Shown piece after piece: positions 1 to 64,000 of a stretch of 64,000 bases of DNA (the first letter of the stretch is position 1; the number at the start of each line of letters is the position of its first letter). A program made the translations under genes and the position numbers. Origin of the DNA: an uncultured virus (IMG/VR IMGVR_UViG_3300031758_000011) (lineage: Duplodnaviria > Heunggongvirae > Uroviricota > Caudoviricetes); the IMG/VR virus record IMGVR_UViG_3300031758_000011, positions 1-64,000 of that record. The stretch is one strand, 5' to 3'. The notes beneath the pieces were generated by a model. The model worked only from the letters and a program-made list of their open reading frames with translations. It ran no database searches and was not told where the DNA came from.

Positions 1-27
1 GATGTTTTAGATGGTGGTTCATACTAA
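1..27 (+). CDS. 3' end of an upstream structural/fibre gene (partial)
   Basis: Frame 1 reads DVLDGGSY-stop. A DGG(S/T)(Y/F) C-terminus is typical of phage fibre proteins, and a hairpin follows at 57-86. Confidence 0.5.
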   Translation, partial: DVLDGGSY

Positions 28-56
28 AAGATTTACTTTAAAAATATCATAATTAT

Positions 57-94
57 AATATGCACAATTTAACGATTGTGCATATTTATTTTAT
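57..94 (+). terminator. Hairpin, probable intrinsic terminator
   Basis: 12-bp stem AATATGCACAAT / ATTGTGCATATT, loop TTAACG, then a T-rich tract. Confidence 0.6.
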
Positions 95-157
95 AGAGGT
101 TTTATAACCAAAACGCATAACTCTTTATAGAGATTTTTAAGATATACCATTATATAC

Positions 158-2155
158 ATGGCAAATAGAAAGAACACGTTTTTATTAAAACGTTCAAATG
201 TTGCTGGAAAAGTACCAGTAGCTGGCGACTTACAATTAGGTGAATTAGCAATAAACACAGCAGATGTAATATTATTCGCATCTGGAACAACATCAAATTC
301 AATACTTCCAATAGGTTGGGATAGAGTTGCTAGAACTGGTGATACTATGACTGGTTCTTTATACGCCCCAAATATTTCAGCAACAACAATATCTGCCACA
401 ACATATCTTAATTTACCATCAATGAGTAGTTTTTATCTACCTTTGAGTGGTGGAACTGTTTATGGTAACACTATTTTTACTAGTGGGTTAACAGCTAGTA
501 CATTATATACTAGTGTTATAAATTTTGATATAAATTATACTGGTGCAACTGCTGTAGGTTCAATGACTTGGAATAGTACTTTTGGTACTCCGCAAGTTGG
601 TTTAATTGGTGGTAATGTTGTACAAAAGATAGGTGAAACTATATTTTCTTATGTTAGAAATGATGAAGCAACAACTTTGAATAAAGGTGAAGTTGTTTAT
701 ATATTTGGTGCTACTGGTGATAAAATATCGGTAAAAAGAGCTTCAAATACTGGTGATACAACATCTTCAAAAACTTTGGGTGTTGTAGCTGAATCTATTG
801 TAAGTGGTGGTTTGGGATATATTATTACACAAGGTACATTGGATGGGTTGAATCTTGGTTCATACACTGCTGGTGACACTTTATGGTTGGGAGTAACACC
901 TGGTCAAATGACAAATGTAAAACAATATGCTCCAAATCATACTGTTTTTATCGGTGTAGTTCAAAGAGCAAATAATGGTAATGGTCAGTTATATGTATTA
1001 CCTCAAAATGGTTATGAATTAGAAGAATTACATAACGTAATGTCTACTGGTGCTACGTATGGTGATTTGTTGACGTTTAGTGCTTATAACGGTTCTAATG
1101 TTTGGGTAAATTCAAAGACACTTAATGGTTCATATACAATAACTGGTGACACAACTGTTGGTGGTCAATTAAAAGCTACTAGTATTTCAGCAACAACCTA
1201 TCTTAATTTACCTATTGATGTAAGGGTTACTGGTGCTACGTATTCAAATAACACATTTACATACACAAATAATACTGGCGGTACATTTAGCGCATTGTTT
1301 AATACAATGACTGGATTGACGATAACTGGTAATTTAACCGTTACTGGTGGTACTTCATCATTATTTAGTGGTAATGTCGGTATGGGGGTTACTAATCCAG
1401 TCGCACCACTCCATGTAAGAAGTACAGCAATCCCTAGTGATAGAGAAATCATTGCTCAATTTGACGTAAGTGATGATTCATCTTATTTCAGATTTAGTAA
1501 TGCTACTGGTGCTAATAGTAATTTTATCCCAACACTAGAAGGTCATAATTCGAGTGATAAAATTGCTTTGTATTTTGTTGGTGATGGAACAACTGATATA
1601 GGTACGGAATCTTTGATAAGATTTGATGCTAGAATTGGAATAACTCAAGTCATCAACCGACCATTATTCCAATGGAGTAATTATGGTGATGTTAAAATGA
1701 CTATGTTAGCTAACGGTAATGTAGGTATAGGTACAACAACACCTATTGCTAAATTAGATGTTTCTGGTGATGCTAGAATAAGTGGTGGTTTAACTGCAAA
1801 TACAATATCTGCAACAACTTATCAAAATTATCCTAAATCAACACCTTATACTTTAAATAAATCTGAAATTGTAACTGCAACAACAGTTAGTGATAATTTT
1901 AATACTGGAATCAGAATTAGTGGTTCGCCAATTAGTAATAGTTATGTTGGTGTAGCGATAAATGGATTGAATGTTGAAGTTGGTGATGGAGTAACAACAA
2001 AAGATTGTTATTTTTCATCTGATGGTACTTCTGGTGGTGTAAGAAATTTTAGTGGTATAACAACTGGTGATTATTTTATGTGGAATACTACTATTTCAGA
2101 ATATGATTTAGATTCTAATGATATAATTTCGTTTTACTATAATATATTAGTATAA
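158..2155 (+). CDS. Tail fibre or virion fibre protein
   Basis: N-terminal LKRSNVAGKVP..DLQLGELAINTAD matches the Mtd_N-like fibre attachment motif. The protein is Thr/Gly-rich, with GNVGIGTTTP..KLDVSG beta-repeats and ISATTYxNLP repeats. Confidence 0.75.
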   Translation: MANRKNTFLLKRSNVAGKVPVAGDLQLGELAINTADVILFASGTTSNSILPIGWDRVARTGDTMTGSLYAPNISATTISATTYLNLPSMSSFYLPLSGGTVYGNTIFTSGLTASTLYTSVINFDINYTGATAVGSMTWNSTFGTPQVGLIGGNVVQKIGETIFSYVRNDEATTLNKGEVVYIFGATGDKISVKRASNTGDTTSSKTLGVVAESIVSGGLGYIITQGTLDGLNLGSYTAGDTLWLGVTPGQMTNVKQYAPNHTVFIGVVQRANNGNGQLYVLPQNGYELEELHNVMSTGATYGDLLTFSAYNGSNVWVNSKTLNGSYTITGDTTVGGQLKATSISATTYLNLPIDVRVTGATYSNNTFTYTNNTGGTFSALFNTMTGLTITGNLTVTGGTSSLFSGNVGMGVTNPVAPLHVRSTAIPSDREIIAQFDVSDDSSYFRFSNATGANSNFIPTLEGHNSSDKIALYFVGDGTTDIGTESLIRFDARIGITQVINRPLFQWSNYGDVKMTMLANGNVGIGTTTPIAKLDVSGDARISGGLTANTISATTYQNYPKSTPYTLNKSEIVTATTVSDNFNTGIRISGSPISNSYVGVAINGLNVEVGDGVTTKDCYFSSDGTSGGVRNFSGITTGDYFMWNTTISEYDLDSNDIISFYYNILV

Positions 2156-2213
2156 ATAATAAAACATTTAAAAAATAATAAGTATTTATATAAAAAATAA
2201 AGATTAATATATC

Positions 2214-3308
2214 ATGAGCAGAATAAAAATTAAACAAATACAAGGAATAGATAATTTAAGTTTTTACGTTAAAAGTAGTGGTAATACTATTAATAATGTC
2301 ATAAATGCTTTATATACTAACACTATTTCTGCAACAACATATTACAATTTACCTACTGATATTTTTGTTTCTGGTGGTACTTATGACAATACTATTGGAG
2401 TTGCTACTTTTACAAACAATACTGGAGGTACGTTTAACGTAACTGGTTTTAGTACTAATAGTTCGACATTTAGTGGTGGTACTATCACTGGTCCAACTAA
2501 TTTCATTAATGGTCTTACAGCAAACACGATATCAGCAACAACAATAACTGCTGATATTGTAAATACTTTTATACCAGAATTATCACCTAATGAAATTTAT
2601 AGAGGTGTTATTTTTAGTAATAACTCTACTACAGTAACAACTTTCGGTGGTGTTACTATGGGTACGACAGCATCAAACTTGGCTCAATCTGTTGCATCAA
2701 CTAATTTTGCAAGTAAACAAATACGTTTGAGATATTATGCAACGGTTGTTTCAACTGGTAGATATACTGGTACTAGAGGTTCTGCTTTGTTGTGGTTTAT
2801 AGGTGGTGGATTTAGATATGTTTGTGATTTTAATATATCAGATACTGCTTTTGCAAGTACTTGTCAACAATTTTATGGGTTAGCTGGTCAGACAACTGAT
2901 TTGGCTTATGGTGGTGTTGGTTTAACACAAGTAAGTACTTTAACTAACTTAATAGGTCTAGGTAATGATGGTGCTGATACTAACTTACAAATAATCCATA
3001 ATAATTCTGGTGGTACTGCAACTAAAATTGATTTGGGTGTTAATTTTCCAGCTAACAGAACTGCTGGTTCAGCATCAACAACTGTTTATAGTTTAACATT
3101 ATATAACGAACCATCATCAAATAATGTTAAATATATGGTTATTAACAATGAAACTGGTGCTATAGCTATGGGTACAATAACGACAAATTTACCAGAACCA
3201 ACACAAGGGTTAAACTTCTTTGCAAGTAGAGCCATGGGTGGTGGTGGTGGTGTTACCAACTCTGGTCAATTTGATTTATTAAAATTAGGTGTTAATTCAT
3301 TATTATAA
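2214..3308 (+). CDS. Virion fibre or structural protein
   Basis: Thr/Gly/Asn-rich 364 aa. It shares the ISATTYxNLP..TNNTGGTF module with the upstream fibre gene. Confidence 0.6.
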   Translation: MSRIKIKQIQGIDNLSFYVKSSGNTINNVINALYTNTISATTYYNLPTDIFVSGGTYDNTIGVATFTNNTGGTFNVTGFSTNSSTFSGGTITGPTNFINGLTANTISATTITADIVNTFIPELSPNEIYRGVIFSNNSTTVTTFGGVTMGTTASNLAQSVASTNFASKQIRLRYYATVVSTGRYTGTRGSALLWFIGGGFRYVCDFNISDTAFASTCQQFYGLAGQTTDLAYGGVGLTQVSTLTNLIGLGNDGADTNLQIIHNNSGGTATKIDLGVNFPANRTAGSASTTVYSLTLYNEPSSNNVKYMVINNETGAIAMGTITTNLPEPTQGLNFFASRAMGGGGGVTNSGQFDLLKLGVNSLL

Positions 3309-3312
3309 TATT

Positions 3313-3555
3313 ATGGAAAAATTTACATTAACTGCAACATATTCAATTGGTAATAATTTAGAAGCGAATGTTTGTTTAAGACCTTCTAGTGATTTAATTG
3401 ATGATTATATCTCAACATATCGAGTATATACAAATGAAGAAGAAGCATTGATAAACACACCTTTTTTAATTGAAGAGATGACACCATTGTTATTTCAAGA
3501 ATTCAAAGAAATGAGTAATGTTCCTATTGAAATAAGAGACCAATTCGAATTGTGA
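3313..3555 (+). CDS. Small acidic protein, possibly a fibre assembly chaperone
   Basis: ATG at 3313 lies just after the upstream stop, giving 80 aa. The function is inferred only from position after the fibre genes. Confidence 0.55.
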   Translation: MEKFTLTATYSIGNNLEANVCLRPSSDLIDDYISTYRVYTNEEEALINTPFLIEEMTPLLFQEFKEMSNVPIEIRDQFEL

Positions 3556-3708
3556 TTAATCTTCGTCATATAACCCTTTTTTAGGTTGACACTTATCACG
3601 AATCAATTTTTCAACAAAAGCAAACATTTTTAACCCATTTTCTTCACAGTATTGTTTTAACATTTCGTGCGTTTTTGGTGTAATTTTCAAGTTTTTGTCT
3701 CGTTTCAT
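3556..3708 (-). CDS. Ribbon-helix-helix (CopG/Arc-like) DNA-binding protein, 50 aa, not in the ORF track
   Basis: The minus strand reads MKRDKNLKITPKTHEMLKQYCEENGLKMFAFVEKLIRDKCQPKKGLYDED*. It has an alternating beta-strand (KNLKI), a helix, a G turn and a second helix, which is the RHH pattern. Confidence 0.75.
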   Translation of the reverse strand: MKRDKNLKITPKTHEMLKQYCEENGLKMFAFVEKLIRDKCQPKKGLYDED

Positions 3709-3723
3709 AAGTCTTTTTCTTAT

Positions 3724-3755
3724 AAGTATGATAAAAGTATGATAAAATTCATACT
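3724..3755. promoter_or_regulatory. Candidate operator: tandem 11-mer plus inverted half-site
   Basis: AAGTATGATAA occurs at 3724-3734 and 3735-3745. TCATACT at 3749-3755 is the reverse complement of AGTATGA. The site lies between the RHH gene and the sheath gene. Confidence 0.5.
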
Positions 3756-3851
3756 AATTTATATTTATATTTTTAATTGGCTCTACTTTTGAAAAAAAGT
3801 TAATATTTATAATAAAACGATAAATAATAACATAAAACAAAAAACAAAATT

Positions 3852-6650
3852 ATGCCAAATAAAGTATTTGTAAGTCCAGGGGTTTATACATCTGAAAAAG
3901 ACTTATCTTTTGTAACTAGTCAAATAGGTGTGACTACGTTAGGGTTAGTTGGTGAGACAACTATTGGACCAGCGTTTCAACCTATTTTTATCGACAGTTA
4001 TGATAATTTTAGAAAATTTTTTGGTGGTTTAAATGCTACAAAAGTTAAAGATAACAACGCTCCTTTATATGAGTTACCATATATCGCAAAAGAATATTTA
4101 TCTCAATCAAATCAATTATTCGTAACAAGAGTATTAGGATTATCTGGTTTTGAAGCTGGACAAGCTTGGGGTATTACTTTAGACGCAGCTTTGGATGAGT
4201 CAACTACTGCTGCAACAACTACTACAACATATAACGCTGCTACTCCATTAATAAGATTTACAGCTACATCAGCAAACACTAACGTAACAATAGTTAGTAA
4301 TGACCCATTGTTACAACAAATAATTAATAGTGGTGATTTAGACGATACATTAGCAACAATTTCACAAGGTCCAACTGGTTCTACTTATGATGTTACTGGT
4401 AACATTAAAACTAGTGGTACCTTTAGTGGTTTAACTACAACTATGTATCTTAATAATTTAACTGCTGTTGGTGCATTCATTACTGGTACTACAACTGGTA
4501 TTACTGTTCATTATTCTGGTACTGGTTATTCAGACGCTGAAGATAAATTAGTTGTGTTATTACGTTCTAGAGGTGGTATTAATGTTGATACTCAATTACC
4601 ATCATATGAAATTACTGGAACAACAAATGGTCCTCTTTTCAACCCTTCAGTAACTGATGCTGCGCTTGACCCATTAGCTGAATTTGCATTATCTGGTAAA
4701 TCTAATATTCAAGGTAATTTCAACTATACGTTATCATTAGATAACACTAAGAAAAGTTATTTACCAAAAGTATTGGGTAGAACAAATAGTGATGGTAAAG
4801 CTGCAATATTTGCCGAAGAATTTTTTGAACAAATGTTTGATACATTAAATAACGCTGGTAAAATCAGAGGTATTAATTTAACTACTATAAATTACGCTAA
4901 CTCATTTAATGATTACAAACAAGAATACAAACCAGCTGTTACACCATATGTTGTTTCTGAGTTACGTGGTACTAAAGTATTAAGATTATTCAGATTCTGG
5001 ACAATTTCTGATGGTAACGCTGCTAATGAACAATTTAAAATTTCTATTAGAAACGTTAAATTAGATACAAAAGAATTTGATGTTGTAATTAGAGCTTTTA
5101 ATGATAATGATACTCAACCAACTGTATTAGAATCATTCTCAAAAGTGACTATGGACCCAACTTCTGTTAACTATATTGCTAGAAGAATTGGTACATTAGA
5201 TGGTAACTTCCCTTCAAAATCAAGTTTTATATTGATTGAAATGGATGATACTAATAACACTTCAGATGCTTTCCCAGCTGGTTTTGTTGGTTATCCAATG
5301 AGAAATTATCAAGCAGCAAGTAATACTGGTGTTGTTTCACCTAACTTACTATATCAAACTGCTTATGGTGCTTTTGATACTTCATCTCAAATAGCTAAAA
5401 AATATTTAGGTTTATCTGATTTAGTAGGTATTGACGCTGATTTCTTTGACCATAAAGGTGTTGAATTTAGTGCATTAACAAAAGGTTTTCACATGGACTT
5501 AGATGCTGCTTCAGTATCAATTGATAACGAAACTTTCTCTTTCGAAGTTGGTGACGCTCAATTTAGAAGTGAGGCTGGTGTATTAGGTACTAAATATGAA
5601 AAACTTAGAGCTCGTAAATTTACATTTGCACCTTACGGTGGTTTTGATGGATGGGATATTTACAGAACTAGAAGAAGTAATTTAGATTCTTTCTTAATAA
5701 ACGGTACATTAGGTAGTAAAGGTAAATTAAGTGGTGCGTTTAAAACTAGAACTTTATATAACGGTGACGCTGCTATAAACTCTGATTACTACGCATTCTT
5801 AGAAGGTATTTGGACATTTAGAAACCCAGAAGCTGTTAACATCAACGTGTTTGCAACTCCAGGTATTGATGTAATGGATAATGGTAACTTAGTTGAAGAA
5901 GCAATCGATATGATTGAAAACGATAGAGCTGACTCATTATACATTGTTACAACTCCAGATACTGAATCTGATGGTGTAACCCCAATGGCTGCTACTGATA
6001 TCGCTGATTTCTTAGATGGTACTTTTGACAGTAACTACACATGTACTTACTGGCCATGGATTCAAGTAGATGACACTGAAAATAATGTTTATGTTTGGAT
6101 GCCAGCAACAAGAGATGTTGTTAGAAACGTAGCGTTTACAGATAAGAAAACAGCTCCATGGTATGCAGTAGCTGGTATCGAAAGAGGTGGTGTTAATGCA
6201 GTACAAGCTAGAAAGAAATTAACATTAGAAGAAAGAGATGTTCTTTATGAAGCAAGAATTAACCCAATTGCTACTTTCACAACAGATGGTATCAAAATCT
6301 GGGGTAACAAAACACTTCAAATCAAAGATACAGCTCTTAACAGAATCAATGTTAGAAGATTGTTATTACAAGCAAGAAAACTTATTTCTGCTGTTTCTAT
6401 CAGATTATTATTTGAGCAAAACGATGCAGCTGTAAGAAACCAATTCTTATCACTTGTAAACCCAATCTTAGACAGTATTAGAAGTCAAAGAGGTTTATAC
6501 GATTTCCGTGTTGTTTTATCAAACGACCCAGAAGATTTCGATAGAAACCAATTAACTGGTCAAATATTCTTGAAACCAACAAGAGCATTAGAGTTCATTC
6601 AATTAGAATTCGTAATTATGAATACTGGTGCATCATTTGACAATGTATAA
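3852..6650 (+). CDS. Tail sheath protein (T4 gp18-like)
   Basis: N-terminal FVSPGVYTSEKD and GLVGETTIGPAFQP; C-terminal PWYAVAGIERG, IWGNKTLQ..ALNRINVRRLL and LKPTRALEFIQLEF are sheath hallmarks. Confidence 0.95.
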   Translation: MPNKVFVSPGVYTSEKDLSFVTSQIGVTTLGLVGETTIGPAFQPIFIDSYDNFRKFFGGLNATKVKDNNAPLYELPYIAKEYLSQSNQLFVTRVLGLSGFEAGQAWGITLDAALDESTTAATTTTTYNAATPLIRFTATSANTNVTIVSNDPLLQQIINSGDLDDTLATISQGPTGSTYDVTGNIKTSGTFSGLTTTMYLNNLTAVGAFITGTTTGITVHYSGTGYSDAEDKLVVLLRSRGGINVDTQLPSYEITGTTNGPLFNPSVTDAALDPLAEFALSGKSNIQGNFNYTLSLDNTKKSYLPKVLGRTNSDGKAAIFAEEFFEQMFDTLNNAGKIRGINLTTINYANSFNDYKQEYKPAVTPYVVSELRGTKVLRLFRFWTISDGNAANEQFKISIRNVKLDTKEFDVVIRAFNDNDTQPTVLESFSKVTMDPTSVNYIARRIGTLDGNFPSKSSFILIEMDDTNNTSDAFPAGFVGYPMRNYQAASNTGVVSPNLLYQTAYGAFDTSSQIAKKYLGLSDLVGIDADFFDHKGVEFSALTKGFHMDLDAASVSIDNETFSFEVGDAQFRSEAGVLGTKYEKLRARKFTFAPYGGFDGWDIYRTRRSNLDSFLINGTLGSKGKLSGAFKTRTLYNGDAAINSDYYAFLEGIWTFRNPEAVNINVFATPGIDVMDNGNLVEEAIDMIENDRADSLYIVTTPDTESDGVTPMAATDIADFLDGTFDSNYTCTYWPWIQVDDTENNVYVWMPATRDVVRNVAFTDKKTAPWYAVAGIERGGVNAVQARKKLTLEERDVLYEARINPIATFTTDGIKIWGNKTLQIKDTALNRINVRRLLLQARKLISAVSIRLLFEQNDAAVRNQFLSLVNPILDSIRSQRGLYDFRVVLSNDPEDFDRNQLTGQIFLKPTRALEFIQLEFVIMNTGASFDNV

Positions 6651-6672
6651 CCAAAATTAAAAATAAAGCAAG

Positions 6673-6697
6673 AAAGCTCTCATCTGAGAGCTTTTTT
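6673..6697 (+). terminator. Intrinsic terminator
   Basis: AAAGCTCTC-ATCT-GAGAGCTTT followed by a T-run, after the sheath gene. Confidence 0.85.
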
Positions 6698-6719
6698 GTT
6701 TTTATAGATATTTATTATT

Positions 6720-7115
6720 ATGAAGGTAATTAAAATAACGTTAGAGCAATTTAATAGATTAATTTTAAAGGAAGCTGAAAATAAAAAAGTGGAATTTAAT
6801 TTTAATGTTGAAATGATTTTAGCTATGGGTAAAATCTTAGGATTAAACTTAAAAAATTACAATCTAGAAATAGCAAATAATGAATTAAAAAAGGAATCAA
6901 CTTATACTAAAATAAAATCTATTTTGGATGATAAAGAAGACTTGAATAAAATAATTGAAGACTTGAAAAACAAAGGTTTAATTAGCGCTGATAAAAAATT
7001 TATCTATGATGCTGAGAAGATTGTAACTAATTTTAATTCAAATGCTAAAGAAAACGGTTTTGATTGTAAACTTAAACATTCTGAACTGATTAATAATATT
7101 TTAAAAAATAAGTAA
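6720..7115 (+). CDS. Hypothetical protein, possible internal virion protein
   Basis: 131-aa ORF. Its N-terminal IKITLEQFNRL motif is shared with the ORF at 10532. Confidence 0.65.
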   Translation: MKVIKITLEQFNRLILKEAENKKVEFNFNVEMILAMGKILGLNLKNYNLEIANNELKKESTYTKIKSILDDKEDLNKIIEDLKNKGLISADKKFIYDAEKIVTNFNSNAKENGFDCKLKHSELINNILKNK

Positions 7116-7208
7116 AAAATATAGATAAAATTGAAAAATTTTTCATAATTAACATATTTATTTATAAAAAACAACAAATAATAAAACTAAATAAAAAACT
7201 AGAACATT

Positions 7209-7697
7209 ATGGCTGATTTATTGATGAAAATGCCCTTACCATACGAACCTAAGAAAAAGAATCGTTGGTTATTAACTTTCCCAGCAGATTTAGGTATCCA
7301 ACAATGGTGGTTATCAACTGCTTCTAGACCTTCAATCACACAGAACGAAGTTGAGATTCCTTTCTTAAATACTTCAACATGGGTTATTGGTCGTTTTACA
7401 TGGGAATCGATTGACGTTACATTCCGTGACCCAATTGGTCCTTCAGCAGCTCAAGCTATTATGGAATGGGTTCGTTTACACTCAGAATCTATTACTGGTC
7501 GTCAAGGTTATGCTGCTGGTTACAAACGTCCAGTTGACTTAGAATTACTTGACCCAACTGGGGTTGTTATCGAGAAATGGTTATTAGATGGGACAATGTT
7601 AACAAACGTATCATTTGGTGACTTAGGGATGGATGATGACGGTATCGCTGAGATTACTGCAACATTACGTTTTGACAGAGCAATCTTATTATTCTGA
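7209..7697 (+). CDS. Tail tube protein (T4 gp19-like)
   Basis: 162 aa after the sheath, with EPKKKNRW, GRFTWESIDVTFRD and EITATLRFDRA, a typical tube pattern. Confidence 0.9.
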   Translation: MADLLMKMPLPYEPKKKNRWLLTFPADLGIQQWWLSTASRPSITQNEVEIPFLNTSTWVIGRFTWESIDVTFRDPIGPSAAQAIMEWVRLHSESITGRQGYAAGYKRPVDLELLDPTGVVIEKWLLDGTMLTNVSFGDLGMDDDGIAEITATLRFDRAILLF

Positions 7698-7726
7698 TTT
7701 TTAATTAAAATAGCTTTATCAAAAGC

Positions 7727-7757
7727 TTGACTTGTAAGAATTCTTTTAGTATATTTG
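7727..7757 (+). promoter_or_regulatory. Host-type (early/middle) promoter of the homing endonuclease
   Basis: TTGACT-N17-TATATT. TATATTTG at 7750-7757 also fits the Bacteroidota -7 consensus TAnnTTTG. Confidence 0.6.
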
Positions 7758-7790
7758 TATTAAATTATGAATATATTAAAAGAATTTTTA
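7735..7790 (+). promoter_or_regulatory. 21-bp RNA hairpin immediately upstream of the endonuclease start codon
   Basis: TAAGAATTCTTTTAGTATATT (7735-7755) pairs with AATATATTAAAAGAATTTTTA (7770-7790), with two G-U pairs. Confidence 0.65.
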
Positions 7791-7794
7791 TTTT

Positions 7795-8682
7795 ATGGTA
7801 ATATGTAAAGAATGTGAACGTGAGTTTGATAATTTGGATTCATTGAGAAGACATCGAACCCAAAAACATGGTGTTAATGCTGAACAAACATATATTGATT
7901 ATATTTTAAGTGGGGTTAAACCAACATGTAAATGTGGTTGTGGTGAATCAGTTAAGTTTTTATCTATTGAAAAAGGTTTTGTTGATTACATTAGAGGACA
8001 TGTTGCTAGGGTTAATAATAATTGGGGACACAATAAAGAAGTATTAAGAAAATCACATGAAACACAAAAAAAGATGCATGCATCTGGTGATTTAAAAATA
8101 TGGAATAAAGGTTTAACTATTGATGATTCAAGGGTGAAAGATAATATTGATAAGGTAATGTCAAACCAAAACCGTGGTATTAATATTTCAAAAAAACTTA
8201 AAGGTGTCCCAAAATCTCAAGAACATAAATTAAAAATACAAGAAGCTTCAGAATTAAGATGGTCTAATCCAGACGAAAGAGAAAAACAATCACATAGGTT
8301 AATAGAAAGATTGATTAAAAATAATTATAAAAATAAAAAGACTAAATTAGAAGTTACATTTCAAACATTTCTAGAAATTTTAGGTTTAATTGAAAAAAAA
8401 GATTTTACATACCAAAAACAAGTGTCATCAGCTTTATTTGATTTTTATATACACAACTCTAATTTATTAATTGAGGTTGATGGTGATTTTCACCATTGTA
8501 ATCCTAATAGTATCCATAAAATACCGACTTTTCCAATACAAATAAAAACAGTCGGTAATGATTATAGAAAAAATTTGATAGCTGAAGAGAAGGGATTCAA
8601 ATTATTAAGATTTTGGGAAAGTGATATTAAAAATAAACCAGAAGAAATTATGAGTATTTTAAGAAAAGAATTAGGTTTATGA
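7795..8682 (+). mobile_element. Free-standing homing endonuclease (C2H2 zinc finger, CxCGC, NUMOD3-like, Vsr/DUF559 nuclease)
   Basis: CKECEREF..LRRH..QKH; CKCGCG; KGVPKSQEHKLKI; catalytic-type LLIEVDGDFHH..LLRFWESDI. It is inserted in the tail operon with its own promoter. Confidence 0.8.
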
Positions 8683-8721
8683 TATTTATTATTAAATAAC
8701 ATAAAATTAATAAATAAAAAT

Positions 8722-8835
8722 ATGGCAAAAGCTAGAAAAGAAGGTAAACCTAAGAAAAATAGAGGTAACTTAGTTAAGCGTTTAAATATGATTGCTAAGA
8801 ATCAAGAACTAATAAAAGAATACGAAAATAAATAA
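8722..8835 (+). CDS. Small basic protein, 37 aa, not in the ORF track
   Basis: MAKARKEGKPKKNRGNLVKRLNMIAKNQELIKEYENK*. It has a TATTTAT motif at 8683, an A-rich leader and its own terminator. Confidence 0.7.
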   Translation: MAKARKEGKPKKNRGNLVKRLNMIAKNQELIKEYENK

Positions 8836-8836
8836 T

Positions 8837-8864
8837 AAAAAACCACTTTAACGAGTGGTTTTTT
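8837..8864 (+). terminator. Intrinsic terminator, possibly bidirectional
   Basis: AAAAAACCACT-TTAACG-AGTGGTTTTTT. Confidence 0.85.
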
Positions 8865-8950
8865 AATTTTACATAGTTTCTATTTACAAAAAAACTTATT
8901 AACATATATTTATTTTTAAAGTTATAACGAAATAAATAAGTTTTTCAAAT

Positions 8951-10207
8951 ATGGATAAAAAACCAAATGTTTTTCCTCAAAGAGAACAACCTCAAAACAA
9001 TTTAACTGACGCTGAAAGAATAGCTAATTTTGAACAAGAAAAAGCTATGGCGACTCACGAAATTTATGAAAACGCTAAAAGTTCTGATGAATTAAGTTAT
9101 TCACATAAAAACGCAGTTGAAATGATGATGCAGCGTACCAGAGAACAAATTCAAAGAAAAAATAAACAAGGTATGGTTGTTGAACCACAACTGGCTGAAG
9201 ACGCACCTAAAAAAGTAGATGCTAATCAAGATTTGATACGTAAAAGAGATGAACAGTTAAGATTAAATCAACAGCAAACTCAAAACTATCAAAAAATGTA
9301 TGAACAATCATACAATAATGTAAATAATAACAATAATATGGAACAACAAAATAGAGTACCAAATACTCCACCACCAACTCCGCCATCAGTGCCGCCAGTT
9401 AATAACACATATGAGAATTATGGTCAAAACCCTAACAATATTGACCCATACATTTATGAGTTAAGTCAACCTAACTATAACGCACCATTTGACGTTATTC
9501 CTTTACCATCTAGAGGTAAGTTATATAGAAGTAAAAAAGCTAACATTAAAATAGCTTATATGACAACTGCTGATGAAAACATTTTATCATCACCAAACTT
9601 ATTACAAAGTGGTCAATTCTTAGAAATTTTAATCAACAGAAAAATATTGGAACCAGAAATCAGATACAAAGATTTAACTATTGGTGATAGAAACGCTATT
9701 ATGTTATGGCTTAGAGCAACAGCATATGGTGAAATGTATCCAGTAACTCTATTAGATGAATTAGATGAACCATTTGAAACTGAAATAAATTTAAATGAAC
9801 TTAAAGAAATTGAGTTAACTGCTGAACCAGATGAGAATGGTGAGTTTACATTTGAATTACCAGTAACAAAAAATGTAATTAAATTCAAAGTTTTAACTTG
9901 TGGTGACGTTGACGAACTAGAAAGAATTTTAGAAAAAGAAAAAGAAAATAAAGTATTGGTAAACAATGCGTCAACTTATAAATTAGAAAGACAAATTGTT
10001 GAAATTAATGGGAATAGAGATAAAAGATATATAAAAGATTTTGCTTCATCTATGAGAATTGCTGACGCTAAAGCATTTAATGAATATGTTGAATCAATTG
10101 AAAGTGGCATTGACCTAAACATCAATGTTCAGACCCCAGGGGGAGGGTCTATCGCCACCTTTCTTCCCCTTAGTGTCACATTTTTTTGGCCTAACATCAG
10201 ACTTTAA
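8951..10207 (+). CDS. Baseplate hub / tail assembly chaperone (T4 gp26-like) with a Q/N/P-rich N-terminal extension
   Basis: The C-terminal region FDVIPLPSRGKLY..IAYMTTADENIL..GDRNAIMLWLRATAYG..FFWP is the gp26-like family pattern. The gene lies between the tube and tape measure genes. Confidence 0.7.
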   Translation: MDKKPNVFPQREQPQNNLTDAERIANFEQEKAMATHEIYENAKSSDELSYSHKNAVEMMMQRTREQIQRKNKQGMVVEPQLAEDAPKKVDANQDLIRKRDEQLRLNQQQTQNYQKMYEQSYNNVNNNNNMEQQNRVPNTPPPTPPSVPPVNNTYENYGQNPNNIDPYIYELSQPNYNAPFDVIPLPSRGKLYRSKKANIKIAYMTTADENILSSPNLLQSGQFLEILINRKILEPEIRYKDLTIGDRNAIMLWLRATAYGEMYPVTLLDELDEPFETEINLNELKEIELTAEPDENGEFTFELPVTKNVIKFKVLTCGDVDELERILEKEKENKVLVNNASTYKLERQIVEINGNRDKRYIKDFASSMRIADAKAFNEYVESIESGIDLNINVQTPGGGSIATFLPLSVTFFWPNIRL

Positions 10208-10472
10208 GCCTATTTTATTAGAGGAGATTTATATATGTACGCAATATTTGAAAAACGTCACTTATAATGACGTTTTATCAATGCCTACATATGAAAGAAG
10301 ATTCTTTTTAAATATGTTAATAAAGGAGACCAAAGAAAAAGAAGAACGGATTGAAGAGATGAAGGAGAAGGAAACCAAATCTAAAACGACTGGAAAAGGT
10401 AGTAGAGAAACTAGAGTTTCTGGAGAAGCATTAAAAACACAAATGAAAAATGGTATGATACCATTACAATAA
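10125..10472 (+). CDS. gp51/gpT-like tail assembly chaperone C-terminal ORF, probably expressed by +1 frameshift from the upstream gene
   Basis: It overlaps the upstream ORF in the +1 frame across a T7 run (10181-10187). EEIY..TYNDVLSMPTYERRFFL resembles small tail-chaperone extensions. Confidence 0.65.
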   Translation: MFRPQGEGLSPPFFPLVSHFFGLTSDFKPILLEEIYICTQYLKNVTYNDVLSMPTYERRFFLNMLIKETKEKEERIEEMKEKETKSKTTGKGSRETRVSGEALKTQMKNGMIPLQ

Positions 10473-10473
10473 G

Positions 10474-10497
10474 TCCCCATTTTAATGGGGATTTTTT
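10474..10497 (+). terminator. Intrinsic terminator
   Basis: TCCCCAT-TTTA-ATGGGGA followed by T6. Confidence 0.85.
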
Positions 10498-10531
10498 GTT
10501 TTTTGTAATATTTATATAAAAATAGCTAAAG

Positions 10532-12157
10532 ATGGATAAAAAGATAGTCATAACCGAATCACAGTTTAATAGACTTAAAAATTTAATTAAAGAGCAATTA
10601 TTGTTGGAAGATAAGTTATTCAACCAAATTTCTGCTAGATTGCGAAACGTGACAATAAAAGATGAAAATGATGCAATGGAATTTTTATCAAAATCAGAAA
10701 ATAAACCAGTGTTTGATTATATTCAAAACGCTGTAAATAATTCATTAAACGCTAGAGTACCAAAACAAAAAGCTCAATACATCAAAGACCTTAAAACTAA
10801 ATTAAAAGCGGTTTTTAAAATGCTACAGAAACCAGAAAATGAAGTTGACGCTAGTATGGCAAATCTTTTGAATGGTTACGCTAAATCTAAAAAAGTTAAT
10901 AGTTTTGATGCTATTGTTGAAATGTTAAAAACTTCAAATACATCTGGTAACCAAGCGTCAAAAGCTAAATCAATTGATGATTTATTAGATAAACCAATGG
11001 GTCCATCTAATCAGCAAAAACAAGAACCTAATCAAACTAATGCGGTTGCTGCTGATAACGAAAATAAAGAAAGTGTTAACATTAATCAAATGATTTATGA
11101 TTTCGTTGATACTTTAAATGGGTTAAAGGAAAATGATGTTTTAACTATTAAGTTACCTAGAATGGATACTATGAAATTAACGTGTATTAATAATACATCT
11201 AAATATAGTATTTTTTTCAAACTAGCTGATGACGTAGATACAGCAACAGAAAAAATTGAATTACCTAAAATACCAGAAAAATATAAATTCGATGAAAATA
11301 GCCCAGTACCAAATTTTGAAGTCCCATCAATTGAATATATTAACGATGAAGGCACGATAACTAAAAAAAGTGAATTAATCAAAGGTATATACGAATGGGA
11401 TATTGATGAAGCTGGTGGTGAAGAGCAAAGTGATGAAGAACAAAACGGTGAAGAACTTACCACAGATGAAATTGAAAACGACATAGATGACCCTAATGTA
11501 AGTCTTGAAAATTTCATGGATGATATTATGAGTGATGAATCTAATGAAACTAAAAGTAATGCTTTAGATTTATATAGGTTAATAAAAAAAGATAAAGATT
11601 TTATGGAGGTCCAAGGTGGTAAAAACCCTTCATTTCTGAAATTATTATTTGCTAATTTAACTGGTAAAAAGATTGAACCTAGAAGAGGTAATATACCAGT
11701 GTTGAATAGTATTAGCAAAGTTTTTGATGATAGGATAACTAATAAGTTAGGTGAAAATTTTATTGAGAATAAAACAGTATTTTTCAAACCCTTAGAAACA
11801 ATAGAATTACCTTATGTTCAAATGGAGTGGGACGCTACTGATAGAGTGCGTAAACCTATTAACAAAATATTTGAATTAAAAGCTAATTCTGAGTATACAT
11901 TTAGAGACGCTGTAAAAGTTAAACAATTTTCAATTGATTCATTAAAATATGGAGAATACAGAGTATTGGAAAATGCTTATAATAAATTTAGAATCATTGT
12001 CAAAGAGAAATCAACCCAACCTCATACATTTAATTGTGATGTGTTTAAATATTATACAGATGCAGCAAATAATCAAAAGGTTTCAAAGAAAACAAATGTT
12101 TTAATTGAATTTTTAGATTCTGATGGTTATAAAATAAACAAAGTTAATACCAATTAA
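10532..12157 (+). CDS. Hypothetical protein, probably virion-associated
   Basis: 541 aa with an N-terminal KKIVITESQFNRL motif and an acidic central linker, directly upstream of the tape measure gene. Confidence 0.65.
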   Translation: MDKKIVITESQFNRLKNLIKEQLLLEDKLFNQISARLRNVTIKDENDAMEFLSKSENKPVFDYIQNAVNNSLNARVPKQKAQYIKDLKTKLKAVFKMLQKPENEVDASMANLLNGYAKSKKVNSFDAIVEMLKTSNTSGNQASKAKSIDDLLDKPMGPSNQQKQEPNQTNAVAADNENKESVNINQMIYDFVDTLNGLKENDVLTIKLPRMDTMKLTCINNTSKYSIFFKLADDVDTATEKIELPKIPEKYKFDENSPVPNFEVPSIEYINDEGTITKKSELIKGIYEWDIDEAGGEEQSDEEQNGEELTTDEIENDIDDPNVSLENFMDDIMSDESNETKSNALDLYRLIKKDKDFMEVQGGKNPSFLKLLFANLTGKKIEPRRGNIPVLNSISKVFDDRITNKLGENFIENKTVFFKPLETIELPYVQMEWDATDRVRKPINKIFELKANSEYTFRDAVKVKQFSIDSLKYGEYRVLENAYNKFRIIVKEKSTQPHTFNCDVFKYYTDAANNQKVSKKTNVLIEFLDSDGYKINKVNTN

Positions 12158-12159
12158 TA

Positions 12160-14895
12160 ATGGCTAAAAGTAGAAAACAAATAGAAGAAGAAGCTAGGAT
12201 AGTTTTGCAAATGCTTGAGAAACAAGTTAATTTGCAAAATAGTGTTAATAGTAGTTATGATAAATATATTGAAGCGGTAAAGAAATATAAAGATATTCAA
12301 GCTACTTTAACCAAATCTTTAGAACTAGAAAGAAAAACTCAAGCTAAAGTTGATAAAGAAATTGCTGATAGAAAAAGAGGTATTATTAACTTAACTGATG
12401 AAGAATTAGAAAAAGAAAAAATCAAATTAGAAATTCTAAAGAAACAGAATGTTCAATTAGATTTACAGCGTGAAATGTATCATGATACATTAAAAGAAGT
12501 TAAAGCTATAAACCTTGCGTTAACTAATTCTGTTTTACCTACTTTAAAAGCCATGGAAAAAATTCCAGGACTTTTTAAAGGTGCGTATAACAGTTTAAAA
12601 GGGTTAGGGTTATTTGAAATGGATAAAGCGATGAAGCAATCAGCTTTATCAATGGGTATCCTAAGTAAAGAATCTGCTGGTTTTAGAGGTTCTATAGTTT
12701 CTGCTGCTAAACAAACAGCTATTATTGGTGTTGGTGTTAAAGAATTATCACAAATACAAGCACAATATAGTGAAGGTGTAGGTACAACAGCTTTAATGTC
12801 TGAAAAGACGTTAAAATCGTTAGGAGAGATGGCTGTGGCTACTGGGTTAGGTGTTGAAGGTACATCTCAAATGGCTATGGATATGCGTAACCAAAACATA
12901 GCAGCTGAAAGTACTGTTAAATTTGTTCAACAAACGATGAACGATTCGCATAAAATGGGTGTTGATGCAACTAAAGTAGTTAAACTAATTTCTAAGAATA
13001 TAAAAATGCTAAACAAATACAATTTCAAAGATGGAGTTAAAGGTTTAGCTAAAATGGCAGAAACAATAACTAAATTAGGTGTTGATATGGAATTTGCGGC
13101 TGGTTTTGCTGATAAACTTTGGGATGTTGAAGGCGCTGTTAACATGTCAGCTCAATTACAAGTTATGGGTGGTGCGTGGGCTCAAATGGCTGACCCATTC
13201 CACTTGATGTATATGGCTCGTAATGATATGGCTGGATTGACTGAAGAGATTGGTAAGGCTGCTGAACAATCGGTTATATTCAACAAGAAAACTGGTCAAT
13301 TTGATATGTCAGCAAAAGAGATGCATAGATTAAAAATCATTGCTGAACAAACTGGTATCGCTTATGATGATTTAGTTACGGCTGGTAAGAATGCTAAGAA
13401 ATTCAGCATGATTAAATCACAAGTTAATTTTGATTTTGGTGGTGATAAAGACCTTAAAGAATATGTTACTAACAAATCCTTCATAGATGAAAAAGGTAAC
13501 GCTAAAATAGTAATTAATGGGGAGACTAAGTTATTGAAGACTTTATCTCAACAAGATAAAAATATTTTGAAAACACAAATGTCTGAACAAGCGTCATTAA
13601 GAGCTAGAGCAGAAGAAGCTCAATCTTTTGATGATACTTTATCAAACTTGATGATGCAATTAAAAATATTTTTATTACCTTTAATAACTAAACTTAGTGA
13701 CCCTAAAACTGGTCTGGTATCAAAATTACAAAAATTTTCAGATAGTTTAAATAAAAAAGGTGGTTTTGGACAAACAATTGAAAAAGTAGCCGAATGGTTT
13801 GGTAACATTGTTAATGCTTTTGGTGAATTTATGGTTGAACATCCAGTGTTGGTTGCAACAATCGCTGGTTTCACCAAATCAATACCATTATTGATTGGTG
13901 CTTTTAAATTGTTTGGTGGTCTTTTTAACGCTGCTAAATGGTTTTTAAATGGTATTGCCTTATCTAAAGGGTTCATGTTGGGAACTGGTGGAGGAATGGG
14001 TATGGGTATGGGTCGTGGTCCTATAGGTGGCGGTATGGCTAATTCAATGTTTAGAATGGGTGGCGGAGCTGCTTATGGTACACCTGGAGGTATGATTGGA
14101 CCAGCTTTACCTAAACCAGGGTTTGGTGCTAATTTTAAAGCTGGTCTTGGTTCAGCTGGTGCTATTAGTGGTGGTTTATTAGCTGGTGGTATTGCTGGTT
14201 TTGGTGAATACGGTGAACAAAAAGAAAAAGGTAAAGGTGCTGGTGAGGCTATCGGTAGAGGTGTATTAAAAGGATTAGGAGCTGGTGCTGGTGCGTGGGG
14301 TGGTGCGGCTGCTGGTGCTGCGCTTGGTACTATGTTATTACCAGGTATTGGTACTATAGTTGGTGGTTTAATAGGTGGTATGGCTGGGGGTTCTATTGGT
14401 GGTACAGTAGGTGATTTAGATACTTATGGTGTTAATGACGCTATATTTACTAACCCTATAAATGATGGGTTTAGTATTAGTAAGCCTAGTAAAATGATGT
14501 CTAGAAAATTTGGTACTAATTATTCAAAAGGTAAAGGTATATTTAATAATGGTACTATAACACCGATACATAACGCTGATAAAGTAAAAGCTATAATGGC
14601 TAGCAAACCTGGAGGTGGAATTGATAGATATGAACGAGAAATGTTTAATAAATCAACAAATACGCAACAACAAGTCGTATCAACTTCAAATAGACATACA
14701 TTTGACCCTATTAGCGGTAGTCTTACAGTTGAAATTCCAGGACTAAATAATAAATCGTTTACTGTTGAAGAAAAAGAACAATTATTTGAAGAAATAAGAG
14801 AAAAATTGAAAAGAAGAGTAACTGAGGACGTTACTTATACTAACAATAAAACTAAAAATGGTGGAAAATTAAAACCTATGCCAGCTAAATCTTAA
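12160..14895 (+). CDS. Tape measure protein
   Basis: 911 aa, helical and Ala/Lys/Met-rich, with hydrophobic segments and a glycine-zipper region (GAGAGAWGGAAAGAALG..IGTIVGGLIGG). Canonical position after the chaperone genes. Confidence 0.8.
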   Translation: MAKSRKQIEEEARIVLQMLEKQVNLQNSVNSSYDKYIEAVKKYKDIQATLTKSLELERKTQAKVDKEIADRKRGIINLTDEELEKEKIKLEILKKQNVQLDLQREMYHDTLKEVKAINLALTNSVLPTLKAMEKIPGLFKGAYNSLKGLGLFEMDKAMKQSALSMGILSKESAGFRGSIVSAAKQTAIIGVGVKELSQIQAQYSEGVGTTALMSEKTLKSLGEMAVATGLGVEGTSQMAMDMRNQNIAAESTVKFVQQTMNDSHKMGVDATKVVKLISKNIKMLNKYNFKDGVKGLAKMAETITKLGVDMEFAAGFADKLWDVEGAVNMSAQLQVMGGAWAQMADPFHLMYMARNDMAGLTEEIGKAAEQSVIFNKKTGQFDMSAKEMHRLKIIAEQTGIAYDDLVTAGKNAKKFSMIKSQVNFDFGGDKDLKEYVTNKSFIDEKGNAKIVINGETKLLKTLSQQDKNILKTQMSEQASLRARAEEAQSFDDTLSNLMMQLKIFLLPLITKLSDPKTGLVSKLQKFSDSLNKKGGFGQTIEKVAEWFGNIVNAFGEFMVEHPVLVATIAGFTKSIPLLIGAFKLFGGLFNAAKWFLNGIALSKGFMLGTGGGMGMGMGRGPIGGGMANSMFRMGGGAAYGTPGGMIGPALPKPGFGANFKAGLGSAGAISGGLLAGGIAGFGEYGEQKEKGKGAGEAIGRGVLKGLGAGAGAWGGAAAGAALGTMLLPGIGTIVGGLIGGMAGGSIGGTVGDLDTYGVNDAIFTNPINDGFSISKPSKMMSRKFGTNYSKGKGIFNNGTITPIHNADKVKAIMASKPGGGIDRYEREMFNKSTNTQQQVVSTSNRHTFDPISGSLTVEIPGLNNKSFTVEEKEQLFEEIREKLKRRVTEDVTYTNNKTKNGGKLKPMPAKS

Positions 14896-14912
14896 TTTTT
14901 TAATAAAAATAC

Positions 14913-14941
14913 TTGACATTGTCAAAAATTTTTTGTATATT
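14913..14941 (+). promoter_or_regulatory. Host-type promoter with a palindrome over the -35 element
   Basis: TTGACA-N17-TATATT. TTGACA-T-TGTCAA (14913-14925) is a perfect inverted repeat. Confidence 0.6.
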
Positions 14942-15010
14942 TATTTAAATAAATAATATTATATATAAATAATAATATAAATAATAAATAATTTAATTAA
15001 TTAATTTACT

Positions 15011-15502
15011 ATGAATTTTAAAAAAAATCAATCATTATTTAATTTATTTGATTCTTTATTTTCTGATAAAGAAAAATATGAATCATTTTATAATCAAATA
15101 ACAAATAAATTAACACCTTCATTGGGTTCAACAAAAACTGAAAGTGGCGTTAATGAAGATGGTTCAAAGTGGTATAAAACAACTTTTACATCAAATGATG
15201 GTTCTTATACATCTTCATCATATGTTTCTTCAACTAATTTTAATGATAATTGGTATTCTACATCAACAAATAACGTTGAAACACCTTCTGAGTTACATAC
15301 ACTTCAAAATAAATTAGAAGAAGCTATTTCAACTCAAAACTTTGAAGATGCTGTTAAATACAGAGATTTAATTAAAAATTATGAAAAAGTTTCTGAAAAG
15401 TTAACTACTTTAAATTCTCAATTAGAAGAAGCTATTTCAACTCAAAACTTTGAAGAAGCTATTAAATTAAGAGATTCAATTAAAAAGTTGGAAACTAAAT
15501 AA
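15011..15502 (+). CDS. Protein with two tandem UVR (UvrB/UvrC) coiled-coil motifs
   Basis: LQNKLEEAISTQNFEDAVKYRDLIK and LNSQLEEAISTQNFEEAIKLRDSIK match the UVR consensus L..AI..E.FE.AA..RD.I. Confidence 0.8.
   Translation: MNFKKNQSLFNLFDSLFSDKEKYESFYNQITNKLTPSLGSTKTESGVNEDGSKWYKTTFTSNDGSYTSSSYVSSTNFNDNWYSTSTNNVETPSELHTLQNKLEEAISTQNFEDAVKYRDLIKNYEKVSEKLTTLNSQLEEAISTQNFEEAIKLRDSIKKLETK
15312..15456 (+). repeat. Perfect 37-bp direct repeat inside the UVR gene
   Basis: AATTAGAAGAAGCTATTTCAACTCAAAACTTTGAAGA at 15312-15348 and 15420-15456, 108 nt apart. Confidence 0.9.
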
Positions 15503-15523
15503 TTTTATATAAATAATTTAATT

Positions 15524-15553
15524 AAAGGGTACCAATTATTGGTACCCTTTTTT
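15524..15553 (+). terminator. Intrinsic terminator
   Basis: AAAGGGTACCAA-TTA-TTGGTACCCTTT followed by TTT. Confidence 0.9.
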
Positions 15554-15611
15554 CATTTATTTTTTATAATTTTTGTTTATTATAGTATTTATATAATAAA
15601 ATAAAGTTACT

Positions 15612-18600
15612 ATGCCTTTATATCCTACATATAATACAGCGTCACCAACACCTAGTAACCGTAATACGATAAACAGTATTATGGGTCAATCACTTAATAT
15701 TCGTGACTGGTTATTGGTTCAAAATTTAGGGCCAAAATACCCAAGCGCTTTATCAAAAGCACCAACAACTGTTAAAATTGGTGAACCAATAACTGATTTA
15801 TTCAACCCAAATTCACCAAAATTAGCTGATATAGTTACTGATGGTATTACATATAAAAATCAAGTTACATTTGCTAATACATTCAAAGCTGATTCTCAAG
15901 TGCCAAATACTGCAACACCATATGATATAGTACCTTATGTTGCTATTCAAAAATTTGTTGATTTTGGTAATGTGAATACAACTGATTATAAAAAATGGGG
16001 TACTTATCCTAATTACCCAAATTCAGTTATAGACCAATATGGAATATTTAGCAAAACATCAGTAGCCGCTTATAAGAACGATAATTTATTTAATAATCTT
16101 TATTATGACGCTGATAAACAAATTGATTCAGCTCAAAAATATTCTGAACAACCAAAACCATTTGAAAATAAAGACACTAAAAAAGGTTATATTGACGCTA
16201 ATGGTAATTTAATATTTAATAATCAAGGTAATCCGTCATCAAATCAAACTGCTGATTTAATTGGTAGTTTAGTTACTGGACAAGGAGTTGGAATTTCTCA
16301 AAATGGTTTAGTTAGTAATTATGACGTTAGGTCTTCTTTAGCTGGTAGAGTGTTAGGTGCTACTGGTAATTTACAAGACACTAAATTAGGTCAAATAGGT
16401 GGTCAGCAATTATTATTAGCGTTAACAAATAATGCAGCGTTTAACGTTCAAGAATCTGTTTTAGGTGGGTTAAATCTAAAAGAAAACGTATATAGTTTAT
16501 TAAAAGGACAAGGACTTGCTGGTTTTAGACCAAGTTATAAAATAACAATACCAGAAGGTGGATTTACTCGTACCTTAGACGCAGCAGCGACAATATTAGG
16601 GTTTTCTTTACCTAGAAGTTATATGAATCCAGCTGGCTCTATTTTTCAATCTGAGACTGGTGAAATTGATAATATAACTAGAGCTAACGAATTATTAAAA
16701 ACGACTGGTAAAGGTCAGTTATTTGCGTTATTAGAAAACGTAAAAGCTAGTAGGAATGGTACTTCTATTTATGATGACCCATTAGCAGAAATAAATCAGT
16801 TTAGAACTGGTTATGTACCAGCTTATTTGATAGATAATGAAGATACTGAAACATTAACTGATACTGAAATATATGCATATTCACAAAATGGGATAATAGT
16901 TGATTTATTATGTACAGATGATGGTAGCGGTAAAGGTAATAAATACGCAATACCTACATTAAATTATAACAAAAAATTAATTGAAAAAGATTTTCAAGAT
17001 TTTGTCACAAAAGGTATTGATAATTATGAACAAACAGATGGTACATTAACTAATACTGTTAAACATTCATGGGTTACAAATGAAGGTGGATTAGTCAATT
17101 CTAAATATGATATATATCATGTAAATAACGCTTACGAAGCCAAGCCTTTTTCTGATAAGAAGAAAAATATATTAACAAAAACACAGCGTTTATTTGATTC
17201 TAATGGTATGAAAACATTAGTATCTAGAGAAGGTGATTTAACGGTCACATCAAACCAAACACAGACAGCTAATGGTGGTGGTATTTCAAAAGGTAGTGCT
17301 GTGTTGTCATCTTTTATGTATAATAGCAATGGTAGATATAATGCAGTTAAAGATATTGAACCAGAAGACGTTTATTGTCGTGCATGGACAACATATAACA
17401 GATATGTAACTGGGTTTGACCAAATAAGAGCAAATGAATTATTTACTAGTGACGGAATAAATGCAGTTCCATTTAGATACAATACAGAAAATTCAGTTTT
17501 AGAAGCTAATGGTCACGTTAAAGTAGTACCTTACATAACAGATAATATAAGTACTTATAAAACTGATGTTAAAAAATTTATGTTTTCAATTGAAAACTTA
17601 GCGTGGCATGATGAAAGAGAAAATTTACCAAAAAGTGAACAAGGTCCAGGCGACCTTATAACTGGTAAACGAGGTAGAATCATGTGGTTTCCTCCTTATG
17701 ATATTAATTTTAGTGAAAGTTCATCTGTTGAATGGGAATCTAATAAATTTATAGGTAGAGGTGAACCAGTATATACTTATAATAATACCGAAAGAAGCGG
17801 TCAATTATCATTTAAGGTAGTTGTTGACCATTCATCATACATGAACACTTTTAGAGGCGAGGACGGTCCAGATGATAATTATATTGCGTCATTTATGGCT
17901 GGTTGTATCGACCCAAGTAGTGTTTGGACTGATAAATTTACTTTAACTGAGAATGTATCAACAGTAACAAAAGAACATAGAACAAAAATACCAAAACCAC
18001 GAGCTGAAAAAGAAGAAGAACCAACAAAAATGCAAGTTTTCTTCCCAAATGATAACGCAAATCTTGATGGTAAATTTGCTGATTATGAAAATGGAGAATG
18101 TGAAGGAGTGCCAATTGATTATACTGTAAACCCAAAAGGTGAAGGTTGTGGTATACCATCATATAGAGGTAAATATACATCTCGTTCATATTGGTCAGAT
18201 AGTAATGATTTTGGATTAAATAATGGAGGTCCAGACGCTATTGAAGCAAAACTTATGGATAAAACGTTTAAAGGTTTTCTTAGTGAAGATGCTGGAACAA
18301 CATATTTCCAAGCGTTAACTGAACATTTAAAACAAAAATGTAAACATTGTAACGTAAAAATAATAGGTTATGCTAGTGACCAAGGTAATGATACACCAAA
18401 CGCTAAATTAGCTAAAGATAGAGCAACATACATAAAAAATATATTAGTTGAAAAAGTTGGTAACAATTTAGGATTAACTGACGCTGAATTAAATAAAAAA
18501 TTTGTAGCGTTATTAAGTAAGAGTAAAGAATTACAAGCACCAACAACAATTATAAAATCTTACATTTACAATGGTGTTAAAAAATTTGTTAATGTAAAAG

Positions 18601-19904
18601 TATCAGCTAATGAATGTCATATTTGCCCTAGATTAGAAAAAGGAGAGCCAGGTGGTATTTCAAAAGCTGAGAGACGTGTTGCATGCCCAGTTGATACTAT
18701 AGGTTGTAAAAAAGATAGATTTGTTGATATAATATTTGAATTCGACCAAGCAGCTGCTGATGCTGAAATCCCAGATATTCCAGATAAAGTAGAATATCAA
18801 GATACAAGAATTACACGAAAAATCAGAAATAAATTTTACAACGAAAACATGTTTTTTGAATATCTAGAAAAAAAAGACAATTTTGTTTTTGATAAAATAA
18901 GACAAAAAATTAGACATTTTCACCCTTCATTTCATTCAACAACACCAGAAGGATTAAATCAAAGATTAACATTTTTATTACAATGTACAAGACAAGGTCC
19001 TACGTTGGAAAGCTTAGGTGCGGATAACTTAGCGTTTGGTAGACCTCCAGTTTGTATATTAAGAATAGGTGATTTCTATCATACTAAAATTGTAATAGAT
19101 AATATTTCTTTTGATTATGAACCATTGGTTTGGGATTTAAACCCAGAAGGTATAGGTGTGCAACCAATGATTGCTAACGTAAATATGTCGTTTAAATTTA
19201 TTGGTGGTGAATCATTATATGGTCCAATAAATAGATTGCAAAACGCTGTATCATTTAACTTCTTTGCTAATACTCATGTATATGATGGAAGAGCAGACGT
19301 TATAAAAAATGAAGGTGGTGAATTTAGTTTAGAAATGGGTAAAACTAATGGTTATGGTGATTCAGTAGTTGAAGAAGAAAAAGTTGAAGATATTGGTGGT
19401 TTATACCAGAAAGACCAGTTTGGTAACGCTATCCCATTAATTCAACCTAACGCTTTCGATGACGAATGGGAAAGTCCAGAAGAGTTAGATACTACTCAAA
19501 GTGATATTGATAAATTAAGTAATATTACTTTGAAAATGACTGGTAAATCAATAGGTTGTGTAAATACTGATACAAAAGAGTATGGTTCAAAAAGATTTGA
19601 AGGTAATTTAGATTTAACTATTGAAGTTTCATCAGAGTTATCAAAACCATATACAGCTAGAATAATTATGTATTCAGCTAAAAATATACCTTTTACTGTT
19701 GGTGATGTTATAAATATTGGTGTGGATGGAGTGTCAGCTAGTTTAAGTATTGATATGCCTTTTGATGATTTCTTCTATAATGATAATAAAGAACATTCTT
19801 ATCGTTACGAATTAAAAATTGATGATATGGATGATTTTAAAACTCCTGGTGTTGTTAAAATTAAATTTAAAAACAAAGTATTAGGAATATGTACAAATGA
19901 TTAA
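15612..19904 (+). CDS. Baseplate tube-initiator-like protein (gp48/gp54-like) with an inserted OmpA-like domain
   Basis: Tube-fold motifs WFPPYDINFSE..IGRGEPVYTYNNTERSGQLSF and PPVCILRIGD..PMIANVNMSFKFIG flank an OmpA-like VFFPND..IIGYAS..NAKLAKDRA..RFVDI segment. Confidence 0.6.
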   Translation: MPLYPTYNTASPTPSNRNTINSIMGQSLNIRDWLLVQNLGPKYPSALSKAPTTVKIGEPITDLFNPNSPKLADIVTDGITYKNQVTFANTFKADSQVPNTATPYDIVPYVAIQKFVDFGNVNTTDYKKWGTYPNYPNSVIDQYGIFSKTSVAAYKNDNLFNNLYYDADKQIDSAQKYSEQPKPFENKDTKKGYIDANGNLIFNNQGNPSSNQTADLIGSLVTGQGVGISQNGLVSNYDVRSSLAGRVLGATGNLQDTKLGQIGGQQLLLALTNNAAFNVQESVLGGLNLKENVYSLLKGQGLAGFRPSYKITIPEGGFTRTLDAAATILGFSLPRSYMNPAGSIFQSETGEIDNITRANELLKTTGKGQLFALLENVKASRNGTSIYDDPLAEINQFRTGYVPAYLIDNEDTETLTDTEIYAYSQNGIIVDLLCTDDGSGKGNKYAIPTLNYNKKLIEKDFQDFVTKGIDNYEQTDGTLTNTVKHSWVTNEGGLVNSKYDIYHVNNAYEAKPFSDKKKNILTKTQRLFDSNGMKTLVSREGDLTVTSNQTQTANGGGISKGSAVLSSFMYNSNGRYNAVKDIEPEDVYCRAWTTYNRYVTGFDQIRANELFTSDGINAVPFRYNTENSVLEANGHVKVVPYITDNISTYKTDVKKFMFSIENLAWHDERENLPKSEQGPGDLITGKRGRIMWFPPYDINFSESSSVEWESNKFIGRGEPVYTYNNTERSGQLSFKVVVDHSSYMNTFRGEDGPDDNYIASFMAGCIDPSSVWTDKFTLTENVSTVTKEHRTKIPKPRAEKEEEPTKMQVFFPNDNANLDGKFADYENGECEGVPIDYTVNPKGEGCGIPSYRGKYTSRSYWSDSNDFGLNNGGPDAIEAKLMDKTFKGFLSEDAGTTYFQALTEHLKQKCKHCNVKIIGYASDQGNDTPNAKLAKDRATYIKNILVEKVGNNLGLTDAELNKKFVALLSKSKELQAPTTIIKSYIYNGVKKFVNVKVSANECHICPRLEKGEPGGISKAERRVACPVDTIGCKKDRFVDIIFEFDQAAADAEIPDIPDKVEYQDTRITRKIRNKFYNENMFFEYLEKKDNFVFDKIRQKIRHFHPSFHSTTPEGLNQRLTFLLQCTRQGPTLESLGADNLAFGRPPVCILRIGDFYHTKIVIDNISFDYEPLVWDLNPEGIGVQPMIANVNMSFKFIGGESLYGPINRLQNAVSFNFFANTHVYDGRADVIKNEGGEFSLEMGKTNGYGDSVVEEEKVEDIGGLYQKDQFGNAIPLIQPNAFDDEWESPEELDTTQSDIDKLSNITLKMTGKSIGCVNTDTKEYGSKRFEGNLDLTIEVSSELSKPYTARIIMYSAKNIPFTVGDVINIGVDGVSASLSIDMPFDDFFYNDNKEHSYRYELKIDDMDDFKTPGVVKIKFKNKVLGICTND

Positions 19905-19906
19905 TT

Positions 19907-20227
19907 ATGGCTAGATACGTGGATAGATATTTACCGTTTAGAGAAAATGGTAAAATTAAAACTTTACCTGGTATAAAATTACCAGAAGCAAGTACAGATT
20001 TGAGTTATGTTTACAAACAAGGTACAACAAGACTTGACAAATTGAGTAATATGTTTTATAATAATGCTTGGAGCGGTTGGTTAATTTTATTAGCAAATCC
20101 ACAATTTGGTGGATTGGAGTTTAACATTCCAGACATGACGCTAATAAAAGTACCGTATCCATATGATGACGCTATGAAAAGATATAGTGACGAAATAAAT
20201 AAATATAGAATGTTATACGGAATATAA
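19907..20227 (+). CDS. LysM-like baseplate wedge protein (gp53 / P2 gpX-like)
   Basis: TRLDKLSNMFYNNAWSGWLILLANP..IKVP is the RLD.LA..YY....W.I..AN pattern. Confidence 0.75.
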   Translation: MARYVDRYLPFRENGKIKTLPGIKLPEASTDLSYVYKQGTTRLDKLSNMFYNNAWSGWLILLANPQFGGLEFNIPDMTLIKVPYPYDDAMKRYSDEINKYRMLYGI

Positions 20228-23200
20228 TGAATCAAAAAAAGAATGGAATAGGTTGTGCTGCTGGTAGAGTAAATATTGTTGACCCTAATGATTTTTATGG
20301 GTTTGATTCAAGCGACAACATACCAGTTGCGTTAGAAGATTTAAGCATATCAGTAAAATTAACATCATCTAAAAAAGGTAGAACAGTTTTAACTAAAGAA
20401 GGTGATAAATCTAAAGCATCAGCAAACACTTCTGGAACAATAGCTGTTAATTTTATTGAAGGTAGTGTCATTGGTAATGATGGTAAAAAACATTTAACAA
20501 CAAAATATACAGATTTAGTATCAATAGAAACAGATGCTGAAAATGATGAAACGTTAGGTATAACTAGTATTGATATTGAATTCAATTCATCTTATGCGCC
20601 ATTAATTACAATAAATTTTATTGACGTTAGAGGTAGTTCAATATTTCAGAATGAATACAGAATTAAAAATTCAGAAAGTAAATACACTACTTTCTTTCAA
20701 TTACCTTATCCATTATTTGAATTAGAAATTAAAGGGTTTTATGGTCTTCCAGTGAAGTATTGTCTTCACATGTATAAATTTAATTCAAAATTTAACTCAA
20801 AAACTGGTAATTTTGAAATCACAGCAAACTTTGTTGGATATACTTATGCTATGTTATCTGATATGTTAATAGGGTATTTAAAAGCTGTTGGTGAAACAGA
20901 ACAAGGTATAAGAAGGTATGAAATTTATAATGAAGGTAGAGCAACAAAAGTACTTACATTAGGCGAATTATCAAGACAAATAGGTAAAATAAATCCAGAC
21001 CTAGAAAACGTAAATGAAGAAGAAGGTGGTGATTATCAAGCAGCAAATGAGTCAATTGGTATTTTAGATGACATTTATGGTGAAATTGATTCTTTAGGTA
21101 GTAATATTGATAAAGACGCTAGTACCAAAACTGTATTTGATTTTATAGTTCTTAAAAAAGATGATATTAATAAAGACTTCGTTAAAAATAAAATTGAAGA
21201 AGAATATCAAAAAAAAGTTTTTAATAAGGATGATGAAGAATGTTTAGTTTTACAATACAATGAAAAATCACCTAGTAATGTTATAGTAACAGCTAATTGG
21301 GTTTTTAAATACGACACAACTGGAAAAGGTAATAGGTTGTATAAAAATTTATCGTTAAAAAAACTTGAAAACGCTACTGATACAGAATTAAAAAGTTATT
21401 TTGGTAATTACACTACGAATGACCAAACTTTAAACGATTTAAAAGATTGTTTAAGTAAATATCATACATCTTTAAGCGATACAGAAGCTTTTGATGTTAT
21501 AGATATGCGTTTATTAAAAGAAATACTTAAAAATAAAAAAGATAAAGCGATAAAAAGAAAAAATGATGAAAAATCTGCATTAGCAGATTCGTATAAAGAT
21601 AAAGTTAAAAGTAGATTAGGTTTCGACCCAACATCTAGAACAATAATTGAATGCTTTACAGCTGCAATCGAAGTTTTATGTGAATGTATATTTGAAGTAG
21701 CGACAGCTACAGCAAATCACACACAAAGAACAACTGAATTAAAAAAAGCGTTTAAACTTGAAGGTGGTTCTTCTAAGAATAGTGATATTAAAGGTAAAAA
21801 ATTAGAAAGCAACGATTATCTACCATGGCCAGCTTATCAAGAATATGATGTTGACAAAAAAGCTTATGTTGAGAAATATTTAGGGTCTTCTAGTTTAATT
21901 GATAACGCATATGAAAATATAGATGAAGTTAAATTTATTGATGATTTACATGCTGCGTTTAAAAAAGCACAACAAAAAGATGAAGCAGCAGCAGCTGCTT
22001 TGGATAATAGCGAAATAACTTCGTGGTTTGCTGTTAACCCAATGGATTTAAAAGAGTATTCAGAAAATAAACCTTATACTAGATTTAAACCACAAACAGC
22101 TGATGATGTTTGTGCTGTTTTACTTATTAGAGCAATGACTCTTTTAGGGTATACAAATGACTATAGAACATTAAGTGAAGAAGAAATAAAAGCTTTTGCA
22201 AAAATTGAAGCACAAGCTATTCTTAGAGATATTGAAGATACTGAAGATAAAAAAATAAAAAGAGGGTTAACACAAAAAACCACTACTGAAATAATATCAA
22301 CACAAGCAGCGGTTAACGGAAAAAGACCAGACGCAAACAGACCAGTATTAACAAATGATGGTACAAATTATCTATACACGTATCTTTATAAAGATACTCT
22401 TTTAAGAGTTTTACCAGTTAACAAAGGATTTATTGAAGAAGGTTGGGGTAACCCTAATAATACAAGTGTTGATATTAAAAAAGTTTTAAAAGAAGAAAAA
22501 GCTGATGAAGGATTTGTTTTCTTAACCAACTATAGCAGTAGTAGTAATGTAGAACCTTTAAAAACTAACCCAAGATACAAAGCTGATGATGGTGGTGTTT
22601 ATCTAAAAATAATTAATCCAGACGATATAAGCGCTGGTCAATTACCTTCAGAAATTTCTGGTGATAATACAATTATTTTAGAAGGATTAAAGAAAGAAGA
22701 AATATCAAATTCTACAGATGCACAAGCAGCTGGTTTTAATTCACTAGGTAGTCAATTTGGTATTCAAGAATTTGTTAATCTTAATTATAATTCAAATGAC
22801 GTACCAACTGAAGATTCTTTTAAATATGTTTTTTATAGAAATTCTTATAATAGACCATATAACATAAAAGGATTATCATTAACAAAAACTAAAACATATG
22901 AACAAAGAACTGGTAAAAAGGGTTCTACATCATCAAGTCTTAGTTATCTAACTGGCACAAATACAAATAACGCAATAGACACCATTCTTTTTAGTCAACC
23001 AAATAGCACAAATCAAGATAGTACAAATAATGACTTATACGGTAAAGTAGGGTTAAATAGATTATTTTTAACTAGTGCTAGTAATGATATAACATATCCT
23101 TATATTTTTTTAGATGATAATTTTCCATCCTCATTATTTGGTAGTCATTTTTATTATAAGTTAAAATTCTCAGTAGTTGAAAATAGTAAAGGTAAAACAT

Positions 23201-26200
23201 TTGAAGCTAGTAGACCAGCTAGAGCTATGGCGTTTTTACATACATTACCTTTTAATATTGATATTAATGGAAAACCAGACCCTTTTGGTAAACCAGAAAT
23301 TTTAAATACTTTTAGATATAAAGGTGGTATAATACATGCACCTAAATTATGGTGTGCTTATGTAGGTAGTGTTTTATGGAGAAACGACAAAAGAGACCCA
23401 ATAATTGAAAATGGTTTAATAGTTGGCGGTGGTAGTGGGAAAAAAGACCCTATTTATTGGGATGGAAAAGGTAATCTTGGTGGTGTTTTAGAAGATGAAT
23501 ACTTTCCTTTTAATTTTAGTGTAGAAAATTATGATATAGAAAAAAATGATATAATAAATAGATTACCAATACAAGTTATTGATGAATTTATAAGAATATT
23601 TTTTGAATTTACTAATGGTGATGGTCCTACTGAATGGTTAGGGTTAAGAAAAGAATTAGAAATATTTGACACTAGAAATAAAACTCCTCAAAATTTTATC
23701 ACATTTACCGAAAAAATGGGTGAAGTTGGTAAAACTTATAATGATATGTTTAATTATAGTGGTGTTAATACGGACATCATTAAAAAAAATTATTATATTG
23801 TTTGTAATATTGGAAGTAAAGATGATTTATGGTTAGCTTTAAAAGATTCTTGTGACGCAACTGATAATCTAATAAAAGCAATGAGGGAAGAACTCATTAT
23901 TTTAAATAATAATTATAAAATATGGTCTGATGCTGCAACAACAACTGAACGTTCATTGATTAGAGTTAAAATGACAACGTTAGAAACATATTTAAACGAA
24001 GTTACTAGTGTTTTTAAAGAAAATGAAGATAGTCTTAATAAAGCAAAAGAAGATAAACGATTAGACAACACAATATTTGGAACTAGCAATAAAGACGAAA
24101 TAAAATTAGGGTTATATAGAACATGTAAAAATATTTATGATAAATGGTTAGCTGGTGCAAAAAATATTGATAGCTTAATGTTCCAATGTGGTAATGGTAC
24201 TAGAAGTGATGTTGATGGTAATTTAGGTAAAAAATATGGTAACAATAGGCCTAGACTTATAGATAGTTTTAGATTCGTTAGTAGAGCATTTAGTGATATT
24301 GGTGATTTATTATATATTGACCCAACACCAATACAAGATTGGATAGGTAACAATACAAACATGAGTTCATACGAAGCTATTACATCTATATTAGCATCAA
24401 ATAACTTTGAGTTTATTGCTTTACCTAATTTTATTAATTTTAATAATAAGGAAAATATAGAATCGATATTTAAACCATTTGACTATTTTGCCGATTCAAG
24501 TGTATCTGGTTCATGCGGTCCTTCATTTGTATGTGTATACACTGGACAGCGTTCACAACATTTAGATTATTATGATAATGAATATGAAGATGATGGTTTT
24601 GATTTAAGATGTGATAGAAATGGTAACGTTGACCCTACAGTTCCAGAAGATTTTACGTCTGAAGATAATGCTGAATATGAAGAAAAAGTTGGCTCTTTTG
24701 TAGTTAGGTATAGTCAGCAAAATCAAAACATTTTTAAAGATATTACTTTAGACCAAAGTGAATTTACCGAAACTGATGAAACATTACAAATACAAGATGA
24801 TATAGCTCAAAAAGGTTATGAAAACAGTAAAACTTATATGGGTCAAAACATATATAACGTTTATGCTGTTAGAAGTTATACTGCTGAAATTGAAATGATG
24901 GGTAACGCTATGATTCAACCTATGATGTATTTTCAATTAGACAATATACCTATGTTTCATGGCGCTTATATGATAACATCAGTTAGCCATTCTTTAGTGC
25001 CTAACTCAATGAAAACTAAATTCAAAGGCGTTAGGATTAAATATACAAAAACACCTTTAGTTACCGCTAAAGAAGTTTATGAAAACATGATTGAAAATTC
25101 TGATATGTCTAATTCAGATAGTTCAAGCAACAATAATGGTAGTGGCGGTAGTGGCGGTAGCGGTGGTAAAGCGGCTAGTGGTACTTACGAACCAATTGTA
25201 GCGACATTAATTGAAAATGGTGTTTCTAATGGTTACATAGATGAAGGTAAAAAATATGGTTCAGTGACAACTAAAAAAGTAACTGGTGGTTCTAAAAAAT
25301 ACTTTAATATTACTGCACCTAAACAATATTTAATTGCTGAAGCTGCTGTTGCTTTTGATAAAATGTTTGATGATTTTGGTGATTGGATGTTAGCAAACGG
25401 ATTTAAGAAAAACGCTCAAGGTAAATTTGGACATATTTCATCTTTATACAGAAGTTATGCTACACAAGCAAGTATGAAAAGTAAAATAAAAGCAAAAGCT
25501 GGAAAATCATATCATGGTTGGGGATTAGCTGTTGACTGGTTCTGGAATAATAAACAAGGTGAAATTGCAGCACCTTTTAATAATGCTGGTACACCAAAAA
25601 AATATTTTGGATTTGATATTAACCCAGCAATGAAATGGTTATATGATAATTCTTATAAATATGGTATAATAAATCCAGGTTGGGCTAAAGATGGTGTTGG
25701 GTATGATGAAGCATGGCACTGGGAGTATCATGGTACTTCAGCAATTTGTTTAGTTAAAGCAAACCCTAATGTAGTTGGTGGATATAAGATTCCAGTGTCT
25801 GATAGTGATACTTATTATTCTTTTGTTAAAAACCCTAAGAAAAGTGATGGTAGTGAAAATGTATTCTCTAAAACTAGTTGTAAAGGTGTTTATGTTAAAG
25901 CTGATGGAACTGATAATGAAGATGGACCAAAAGGCGCTGTTGAAACAACAGAAAACGAAACTCTTAACTTCTTCAAAAAATTATTGAAAAAATTAGACGC
26001 TCCAGAAACAGAGGGTAATTTAATTTGGCTTAAAGCATGGAGACAAGCTGAAGGTGGTAAAGCAACATGGAACCCTCTTAATTCAATACAACCTATGAAT
26101 AATGCTACAAACTATAATGATAATGGTGTTAAAAATTATAAAACAGAAGCTGATGGTTTAGATGCAACATATAAAACGATTACCAATGGTTCTTATCCAA

Positions 26201-26988
26201 ATATTGTTAAAGAACTTAAAAATGGTATTCAAAATAAACAAGCAGCTCTAGATTTAGCTATTAAGTTACAGAAAAAAGGTAATGATTTATGTATATGGGT
26301 TAGAGGTCCTAAAGGCTGTGAAAAAAAAGGTGGTATACCTAAAAGTCAGTATGTTGCAAATATACTATCATACGCTAAAGTATCTGGTAGTAATATATGG
26401 AAACCAAAAACTGGCTCTAAGAGTAATGAAAATTCAAAACCAAAAAAACTATCTAACAATTCAGATAAAAAAGGTTTAATTATTTATGGTGGTATCGCGC
26501 CATATGGTGCTTCATGGATAAAAGAACAATGGATAGCTGCTGGATTAGGAACTAATATTGTTAATTATAAAATAATATTTGAAGAATATAATGGTAGAAC
26601 TGTTGAGAAAATAAAAGCGGCAAATCCAGATTATAAATTTGTTGGGGTGTTTGGTTTCTCTGGTGGTGGACCTAAAATATGGCCATACGCTACAACCGAT
26701 GAATTTAAATTTGTTGGATTAATTGACCCATCAACTAGCGCTAATGATTTAACAAATTATGCTTCTAATAGTTGGGGTGATAATGTTAGAATTATGTTAA
26801 ACCCTAGCGTGTGGACTGGACAATATAAAGCAATTGGTGATAGATTAGCTAAAATAAAAGCTGGTAAAACTGATAAAAATTCTGACATTTATCAAAATAG
26901 GGATTACATATACCCAGTTAATGATAAACATATTGATATACCGTTAAAATTCTTTAATAAATTTAACGATATTATAGATAATTTGTAA
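20227..26988 (+). CDS. Giant baseplate hub protein (gp27/gpD-like) with C-terminal M15 peptidase, lysozyme-like and alpha/beta-hydrolase-like domains
   Basis: Hub motif EIEMMGNAMIQPMMYFQL..GAYMITSVSHSL; a GS linker; YRS..SYHGWGLAVD..EAWHWEY; WRQAEGG..NPLN..VKNY; GFSGGG. Confidence 0.75.
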   Translation: MNQKKNGIGCAAGRVNIVDPNDFYGFDSSDNIPVALEDLSISVKLTSSKKGRTVLTKEGDKSKASANTSGTIAVNFIEGSVIGNDGKKHLTTKYTDLVSIETDAENDETLGITSIDIEFNSSYAPLITINFIDVRGSSIFQNEYRIKNSESKYTTFFQLPYPLFELEIKGFYGLPVKYCLHMYKFNSKFNSKTGNFEITANFVGYTYAMLSDMLIGYLKAVGETEQGIRRYEIYNEGRATKVLTLGELSRQIGKINPDLENVNEEEGGDYQAANESIGILDDIYGEIDSLGSNIDKDASTKTVFDFIVLKKDDINKDFVKNKIEEEYQKKVFNKDDEECLVLQYNEKSPSNVIVTANWVFKYDTTGKGNRLYKNLSLKKLENATDTELKSYFGNYTTNDQTLNDLKDCLSKYHTSLSDTEAFDVIDMRLLKEILKNKKDKAIKRKNDEKSALADSYKDKVKSRLGFDPTSRTIIECFTAAIEVLCECIFEVATATANHTQRTTELKKAFKLEGGSSKNSDIKGKKLESNDYLPWPAYQEYDVDKKAYVEKYLGSSSLIDNAYENIDEVKFIDDLHAAFKKAQQKDEAAAAALDNSEITSWFAVNPMDLKEYSENKPYTRFKPQTADDVCAVLLIRAMTLLGYTNDYRTLSEEEIKAFAKIEAQAILRDIEDTEDKKIKRGLTQKTTTEIISTQAAVNGKRPDANRPVLTNDGTNYLYTYLYKDTLLRVLPVNKGFIEEGWGNPNNTSVDIKKVLKEEKADEGFVFLTNYSSSSNVEPLKTNPRYKADDGGVYLKIINPDDISAGQLPSEISGDNTIILEGLKKEEISNSTDAQAAGFNSLGSQFGIQEFVNLNYNSNDVPTEDSFKYVFYRNSYNRPYNIKGLSLTKTKTYEQRTGKKGSTSSSLSYLTGTNTNNAIDTILFSQPNSTNQDSTNNDLYGKVGLNRLFLTSASNDITYPYIFLDDNFPSSLFGSHFYYKLKFSVVENSKGKTFEASRPARAMAFLHTLPFNIDINGKPDPFGKPEILNTFRYKGGIIHAPKLWCAYVGSVLWRNDKRDPIIENGLIVGGGSGKKDPIYWDGKGNLGGVLEDEYFPFNFSVENYDIEKNDIINRLPIQVIDEFIRIFFEFTNGDGPTEWLGLRKELEIFDTRNKTPQNFITFTEKMGEVGKTYNDMFNYSGVNTDIIKKNYYIVCNIGSKDDLWLALKDSCDATDNLIKAMREELIILNNNYKIWSDAATTTERSLIRVKMTTLETYLNEVTSVFKENEDSLNKAKEDKRLDNTIFGTSNKDEIKLGLYRTCKNIYDKWLAGAKNIDSLMFQCGNGTRSDVDGNLGKKYGNNRPRLIDSFRFVSRAFSDIGDLLYIDPTPIQDWIGNNTNMSSYEAITSILASNNFEFIALPNFINFNNKENIESIFKPFDYFADSSVSGSCGPSFVCVYTGQRSQHLDYYDNEYEDDGFDLRCDRNGNVDPTVPEDFTSEDNAEYEEKVGSFVVRYSQQNQNIFKDITLDQSEFTETDETLQIQDDIAQKGYENSKTYMGQNIYNVYAVRSYTAEIEMMGNAMIQPMMYFQLDNIPMFHGAYMITSVSHSLVPNSMKTKFKGVRIKYTKTPLVTAKEVYENMIENSDMSNSDSSSNNNGSGGSGGSGGKAASGTYEPIVATLIENGVSNGYIDEGKKYGSVTTKKVTGGSKKYFNITAPKQYLIAEAAVAFDKMFDDFGDWMLANGFKKNAQGKFGHISSLYRSYATQASMKSKIKAKAGKSYHGWGLAVDWFWNNKQGEIAAPFNNAGTPKKYFGFDINPAMKWLYDNSYKYGIINPGWAKDGVGYDEAWHWEYHGTSAICLVKANPNVVGGYKIPVSDSDTYYSFVKNPKKSDGSENVFSKTSCKGVYVKADGTDNEDGPKGAVETTENETLNFFKKLLKKLDAPETEGNLIWLKAWRQAEGGKATWNPLNSIQPMNNATNYNDNGVKNYKTEADGLDATYKTITNGSYPNIVKELKNGIQNKQAALDLAIKLQKKGNDLCIWVRGPKGCEKKGGIPKSQYVANILSYAKVSGSNIWKPKTGSKSNENSKPKKLSNNSDKKGLIIYGGIAPYGASWIKEQWIAAGLGTNIVNYKIIFEEYNGRTVEKIKAANPDYKFVGVFGFSGGGPKIWPYATTDEFKFVGLIDPSTSANDLTNYASNSWGDNVRIMLNPSVWTGQYKAIGDRLAKIKAGKTDKNSDIYQNRDYIYPVNDKHIDIPLKFFNKFNDIIDNL

Positions 26989-26997
26989 TTAATTAAA

Positions 26998-27005
26998 TAA
27001 ATTTG
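26998..27005 (+). promoter_or_regulatory. Candidate Bacteroidota-type -7 promoter element
   Basis: TAAATTTG matches TAnnTTTG and ends 12 nt before the ATG at 27018. The support is a single short motif. Confidence 0.35.
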
Positions 27006-27017
27006 TAATTTTGATGT

Positions 27018-27656
27018 ATGAAGATTGCAAATATAGTTACAAAAAATAAGATAGACATATCTGAACAATTTAATATAGTAGAATCCATGGATAATATTAT
27101 CCATGGATTACCTACATTGATTGTAGGTTTTGATATCGTAAATAATTTATATCCAGATTTTGATATTTTAGATATTAAAGTTGAAGACAACATATATTGG
27201 ACCTTTAAGAAAAATGAGAAAAGGGATAAATATGAAGAAGATTTAAATTGGTTTGTTCAAAAAGTTTATGACGATTTAGTTAAAAACAGTTCTTATATAT
27301 TTGTTGATGTTATACAATATAGTAAATTAACGTTAACAAAAATAATTAAAAAAATAATTTCTTTTGATAAAATAGTAACATATCATACATCCGATATGTT
27401 GTATATTAATGGCGATAATTTCATATTTGGCATTGATTTAAAACTAATGAAATATGTTGGTTTTGATGAAAATAAAATAATTAATAAAATTAAAAAAATA
27501 AGTATTGTTTTTTTGAGTGATAACGAAATAATTATAGAATATAAAAAGTATGTTGAAGACCTAGGATTGCCTAATAAATACATACCATACCTATACTCTA
27601 TAACACATGACGAAAAAGATATTACTAGCAGCATTCATATTCCCAGAGAGAGTTGA
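27018..27656 (+). CDS. Hypothetical protein
   Basis: 212-aa ORF with no recognised motif. Confidence 0.65.
   Translation: MKIANIVTKNKIDISEQFNIVESMDNIIHGLPTLIVGFDIVNNLYPDFDILDIKVEDNIYWTFKKNEKRDKYEEDLNWFVQKVYDDLVKNSSYIFVDVIQYSKLTLTKIIKKIISFDKIVTYHTSDMLYINGDNFIFGIDLKLMKYVGFDENKIINKIKKISIVFLSDNEIIIEYKKYVEDLGLPNKYIPYLYSITHDEKDITSSIHIPRES
27082..27109. repeat. Perfect 28-bp palindrome
   Basis: AATCCATGGATAAT|ATTATCCATGGATT. Confidence 0.9.
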
Positions 27657-28008
27657 ATGGTTTTTAAGCTATTTGAAAAATAAATTTAACATTGACAAAA
27701 AGTTTGTTTTTTGTTTTAAAAACTTAGATGATGAGTCTAAAGTTATCATAACATTTAAATTGACGTTGATTGATGATAAACCATTAGACTTAAAAAATCT
27801 ATTCCCTAGTGCGTTACCAATCCATAAAAAAGGTAGTACTATCTATACAATAAATGCATTAAATAAATTAATCGAAGAAACTAACCCTAATTCAATAGGC
27901 AACATTGATTATAAATCAATTAAAATTAATTGGGATGATTATAAAGATAAATTTATATTAACAAACAATAATAAATTAACCTTTTTAAACATAACACGTA
28001 TTTTTTAG
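27607..28008 (+). CDS. Hypothetical protein
   Basis: 133-aa ORF overlapping the upstream gene by 50 nt, with IHKKGSTIYTINALN. No family recognised. Confidence 0.65.
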   Translation: MTKKILLAAFIFPERVEWFLSYLKNKFNIDKKFVFCFKNLDDESKVIITFKLTLIDDKPLDLKNLFPSALPIHKKGSTIYTINALNKLIEETNPNSIGNIDYKSIKINWDDYKDKFILTNNNKLTFLNITRIF

Positions 28009-28058
28009 TTTTATTTGATATTTATAATATATGATAACAATTAATTAACTAATTGTAT

Positions 28059-28250
28059 ATGGAAACAAACAATAAACAAAACGATAAAGAAAAAAATTTA
28101 AATTCATCATTAGATGCTTATTTAAATCAAGGGAACGACCCAAATATGGATTGTAGTTCTGGTGTATGTGTAATTAAAGGTGATAAAAGTTTAGTTGAAC
28201 GTATCAACAAGAAAATAATAACAGAAGACGGTAGACAATTATTATTCTAA
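28059..28250 (+). CDS. Small hypothetical protein
   Basis: ATG at 28059 follows TATTTATA at 28019. The protein contains CSSGVC and LVERINKKIITEDGRQLL. Confidence 0.65.
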   Translation: METNNKQNDKEKNLNSSLDAYLNQGNDPNMDCSSGVCVIKGDKSLVERINKKIITEDGRQLLF

Positions 28251-28254
28251 TAAT

Positions 28255-29007
28255 ATGAAAAAAAGTAAAAAAATTAACCCAGAATTATTAAAAGAAGAAC
28301 TTAAAAAATTTAGATTGTTATCTGAATATTCTTTTTATATGGGTGAAGACATTCAAGGTTACGATAAAGACGAAAAAGATATTATTTTAGGTGATGAAGC
28401 TATTGTGGATGAAGCTGAAGAAGAAGATGTTGAAACTGATTTACCAGTTGATGCATCTGAAGTACCTTCTGAAGACCCAGAAGCAGCACCAGTTGATGAT
28501 ACAGAAGTACCTCCAGTTGATGACGCTCCACCAGCTGAAGAACCAATAATGGATGAACCAGCACCAGCTGAAGAACCAATAATGGATGAACCAGTAATGG
28601 ATGAACCAGCACCATCAAGCGATGAAGTTGAAGTTGACGTTACATCAATTGTTAAAGGAACTGAAGAAGCTAAAGCGGCAGCAGAAGCAGCTAACTCTAA
28701 TGCTGAAACGTTATTAAAGAAATTGGATGATTTAGAATCTAGAATTTCAAACATGGATGCTTTGGGTAGTAAAATAAGTGAATTAGAATTAGAATTCAAA
28801 AAAAGAAACCCAACTCCAGTTGAAAAACAAAGTTTAATTTCTTTAAAAGGTTACCCTTTCAATATTCCAATTAGTAAGTATTGGGATGACAAAGAAGAAA
28901 CAGATGAAAAAGAAAAAGAATATGTATTAACTCAAAAAGACGTTGATGAATTTAGCGATGAAGAAATCAAGAATAGTTTTGATGAGTATGAAGAAGAAGA
29001 TATTTAA
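28255..29007 (+). CDS. Acidic Pro-rich protein with a coiled coil, possibly a scaffold or core protein
   Basis: Very acidic low-complexity middle with PAEEPIMDE repeats, followed by a coiled coil. Confidence 0.65.
   Translation: MKKSKKINPELLKEELKKFRLLSEYSFYMGEDIQGYDKDEKDIILGDEAIVDEAEEEDVETDLPVDASEVPSEDPEAAPVDDTEVPPVDDAPPAEEPIMDEPAPAEEPIMDEPVMDEPAPSSDEVEVDVTSIVKGTEEAKAAAEAANSNAETLLKKLDDLESRISNMDALGSKISELELEFKKRNPTPVEKQSLISLKGYPFNIPISKYWDDKEETDEKEKEYVLTQKDVDEFSDEEIKNSFDEYEEEDI
28529..28614 (+). repeat. 33-bp tandem coding repeat, two copies plus a partial
   Basis: CACCAGCTGAAGAACCAATAATGGATGAACCAG twice, then TAATGGATGAACCAGCACCA. Confidence 0.85.
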
Positions 29008-29011
29008 ATAG

Positions 29012-29036
29012 AAATCCTCTTAATTGAGGATTTTTT
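29012..29036 (+). terminator. Intrinsic terminator
   Basis: AAATCCTC-TTAATT-GAGGATTT followed by a T-run. Confidence 0.8.
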
Positions 29037-29054
29037 ATTTTTATAAAAAAAAAT

Positions 29055-29139
29055 TTGCATTTAGTGAATTAATGTAGTATATTAGGAACAATAAAATTTA
29101 TGTTTAAGTACTTGACTTTTTCAGATTTTAGAGTATATT
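29055..29139 (+). promoter_or_regulatory. Two tandem host-type promoters upstream of the SSB gene
   Basis: TTGCAT-N17-TATATT (29055-29083) and TTGACT-N16-TATATT (29112-29139). Confidence 0.55.
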
Positions 29140-29195
29140 TAATTTAAATTTTAGAAGTATAATAAATAAGTAATAATAAAAAAAAAAGAGTAAAA

Positions 29196-30125
29196 ATGAG
29201 TAATCAAAAAGACACGCTATCAGAAATGTTAGCACAGTACGAAAAGAACAATGCGCCTAAGTTCGAAAAAAAGGCTGAAAAGGTTTACGACCTTAAAAAT
29301 TATTTCAACACTTACATCAAAGAAGGTGTAAAAAGTGCAGTTAAAGAAATCAGAATTTTACCGACACAAGATGGTTCTTCACCATTCGTAGAAGTTCATG
29401 GTCACAAAGTATTAGTTGACGGTGAGTACAAAACTTTTGCATGTTTAAAACATGAAAAGAATGAGCCATGTCCATTTTGTGAGGCTTACGATGCGTTAAG
29501 AGCAACTGGTAAAGAATCTGACAAAGAATTAGCTAAAAAGTACAAAGCACGTCAAATGTATGTTGTTAAAGTAATTGACAGAGAACATGAAGACGAAGGA
29601 GTTAAGTTCTGGAGATTTAATCATGATTATCGTAAAGAGGGTGTTTATGATAAAATTCATGGAGTTTTAACAGCGTTAAAAACAAACCGTAATTTTACAG
29701 ACCCAGAATCTGGTAGAGATTTAGCTATTACTATTAATAGAAACCAAAATAATGTACCAGTAGTTTCTGCAATTGTTGCACTAGATTCAACACCATTACA
29801 TACTGACAATGAATTGAAAGAAGAATGGTTATCTGATGCAAGAACTTGGGAAGACGTTTATTCAGTTAAATCTTACGAGTATTTAGAAATCATTGTAAAA
29901 GGTGGAATTCCAGTATGGGATAAAGATGAGAAAAAATTTGTTGACAAAGAAGCTTTGAAAAACAATACAACATCTGAAAACGCAAAAATGGAAGAAGAAT
30001 TAACAATGGGAGTTGAAAATGTAAAAGCTAGTATCCAAACTGCTTCTACAACTAAAACTGAACCAGTTGCTAGTGAAACCACTTCAACATCTGACGAAGA
30101 TGATGATTATGATTTACCTTTCTAA
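29196..30125 (+). CDS. Single-stranded DNA-binding protein (T4 gp32-like)
   Basis: IRILP..PFVEVHGH..CLK...EPCPFCE zinc site, FTDPESGRDL and an acidic tail ending DDDYDLPF. Confidence 0.88.
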   Translation: MSNQKDTLSEMLAQYEKNNAPKFEKKAEKVYDLKNYFNTYIKEGVKSAVKEIRILPTQDGSSPFVEVHGHKVLVDGEYKTFACLKHEKNEPCPFCEAYDALRATGKESDKELAKKYKARQMYVVKVIDREHEDEGVKFWRFNHDYRKEGVYDKIHGVLTALKTNRNFTDPESGRDLAITINRNQNNVPVVSAIVALDSTPLHTDNELKEEWLSDARTWEDVYSVKSYEYLEIIVKGGIPVWDKDEKKFVDKEALKNNTTSENAKMEEELTMGVENVKASIQTASTTKTEPVASETTSTSDEDDDYDLPF

Positions 30126-30134
30126 AAACTAAAC

Positions 30135-30163
30135 AAAAAGGACTGAGAAATTGGTCCTTTTTT
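30135..30163 (+). terminator. Intrinsic terminator
   Basis: AAAAAGGACTGA-GAAA-TTGGTCCTTTTTT, with a GNRA loop. Confidence 0.75.
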
Positions 30164-30198
30164 GTTCTAAAATAACACAAGTTTTAATAACAAAAAGA

Positions 30199-31302
30199 AT
30201 GGCTAAAAAACCAGAAAAAAAAGGTATAGAAAAGAAACCTTTTAACTTAAATGATTTTAAAAAAAATAATCAGATGGATACCGCTGTTAAGATGAAAGAA
30301 TTAACATGGATTCCATTATCTGATGCATTCTTTGAAGCTTTGAAAATACCTGGTATTCCTAGAGGGTATTTTACAAGTTTTAGAGGATATTCAAACACTG
30401 GTAAATCTACAGCGATTTATGAAGCTGTGGCTGGCGCTCAAAAAATTGGTGATTTACCAATTATTATTGATACAGAAACAAACTGGGATTGGGAGCATGC
30501 TAAAAATATTGGAGTACAATTTGAAGAAGTTGTTGATGAAGAAACTGGTGAAATAATTGACTATGTAGGTGATTTCCTTTTCTTCCAATCAGAAGATTTA
30601 GTAGAAAGATATTCATGTTTAGATTACTCTAACGGTAAAATGGGTACTAAAGCATTAAGAGATGAACCAGTAATTGAAGATATCGCTAGATTAATGACTG
30701 AATTATTGGATGCACAACAAGCTGATGAATTACCTAGAGATTTAGTATTTTTATGGGATTCAGTTGGTTCTATTAACGGTTTCAAATCAGTAATGTCTAA
30801 ATCATCTAACAACCAATGGAACGCTGGTTCAATGGAAGCTGCTTTCAAATCATTGGTTAACCATAGAATACCAGCATCTAGACGTGAAGGTAAAAAATAC
30901 ACAAACACATTTGCTGTAGTGCAAAAAATATGGTTAGATAACGAAAACAAAGTTATTAAACATAAAGGTGGTGAAGCGTTTTTCTATTCACCAAGAATCA
31001 TTATCCATTATGGTGGTATATTATCACACAGCACAACTAAATTAAAAGCGACAGCTGGTGGTGAAACTTATCAATTTGGTATTGAAACTAAAGTACGTTG
31101 TGAGAAAAATCAAGTTAATGGTGTTGAAGAACATGGTGTTTTAGCGTCTACACCACATGGATATTGGAATCCAGATAAGATTGAAGCTTACAAAAAAGAA
31201 CATAAAGATTATATATTATCTAAGTTAAACACACCACTTAGTGAGTTCATTATTGAAAAAGAAGAAAATACTGGGTTTAATGAAGATGATATGCATGAGT
31301 AA
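30199..31302 (+). CDS. uvsX: RecA/UvsX-like recombinase
   Basis: GIPRG..Walker A GYSNTGKST, IIIDTE, Walker B FLWDSVG and GGEAFFYSPRI. The likely start is ATG 30199, because the track's TTG start lies inside the terminator. Confidence 0.88.
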   Translation: MAKKPEKKGIEKKPFNLNDFKKNNQMDTAVKMKELTWIPLSDAFFEALKIPGIPRGYFTSFRGYSNTGKSTAIYEAVAGAQKIGDLPIIIDTETNWDWEHAKNIGVQFEEVVDEETGEIIDYVGDFLFFQSEDLVERYSCLDYSNGKMGTKALRDEPVIEDIARLMTELLDAQQADELPRDLVFLWDSVGSINGFKSVMSKSSNNQWNAGSMEAAFKSLVNHRIPASRREGKKYTNTFAVVQKIWLDNENKVIKHKGGEAFFYSPRIIIHYGGILSHSTTKLKATAGGETYQFGIETKVRCEKNQVNGVEEHGVLASTPHGYWNPDKIEAYKKEHKDYILSKLNTPLSEFIIEKEENTGFNEDDMHE

Positions 31303-31355
31303 ACTTATGTAAATAGAATAGATAGAATAGTGTTTAACTTTTAAAAAATTATGCT

Positions 31356-32408
31356 GTGAATAAAAGACCTCCAAGAAATGGTGAAACAGTTAAAAAAATA
31401 AAAAATACATTATTGGTAGATGGCAACGCCCTTTTTAAAAGGGCTTTTGCTGGTGCCAAAGATGAATACAACGACAAAGGAGAATTTGTCGGTGGTTTAT
31501 ACCAATTTATCACGCTAGTTAGAAAAATGCTAGTGGAAGATTTATACCATCAAGTCTATATATTTTGGGATGGTAAATTAAGCGGTTTAGAGAGGTTTAA
31601 AATATACAACCCATACAAGAGTAACCGCAACAAAGATTTCGTTAATCTAACAGAAACTATTGACGAAGAACAAGCAATTCAATTAGGGAAAATTTGGACT
31701 TACTTAAATGAATTTTATGTAAGACAATTTAACTATGACTATATTGAAGGTGATGACCTAATAGCATATTATTGCCTTAATAAAGACCAAAATGAGAAAA
31801 TAACTATTTGTACCAATGATACAGATATGGCTCAACTAATTAACGAAGATGTAAAAATTTATTTCCTACATATTAAAGAATATGTTGATATTAATAACTT
31901 TTCTTCATACTTTAGTTATCATGTCGGAAATGCTGCGTTAATTAAAACAATGATTGGCGACACTTCAGATGTGATAAAAGGGATAAAAGGGTTAGGGTTA
32001 AAAACATTACTAGAACATTTCCCACAATTGAAAGAAAGAGTATTAACTTTAAATGAAATAATAGATGAGGCAAAAAGAATCCAAGAAGAAAGACTAGAAC
32101 AAAAAAAGAAACCTTTAGCGGTTTTACACAACATCATTAATGGGATTACTGATGGTGTACAAGGTGATAAGATTTATGAAATAAACTATAAACTAGTAAA
32201 TCTAAAATCCCCAATGATTTCAGAAAATGCAATAATTGAATTAGAGTTGTTAAAAAATGGTACGTTAGAAGGTACTGATAGAGACATTAAAAAAATAGCA
32301 CAATACATGCATGAAGATGGAATCGATAAAATTTTAGGTGAAGTAAGAAATGAAGATTACTTAGTACCTTTTAAAAAACTAATAGAAAGAGAAAGAAAAT
32401 TAATTTAA
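31356..32408 (+). CDS. 5'-3' exonuclease / RNase H (Pol I N-terminal, FEN family)
   Basis: LLVDGNALF, FWDG, YKSNR, EGDDLIA, TNDTDMAQL and the H3TH motif GDTSDVIKGIKGLGLKT. Confidence 0.9.
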   Translation: MNKRPPRNGETVKKIKNTLLVDGNALFKRAFAGAKDEYNDKGEFVGGLYQFITLVRKMLVEDLYHQVYIFWDGKLSGLERFKIYNPYKSNRNKDFVNLTETIDEEQAIQLGKIWTYLNEFYVRQFNYDYIEGDDLIAYYCLNKDQNEKITICTNDTDMAQLINEDVKIYFLHIKEYVDINNFSSYFSYHVGNAALIKTMIGDTSDVIKGIKGLGLKTLLEHFPQLKERVLTLNEIIDEAKRIQEERLEQKKKPLAVLHNIINGITDGVQGDKIYEINYKLVNLKSPMISENAIIELELLKNGTLEGTDRDIKKIAQYMHEDGIDKILGEVRNEDYLVPFKKLIERERKLI

Positions 32409-32419
32409 AAATAGAATAT

Positions 32420-32908
32420 ATGAGCGCAGAAAAAGAAAACAGCCCAAAAAAGTTCGAAGAACAAAGATTTGAATTTGTATTGTACATTAACAACAATATC
32501 ATTTGTCAAAGATATTTCAACATTCGTGATTACAATGAAGAAATTTTAAAGTCGTTTGAGTTAAAAGAGTTAGTAGACAGAATTACTGGTCTTAGTAATG
32601 GTGATTTTGGTGGTTTAGGTATCATACCTAAGTATCTTCAAAAGAAATCTATGGAATACTTATGGGGTAACTATAACCCATACATGGTGCAAACTGAAGA
32701 ATCAGCAAAACCGACAAGTGATAAAATAGATAATTTCCAATTTGAAATTAAAGTTGATAAAAAAACTGTTATTAAAAGTGAGTTTAGTGGAAACTTATTT
32801 CCACCAAAAGTAAGGTATTCAGTTGATGTTAGAGAGATTATTCCATCTATCATGAATGAGATTAGAAATTACTTTAGTCAAAAAACATATACGATGGTTG
32901 GCGCTTAG
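32420..32908 (+). CDS. Hypothetical protein in the replication module
   Basis: 162-aa ORF between the exonuclease and helicase genes. Confidence 0.7.
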   Translation: MSAEKENSPKKFEEQRFEFVLYINNNIICQRYFNIRDYNEEILKSFELKELVDRITGLSNGDFGGLGIIPKYLQKKSMEYLWGNYNPYMVQTEESAKPTSDKIDNFQFEIKVDKKTVIKSEFSGNLFPPKVRYSVDVREIIPSIMNEIRNYFSQKTYTMVGA

Positions 32909-32918
32909 TCCAACCATC
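32893..32918 (+). other. GC-rich hairpin over the stop codon, without a U-tract
   Basis: GATGGTTGG-CGCTTAGT-CCAACCATC. Confidence 0.6.
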
Positions 32919-32955
32919 ATATATTTATTATAACAAGTTTTAAAAAAATAAATTA

Positions 32956-34374
32956 ATGGCAAAAATAGATAAAAATAGTTTAGCGTATTTGGGTTATGAT
33001 TACCAATTAAGATTCATAGCACAAATGATAACAGATAGAAGATTTGCAAACAATATTTTAGATATAGTAGACCCAAATTATTTTGAAGATGCATATTTAC
33101 GTATCGTAGTTGCCACATTAAAAGAAGCTAAAACTAAAGATGACGTTATTCCAGATTTTAGTAGTTTACAAATTAGACTATTAGAAGACGTTGATAACGA
33201 GCAACAAAGAAAGTATTTAATTTCACAACTTAGAAAGATTCAAGAAGCTGATTTAAACGATAGCTATAAGATTAAAGATATAGCTATGAAGTTTTGTAAA
33301 CAGCAAGAAATGAAAAAGTCTATTGCTGAAATTAATAAAATCATAAGTAAAGGTAACATCGAAGATTATGACCAATGTGAAGCTATATTAAGAAAAGCGT
33401 TAGAGCATGGTGATAACAAAGACGATGGTATGAACGTTTTTGATAGTATTGACACAGTTTTAGAAGAAGATTTTAGAAAACCAATCCCAACTGGAATCAA
33501 AGGGTTAGATGAAATTATGGATGGTGGTTTAGCTAAAACAGAATTAGCTGTAATATTAGCGCCTTTTGGTGTTGGTAAGACAACTATGATTACAAAAATT
33601 GCAAATACAGCCATGAATCAAGGGCTGAAAGTTTTACAAATTTTCTTTGAAGATAACCCAAAAGTTATCCAAAGAAAGCATTTATCGTGTTGGTCTGGTT
33701 ATGACTTAAACTCATTAGCGTTTCACAAAAACGACCTTATGACTATGGTTGATGAAATGATGAATGGTAAAGGTCAATTGAAACTTAAAAAGTTTTCAAG
33801 CGATGGTACTACAATCCCAGTCATTAGACAATATGTTAGAAAGTTAATAGCACAAGGTTGGTACCCAGACATGATTTTATTAGATTATATAGACTGTGTC
33901 GAACCATCTAGAAAATTTGATGATGTCAATGTTGGTGAAGGTAGCGTTATGCGACAATTTGAAGCTTTATTAGCTGAATTAGACATCGCTGGTTGGACAG
34001 CAATCCAAGGTAACAGAAGTTCAATCAAGGCTGATGTTGTTGAGGCTGACCAAATGGGTGGTTCTATCAAAAAAGCGCAGATTGCTCACTTCGTAGTTTC
34101 AATTGCAAAAACATTAGACCAAAAGAACGACCATACAGCGACTATGGCTATTTTGAAATCTAGATTTGGTAAGTCTGGTATTATCTTTGAAAATATTAGA
34201 TTTGACAACAGTAAGATTCAAATAGATATGGGTCAAAGTAGCGGCCCTAAAACTCAAACAGAACATAAAAGCGATAAAGCTTCTAATGAAACTAAAAGAG
34301 TTGCTGCTGTGTTTGATGCTAGTAAAACTAGAGACAATGTGTTAAATGCGTTAAATGTTCCAAAAGATGAATAA
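32956..34374 (+). CDS. dnaB: Replicative DNA helicase (DnaB / T4 gp41-like)
   Basis: IPTGIKGLDEIMDGG, Walker A APFGVGKT, ILLDYID, WTAIQGNR and LKSRFG. Confidence 0.92.
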   Translation: MAKIDKNSLAYLGYDYQLRFIAQMITDRRFANNILDIVDPNYFEDAYLRIVVATLKEAKTKDDVIPDFSSLQIRLLEDVDNEQQRKYLISQLRKIQEADLNDSYKIKDIAMKFCKQQEMKKSIAEINKIISKGNIEDYDQCEAILRKALEHGDNKDDGMNVFDSIDTVLEEDFRKPIPTGIKGLDEIMDGGLAKTELAVILAPFGVGKTTMITKIANTAMNQGLKVLQIFFEDNPKVIQRKHLSCWSGYDLNSLAFHKNDLMTMVDEMMNGKGQLKLKKFSSDGTTIPVIRQYVRKLIAQGWYPDMILLDYIDCVEPSRKFDDVNVGEGSVMRQFEALLAELDIAGWTAIQGNRSSIKADVVEADQMGGSIKKAQIAHFVVSIAKTLDQKNDHTATMAILKSRFGKSGIIFENIRFDNSKIQIDMGQSSGPKTQTEHKSDKASNETKRVAAVFDASKTRDNVLNALNVPKDE

Positions 34375-34397
34375 TAACATTAAAATTTAATTGAATA

Positions 34398-35351
34398 ATG
34401 TATTTAAAAGACAAAACATTAAAGAAAAGGTATTCAATCTTCCCAGTAATTCATAATGATTTATGGGAAGATTATAAAAAAGCTGAGGCACAAACATGGG
34501 TTGCTGAAGAACCAGATTTATCAAAAGATAAATTTGATGAATTGAAAGAGGAGGAAAAAATTTATTTGAAAAACATTTTAGCGTTCTTTGCTATTTCAGA
34601 TGGATTGGTGATTGAAAACTTAGCTAACAATTTTCAAAGTGAAGTTGAAATATTAGAAGCACAATATTTCTATGGTCATCAAACTTTCATTGAACAAGTA
34701 CACGCTAATGGTTATTCATTGTTAATCGAAACTTATATTAAAGATTTGCTTGAAAGAGATGCGTTGTTTAATTCAATGGAATCAAACCCAGCAGTAGCTA
34801 AAAAAGCAGCATGGGCTGAGAATTGGATTCATCATCCATCATTTGCTCATAGATTATTAGCGTTTGCTTGTGTCGAAGGGATTTCCTTTGCTAGTGTGTT
34901 TGCTGGTGTATTCTGGTATAGAAGTAGAAACAAAATGCCTGGTCTTGCTGCAATGAATGAGTTGATTTTACGTGATGAAACGTTTCACTATGAGTTCGCA
35001 CTTAAATTGTATAAAAACTATCTTAAAGACGAATACAAATTGTCAAAAGATGAAATTAGAAATATAGTTTTAGGTTGTTACGAAGTAGAAAAAACATTTA
35101 TTGAAGAAAGTATGCCAGAAGGGTTACAAGGTTTGACAAAACAAGACATGATTAAATATGTTCAATATGTTACAGATATAGTATTGAATGATTTTGGATG
35201 TCCAGTAGAGTTTAATGTAAGAAACCCATTAGAATATATGTCAAGAATTGGTTTATCTTCTAAAAATAACTTCTTTGAAAAAAGAGAAGGTGAATATACA
35301 AGAGTGGAAATACCAACAACTATTGATGGTATGTTTGATGAAGAATTTTAA
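34398..35351 (+). CDS. nrdB: Ribonucleotide reductase class Ia, beta subunit
   Basis: FFAISDG, EQVHANGYS (radical Tyr), VEGISF, RDETFH and NFFEKR..Y. Confidence 0.95.
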   Translation: MYLKDKTLKKRYSIFPVIHNDLWEDYKKAEAQTWVAEEPDLSKDKFDELKEEEKIYLKNILAFFAISDGLVIENLANNFQSEVEILEAQYFYGHQTFIEQVHANGYSLLIETYIKDLLERDALFNSMESNPAVAKKAAWAENWIHHPSFAHRLLAFACVEGISFASVFAGVFWYRSRNKMPGLAAMNELILRDETFHYEFALKLYKNYLKDEYKLSKDEIRNIVLGCYEVEKTFIEESMPEGLQGLTKQDMIKYVQYVTDIVLNDFGCPVEFNVRNPLEYMSRIGLSSKNNFFEKREGEYTRVEIPTTIDGMFDEEF

Positions 35352-35364
35352 AAGAATGTAAATT

Positions 35365-37518
35365 ATGAGAATATTAAAAAGAGACAAAACGTCACAAGCG
35401 TTTACACCGAATAAAATTTTAACTAGAATCAAAACACAAGCCAAAGGACTTAAAGTTGATTCAGATACTTTATTTCAAGAAGTTATTCCGTTGATTAGTG
35501 ATAATATCACAACAACTGAAATTGATGAAATAATCGCTTTTAAAGCAGCAGATAAAGTAATCCAACACCCAGACTATTCATTGTTAGGGGGTAGGATTCT
35601 TTTATCTAGACAATCAAAATTAGTTGGTAAAGAATTACAACCAGTTGATTTAACTTATGATTTCTTTGCTGCAACAACTTTCCTTTCAAAATATTCATTG
35701 AAAGATGATAAGAAAACGCCAACTGAATTACCATCATGTATGTATAATCGTGTTTCTGGTTATTTACATGATGACAATGAAGCTGACCGTTTAGAATTGT
35801 TAGAAGAAATAATGTCAAAACGTGGAAACTTTGCAACACCAACTTATACAAACGCTGGTGTTCCAGAGAGAAATGGTATGATTTCATGTAACCTAACACA
35901 TTTAGATGAAGATTCATTTGAAGGTATCGAAGAAACACTTACAAAGATAGCAGCTGCATCTAAAGAAGGTTCTGGTATTGGTTTATTAATTGATAACTTA
36001 CGCAGTAAAGATAGTATCGTTGAATCATTCAAAGGTAATGCTGGTGGTGTTATTAGATTAGCTGATATGGTTCAATCTAAAATGAGATTCTATAAACAAG
36101 GTTCTCGTTCTGGAAGTTGTGCATTATACCTATCAGTATGGCATAGAGATATATTAGATTTCTTAGATTTAACGTTACCAATTGGTGATGAACAATTAAG
36201 AACTAGAGATTTATTTACATCTGTTGTTATTAACGATTTATTCATGGAAAAATTACAGAATAATGAAGATTGGTATACATTCTGTCCTAACGATATCAAA
36301 AAAGCTGGGTTAACACCGTTATATGAATTACATGGTGATGCATTTGTTGCTGAATATAACAAAGCTGTTGAATTAGGTTTAGGTAAAAAAGTTAGCCCTA
36401 AAACTATTTTCGACTCAATCATAAAATCACAAGTTGAAAGTGGTAAACCTTATGTGATGTTCAAAGATAACGCTAACAAAAATAACATGCAAAGAAATAT
36501 TGGAATAATTAAACAAAGTAATCTTTGTATTGAAGTGTTCCAAGCGTCAAGACCAAAATACACTCCGCAGTGTACGCTGGCTTCTGTTAACTTATCTGAA
36601 CATGACACACTAGAAACTATTGCTAAGACTACAAAAGTTCTTGTAAAGGCTTTAAATAAGGTAATAGACAAAAATAAATGGTCAGACGATTGGAGTAAAG
36701 CTGCTGGCGAAGACCAAAGAGCGTTAGCGATTGGTGTTGCTGGTATGGCTGATTTCTTTGCTAAGAAAAAAATATCTTATGAATCTGAAGAAGCTAAACA
36801 ATGGAACAAAGATATCTTTGAAACAATGTATAAAGCTGCTGTTGAAGAATCAATGAGATTGGCTATTGAACAAGGAAGAAATTATCCAGCGTGGGAAGGT
36901 AGTCCATATTCAGAAGGTAAAACTTATATTGAAGGTTGGTCACCTCTATCAGAAGGAGAACCAATCCCAATGTTAAATAGTTTATTGTTAGCACTTATGC
37001 CAACAGCATCGTCTGCTATTTTATTAGGTGTATTTGAATCATTTGAACCAGTTACTGCTAACTTGTTTACTAGACGTGTAGGTCAAGGCGAATTCTTGAT
37101 TGTTAACAAATACCTAGTGAATGAATTGTTAGAATTAGGTTTATGGGATAGAGATATGATTGATAAAGTTATTGGAAATCAAGGTAGTATTCAAAACATT
37201 GTGGAAATACCAGAAGACATCAGATTAAGATACAAAGATGTTTGGGAAATACCACAAAGAGTATTGTTGGATTTGTCTATTATCAGAAACAAGTATGTTG
37301 ACCAATCACAATCATTAAATGTTTATCATTCAGATGCTAAATATGCTAAAATAGCGTCAGCGCTTATGTATGCATGGAAAGGTGGTTTAAAAACTGGTGT
37401 TTATTACACTAGAACTAAATCTAAATTGGATGCTAATAAAAAATTAGCTAGTAGCCAAGTAGCTCAAGTTGAAAAACCAAAAGACAGTCAATTTGAATGT
37501 TTTGGATGTTCAGCTTAA
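35365..37518 (+). CDS. nrdA: Ribonucleotide reductase class Ia, alpha subunit
   Basis: ATP-cone-like N-terminus, ATPT..NAG, ISC, SNLCIE, CTLAS, MPTASSA, DQSQS, KTGVYY and a C-terminal CFGC. Confidence 0.95.
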   Translation: MRILKRDKTSQAFTPNKILTRIKTQAKGLKVDSDTLFQEVIPLISDNITTTEIDEIIAFKAADKVIQHPDYSLLGGRILLSRQSKLVGKELQPVDLTYDFFAATTFLSKYSLKDDKKTPTELPSCMYNRVSGYLHDDNEADRLELLEEIMSKRGNFATPTYTNAGVPERNGMISCNLTHLDEDSFEGIEETLTKIAAASKEGSGIGLLIDNLRSKDSIVESFKGNAGGVIRLADMVQSKMRFYKQGSRSGSCALYLSVWHRDILDFLDLTLPIGDEQLRTRDLFTSVVINDLFMEKLQNNEDWYTFCPNDIKKAGLTPLYELHGDAFVAEYNKAVELGLGKKVSPKTIFDSIIKSQVESGKPYVMFKDNANKNNMQRNIGIIKQSNLCIEVFQASRPKYTPQCTLASVNLSEHDTLETIAKTTKVLVKALNKVIDKNKWSDDWSKAAGEDQRALAIGVAGMADFFAKKKISYESEEAKQWNKDIFETMYKAAVEESMRLAIEQGRNYPAWEGSPYSEGKTYIEGWSPLSEGEPIPMLNSLLLALMPTASSAILLGVFESFEPVTANLFTRRVGQGEFLIVNKYLVNELLELGLWDRDMIDKVIGNQGSIQNIVEIPEDIRLRYKDVWEIPQRVLLDLSIIRNKYVDQSQSLNVYHSDAKYAKIASALMYAWKGGLKTGVYYTRTKSKLDANKKLASSQVAQVEKPKDSQFECFGCSA

Positions 37519-37540
37519 CAAATTCAAAAAATAATAATTA

Positions 37541-37569
37541 AAAAGGGGCTTATTAAGTCCCTTTTTTTT
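37541..37569 (+). terminator. Intrinsic terminator
   Basis: AAAAGGGGCTT-ATT-AAGTCCCTTTTTTTT. Confidence 0.85.
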
Positions 37570-37643
37570 ATTTACCATATTTACTTATAAAAATTTTTAA
37601 TTATTATATTTATCTATAAATAATATATTAAAAAAAATAAAAC

Positions 37644-38024
37644 ATGGCTCAATCGGTTAATATAAACTACCCTTTTAAGGATAGTAAGAAAGGGTTTTTC
37701 TTAGATTTAAATGTAGACCCAAATCAAGCAATAAAAGCTGATTTACTACATTTAATATTGACTCAAAGAGGTCAAAGATTATATATGCCCGATTTTGGAA
37801 CAAATTTATTAAAATTTATCTTTGAACCAAATGACGAATTAACATATGCTGGAATTTTAGAAGAGATAAGAAGTGTAACGAAAAAATTTTTACCAAAATT
37901 AACCTTTACTGAATTAAAAATTGAACCATCTGATGAAAGTGACTACGCTGCTGTTGTAACTATGCAATATGTTATAACTGATGGCGTTTTTGATACAACT
38001 GATATAATAGTAATTAAAATATAA
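37644..38024 (+). CDS. Baseplate wedge / sheath initiator (T4 gp25-like)
   Basis: AIKADLLHLILTQRGQRLYMPDFGTNLLKFIFEP is the gp25 signature. Confidence 0.92.
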   Translation: MAQSVNINYPFKDSKKGFFLDLNVDPNQAIKADLLHLILTQRGQRLYMPDFGTNLLKFIFEPNDELTYAGILEEIRSVTKKFLPKLTFTELKIEPSDESDYAAVVTMQYVITDGVFDTTDIIVIKI

Positions 38025-38028
38025 TTTT

Positions 38029-39840
38029 ATGCCAAATGTAAATTACGACTCTAGAAACTTTGCCGACATTAGAAACGACTTAGTTAATTACGTTAGACAA
38101 TATTACCCAGAAATATATAGTGATTTTAATGATGCTGCTGTCGGTATGATGTTATTAGAATTAAACTCCGCTGTTGGTGATATGTTATCACATAATACTG
38201 ATAGAATGTTTGCTGAAACACAGATTGATTATGCGCAAGAAAGACATTCATTATTATCATTAGCTAGAACATTTGGGTTAAACATACCTAACAAACGCTC
38301 TAGCTCAACTATTGTAGATATAAGTGTTACAATACCAGTATTTGGTGATACTTTTGATGTGTCATATGCACCATTGATTAGAGCTGGTTCACAATTTAAT
38401 GGCGCTGGTAAAGTTTTTGAATTACTTTATGATGTAGATTTTTCAAGTCCATTTAATAAAAACGGTATTCCTAATAGAATTGTATTACCTAACATCAATG
38501 CCAATGGTACTGTAATTAACTACACGCTAACAAAAAGAGAAATGGTAACAAATGGGTTTACCAAGATATTTAAAAGAGTAATTACACAACAAGATGTTGT
38601 ACCTTTTTTAGAAATTATTTTACCAGATAATGACGTTGTAGAAGTTACATCATGTATTACGTTACCAGGTACTAATTTACAAGGCCAACCTTCAAACGCT
38701 CAATTTAATAATAGTAATATTAGATGGTTTGAAATGCCATCTTTATCAGAAGATAAAGTATTCGTTACAGATAACAATAGAACATCTTTAAACACAACGG
38801 TAACACCAGGTAAATGGATATCAACAACAAAAAAATTTATTAGAGAATATACAGATTTAGGATTCACAAAAATAACTTTTGGAGCTGGTTCTCAAAACAT
38901 AAGTAGTTTATGTGACTTTAATGTTGACCCTTCTTTAGTTAATCAAATAGGTAATTTTATAAACAATATGTCTTTAGGTGAAGTACACACAGCAAATACG
39001 ACATTATTTATTAAATATCGTGTTGGTGGTGGTAGTGACACTAATGTTGGACCTAACACTATTACAAATATTGGAACTTTAGATATAACAATTAATGGTC
39101 CTTTAGCAAACATAAATCAAACTGTTAGAAAAACATTAAAAGTAAACAATGTATTACCAGCAATTGGAGGTAAAGATGCACCTTCAAATGAAGAAATAAG
39201 ATATATGGTTAAATATAATTTTGCAGCGCAAAACAGAGCTGTAACAATAAAAGATTACCAAAATAGAATAGCACAAATGCCAGGTCTTTTCGGAACACCA
39301 TTCAGAAATGGTGTGTTTGAAGATAGAAATAAAATTTCTGTTTATATTTTAACTCTAGACCAAAATGGTAGGTTATCTAACGAATCAAATACAACTTTAA
39401 AGGAAAACATATCAAACTATTTAGCAGACTATAGAATGTTAAACGACTATGTTCAAATAAAAGATGGTAGGGTTATTAATTTAGCTATTGATTATGATGT
39501 TATGATTGATAAAAAAGTCCCACAATCTCAAATTATTTCTGAAATTATTAATAAGACTAAAGAATGTATGGACATTAATAAATTTGACATGGGTGATAAT
39601 ATTTATTTATCACCATTGATTGAAGTTATTAATAATATTGGTGGGGTTTTAAACGTAACTAACATATCAGTATACAACAAAGTTGGTGAAAACAAATATA
39701 GTTTAAATGAAATTTCACAACCTTATTTAGATGTTGAAACTAGATTAATTGACATTAGCGCTGATTATACATTGTTTGGTGAACCAACATCTATGTTTGA
39801 AATAAAATTCCCAACAGATATTAGAGTAAGGGTTAAATAA
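38029..39840 (+). CDS. Baseplate wedge protein (T4 gp6 / baseplate J-like)
   Basis: NYDSRNFADIRNDL..YSDFND, YRVGGG and AIGGKD..AQNRAVTIKDY. Confidence 0.9.
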   Translation: MPNVNYDSRNFADIRNDLVNYVRQYYPEIYSDFNDAAVGMMLLELNSAVGDMLSHNTDRMFAETQIDYAQERHSLLSLARTFGLNIPNKRSSSTIVDISVTIPVFGDTFDVSYAPLIRAGSQFNGAGKVFELLYDVDFSSPFNKNGIPNRIVLPNINANGTVINYTLTKREMVTNGFTKIFKRVITQQDVVPFLEIILPDNDVVEVTSCITLPGTNLQGQPSNAQFNNSNIRWFEMPSLSEDKVFVTDNNRTSLNTTVTPGKWISTTKKFIREYTDLGFTKITFGAGSQNISSLCDFNVDPSLVNQIGNFINNMSLGEVHTANTTLFIKYRVGGGSDTNVGPNTITNIGTLDITINGPLANINQTVRKTLKVNNVLPAIGGKDAPSNEEIRYMVKYNFAAQNRAVTIKDYQNRIAQMPGLFGTPFRNGVFEDRNKISVYILTLDQNGRLSNESNTTLKENISNYLADYRMLNDYVQIKDGRVINLAIDYDVMIDKKVPQSQIISEIINKTKECMDINKFDMGDNIYLSPLIEVINNIGGVLNVTNISVYNKVGENKYSLNEISQPYLDVETRLIDISADYTLFGEPTSMFEIKFPTDIRVRVK

Positions 39841-39907
39841 TTATTTACTTATATTTAAAAAAATGATATTTTTAATTTAAATAATAAGTTTTAAAAAATA
39901 TAGAAAA

Positions 39908-40294
39908 ATGGGATGTAATTGTAAAAATGACAAAAACAACATGCTTAACAAGCAAGATGAATTAAATAATAATGATGTTGCTAAACAAAATGATGAAATA
40001 AAAAGTTTGAGTCTAATCTATAAAGTAATGTATTATGGTGTTAGAACGTTAGGATTTTTTATATCTTTAATTATTGTACCTATAGTTTTAGTTGTTACTG
40101 TTGTATTTTTATTTAAAACAGTTGTGTTAGATAAAAATGTTAACGTTATGAATTTAGCTAAAACTATCAAAAGATGGCAAAAAGTTAGAGCGTTAGAAGT
40201 AAAAGAAGAGGAAGAAGAAGATGACGATAATGATTTTGAAGAAAATAATGAGTTTTTATACCCAGTTAATAAATTAAAATCAACAATAGGATAA
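39908..40294 (+). CDS. Small membrane protein
   Basis: MGCNCK start, a long hydrophobic segment GFFISLIIVPIVLVVTVVFLF and an acidic tail. Confidence 0.7.
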   Translation: MGCNCKNDKNNMLNKQDELNNNDVAKQNDEIKSLSLIYKVMYYGVRTLGFFISLIIVPIVLVVTVVFLFKTVVLDKNVNVMNLAKTIKRWQKVRALEVKEEEEEDDDNDFEENNEFLYPVNKLKSTIG

Positions 40295-40303
40295 AAGTTA
40301 TAT

Positions 40304-43300
40304 ATGTCAAAAACTATTAGAATAAGGACAACACCTAATGGTGGTGATAACTATTTAAAAGTAAAAATAGACCAAGAGTTTGATTATTTAGAAACACTTA
40401 GTTTAAAAATCACGCAAGAAGAAGCTTATAGAAATTTTTGCTCTGATTATGGTGTTGTTATAGGTCGTGTTATAGTAAACAATGGATTTGGGGTACCAAA
40501 CGCTAAAGTAAGTATTTTTATACCTATAGACGATATAGATAAAGAAAACCCATTAATTAAATCACTATACCCTTACGAAATAGTTAATGATAAAGATTTA
40601 GATGGTATAAGATACAACTTATTCCCTAAATATAATGAAAAAAATGACCCTTGTTATACACCAGTAGGTACAATGCCTAGTAAAAGGGAAATTTTAGACA
40701 ATCCAGAATTAGAGTATATCTTTACAAAATATTATAAATTTACAGCAACAACAAATGCGTCTGGTGATTTTATGTTATTTGGTGTACCAGTAGGAACACA
40801 TACGATACATGCTGATGTTGATATTTCAGATATTGGTATGGCATCTCAAAAACCTTATGATTTAATTGCCGCTGGAACGCCAGAAAAATTCTTTGATTCA
40901 AACCAAAAGTTTAAATATAGTAAAAATTTAGATAGTCTTGTACAAGTTAAATCATTAAATACTAGTGTTAACGTACAACCATTTTGGGGTGATACTGAAA
41001 CATGTGAAATTGGAATTACTAGAGTTGATTTAGATATGAATTTGAATATTAAATCAAACGCTATTTTTATTGGTTCTATTTTTAGTGATTCAGACACTGA
41101 TGGTGTAAGTAAAAGATGTAGACCAAGAAGAGCTATGGGTACATTATGTGACCAAATAACAACTACTGGTAGAATAGAAATGATACGAGAAACATCAGAT
41201 GGTAATATAGAACAATTTGATGTGGATGGTGGTGAACTAATTGATGAAGATGGAACTTGGGCTTATCAAATACCGATGAACTTAGATTATGTAGTTACAG
41301 ACGAATTTGGTCAATTAGTCCCATCGGATAACCCTAGTATAGGTATTGCAACTAGAGCAAACGTTAGGTTCAGAATAGGTATGAATCCAGCTGGTGATTT
41401 AGATAAAAGAGCCAGAGCTAAATTCCTAGTTCCAAACAATCCAGAAACTGAAGCTGAAATTGATTATGAGTTTGGTACAAATACCAAACCAACTAGTTTT
41501 AGGTCATTATATTGGAATAAAATATACACAGTAAGTTCTTTAATTTCTAGATATCAAGCGTCAAAACTTAACGTTAGAAACTTTGTCGGTATTAAAGATG
41601 TGAATGCTTGTACTGGAGATAAAAACCCATTCCCATATAATAGAGTAGATTCATCTGGGGACCCTTTATATGGATTTTTATGTATTTTATTAACAATTAT
41701 GTTAAGTATCATAGTTGCTGTAAACTCAGTTTTAATACCTATATTAAACTTAGTAATGCGTATACTTAACGCTATTTTAGCTGTTATTTGTGTTATTATA
41801 TTTGGTATTGGTGTAATATTAGGTGCTTTCCCTACTTGGTTATTAGATGTTAATAAATGTGATTACTGTATTGCGGATAAAGGTGACCCTCCAAAAAATA
41901 CTTGTTGTGACTGTAGTAATATACTACCATATATACCTTGTCTTTCAATACAATGTCCATCATCAGAAGGTGACACATACGCCCCAGGTTGTTATTTCGG
42001 TAAGGGGTTAGAAGTGTTACAACAAGATAATCAAGGTAAAAAAACTGTGTTTTATCCAGGTGATGGAGTTAATTCATGGGACGATGTTTTTGCTGGTGCA
42101 GATGATTGTTTACAATCTCAATTAGCTGAAGCTTTAAACGTTTTTAGATTTGATTTTTATAATGATTGGGTTAATGGTTCTTTATATGCATTTATAGTTA
42201 AATTCAAGAAAAAAAGAAAAGGTAAAACTAAATTCTGTGAATATGATTGTGAAGATTTTAAAGGTCGTGGAGCGGATAGCGGTGTTGACACTGATAAAGA
42301 TGGTAACAGAGATAATTCATGTTATACTAATTATTTATTAGATTCATGCTATAATGGTGACCCAACCGATTTTCTAAGATGGAATGGTTCAGAAGATAAA
42401 ACATTTGATAGTGGTGGGATAGCAGATGGTGTAGTTAAGAATGTTGAAATTTTCTTTAAAGATACAAAAGTTGATGATGTGTTATATTATGCAGCAAGTA
42501 TGCATGATGTTAAATATAAACTTTTTGCTACCGATATAGTATTACTAGGTTCAACAGAGACATGTGACTGGCAAGGTATGCCTAGTATTTATAGATTATT
42601 ACAAACAACAACATATAAATTACCACCACTAACAGCTGAATTTGAAAACCCAGATGATAAAACTTCTGTTGAATCAACTGGTATGGTTGAACAAGGTGAT
42701 GAATTACTAGGTTTATTTTTTGACATTAACTGTCTAGGTATTGTGATGGATTATAGACAATGTTTAAATGTTAGACATATATGTGAATATGGAGTAACAA
42801 CAGATGATGCGATAGAAGTAAACGGTGTTACAGTAAAACCTAATGGTTGGTTAAATCACACAACAATGGATGATGATACTGGTATTTATTTTAGAAATGT
42901 GTTTTATGATTTAAATAAAGATTTGACTTATTTAAAACCATCAGCACCTAAATATAAATTCCCTTTAGTACCACATAATACTAATTTTAACATAATAAAC
43001 CAAAACGGTAAATACGGTAAACCTACATACAATTTTAATAGTAGTACTGATAATGGTGTCGAATATGCAAAATTTAGAGGTTATGGTGGTGAAAATATTT
43101 TTACACAACCTAAACATTCATATTTTTTCTATTTTGGTTTAATGCCAGGTGCAACTGCAATTGAAAAATTAAATCAAAGATATTTTGGTATCTGTCCAAG
43201 AACTATAACAGAAACTTTAACTATTAAAGCAGCATCTGTTGGTGCGTCAATCACCAACCCAACTGGTTCAATCACATTTAGTGTACTATACGGTACTGCA

Positions 43301-44887
43301 CCATATACTTATATTATTAGTGGACCAAATGCTTATAATAAAAGTGGTACAATTAATTCTAGTAATACTAATATATCAGTACCAAATTTAGCTGTCGGTA
43401 CTTATACAATAACAGTTGTTGATAAAAATGGTAATTCAACTAAACAATCAACAACGATTGCTGGTCCACCTAAATTATCAGCGTCAGCTAGTGTAACTAA
43501 AAATGCTACAAACGCAACAGTTGGTGATGGTATTATAACAATAACTGGTGTTAATGGTGGTTGTGGTGGATATACTTATCAATTATTCAATAGCGATGGT
43601 AAATCAATAACTTCTGGTTCGGTTACAGTAACACAAATACCTTTTGAAATTGGAAATTTAGTGTCAGATAGTAAAGGTAGTGGTTATAAATTAGTAGTTA
43701 AAGATTCTTGCAATACTACTGTAGAGATTAAAGACTTAATAATTATAGGACCAACACCTTTGGTCATTACTGAATCTCACGTTGACATTCAATGTTTTGG
43801 CGGTAGAACATCAGTTACAGAAGGTATTATAATAACAGTTAATGGTGGTAAAGTACCTTACAAATACGATATAACTGGACCAAATAATTATACCAAACAA
43901 GAAGTAAGCGTTAATGGCTCTAATGTTAAATTAATTGAATTACTTGCTGGTCAATATAATATAACAGTGACTGATGCTGTAAATACTACATCATCAATTT
44001 CTGTGATTATTAAACATTTAACACCAGAATTAAAAGCTACAAAACCTTCAGCTGCTTTATTAGCTAAACAATGTGACCCAAATAAATATATAATACCTAT
44101 AGATATAGCAAGTGGTGTAATAAACAATAATGTTTATATTGTTTATGAAATTGGTGGTAAAGATAAAGTAGTAACAATACCGTATGTTAATAACCAACAA
44201 ACGTATTTTGAAATTCCTAAATCAGAATTAGCAAGTAACTCTAAAATGAATGTTTATTTGACAAATCAATATTTTACTGATACTAAGTTAAGATGTCTTC
44301 AAGATGGTAATTCATGGGTAAAACTTAATAAGAGTGAAATAGAATTACCTAATGTTGCATTGGAAATTAAAGATAGAAATAACACAAAACAATGTAGTAG
44401 ACAAACAGTTACTTTTAATTTTGGTATATCACATATTGACGCATCTTTAGTGCCATACACACAAAGATTACCATATACTTTAAAATACAAAATAAATAAT
44501 GGTGCAGAAAAAACTGTTACAATAAATAATGTTCAACAAACTTACACGTATATTGAAAGTTTAGGTTCGTCATTCACTGGAACAAATGTTAAAATAAATT
44601 TAACATTAATAGATAAAGTTGGTTGTGAGACTACCAAAGAACTTAACTTAACAGTACCAGCTGTTGAATTAAACGGTACAATAACTAGAACAACAACAAC
44701 ACCTAATAATATACAAACTTGTGAATTTAAAGTGTCGGCTAATGGTGGTATTGGTTCATTAACAGCAACACCATATAATTTAAATACAACATATGCTGCT
44801 GGTACTGGTGCATCATGCCCTTCACCTTCAACAGTAAGTGATACAGTTACTGATAGTGTAGGTTGTTCAATAGTAATAAATGGTTAA
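40304..44887 (+). CDS. Large Cys-rich baseplate-region protein with a hydrophobic helical segment and SprB-like repeats
   Basis: N-terminal beta-sandwich (GRVI..GVPNAKVSI..TNASGDFMLFGVP), about 60 hydrophobic residues, and G.I.....GG..PY.Y...L..G.Y.ITV.D repeats. Confidence 0.65.
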   Translation: MSKTIRIRTTPNGGDNYLKVKIDQEFDYLETLSLKITQEEAYRNFCSDYGVVIGRVIVNNGFGVPNAKVSIFIPIDDIDKENPLIKSLYPYEIVNDKDLDGIRYNLFPKYNEKNDPCYTPVGTMPSKREILDNPELEYIFTKYYKFTATTNASGDFMLFGVPVGTHTIHADVDISDIGMASQKPYDLIAAGTPEKFFDSNQKFKYSKNLDSLVQVKSLNTSVNVQPFWGDTETCEIGITRVDLDMNLNIKSNAIFIGSIFSDSDTDGVSKRCRPRRAMGTLCDQITTTGRIEMIRETSDGNIEQFDVDGGELIDEDGTWAYQIPMNLDYVVTDEFGQLVPSDNPSIGIATRANVRFRIGMNPAGDLDKRARAKFLVPNNPETEAEIDYEFGTNTKPTSFRSLYWNKIYTVSSLISRYQASKLNVRNFVGIKDVNACTGDKNPFPYNRVDSSGDPLYGFLCILLTIMLSIIVAVNSVLIPILNLVMRILNAILAVICVIIFGIGVILGAFPTWLLDVNKCDYCIADKGDPPKNTCCDCSNILPYIPCLSIQCPSSEGDTYAPGCYFGKGLEVLQQDNQGKKTVFYPGDGVNSWDDVFAGADDCLQSQLAEALNVFRFDFYNDWVNGSLYAFIVKFKKKRKGKTKFCEYDCEDFKGRGADSGVDTDKDGNRDNSCYTNYLLDSCYNGDPTDFLRWNGSEDKTFDSGGIADGVVKNVEIFFKDTKVDDVLYYAASMHDVKYKLFATDIVLLGSTETCDWQGMPSIYRLLQTTTYKLPPLTAEFENPDDKTSVESTGMVEQGDELLGLFFDINCLGIVMDYRQCLNVRHICEYGVTTDDAIEVNGVTVKPNGWLNHTTMDDDTGIYFRNVFYDLNKDLTYLKPSAPKYKFPLVPHNTNFNIINQNGKYGKPTYNFNSSTDNGVEYAKFRGYGGENIFTQPKHSYFFYFGLMPGATAIEKLNQRYFGICPRTITETLTIKAASVGASITNPTGSITFSVLYGTAPYTYIISGPNAYNKSGTINSSNTNISVPNLAVGTYTITVVDKNGNSTKQSTTIAGPPKLSASASVTKNATNATVGDGIITITGVNGGCGGYTYQLFNSDGKSITSGSVTVTQIPFEIGNLVSDSKGSGYKLVVKDSCNTTVEIKDLIIIGPTPLVITESHVDIQCFGGRTSVTEGIIITVNGGKVPYKYDITGPNNYTKQEVSVNGSNVKLIELLAGQYNITVTDAVNTTSSISVIIKHLTPELKATKPSAALLAKQCDPNKYIIPIDIASGVINNNVYIVYEIGGKDKVVTIPYVNNQQTYFEIPKSELASNSKMNVYLTNQYFTDTKLRCLQDGNSWVKLNKSEIELPNVALEIKDRNNTKQCSRQTVTFNFGISHIDASLVPYTQRLPYTLKYKINNGAEKTVTINNVQQTYTYIESLGSSFTGTNVKINLTLIDKVGCETTKELNLTVPAVELNGTITRTTTTPNNIQTCEFKVSANGGIGSLTATPYNLNTTYAAGTGASCPSPSTVSDTVTDSVGCSIVING

Positions 44888-44889
44888 TT

Positions 44890-46695
44890 ATGAGTGATGA
44901 TAGAATAAGACAAAGGTTAAATAGTCAAACGTCAAAGGAATCTGTTAACGTTGATAATTTTGTTAAAGTTAATTTACAAAACACTAGTAGATTAATACCA
45001 AATAATGAAATTTACAAAATAGTTGATGTTGATGACCAGTTTAATAAAGAAAGACAAGGTAGTAAATCGTATAGGATTTTAGGTACTATAAACCCTTTTA
45101 TATCAAATGTATTATTTAATTTATCTGATTCGTTAAAATCAGATAAATTCACATTGGCTGGGTTTAACTCTATGTCAGATTTTTTAGATTTATCTTATCC
45201 AAAAGATAATAATAATGCTGATAGTAACGATAACACATATCCTACAGCTATAGATAATTTTTTAACCGAAAGAGATGGTTGGTTTGGTTATTATAGTTCT
45301 GACGTAACTGAAAATTGTAAATATTATGACATGGAACCAACTAGGAATAGATTTAGTTTTTTACCAGATTATAACCCATTCCATAACACCAACAATTTAA
45401 AAAGCGTTAAAAATTGGGAATTAACAATTACTTATCCTAGTTCTATAGATGATAAACATTCTATGGTTTCTGGAGGGTTATTAATTGTTGATATTGAATC
45501 TGTGACTATATCTGATAAACAAATGACAGTTTTTAAAATCCCATGTCGTCATAATTTAAATATTGGCGATACGGTTAGATTAGTAGGTACAAATGGGTTT
45601 AACGGTGATTACGAAATCTATTCACTAGGTGACTCAGCAAATCAACTAAAAGATTATTGTTTTGTATTAGATATACCTACAACTGGTATTTTAACAGCAA
45701 ATTCTAGAATGAAAAAAATGATAGATGATGAAGAATGTATTTATTATTTTAGAAAATTTAAAAAGATAAAAACCAAATCAACAATCACAATTGAAACAGA
45801 TGACTACGATATCTATAACGCAAGTTTTTCACAAAACTTATTTAACGATAAATTACAACAATTTATTTTTAACGAAGATATTGACGTTACAAATTTAAAA
45901 GATAATTTAGGTAGACCATTAAGCGAACTATACTTAACAATAATCAAAACTAGTAGTAATAATTTATTTTCTAGAGTTTCATCTGGGTTAGAATTACCTT
46001 ATTTTTCAGTTTATGATTTAAACAATATTCCACAACACATTTTAAACGTCCCAGTGATACAAAAAATTCACAATGGGGTTAACACACCTTTTACATCTTT
46101 TAAGCCGTTAGAAACGACTGTACAGATAGATAACAACAATTCTATACAAGGTAACAATGACTTTTATGGTGATTTAGTTGAATACAACAAAAAAACATTA
46201 AATGAAACTAAATTAGAAGAAGTTTTTTATAGATTTAACACGTTGAATAGAGAAACTCCATCAACATTAAATTATATAAGTGAAAGGACTACAAAAACAT
46301 CTGGACAACCAACAGTTACAATTAATTTAGGACCTAGACACGAAGGATATTATTATAGAGCTCATTATCAATCTGTAATTAGAGTATTTTCTAATTATGT
46401 AGAACAAGGTGATGAATTTACCACAGATATCCCAAGTTATGCGACAAATTTAGGTGATGGTAGAATTATATGGAGAGACATGTTAGATATTGGTCAAAAT
46501 GATAGTGATGAAACAGCTATTGATTATCCATTCTTAAATGGCGCTCATTATTTGTATAACAATTATATGTTTAAAGTTAAAAGACAAGACCCATTTGGTA
46601 TATGGAAATTATATTGGTCAAAATTTCCATCAGACTATTTAGGTAATAGAATAACAGATAAATATAATATTACACCAACAGAAGATGTATGTTAA
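44890..46695 (+). CDS. Structural protein of the baseplate region
   Basis: Long ORF coupled to its neighbours. The likely ATG is at 44890, just after the upstream stop. Confidence 0.6.
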   Translation: MSDDRIRQRLNSQTSKESVNVDNFVKVNLQNTSRLIPNNEIYKIVDVDDQFNKERQGSKSYRILGTINPFISNVLFNLSDSLKSDKFTLAGFNSMSDFLDLSYPKDNNNADSNDNTYPTAIDNFLTERDGWFGYYSSDVTENCKYYDMEPTRNRFSFLPDYNPFHNTNNLKSVKNWELTITYPSSIDDKHSMVSGGLLIVDIESVTISDKQMTVFKIPCRHNLNIGDTVRLVGTNGFNGDYEIYSLGDSANQLKDYCFVLDIPTTGILTANSRMKKMIDDEECIYYFRKFKKIKTKSTITIETDDYDIYNASFSQNLFNDKLQQFIFNEDIDVTNLKDNLGRPLSELYLTIIKTSSNNLFSRVSSGLELPYFSVYDLNNIPQHILNVPVIQKIHNGVNTPFTSFKPLETTVQIDNNNSIQGNNDFYGDLVEYNKKTLNETKLEEVFYRFNTLNRETPSTLNYISERTTKTSGQPTVTINLGPRHEGYYYRAHYQSVIRVFSNYVEQGDEFTTDIPSYATNLGDGRIIWRDMLDIGQNDSDETAIDYPFLNGAHYLYNNYMFKVKRQDPFGIWKLYWSKFPSDYLGNRITDKYNITPTEDVC

Positions 46696-47512
46696 AAAAT
46701 TTACAATAAACAGCAAGAATTTAGGTTCTGATTTTATTTATTTACCAGTTCCTTTTCAAACAGACTTTCAAGTAGCTGATAATTATGAATTAATTGAAGA
46801 TGTGTTTGTTAAAGAGCAAGTTGAAGCTTCCATCAACCCAATTGTTGATTACGAAAAAACTAGATTTTCACCAGTCAATACTAGTGGGTCTCAAATAAAT
46901 ACAGTTATATATAATTTAAATTTTTTAAATAATTCTAATACGTATTCTTCTTTTTATAGTGACATAGGTTTCACTAACGAAGAATTAGCTAATAGAAAAA
47001 ATAATTTTATATATAGTTCAGTTGATTTATTATTTTATGATACAGACAACCCACTAACACAAAGATTGGTTAATAAAATAAATATTAATTGTGTTTTAAA
47101 CAGTATTGACTTTGATAGTAACGGTAAAGTTAAACCAGCTAATCAAATACAAGTTAAATTTATTTTAACAAACCCATTTGTAGGTAAAAACACTATTTCA
47201 ACTGGTTATTATATATATGATTTTAAAAATCAATTAGCTATTAATCAAACAAAAGATATATATATGAAAGCTGTTTTTAAAAATGCTAAAACTGGTAAAG
47301 TTTTAAACATGATGACTAAAAACGCTCCACAATATATTGATAAATTAGTTAAAGAATTATATACAAAATATAAAATTATCAGAACAACAACTGGGTTTAA
47401 TTATTATATAGATTCAACATACCAAGGAAATGGTTTAAGTTTACCTAACAATAATGTAACTTACAACAATGAAACTGTCATTGTTAACTTATATCAAATA
47501 AATGCATTGTAA
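46685..47512 (+). CDS. Structural protein of the baseplate region
   Basis: 275-aa ORF overlapping both neighbours in the operon. Confidence 0.6.
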   Translation: MYVKKFTINSKNLGSDFIYLPVPFQTDFQVADNYELIEDVFVKEQVEASINPIVDYEKTRFSPVNTSGSQINTVIYNLNFLNNSNTYSSFYSDIGFTNEELANRKNNFIYSSVDLLFYDTDNPLTQRLVNKININCVLNSIDFDSNGKVKPANQIQVKFILTNPFVGKNTISTGYYIYDFKNQLAINQTKDIYMKAVFKNAKTGKVLNMMTKNAPQYIDKLVKELYTKYKIIRTTTGFNYYIDSTYQGNGLSLPNNNVTYNNETVIVNLYQINAL

Positions 47513-48393
47513 TGGAAATTATTAAAAGAACGATAAATTTAGAAGACTATACTGATAGAGCTGACAAATCTAAAAGTTGGGGTGCTATGACGGCCGATAC
47601 ATTTTATATTAAAGTTTTATTGACGCAAACAATGGATGATATGGGTTTATATACAGATATTGACTTTATAACATATGATAAAGCTAATTCAGCAGTTGAT
47701 TATACTATTTTAACAAATAAATTAAGTAAGTTAAATATAACGTTTCCGTTTATGAAAAACGTTCCTAACCCTATTTTTACTAATCTAAACACACCATATA
47801 ATTTATCATATGTTTTAAGATATCCTACAAACGCTGAAAAAGATTATTATAATTATGCCAACGCTGTAGTTACTGGTTCTACAGATAGTAAATTAGAAGA
47901 TTTAAAATCATATAATAGAAATTTACCATATAGAACTAATTTTGATGTAAATAAAGAAACATATACAAATTATAAAGGAGACCAAATAATAGGTGTTGAT
48001 AGAATTAAATCATATGGAGAACCAAAAGTTTATGTGTTTGACACTATTAATGACGGTAATTTAGGTACTGATAATCAAACAACTGGGTTAAGATATGTTG
48101 AATATACTGGTAGAACCACAACAACAATTATTGATAGCGTTATAAAAGTAACACCATTAACAGTTGTTAATTTTATTGGTGAAGGTTTCAACGGAACTAA
48201 CATTTCATTAAGTGGGTTAACAAAAGAAGAATATTTATTAGGTATGATTTCTGTCCCAGAAGTATATGACGATGTATTTATAGAAAGAGGTGTTAATAAT
48301 GTTTTTGAAAACCATTTAAGATTGGCAGAAGTTAAAACATTAGGGGACATTGCAACTTATAACGGTGGTTATTTTAATGTAACAAGACAATAA
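47512..48393 (+). CDS. Structural protein of the baseplate region
   Basis: 293-aa ORF with a TAATG stop/start coupling and C-terminal DVFIERG..LRLAEV..YNGGYF. Confidence 0.6.
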   Translation: MEIIKRTINLEDYTDRADKSKSWGAMTADTFYIKVLLTQTMDDMGLYTDIDFITYDKANSAVDYTILTNKLSKLNITFPFMKNVPNPIFTNLNTPYNLSYVLRYPTNAEKDYYNYANAVVTGSTDSKLEDLKSYNRNLPYRTNFDVNKETYTNYKGDQIIGVDRIKSYGEPKVYVFDTINDGNLGTDNQTTGLRYVEYTGRTTTTIIDSVIKVTPLTVVNFIGEGFNGTNISLSGLTKEEYLLGMISVPEVYDDVFIERGVNNVFENHLRLAEVKTLGDIATYNGGYFNVTRQ

Positions 48394-48397
48394 AAAT

Positions 48398-48535
48398 ATG
48401 ACAGAAAAAGAAAAAGAATATAATAATAAGTGGTTACTTTCATACCATTTGTTATTACCTTTAAAAGAAATAAATAAACTATCAAATTATGAAATTGATA
48501 TGATGGTTGCTAAAATAAAACAAATAAAAAAGTAA
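48398..48535 (+). CDS. Small hypothetical protein, 45 aa, not in the ORF track
   Basis: MTEKEKEYNNKWLLSYHLLLPLKEINKLSNYEIDMMVAKIKQIKK* fills the gap between two operon genes almost exactly. Confidence 0.55.
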   Translation: MTEKEKEYNNKWLLSYHLLLPLKEINKLSNYEIDMMVAKIKQIKK

Positions 48536-48536
48536 T

Positions 48537-49460
48537 ATGGCTACTGGAACATACGGAACAATAAGACCAGCGGATATTTCACCAGAAGATGTTGAAATAT
48601 TTTATCATTTTACCCCAACTAGAGATAAAAATGATGACCCTACATTCACTAAATTAAATTCAGTTGATGTTTTACAAAAAGTTGATAACCCTAATAAATC
48701 ATTATCAAATGTAACAACATTTGAAATATTTGGTGGTGTATATACATTAAAATTACCAGTTTCTGATTTTTCAGCAAAAGGTTTTTATACTATTGTTATC
48801 AGACCAGCTGAAATCAGAGTTAAAATTGTTGACGTTGGTGTTTTATCGGCATACCCAGATATTAAAGGTATTTTATTTGATATTGCTAGCGTACCTACTG
48901 AATTTGCAAATAAATTTGAGAATAATGGGTTAACTGGTTATAGAATTGAATATTTAAATTCATCTACATCAACAACTGATGCTAAAATAAATAATTTTTA
49001 TAGAATAATAACTTCTAACAACAGAGCAGAACCAGTTAATCAAAACTTAACTAACTCTAGTCAAAAGGCTATTAGATATCGTTTAAATGATAATTCTAGT
49101 TTAATTTTTTGTACGTTGACTCCTTCGTCAGCACCTAACGTTAAACCTAACGCTACGCCATTTATCGGACAACCCAATCAACAAGTTATTATTACAAATA
49201 CATTTTTCAATCCAATAATGCTTGAAGTTGAAATGGTTGAACACGATTTTGAAACTTTAGCATATGCATTGTATGGAAATCAAACAAAAAGTATTGAAGA
49301 TGGTATTTATACAATATATAACTTTAGTAACAATATTTATAAACAATACAGCTTGTATGAAATTAAAGACCAGTTTTCTGGTAAACAATTGTTTGAAGTT
49401 AGAGAACAAAGAAATGTTATTGATTTTTCAAAAGCATTTTCAAATATTACAACTATTTAA
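48537..49460 (+). CDS. Structural protein of the baseplate region
   Basis: 307-aa ORF starting MATGTYGTIRPAD, in baseplate operon context. Confidence 0.6.
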   Translation: MATGTYGTIRPADISPEDVEIFYHFTPTRDKNDDPTFTKLNSVDVLQKVDNPNKSLSNVTTFEIFGGVYTLKLPVSDFSAKGFYTIVIRPAEIRVKIVDVGVLSAYPDIKGILFDIASVPTEFANKFENNGLTGYRIEYLNSSTSTTDAKINNFYRIITSNNRAEPVNQNLTNSSQKAIRYRLNDNSSLIFCTLTPSSAPNVKPNATPFIGQPNQQVIITNTFFNPIMLEVEMVEHDFETLAYALYGNQTKSIEDGIYTIYNFSNNIYKQYSLYEIKDQFSGKQLFEVREQRNVIDFSKAFSNITTI

Positions 49461-49475
49461 AAATTAAATTGATAA

Positions 49476-52166
49476 ATGGCTAAAAAGATTAAAGTACCTG
49501 GGTATTCTAAAAAAACAATATACAATAGAAATATAGAATACTCTGAATATAGTCCAGACCTAGTTGGTTTACAGTTAACCAACAATGGTGGTAACGTTTT
49601 ATTCACTATGGGTAACTTTAGCGTGACAACAAATTTAGACCCTAAAGTAGACAAACAGTATATTACTAATAATTTTTCAAAGTTTTACACTATTGATGAA
49701 TTAACTGCGAATGAAGCTCAATTTCAACAATTAGTTAAAGCAAACGCAAAAACTGTTTTAAGATTAGATTCAACAAATCTTAAAAACCATGCATTGTTTG
49801 GTTCAATGAGTGAATACTTTAGAGTTACGTTAGAAGATATCATTATCAATTGGCCAGCATCATTATATGTTAATGCGATTAATCCATCTAATAGTATTGT
49901 CACTAATACATATGAAGACTATTCGTATGATGTTTTAACAAACTTATCAACATTTAAAGTAAGTACAAATGCTCTTATTAACAAATTTGACATTAATTAT
50001 GTTGAAACTGGAACTTTACTTAACACTTTCAATGAAGTAAATCAACTTAGAGATTTAGTTATTAATTTTTTAGAATATTGTGTTTTTGTTAATGACGTTG
50101 AATATAACATAATTGATTTTATTGGTGCTAGCGATGTTGTTGATGATTATATTTATTTAACAGTTGTTGGAGACCCTTTTTCTAATGGTACTATATATCA
50201 AACAATCACGTATCATATTAAACCAAAAACATCAGTAACAAATCTATTTTTTAACACATTAGATGGGTTGAAAAAAGATTTGCTAAATTTAACGACAATA
50301 CCAAAATATACAACAAGTTTTGAATATCCAGAAAAAACAGAAACTGGTCAATTAATAACTAGAACTAAAACACTAACATGGCCAGTAAAAGATGGTTACA
50401 ATTTAGAATTTAATAGCAACGATTATGAAGACTATGTAACTGAAATATTAGACATGGTCAACAAATTTGACGCTGTTGAAACTAACTTAATGGCTAGATT
50501 TTTGGTGTCTGAATCAATATCTAGTTTTGATACATTACCAGTACATTTAGATGAATTACACCAAGACACTACTACTGGACAAAAAGTAACAAAAACGTTA
50601 AATATCTATGGTAGGATGTTTGACGACATAAACAAATATATTAAAGGTATTTCTTTTGCACATGTCGTTACATACAACAAAAAGAACAACATGCCAGACA
50701 AATATTTAAAAGATTTGGCAAGAGTTTTAGGTTGGGAATTAATAACTTCGGTTTTAGGTGATGATTTATTAGAAACTTTCACAAAAAGTGAGAAATCTAG
50801 CTATAAAGGTCAATCAGTAGGTATGACACCAGTTGAGGTTGATATTGAATTATGGAGAAGATTAATTTTAAATTCACCATGGATTTGGAAATCAAAAGGT
50901 GCTAGAAAATCTGTTGAGTTCTTATTAAAATTTTTAGGTATACCTAATGGGTTAATAACTTTTAATGAACATATTTACGTAGCTGATGGACCGATAGATA
51001 TTGATTTATTTATTGAAACGTTAGATGCTAATGGATTAGATACGGATTTAACTTTATATCCAGTCGATTCTGACGGTTACCCAAAACCATTACCAAATAC
51101 TGAGGATATGTACTTCCAAAATTATGGTTTATGGTATAGACAAACTGGCGGTCAAATGGCCGATATTGATATATTATTAGGTAATAATCCTCACGTAGGT
51201 CCTTATGATGGTGGTTCTATGTATATTAACCAATTTAGAACGCTTATACCTAATTTTTCAACAGTAACAGTCACTACTAGCGCACAAGTAATTAATTCTA
51301 GTAATCTATTTACAAATTACAATTTAGGTGTTATTAATGGTTATAATGGTCAAACATACATTGATGTAGTTGATGATATGGGACATGAATTAGATAAGTG
51401 TTATGTTTATACAGCTGATGTAATTCCAGACCCAATGCCAACACAAACATTAAGTGTTTGTGGTTGTCCATGTGACGGTGATGATGATATATTAAGAGTT
51501 TGTGTTAATAAATCTATTTCAAGTAAGTTACCATGTGATAATTTAATAAGCAAAACATTAGATGAAACAACTGGTATTTATGTGTTTAAATTATATGAAA
51601 AAGATGCAAAAGGGGTTCCAATTAAAAATAACACAGCTAGTGAGTATGAAAGTATTTTTATAGATAAAGAATGTTGTAAATCTTTTGGTGGTACATCGTT
51701 TTTCTTTGAGAGTCAACTCCAAGAAGGGTTAAACACACCAGATGCTATTAATATGTTTACTAGTGGTAATATTTGTTGTGGAAGTAATAAATGTGGATGT
51801 ACAGCAGCGTGTAAATGGACTATAAGAGAATATTTTTTTGATAATAATGGAAATATAACTGCTGGTGATATCTTACAACCAACTACAGTTCCAGCTGGTT
51901 CTAATAACAAATATTTAACTTTTAAAACTTTTTATGGTGATGGTAGGTACGCTTTAGTAACACCAGATGGGAGTCATTGCCCTTCATATTATACCATACC
52001 AACACAAATAACTGACCCTTACACAAACATTAAAGGGTTTGGTTGTCAATTAACTAATGCTGGTATTGCAGATTTAAATTTAGGATTAGAAGGGTATATA
52101 TATAATTATATAAAAGATAAAATAGAAAATACAATAGGTTGTTGCGACCCATTAAACAGAAGATAA
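49476..52166 (+). CDS. Baseplate wedge protein (gp7 / P2 gpI-like) with a Cys-rich C-terminal region
   Basis: MPDKYLKDLARVLGW..LWRRL..WKSKGARKSVEFLLKFLG is a gpI-like motif. The C-terminus has many CC/CGC motifs. Confidence 0.65.
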   Translation: MAKKIKVPGYSKKTIYNRNIEYSEYSPDLVGLQLTNNGGNVLFTMGNFSVTTNLDPKVDKQYITNNFSKFYTIDELTANEAQFQQLVKANAKTVLRLDSTNLKNHALFGSMSEYFRVTLEDIIINWPASLYVNAINPSNSIVTNTYEDYSYDVLTNLSTFKVSTNALINKFDINYVETGTLLNTFNEVNQLRDLVINFLEYCVFVNDVEYNIIDFIGASDVVDDYIYLTVVGDPFSNGTIYQTITYHIKPKTSVTNLFFNTLDGLKKDLLNLTTIPKYTTSFEYPEKTETGQLITRTKTLTWPVKDGYNLEFNSNDYEDYVTEILDMVNKFDAVETNLMARFLVSESISSFDTLPVHLDELHQDTTTGQKVTKTLNIYGRMFDDINKYIKGISFAHVVTYNKKNNMPDKYLKDLARVLGWELITSVLGDDLLETFTKSEKSSYKGQSVGMTPVEVDIELWRRLILNSPWIWKSKGARKSVEFLLKFLGIPNGLITFNEHIYVADGPIDIDLFIETLDANGLDTDLTLYPVDSDGYPKPLPNTEDMYFQNYGLWYRQTGGQMADIDILLGNNPHVGPYDGGSMYINQFRTLIPNFSTVTVTTSAQVINSSNLFTNYNLGVINGYNGQTYIDVVDDMGHELDKCYVYTADVIPDPMPTQTLSVCGCPCDGDDDILRVCVNKSISSKLPCDNLISKTLDETTGIYVFKLYEKDAKGVPIKNNTASEYESIFIDKECCKSFGGTSFFFESQLQEGLNTPDAINMFTSGNICCGSNKCGCTAACKWTIREYFFDNNGNITAGDILQPTTVPAGSNNKYLTFKTFYGDGRYALVTPDGSHCPSYYTIPTQITDPYTNIKGFGCQLTNAGIADLNLGLEGYIYNYIKDKIENTIGCCDPLNRR

Positions 52167-52179
52167 AATTAATTAAGGT

Positions 52180-55100
52180 ATGGGGTATTTATTTGGTTTA
52201 GAATCACCGATATTACAATATAGAGGTTACGATAGAGAAGATGGCGTTTCTACATGTAGAGCTAATCGTGATACGTTATTTAAAAATGTAGCAGAAAATT
52301 TCACTACTCAACAATATAACTATTATTTAGCAAATAATACCTATGATGGATTAACATTTAAACATGAAGTAATCGATATAACACCAGAAGGTGAGATTCA
52401 AATTTTTATTGAACCGTCATATACTAGAGGTTCAATAAAAATTCTTAATTATTCAACAAATTATTTAGGTAAATATTGTTGTGAAAAACAATTTACTCAA
52501 TTTATTGTACCTACAATTGAAAAATTGAGTGTTGATATGACTGGTAAAAGTTATTTTAATTTACCAGCTGGAACTACAGCATTTTGGGATGATAATACAC
52601 AAACATGTAGAGTTAAACCAATTGCTACCCCTTCTGATTCATGTGCAACAACTTTTAAAATAGTACTTAACCCTAACGGAAATGATGGTAGCATTTTTAA
52701 TGTTGGTAAAGATGATACTGATTGCGTATTAAATATTGAATTTGATTATTTATTTAAATATGATTGTGCTAAATTAGGTGAAATTGCAATGAATGGTCAA
52801 GAAGATTCAACTTCTGAGATAAACATTTTAAGACAACAAATAGCGCAACAACAAGTTAAATGTGAAGCAATCACACAAGAAATTGATACTTTAAATAATA
52901 AGTATAGAAACACAGCTTATTCAGTAGAATGTACAAATTTTGCTTCACTTTTAACACCTAGAACTGCGGTAATACCATTAGACTTTGATATAGCATATAA
53001 TTGTAATGATTCATCTAGAATAGGTATAACAGCTTCTATTTCTAATATTACTGGTGGATATCCACCGTATCAAATACAAGGGACATTTGCATATAAAAAT
53101 CAAGCAGCTGCTTTAGCAAATACTAGTTGGGTAAACTACACAGATAATAATATAATTTCATGTTATTTAGGTATTGATAATTGGTTTGCAATCAGAGATT
53201 CAAAAGGTAATGTATTTACTAAATCTATTTTTCCTTTATGTGCTCAAGCACCTACAACACCAACAACTACGACAACTACAACTGGTGCTGGTGGTACATC
53301 AACTACAAATGGTACAACAACAACAACAACAAGAACACCATCTTATCCAGATGTTGAAACTGGATATATACCTTCACCATATTTACCAGACTGGGAACCA
53401 AGAATTATTTGGTATAATGACCCTTATACTAGAAACACAACGTATAATTACACAAATAAACCTTATGTAAACCCAATTACACCAACTAGAATTGTTTCAA
53501 CAAACAATTTTAATAATACTGGATTTGGTGACATAACAAACATATCACCTTTTGCGTTTTATGAATTTAATGATGTAGCAACTAAAACAATATTTTGTAT
53601 TACAGAACCAGATGGTTTAACTGAATGGAATAGAATAATAGGTTATGTAAATTATCAAAAATTTATCAACGGTGACCCAACGTCATATACATGTGAACAA
53701 GTTGCTACATTATACAAATTACAAGAAACAAATGGTGCTATTTATTTAACTGAATGTACAACACCATTTGGTACTAAAACAAATATTAAAAATCAAATTG
53801 ACGCTAAAGTTAAAGAACAAACAAACTGTAATGCTGAAATAGCACGTTTAAATGCTCAATTAACATCTTTGTTAAATCAACCAGTAACACAAACATCATG
53901 TAAAACAATTCTTGATGCTTTAGAAACACTAGATGTTAGTTTTGTTTTAGATGTAGTTGAATCAGATGGTTCATTAACAACGGTACTTGAACAAGAATTA
54001 TTCCCTAGCATAGGTTCTGGTAACTTATACGATTATCTATTAGAAAAACAAGATAGTAGTGGTTTCTATATCTGTGGTACACCAAATCAAGAAGAATTGG
54101 TTTGGGCTGACGCTAATGAATGTTATTCAATCATTTATAGAAAAGATGAGTTTTATGGGCCATCAGCGCCATTAGGATTTTATTTATTTGAATGTACTGG
54201 TAGAATAACTATGGGTGATGTTTGTAACGTTTCTTCATGTAGATTTACTAAAGATATGTTAGGTAGAGGCTTATACAACCAGTCTGGTTATGATTTTACT
54301 GAAATAGAAACGTTTAAAGCTTCATTATCACCAAAAGTTTTTTCATCACAATGGTTAAAATATAGTGAAGTAATTACTGACACTAATATATTAGAAACAA
54401 TCGCTAACAAAAAAATTAAAATATCACTTAAAGTAAATAATACATGTAGTGATATTTGTGTGATGTTAGATGATATTAAACTTAACAAAGAATGTGTTAA
54501 CGGTACTGAAGGTGCTGTTACATTGACTAAATCTCCAGGTTTTAATTTAACAAAAATAGTTGATAATAAAAAGTCATGGAATAGCAACACATCATATGTT
54601 AACAGAGAATTTGTAATCTCAAATGCAACTGGTGGTACAACTATTAGGAACACTGATTATGGTGTGTTAGATGAAAGATTAGTAATCAACACTAAAGAGA
54701 TTGATTTAAACATGAATATTGCATCAGCAATTGAAACTGATGTGTGGTGTTATGTTAACGATAATAATGATATTTTAAACGTTTATAGCGCATTATGTGT
54801 AAATTCAACTAGTGTAACATTTAGTTGTCCTAATGGGTATACACAATCACCATCAAATGATAGTTGTTATTCATCATCAACAATTGCTGCAACATACAGT
54901 GGAACAATGTTTACCGCTTATACTGGTCAAAAATTCACATCATATAACAATTTAGGTGCTAGATTTTATGGCAACATTGATAATTATACTTTCCCAATAA
55001 CTTTACCTTCTGGTACTGTTGTGGATTCAAGCAGTGTGCCAATACCAATACAGAAAACAGTTAGTTCTGGAAATACATTTTGGGCGAATGATGCTATGAA

Positions 55101-57936
55101 TTATTCCGATGGTAGATTAAATGATGCTGGTGTTTGGGGTACGTATTTACCAAATCCAAGTGGTGGGGGTACAAACTATCCAGAATTTAAATGGATAGGT
55201 TTTACTGTTTGTATTGACATTCCAGAACCTAAAACATATTATTTAGGGTTAGCTTCAGATAACTGGCTTAGATTTAAAATAAACGGTGAATTAATTGTTA
55301 GTTTTACAGTTACAGATGGTAGAAACTTTAATTATTTACATGTATTCCCAATTAGCATCCCTTCTGGTCCTACAATTATTGAAATGGAAGGGTATAATGC
55401 TGGTAGCCAAGCAGCATTTGTTGCTGAAATTTATGACCCAAACAGTTTAGAAGACCTAACAGCTTCAACGTCAACTGGAACAACTGGTTTGATTTTCTCA
55501 ACTAAACAAATGATTGGTAGTGAATTTTTATTGAGTGTGACAAATGGTTATTCATGTCCAGATGGTTATTCACTAAATAACTGTAGTGGTGGAACACCAG
55601 TTTGTACATCTATTGGCAGAAGTGTTATTTCAGCGGCAACTGGTACTACTATAGTAAAAACTGATTCGTGTGGTTGTGGAACAGATTGTATAAGTTATAG
55701 TTCATTAACATCAACTAAATTAACAAACATTCCAAGTGATGTTAATTTCAAAGAAATTGTATCAACTGAAATGATTGACGTTAAGAATAGAAAAACAATT
55801 TCTAAATACGCAACGTTAAGAGCTTTCTATGACAAATACTTACAGTCATCTTTGTATACGACAAACGTAAGTTTAGCTTATACATATGACAAAATGAGAA
55901 GTTTAACAGACATGGTCGGTAATTATTGGACTGATGTTGTTGAACAAGTTATCCCATCGACAACAATATGGGGTAATACTATCATTTATGGTAATACATT
56001 ATTTGACCAACAAAAATTCCAATACAAGACTGGTAATTTAGAAACTTGTATAAATGGTTTTGAACACCCAAGCAATACATCATGGGACTTCTTAAATGAT
56101 TGTGTATTTGACCAAATACAAAAATTCTATTCAACTTGTGGTGGTTGCGAAGGCGGTAATTGTAACGATTATTTTAGTATAACTTTAATAGATTTTATGG
56201 ATGACCCATATACAATGCCTACGGATAAAGAATTAAGTTCATTTGTTTCTAGTACATGTGGTGAATGTGATTACACTTCTTTACAAACTGTAATTGATAG
56301 TCATGATACAGAAGCTACGTTAGATTTACTAGGTATAGCTAGTTCCCAATTTAATTCGTTCCAACGACAAGCATTGGAATATAATGAATTAAATGTATTA
56401 GGGTTTTGTAATGATGATTTAATCCAACATTATCCAGATATCAATTTAATCTTAAAATATACAGCAACTAGCACATCATTTAGTTTCCCTAATAATTTCT
56501 TCTATAAAGGTAAACCAAGAAAAGTAAGAGGTTACCGAAGACCTAAAGCGATAACAAGTTCTTCATGGTATGGAGGTATTGGGTTTGTTTTATCAGCATA
56601 CACTGATGATGTCAGATATATCAAATCTGTTAAAACTGCTGCTGAATTACCAACTGTTGGTAATGCTGGTGATTTAATTATGGTCGGAACACCTACTTCA
56701 CATGTAGGTTACGCATGGGACCCAAGAACAAATGAATGGTCAACAACATTATATACTTATATCAATGATGATATTTTAGGTGAAGCTAGAGAAAAAGAAA
56801 ACGCATTTTTAAAAGCTAAAAATGAATTATTCTTAGCAATGAAACCATTTACATGGGCTAATAATTATTTATTACTTCACCCCATTAAAAAATGGGTTTT
56901 ACAAAATGCGCCAATCGTAACTGGTAAAGAAATTATTGAAAGTAAAGGTTCAGTATTACCATGTCCATATAAAATTGAACCATATGAATGTACACTAGAT
57001 TCATTCTGTGGACCATTTAAATATGTAGAAGAACCAAATTGTAATGATGCTGAAATACAACCGTATATAAACTTTAGGAATTTAGATTTAATGGATAGTC
57101 TAAATAACATGCCAAGCGGTTCAGATATGGATTTATTATATTATACTGGAACGTCATGTGATTTCTCTTCTATAGATACATTAAGACCAAATAAAGGACC
57201 AAACGGTTCTGGTGATTTTGGAGATACAACTTTAGAATATATAACTTATGTAAATGAACAAGAACAAAATATAAACGATATAGTTGATGGTTTATATTTA
57301 GGGTTTAAAAAATCAGATTTCCCATCAGTTAATTATAATCAACCAATACAACCTATTACCAATCTTAGTAAATATTACAGTAGTGGCACTATGAGACGTA
57401 TTAAATATACATGGTGGTCTAGAGCATCAGCTTATACAGAATGGAATACAGTTAATTACCCAACACATGGTGTCCCATTAAGTAGTTTATTAAGTGGTGT
57501 TAGTGATGTAAAATATTTAAGTGCGGTATCAACGGTTAGTGAATTACCAACAACAGCTAGTAAAGGTGATTTAATTATGGTTGGAACACCTACTTCACAT
57601 GTAGGTTACGCATGGGACCCAATATTAAACAGTTGGAGCACTGCATTACATGATTTTATTGAAGACCAAATTTTCATCCAAAGAAGACTACAAAAACAAG
57701 ATTCAATGGATAAAAAAAGAAACATGGTTTTATCGATAAAACCAATGTTATGGGCTAGTGAATATTTTATTAGTGATATGACTAGAAACTGGCAATTAAG
57801 CAATGTTTCTGGTTACACCGTTAATACAATACCAGAGTTAATAGCAACCAACGGTGTTAATTTACCACCTAAATATTCAATAACAGCAAGTACTCATACA
57901 TTATCTGGCTTTACTGCAACAACAATAATATATTAA
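52180..57936 (+). CDS. Giant Cys-rich fibre or receptor-binding protein
   Basis: 1918 aa with coiled coils, a Thr-rich linker, a PA14-like beta-sandwich flanked by SCPxGY repeats and a duplicated C-terminal module. Confidence 0.6.
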   Translation: MGYLFGLESPILQYRGYDREDGVSTCRANRDTLFKNVAENFTTQQYNYYLANNTYDGLTFKHEVIDITPEGEIQIFIEPSYTRGSIKILNYSTNYLGKYCCEKQFTQFIVPTIEKLSVDMTGKSYFNLPAGTTAFWDDNTQTCRVKPIATPSDSCATTFKIVLNPNGNDGSIFNVGKDDTDCVLNIEFDYLFKYDCAKLGEIAMNGQEDSTSEINILRQQIAQQQVKCEAITQEIDTLNNKYRNTAYSVECTNFASLLTPRTAVIPLDFDIAYNCNDSSRIGITASISNITGGYPPYQIQGTFAYKNQAAALANTSWVNYTDNNIISCYLGIDNWFAIRDSKGNVFTKSIFPLCAQAPTTPTTTTTTTGAGGTSTTNGTTTTTTRTPSYPDVETGYIPSPYLPDWEPRIIWYNDPYTRNTTYNYTNKPYVNPITPTRIVSTNNFNNTGFGDITNISPFAFYEFNDVATKTIFCITEPDGLTEWNRIIGYVNYQKFINGDPTSYTCEQVATLYKLQETNGAIYLTECTTPFGTKTNIKNQIDAKVKEQTNCNAEIARLNAQLTSLLNQPVTQTSCKTILDALETLDVSFVLDVVESDGSLTTVLEQELFPSIGSGNLYDYLLEKQDSSGFYICGTPNQEELVWADANECYSIIYRKDEFYGPSAPLGFYLFECTGRITMGDVCNVSSCRFTKDMLGRGLYNQSGYDFTEIETFKASLSPKVFSSQWLKYSEVITDTNILETIANKKIKISLKVNNTCSDICVMLDDIKLNKECVNGTEGAVTLTKSPGFNLTKIVDNKKSWNSNTSYVNREFVISNATGGTTIRNTDYGVLDERLVINTKEIDLNMNIASAIETDVWCYVNDNNDILNVYSALCVNSTSVTFSCPNGYTQSPSNDSCYSSSTIAATYSGTMFTAYTGQKFTSYNNLGARFYGNIDNYTFPITLPSGTVVDSSSVPIPIQKTVSSGNTFWANDAMNYSDGRLNDAGVWGTYLPNPSGGGTNYPEFKWIGFTVCIDIPEPKTYYLGLASDNWLRFKINGELIVSFTVTDGRNFNYLHVFPISIPSGPTIIEMEGYNAGSQAAFVAEIYDPNSLEDLTASTSTGTTGLIFSTKQMIGSEFLLSVTNGYSCPDGYSLNNCSGGTPVCTSIGRSVISAATGTTIVKTDSCGCGTDCISYSSLTSTKLTNIPSDVNFKEIVSTEMIDVKNRKTISKYATLRAFYDKYLQSSLYTTNVSLAYTYDKMRSLTDMVGNYWTDVVEQVIPSTTIWGNTIIYGNTLFDQQKFQYKTGNLETCINGFEHPSNTSWDFLNDCVFDQIQKFYSTCGGCEGGNCNDYFSITLIDFMDDPYTMPTDKELSSFVSSTCGECDYTSLQTVIDSHDTEATLDLLGIASSQFNSFQRQALEYNELNVLGFCNDDLIQHYPDINLILKYTATSTSFSFPNNFFYKGKPRKVRGYRRPKAITSSSWYGGIGFVLSAYTDDVRYIKSVKTAAELPTVGNAGDLIMVGTPTSHVGYAWDPRTNEWSTTLYTYINDDILGEAREKENAFLKAKNELFLAMKPFTWANNYLLLHPIKKWVLQNAPIVTGKEIIESKGSVLPCPYKIEPYECTLDSFCGPFKYVEEPNCNDAEIQPYINFRNLDLMDSLNNMPSGSDMDLLYYTGTSCDFSSIDTLRPNKGPNGSGDFGDTTLEYITYVNEQEQNINDIVDGLYLGFKKSDFPSVNYNQPIQPITNLSKYYSSGTMRRIKYTWWSRASAYTEWNTVNYPTHGVPLSSLLSGVSDVKYLSAVSTVSELPTTASKGDLIMVGTPTSHVGYAWDPILNSWSTALHDFIEDQIFIQRRLQKQDSMDKKRNMVLSIKPMLWASEYFISDMTRNWQLSNVSGYTVNTIPELIATNGVNLPPKYSITASTHTLSGFTATTIIY
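56668..57622 (+). repeat. 58-bp direct repeat (57/58 identical) in the giant fibre gene
   Basis: The copies at 56668-56725 and 57565-57622 both encode GDLIMVGTPTSHVGYAWDP. Confidence 0.9.
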
Positions 57937-57952
57937 TTAAAAATTTTTAAAT

Positions 57953-58633
57953 ATGTATTTTTTTGACATAGAAGATTACGCAACAACAACTAGAGCAGCC
58001 TTTGACGCTGACGCAAAAGCTGGTAAAGGTGGTGGTGGTATTAACTATTGTGGTAGAGGTATGTACGGTTCATCATTTGAAGACCTAGTTACTACTGCTG
58101 GGGCGACTAGAGTTGCACACATTTTTGCGGTTCATCAATGGTTTACAGCAACAACAGTTAATATTGGTAATTCAACAAATACTTTAGCTAGAGACATTTA
58201 TTATAATCAGTTATTACCAAATTGGTTACAATATAATATAGATTGGCGTAAATACGTTAATCAAGTGTCATTCACTGAAAAAAAATGGAGAAGTGCGTGT
58301 ATTGATAATAAAGTAAATATTGGTTTTACTTGTACAAGCTATAAAGATGCATGGTCTAGTTATGCTAAATCTGGGTCATTAAATGACCCTAGTAGTTATT
58401 ATTCATCAGCTAATGTACCTTATACTGGGTCAACAACATATAGTAGTTTTTCAGCTGACCCATCAACAAATAGTGGTACAACTGTTAATTTCACAATAGT
58501 ACACCCACAATATAATGATTGGAATGATTCATATTATTATAACCAAAACAATTCATTAAGAAAATATATGGGTAGCCTTAAAGCGTTAATGAAGGCAATA
58601 GATAACGATACTTTTGAAGAGTATACAATATAA
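57953..58633 (+). CDS. MYxFD paralog 1, hypothetical, probably virion-associated
   Basis: Starts MYFFDIEDY and ends LRKYMGSLKALMKAIDNDTFEE. Confidence 0.65.
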   Translation: MYFFDIEDYATTTRAAFDADAKAGKGGGGINYCGRGMYGSSFEDLVTTAGATRVAHIFAVHQWFTATTVNIGNSTNTLARDIYYNQLLPNWLQYNIDWRKYVNQVSFTEKKWRSACIDNKVNIGFTCTSYKDAWSSYAKSGSLNDPSSYYSSANVPYTGSTTYSSFSADPSTNSGTTVNFTIVHPQYNDWNDSYYYNQNNSLRKYMGSLKALMKAIDNDTFEEYTI

Positions 58634-58661
58634 GATAATATTTATTTAAAAACAAACAATT

Positions 58662-59393
58662 ATGTATTTTTTCGATTTATACGATTATTACACATATAAT
58701 TCAGATGAGACAACATGGTACAATACTGGTAGAAATTATGTAGGTGTTGGTTGTGCTGGATTTATTAAACCAAATGATTTTGCTGATTATGGAACTACAG
58801 CTGATGCTACTAGAGACGCTTTCCTTAAAGCATTATCGGAATGGTTTTTAGCGTCAAGTGCTAGTGGTAACGCATATATAGACGGCTTTACACCAATAAA
58901 TTATAGACCAGATTCTGGATGTACACCAACATATAATGAAATATGGGTTAATTGTATGTATGATTATTGTGATTGGCAAGTGTCAAAATATGAATTAATG
59001 GGTACAATTAATTTAAATAGATATTACTATAATGCCTTTACAAATCCACCACTTAACTATCCAGATTTTGTAGGTAAAACATATGAAGAATTTTTAGATT
59101 ATATGATAACTTATGAAGATTCTTACACTGGAGTATCAACAGTAAATATAAGTATATATAACCCATACACTAGCTCAGCCAGCGCTATTACTAAAACTGT
59201 TAATTTTGGTACTAGTTTTGAAATTTCAGATTTAAAAGTTAAAGTTAATAATTATGATAATTTGATGAAAAAATTTATGTGTAGTGTTAAAAATATGATG
59301 GCAGTAATAGATGGTGACACATTTGATGAACTACCTTATGATAATAACTTGAATTTTTCACCAAACAATGGAGAAAATTATACAATATGGTAA
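58662..59393 (+). CDS. MYxFD paralog 2
   Basis: Starts MYFFDLYDY and contains MKKFMCSVKNMMAVIDGDTFDE. Confidence 0.65.
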   Translation: MYFFDLYDYYTYNSDETTWYNTGRNYVGVGCAGFIKPNDFADYGTTADATRDAFLKALSEWFLASSASGNAYIDGFTPINYRPDSGCTPTYNEIWVNCMYDYCDWQVSKYELMGTINLNRYYYNAFTNPPLNYPDFVGKTYEEFLDYMITYEDSYTGVSTVNISIYNPYTSSASAITKTVNFGTSFEISDLKVKVNNYDNLMKKFMCSVKNMMAVIDGDTFDELPYDNNLNFSPNNGENYTIW

Positions 59394-59420
59394 AATTATA
59401 TTTAATTTAATAATAAATTT

Positions 59421-60008
59421 ATGTATTTATTTGATTTAGAAGATTTTTATAACTCTGGTGTTTGTGGTGCAAACATGACAAAAACAACTCCATCACAATG
59501 GGAAGATGTTTTTACTACATTTAGGTCAATTATTGACTATAATAGTAAATCGTTTAACGATTATTATTTAGAAGAAATTGCTAATTTCCCAGCATCTGAT
59601 TGTAAAAATAAAATTATTGATTTGTACAATGAATGGTTTGTGTTTGTAGATTACGAACCAATAGGTCCATTAAGACAAGCGTTGGCTGATTTAGAAAGTT
59701 CTTTGGTAAATGGTACTTTTGACCAATGTGGTTATACTGAATGGAATGCTTATATGGATGCTTTTAACCAAAACAAAGAGTTACAAAGACAAATTGTATT
59801 TTTATTAGACACAAATTGCGATGTTCAAGCATATGATTTTAACACATGTTCTGAAATTACAACAATAACTGATGAAAAACCAGTAACAAGTAAATGTTGC
59901 GGTATATATATTAAAAGAATTGATATTGGTTCTGAATTTAGAGGTACTGTAACAGACAGTAATAGCTCATCACAAACATCTGGTGGAATATCAATTGTTA
60001 ACAATTAA
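59421..60008 (+). CDS. MYxFD paralog 3, with an extra C-terminal segment
   Basis: Starts MYLFDLEDF and contains LRQALADLESSLVNGTFDQ. Confidence 0.6.
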   Translation: MYLFDLEDFYNSGVCGANMTKTTPSQWEDVFTTFRSIIDYNSKSFNDYYLEEIANFPASDCKNKIIDLYNEWFVFVDYEPIGPLRQALADLESSLVNGTFDQCGYTEWNAYMDAFNQNKELQRQIVFLLDTNCDVQAYDFNTCSEITTITDEKPVTSKCCGIYIKRIDIGSEFRGTVTDSNSSSQTSGGISIVNN

Positions 60009-60038
60009 CAAATTTAAAATTTAAATATATTTATAGTT

Positions 60039-60281
60039 ATGTTGGTATTATTAAAAAATATAGTTGGAGAAGTTGTAACTGAATACAATGGTTCTGTTAA
60101 TTTGGTTAAAAATGTTGTTTGTGATATTCAAACTGAAGATTACATAAACATGTATGGATTAACTGCTTTTTTACAAGACTTTTCTAGAATTGAATATACT
60201 AGTAGAGCTAATACACCTATTGTTTATGGATTAAAAAACCAATATGATGTTGAAATTAAAGATATAGAAATAAGCTACTAA
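60039..60281 (+). CDS. Small hypothetical protein
   Basis: 80-aa ORF coupled by TAATG to the next gene. Confidence 0.6.
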   Translation: MLVLLKNIVGEVVTEYNGSVNLVKNVVCDIQTEDYINMYGLTAFLQDFSRIEYTSRANTPIVYGLKNQYDVEIKDIEISY

Positions 60282-61714
60282 TGAGATACCAAGAAAGAAT
60301 ATATTCACAAACACAACATTCTGGGCGTAGAAACAAAAAAGACAATAATGTCAACATGAGTTCAGATATATGTATTTTTCAATCACCTTTATTCAACATA
60401 ACTGGTGCGACAAAAATAGATTGTACTGGAACAACTATGTCTGCTGGTACTCACATAGTAACTACTAGTTTAACACAAACAATACCATTATCATTTGGGT
60501 TTACAGCAAACACTCAAACATTTATTGATACAGAAGCTACATTTAAATTTTCAATATATAAATACGAAGATGTTTTTACTGGGTTTACAACGACACCGAT
60601 ATTTTCATCAAACATTATTAGTTATTCAGCTTTTAGTGCGACAAATACAACAACACAATATATACCAACTAGTGGACTAACATTAGACGGTGAATACTTA
60701 GTTAAAGGATTTTTTGAATATAGTGCATGCACTGATTATTTAAGAAGGTTAGGTAAAAAAATAGACACATCATTTTATTTATTCGGAAATGAATATAGCA
60801 TTTACAATGGTGATGTTGATTATTACTTCTTAGCAATGACATCAGCAGCAACACCTACATTATTCACAGCTGGTCAAGGAATCCCAGTTAACTCATTATA
60901 CCAATCAGTAATATTACCAGAACCTAATACAACTCAAATATTATTACCTAATAATCCAAGTGGCGATTTTGTTGTAACATTAAATGGTTTAACTTTAGCC
61001 AAAGATTACGATTACATATACAGCGCAAATGTAATCACATTAAGCGCAGCAACTGTTGTTGATGATATAGTAACGTTGATATATGTACCTACAGAATCAT
61101 CACAATTAACAATTGATTATATTGATGTTGTTGGACCTATACCTAGCGGACCTACAAACGGTGAAGGTAGTAATAACTATTATTATAACACAACAACAAA
61201 TAAATATGAGGTTTATACATCTGTTAACCCAGATACATTATCAAAAATAATTGTAATGATAAACGGGGCTACATTAGCTGATAATGTTGATTATTACAAA
61301 TCAACTACTAACCCAAAACGTATTATTTTAGAAGGTGATATATATGATGGTGATATGATTACATTGGTTTATTTTCCTTTGATACAATTTTCAAATGGTA
61401 TAAACACAAATTTAGTAACGGTAAATTGGACAATAGACCCAGCACCACAAACAAACAATGGTGAATTTACATTAGAAGTAGGTTATGACAATACATTTAG
61501 TTCTTTTTATTTTACTGGAACGACAAATTACATTGAAAATGTAAATGTATATACAAATAGTTTTAACGTTACTGGTAGTGTTGGAACTCAATATTTCTAT
61601 AGAGTTAAAAATAATAAGAAATACACTACTTTATGTGGTGATGAAATAAACAATATTAGTTATAGTGATACCATTCCTATAAAAATAACAACTAATTCTG
61701 TAAATTCGTATTAA
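60281..61714 (+). CDS. Structural protein with repeated beta-domains and an FN3-like C-terminus
   Basis: Two V.LNG.TLA...DY..S...I.L......DD.IT..Y repeats, and a C-terminal VNW..FTLEV..YFYRVKN. Confidence 0.6.
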   Translation: MRYQERIYSQTQHSGRRNKKDNNVNMSSDICIFQSPLFNITGATKIDCTGTTMSAGTHIVTTSLTQTIPLSFGFTANTQTFIDTEATFKFSIYKYEDVFTGFTTTPIFSSNIISYSAFSATNTTTQYIPTSGLTLDGEYLVKGFFEYSACTDYLRRLGKKIDTSFYLFGNEYSIYNGDVDYYFLAMTSAATPTLFTAGQGIPVNSLYQSVILPEPNTTQILLPNNPSGDFVVTLNGLTLAKDYDYIYSANVITLSAATVVDDIVTLIYVPTESSQLTIDYIDVVGPIPSGPTNGEGSNNYYYNTTTNKYEVYTSVNPDTLSKIIVMINGATLADNVDYYKSTTNPKRIILEGDIYDGDMITLVYFPLIQFSNGINTNLVTVNWTIDPAPQTNNGEFTLEVGYDNTFSSFYFTGTTNYIENVNVYTNSFNVTGSVGTQYFYRVKNNKKYTTLCGDEINNISYSDTIPIKITTNSVNSY

Positions 61715-61785
61715 TATTATTTACTATTGAATATTTATAATTAAAATAAAAAAAAGATATAATAAAAAACAAAATATAAAATAAT

Positions 61786-63978
61786 ATGTCATATATTATA
61801 AAAAGTACAAGTCCATTTGTTTCAATCAAATTAACTGAAATAGGAAGAACACAATTAGCGTTAGGTAAACTTAATTTTTCTTATTGGGCTATTGGTGACT
61901 CAGAAATAAATTATGGTAGAGAAGCTATAGTTGATGCAAATCCTACAGACGTAACTTTATCAGCAACAAGTGTTATTTTTAGACCTTTTGATAAACAACC
62001 TAACTTAAAATCGTTTATCCTACCTTCAACAACTTCTGACCCTTTACAAGTTGTTGACAGTTCAATTATTAGTGTTGTTAGGTCAGTAGTAAACAACCAA
62101 GCAGACACAAAAGGTTTCTTTGATTATAGTGGTGGTACTTTTACAACCAAAACTGGTTCGACATATGTAAAATATACTTCGTTTAATGACCCTAGCGCAG
62201 TAGGTAGCTCTATATTTAGTGGAACAACAAGACTTTACATTAATTCTACTGGTATAACAACTGGTGATTATGTATTGATTAAATATAGTAACTATAAAGG
62301 AACACTTTCTGGTGGTACATTAACAGCAAATAGTAACGATAAACCATTACAAAACTTATGGTATAAGATTCAAAGTATGACAGCAGCCACTACTGGTTAT
62401 TATGTTAATTTAGATAGACAATTACCAAACTTCAATTTAAGTAACTTTAGTGGTTATTCACAAATTTTTGTTTATGGTGGTGGTGAAGTTAATGATACGT
62501 TTGGCGCTGAAACACAAACAGCATATTGGGATTCTAACACATTATCATTTGATTCGTTATGTCCAGTTAACTGTGAAGAAGTTCCAGTTTGGAATATGAA
62601 TAATGTATGGTGTGAAACGTTGGCTGGTGTAACTGGTTTATCAACAACAAACTTATACGAAGATTATACAAAATATGGTTCTTATAGTTATTTAGGTAGC
62701 AAATACCCTTATTTTAATTTACCTTGTATTTCTTCAGCTAACGCAATACAATTAACGAACCAAGCTTGTGATACTCCAGGTAAAAGCGTGTTGGATGATG
62801 TAACGAAATCAATCTCAATCATTCACTATACCAACAATATGGTGTCTAGTATTTACGGTGAGTTTTTCTACACTGATATAGTAAACAACAAATATCTTTA
62901 TTTAGATTTACCAGATTTGATGTATCACAGAAGAGATTTTGCTTCTGGATTTGGTACTCAAATGGGTATGAGATTTATCGGTAGTGGTATTACAAACGCT
63001 ATGGATAACGGTTTAGAATACATTGATTTAATAGAAGACCCAACAAGAATTCCATCAAGTGAAACTCCTTTGGTTGTAGGTAAAATATTCCCACAACTTA
63101 AAACAGTTGTTTTCCATGACGATGAGATTGTTGCTGCAATGTCTTATAAATCAAATAGAAACTGGACGTTACCAGAATTAACAGCAACATTATCGGCACC
63201 AAGTGGTGGTACATCAACTGGTATTTTAGGTGTTAACGAAACAATGTATTTAACTTATTCATTGGACAATTTAGGTGTATCATCTGGATTTACTTCAGCG
63301 TTACCTTGTCAAAAATACATTAAAATCACCAACACAACATCAACAGCTAAAGATGTTCAGTTTATGATTAATAGTGTTGATTTATTACCATATATGAGAA
63401 AATTAGAAGATGTTTCATATGATGGTTATGGATTCCATGCATATAAATTTAAATTATTATATCAAATAGTAACAAACATTAATGACAGACCAGATTCTGG
63501 CCTTTGGAAACAATTAGATTACACATCAACAGCAATTACTGGTGTGTCTGGAGAAACAATTAACCCTAGTTTATTAGAGGTTCAAATACCATTAACAAAT
63601 GGTTTCGTATTAGATTTAATAAAAGATGCTTCTTCATCAATATTTGCATTAAATGGTTTAGTTAGTTATGTACCAAACATAAGCCCAAGTAACTTACAAT
63701 TTGGTGATGAAAGATTCTTTTACGGTAATTTAAACACACACATTGGTGCGACTATCTTTAAGACAATTTTTGATATCAGAGTTAATTCTAGCCAATTTAA
63801 TTCAACTACAAACATTACTAGAAGTAGTGACGTAACAACTAACCCACCAAATATTAAAGTAAGTGAAGTGGGTATTTATGATTCAGATAGGAATCTAGTT
63901 TGTATTGGTAAATTAAGCACACCAGTTGCTTTAGCCAATAATAATACAATAACATTAGAATTATCAATTGACTTCTAA
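61786..63978 (+). CDS. Baseplate / tail-fibre attachment protein (tail-collar fibre-like)
   Basis: N-terminal IKLTEIGRTQLA..WAIGDSE and C-terminal VSEVGIYDSDRNLVCIGKLSTP resemble the P2 gpH N-terminal/DUF3751-type fold, split by a large insert. Confidence 0.6.
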   Translation: MSYIIKSTSPFVSIKLTEIGRTQLALGKLNFSYWAIGDSEINYGREAIVDANPTDVTLSATSVIFRPFDKQPNLKSFILPSTTSDPLQVVDSSIISVVRSVVNNQADTKGFFDYSGGTFTTKTGSTYVKYTSFNDPSAVGSSIFSGTTRLYINSTGITTGDYVLIKYSNYKGTLSGGTLTANSNDKPLQNLWYKIQSMTAATTGYYVNLDRQLPNFNLSNFSGYSQIFVYGGGEVNDTFGAETQTAYWDSNTLSFDSLCPVNCEEVPVWNMNNVWCETLAGVTGLSTTNLYEDYTKYGSYSYLGSKYPYFNLPCISSANAIQLTNQACDTPGKSVLDDVTKSISIIHYTNNMVSSIYGEFFYTDIVNNKYLYLDLPDLMYHRRDFASGFGTQMGMRFIGSGITNAMDNGLEYIDLIEDPTRIPSSETPLVVGKIFPQLKTVVFHDDEIVAAMSYKSNRNWTLPELTATLSAPSGGTSTGILGVNETMYLTYSLDNLGVSSGFTSALPCQKYIKITNTTSTAKDVQFMINSVDLLPYMRKLEDVSYDGYGFHAYKFKLLYQIVTNINDRPDSGLWKQLDYTSTAITGVSGETINPSLLEVQIPLTNGFVLDLIKDASSSIFALNGLVSYVPNISPSNLQFGDERFFYGNLNTHIGATIFKTIFDIRVNSSQFNSTTNITRSSDVTTNPPNIKVSEVGIYDSDRNLVCIGKLSTPVALANNNTITLELSIDF

Positions 63979-63980
63979 AA

Positions 63981-64000
63981 ATGGGATTTAATAGTTCAGC
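63981..64000 (+). CDS. Start of the next structural gene (partial)
   Basis: An ATG 2 nt after the upstream stop reads MGFNSS.. to the window edge. Confidence 0.45.

Follow-up and report, generated by a model that had tools for sequence, protein, structure and literature searches.

The tail-chaperone proteins of phage P2 are named E and E+E′. In G/GT-type chaperone systems the fusion is a low, fixed share of the product, binds the tape measure and tube proteins and does not occur in virions. In the lambda G/GT scheme a short ORF and an overlapping extension ORF are found between the tube and tape-measure genes, and tail-chaperone frameshifts are −1 in lambda (gpG/gpGT) and P2 and −2 in Mu, as described in a passage of PMC5009743. 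The locus reported here shares with these systems the overlapping ORFs between tube and tape measure, a conserved slippery site and an extension without a start. It differs from them in a predicted single-tRNA +1 re-pairing on UUU followed by a pyrimidine (UUU-Y), instead of a −1 heptamer, and in a 5′ hairpin and two candidate sites that are 21 nt apart.

The locus also resembles T4 gp26/gp51, with matches to PF12322 and phrog_150, an extension that is like phrog_634 in part of the family, and a predicted pair of a short and a long chaperone, but T4 uses two genes, whereas here a single gene and a +1 direction are predicted. Frameshifting has reportedly been described by Vladimirov and coworkers for several T4-like groups. 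It was in that work (Vladimirov, Gautam and Davidson, Virology 2022, 566:9; via PMC12846349 and PMC10885494) that the two T4 proteins were assigned to the tail assembly chaperones, as TAC-N/TAC-NC, and a passage citing it mentions poly-T −1 signals in TAC-N genes of T4-like phages. The original prediction for this locus had proposed to bring T4 gp26/gp51-like genes into the G/GT scheme; a gp26-like domain was indeed found, and a gp51-C-like domain is supported at the family level, but the placing itself is not new (Vladimirov et al., 2022).

A +1 tail-chaperone shift was proposed for HSTV-2 (passage in PMC5009743) and for HF1-group haloviruses at TTT-CGC (passage in PMC7230728). Like the present case, these are proposed +1 shifts on UUU-C in a myovirus tail chaperone, and clades related to the one studied here carry TTT-CGN. 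In contrast, the hosts are archaeal, the shift is a prediction only, the window has UUU-CUU, and the passage in PMC7230728 mentions neither a hairpin nor a second site. UUU_CGN is the +1 motif of influenza PA-X and amalgaviruses (passage in PMC5052127). The shared feature is a P-site UUU re-pairing on UUC, which is predicted for the in-frame UUU followed by C at positions 10160–10163 of the window, but PA-X and the amalgaviruses depend on eukaryotic ribosomes, and the A-site codon in the window is CUU, not a CGN Arg codon. The prfB CUU-UGA +1 shift is stimulated by a 5′ duplex and works without SD pairing in Bacteroidia (passages in PMC10798248 and PMC6321510). The +1 direction and, as a candidate, the 5′ duplex stimulation are common to both, whereas the window has no A-site stop, and its SD-like GGRGG lies 13–16 nt upstream in a hairpin loop. 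A search of open-licence literature listings retrieved no report of a +1 site, tandem sites or a hairpin for this chaperone family. Earlier publications already cover both the tail-chaperone role of gp26/gp51 and a +1 shift on UUU-C in a chaperone gene; added here are a likely upstream site, a covarying 5′ hairpin and a frameshift site position that changes across clades.

Results

Layout of the Chaperone Locus

The window, i.e., the whole stretch of DNA that was analyzed, covers the initial 64 kb of a viral record (G000) of 126.5 kb with 30% GC, which was judged to be about 36% complete. The features are compiled in Table 1. Sheath, tube and tape-measure genes flank the chaperone locus. The predicted position between the tube and tape-measure genes, which is typical for G/GT-type loci, was found, but with one inserted ORF on each side, an endonuclease-like ORF on the tube side and a 541-aa ORF on the tape-measure side; in the cultured Flavobacterium phage immuto the chaperone locus sits directly between a tube-sized gene and the tape measure.

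Table 1. Positions of the chaperone locus features and of the neighboring tail genes in the window.
Feature	Positions	Strand	Remarks
Tail tube gene (context)	7209..7697	+	phrog_4542, E 1.5e-26
Short form (TAC-N, 418 aa) of the gp26-like tail assembly chaperone	8951..10207	+	phrog_150, E 3.6e-8; PF12322, 27.7 bits (cut-off 24.5)
+1-frame ATG, not conserved, unlikely start	10125..10127	+	
6-bp mRNA hairpin (10131-10136 with 10145-10150), G-rich 8-nt loop, predicted stimulator	10131..10150	+	ends 9 nt 5′ of site A
Site A, UUU-CUU in frame at codons 404-405; probable main site of the +1 shift, with P-site re-pairing from UUU to UUC	10160..10165	+	
Dual-coding overlap: 0 frame, end of short form; +1 frame, stop-free	10164..10207	+	
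Site B, TTT TTT TGG CCT (T7 run 10181-10187), family-wide site of the original prediction, possible second shift site	10181..10192	+	
Extension in the +1 frame (94 codons and a stop), with a gp51-C-terminal-like TAC-C domain and, after it, a charged, poorly conserved tail	10188..10472	+	phrog_634 in 9/39 relatives, window copy excepted
Intrinsic-terminator-like hairpin closing the unit	10471..10494	+	
Tape measure gene (context)	12160..14895	+	phrog_167, E 3.1e-17

The sequence features on which the original prediction was based were confirmed. The 3′ end of the short ORF reads ACA TTT TTT TGG CCT and then AAC ATC AGA CTT TAA. The +1 frame across the T7 run encodes FFGLT and is free of stops from 10125 to the stop at 10472, directly followed by the terminator-like hairpin; its ATG at 10125 lies 83 nt within the upstream gene, and the next one is at 10281. 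The N-terminal extension of the short form is of low complexity, and the conserved domain begins at about residue 170.

An SD-like motif precedes only 3 of the 87 long ORFs of the genome, and the start regions are A-rich. In this respect the genome resembles Bacteroidia (passage in PMC10798248), which suggests a Bacteroidia-like host. ARAGORN detected nine tRNAs in the record (G000 C1), including Trp(CCA); an anticodon-CUA tRNA at 103137–103208, outside the window, is a possible amber suppressor. The ORF between the tube and chaperone genes (7795–8682) is homing-endonuclease-like, with matches to HNH PHROGs and DUF559 and an N-terminal zinc finger, and a terminator-like hairpin (8836–8865) lies downstream of it. 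The 541-aa ORF (10532–12157) in the gap between the chaperone locus and the tape measure gene matched neither Pfam nor PHROG; its start is similar to that of a 131-aa ORF (6720–7115) between the sheath and tube genes. The 163-aa protein encoded directly after the tape-measure gene (15011–15502) contains two UvrB/UvrC (UVR) motifs. Within the extension, an SD-like GAGGAG together with a 10-codon 0-frame mini-ORF (10221–10267) is probably a by-product of Leu-Glu-Glu codons.

Relationship of the Products to T4 gp26 and gp51

The conserved domain of the chaperone matched PF12322 above the cut-off as well as phrog_150, and T4 gp26 and gp51 match the same families. Across the family, phrog_634, which covers residues 147–246 of T4 gp51, matched nine of the 39 extensions, with a best E of 4.9e-8; weak matches to DUF6760 were found for 10 of the 39. 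The extension of the window itself matched no PHROG, phrog_634 included, and DUF6760 only weakly. Because of the family-level matches to PF12322, phrog_150 and phrog_634, the short form plus extension appears to have the gp26-to-gp51 architecture. Direct profile comparisons with the single T4 gp26 and gp51 proteins were not significant (E 0.015–0.15; 0.015 for the gp51-type C-terminal domain), and a tblastn search with the extension against annotated phages gave no match at E 1. An AlphaFold model of the conserved domain had low confidence (pLDDT 55); with this model Foldseek found no PDB match at E 0.001, while the search against BFVD retrieved T4-like "baseplate hub" proteins and a weak match named TAC (E 0.029).

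In record G000, about 36% complete, a single chaperone match was found, and not two separate genes like T4 gp26 and gp51. Among the best 150 profile matches no in-frame fused form was evident, and the inspected sequences have no room for an extension after the main or C-terminal match. Four relatives (P0057, P0059, P0061 and P0066) have an internal insertion and a different C-terminus without FFWP.

Conservation of the T7 Junction

The sequence TTTTTTTGGCCT was present in 79 of 79 related loci that contain the junction (80 related loci minus one with an incomplete junction). The predicted invariance was verified with 101 distinct junctions of close relatives, which had been selected by their amino-acid motif with codons left free, and all of which keep TTT-TTT-TGG-CCT. 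A codon-free scan yielded 95 distinct matches. An automatic homology filter accepted 68 of them, each with TTT TTT TGG CCT, and 14 further homologues had the same sequence; the remaining 13 were unrelated pattern matches and were dropped. The third positions of codons −9, −8, −6, −2, −1 and +1 (with Trp as 0) did not change at all on a 58-taxon tree, while a median of 12 changes (minimum 2) was found at 30 conserved degenerate sites and 5–10 changes at three Phe sites. The conservation of the junction thus exceeds chance, and, as in G/GT-type loci, a conserved slippery sequence lies in the overlap.

A T directly 5′ of the T7 run was never found in the window clade (58/58 loci without it) and occurred in only 1 of 110 loci of distant clades, where 53 were expected; a U at this position would permit a −1 slip. 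The locus does not fit the canonical −1 direction on an X XXY YYZ heptamer, and a stop that follows CCT ends the −1 frame in 101/101 junctions. Cultured relatives at about 30% identity share the layout, namely Mel-JY01 with T7-GGCCT and Flavobacterium phage immuto with TTT CTT TGG. TAC and TTC occur in the family as A-site variants at site B, and a tRNA-Trp is encoded by the phage genome; both weaken the proposal that a waiting Trp codon causes the shift. The distant site-B clades (L164–L341) have GGG, a rare codon at this place, as Gly codon −5 in 46/83 loci, i.e., a short G run 5 nt before UUU, which is possibly SD-like.

Lack of a Conserved Start Codon

As is characteristic for the G/GT type, the two ORFs overlap in different frames, and the second has no conserved start of its own. 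Among the 101 close relatives, an upstream +1 ATG like that at 10125 was found in only seven, the first downstream +1 ATG wanders from +2 to +31, and in 25 there is no ATG, GTG or TTG at all before the conserved motif.

Direction of the Shift Across the Family

Five additional scans widened the family sample to 274 distinct loci; 11 + 5 incomplete loci and L518, which has a broken ORF, had been left out before counting. The extension is in the +1 frame in 271 of the 274 loci. An in-frame UUU with a pyrimidine after it is kept throughout, at varying positions. The control rate of UUU-Y windows was 9%; this control is lenient, because the real window contains Phe residues that are conserved for the protein. 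Loci with TTC TTT TGG have a +1 stop three codons upstream, so that only a P-site UUU slipping by +1 is allowed. The +1 frame is never open for less than 11 codons in a superclade of 150 loci, in which upstream sites predominate, while a +1 stop lies within 8 codons in 31 of the 121 loci of the other superclade, which would force the shift to occur at T7 there.

Taken over all possible sites, +1 ribosomal frameshifting is very probable on the basis of these patterns, and in this respect the original prediction of a programmed +1 rather than −2 shift without a conserved independent start is supported. Two relatives, L324 and L337, are natural reversions: behind the stop of the chaperone gene, their extension gene starts at an ATG of its own and has a longer N-terminus, and the site lacks an in-frame UUU. 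L517 is the only family member with a −1-frame extension, on a T run longer than 7. A FastTree tree of 274 sequences, calculated from 216 columns after removal of the junction columns and rooted at the midpoint, did not group the site-A clades with good support, and therefore no order of events is claimed.

An Upstream Candidate Site

The original prediction had named as a check whether conservation of the +1 frame starts exactly at FFGL. This fails in the window clade, where the constraint begins about seven codons further upstream and stops are excluded from the +1 frame from codon −11 on. Numbers of +1 stops that were expected from synonymous codon use were compared with the observed numbers in the close relatives. 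At junctions −24, −22, −20 and −12 the seen/expected values were 84/79, 19/24, 17/23 and 28/25, respectively, but 0/71 at −6 and 0/33 at −4, i.e., 0 versus 104 expected stops upstream of the T run. The site A codons are TTT in 100/101 and CTT in 99/101 close relatives, and their third positions never change on the tree. None of 58 loci has a T as the last letter of the codon before site A, with 22 expected, which is the same rule as for T7 in the distant clades.

A sister clade has TTT-CTT in 33/33 loci and T7 in only 2/33. Its +1 stops were 0/26 and 0/10 (seen/expected) just after site A and 14/10 just before it. Its B region varies between TTT TTA, TTA TTT and TTT TTC, and a U precedes in 28/28 at codon −2; because all 33 loci keep some in-frame UUU plus pyrimidine at B, this site is degraded but not proven to be dead. 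In two further clades TTT-C is located at codon −12, in 30/31 loci of one and, as TTT CGC, in 11/11 of the other, and their +1 frame is open from there; a CGN A-site codon was found in 19/31 and 11/11 loci of two related clades, compared with CUU in the window clade. The loci L465–L544 and L624 have TTT-CGN at codon −12, 10 codons upstream of T7, together with a stable predicted 5′ structure.

Site A is probably used as a shift site, as judged from these comparisons, and a shift at T7 with a waiting Trp codon is not supported in the form originally proposed, as the open +1 frame from codon −11, the invariant UUU-CUU at 10160 and the 5′ hairpin make a better candidate. Partial +1-stop depletion (13/26, 19/45) was also found in clades that use B alone, so that preferences at the RNA level can give the appearance of dual coding. 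In the window clade the shift may take place mainly or solely at site B, because T7-GGCCT is equally frozen (101/101) and never preceded by T (58/58). Sites A and B resemble a 21-nt tandem repeat (10160–10180 versus 10181–10201), with FFxLTS-like residues appearing twice in the +1 frame of most relatives. A −1-frame stop is located three codons after the first UUU of each site in 96/101 and 101/101 relatives, with about 20 expected for each.

A Covarying Hairpin Upstream of Site A

Covariation of the hairpin was analyzed with 47 loci (about half of 99 from three site-A clades, plus the window). In this sample 93.6% of 282 cells were paired, with 35 double-sided changes; none of 500 shuffles paired as well, and slid controls reached 28–57%. 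Unaided, RNAalifold recovered four of the hairpin pairs, and the stem is inverted in one clade. The hairpin was more stable than synonymous controls in 56/58, 32/33 and 8/8 loci of the three site-A clades, and it ends 9 nt before UUU in 41/58, 17/33 and 6/8 loci. It is weak, at about −9 kcal/mol. The 56-nt segment of the window was not unusually stable compared with dinucleotide shuffles (z 0.06), and in its best fold the G-rich stretch pairs with site A and does not form the hairpin stem.

In 70S and yeast reporters, +1 shifting is increased by hairpins located upstream, which act by proximity, and attenuation of −1 shifting by upstream hairpins drops when the spacing is increased from 2 to 5 nt and beyond (passages in PMC6321510 and PMC3639245). 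The proximity effect would favor site A over site B, which is 30 nt away from the hairpin end, although the 9 nt to site A exceed the 2–5 nt range tested according to the passage in PMC3639245 and the stem is weak.

Other elements were considered. A pairing of TTTCTTC with a downstream GAAGAAA, proposed by RNAalifold, was rejected, as it had no double-sided change and is explained by Glu-Glu codons. A pseudoknot using CUUCC was demoted, because the sister clade keeps the loop purines without having CUUCC. SD stimulation is unlikely in view of the GGRGG spacer of 13–16 nt and the rarity of SD-like motifs in the genome.

Discussion

Taken together, the locus probably yields chaperones of 418 aa and 506 aa by a +1 ribosomal frameshift that would occur mostly at UUU-CUU (10160–10165), aided by the hairpin and with the U7 run as a second entry. 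Most ribosomes would complete the short form. In a minority, which hold peptidyl-tRNA-Phe on UUU (codon 404) while CUU occupies the A site, the tRNA would change its pairing to UUC and translation would proceed in the +1 frame, and the hairpin is predicted to refold 9 nt behind site A and thereby to aid the shift. The invariant U7 run 21 nt downstream would offer another entry to the same frame. A shift at A or at B results in the same length, so that the predicted sizes of 418 and about 506 aa hold for either +1 site, and only residues 405–410 differ. From the sequence comparisons we infer the ribosomal shift itself, its site and frequency, and its stimulation by the hairpin. In lambda G/GT, the short chaperone covers the tape measure protein in many copies, and a few copies of the long one connect it with the tube protein. 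By analogy, the products of this locus would function as tape-measure chaperones (passages on lambda in PMC5009743).

The evidence on the place of the shift can be read differently. A +1 shift at the U7 run only, with a P-site UUU re-pairing on UUU, UUU or UGG in the A site, and with the upstream conservation serving as an RNA signal, would account for the invariance of T7-GGCCT at this family-wide site and for the distant loci with early +1 stops that force the shift there. The signal might for example be a pseudoknot between the loop GGRGG and CUUCC that ends 13 nt before the U7 run, and the loop-CUUCC pairing can be formed in 98%. However, the second helix of this pseudoknot is without double-sided change, the tRNA-Trp is phage-encoded, and the complete avoidance of +1 stops from −8/−6 in five clades with an upstream UUU-C would stay unexplained. 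In addition, the sister clade retains site A and the hairpin while it reads CTT-AGA, without CUUCC, and mostly lacks T7. A shift confined to U7 is therefore judged to be rather unlikely. The joint freezing of both sites and the hairpin in the window clade could also be due to a short bypass, in which peptidyl-tRNA-Phe leaves the UUU at 10160 and, driven by the 5′ hairpin, lands on a +1-frame UUU of the U7 run, resulting in a product about seven residues shorter. Such an event would resemble the bypassing of T4 gene 60, but there is no stop codon at the take-off site, and a hop would not need a stop-free +1 frame in between, yet 0 of 104 expected stops were present there, which makes it very improbable.

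Concerning the nature of the event, re-pairing of Phe-tRNA is possible at +1 in 271/271 loci and at −2 in the window and in 217/271, T7 is present in 191/271, and a U is avoided 5′ of UUU, which together favor a +1 ribosomal event over a −2 shift or polymerase slippage. A Mu-like −2 shift on the U run (phage Mu uses −2; passage in PMC5009743) would produce 507 aa with three Phe. It is hardly to be expected, since re-pairing is impossible at site A and in 54/271 loci, including the TTC-TTT-TGG loci, in which the +1 frame opens only three codons upstream. Transcriptional slippage, i.e., the omission of one U by the RNA polymerase on the T7 run, would fit the loci with T7. Nevertheless, the longest T run is not longer than 5 in 49/271 loci, among them that of immuto, runs of exactly T7 occur 107 times in the genome, and the motif tracks the reading frame and not the run length; slippage is thus given very little credence. 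Separate translation of the second ORF from ATG 10125, a GTG or TTG, or ATG 10281 has precedents in L324 and L337 with their ATG-initiated separate genes, and a +1 GTG lies within the hairpin loop in 64/101 relatives. But in 28/101 the +1 frame is interrupted after the position of this GTG by a stop at junction −12, and together with the scarcity and variable position of start codons reported above this renders a separate start extremely improbable.

Beyond the preferred +1 shift mostly at site A, a wider interpretation can be offered only tentatively. The locus may be a natural case of a +1 shift on a bacterial ribosome by a refolding 5′ hairpin, in a phage that does not depend on SD, with two working tandem sites. 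UUU-Y may have migrated along the overlap (codons −2/−1, −9 and −12), with old sites decaying once a new one takes over.

For the assembly of tails, the putative chaperone frameshift reveals no new principle. The locus belongs to a large family of aquatic myophages, for two clades of which the scans estimated about 1,100 and about 3,200 matching stretches. The family includes the cultured Flavobacterium phage immuto and Microcystis phage Mel-JY01, in the records of which the locus is split into separate genes, so that the putative long chaperone is hidden. Stimulation of +1 shifting by a 5′ hairpin was found only for engineered reporters in the literature searched, and this locus is a natural candidate that is supported by covariation. 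The clades of the family represent a natural set of variants for studying how UUU-Y could slip forward when neither a stop codon nor an SD element is present.
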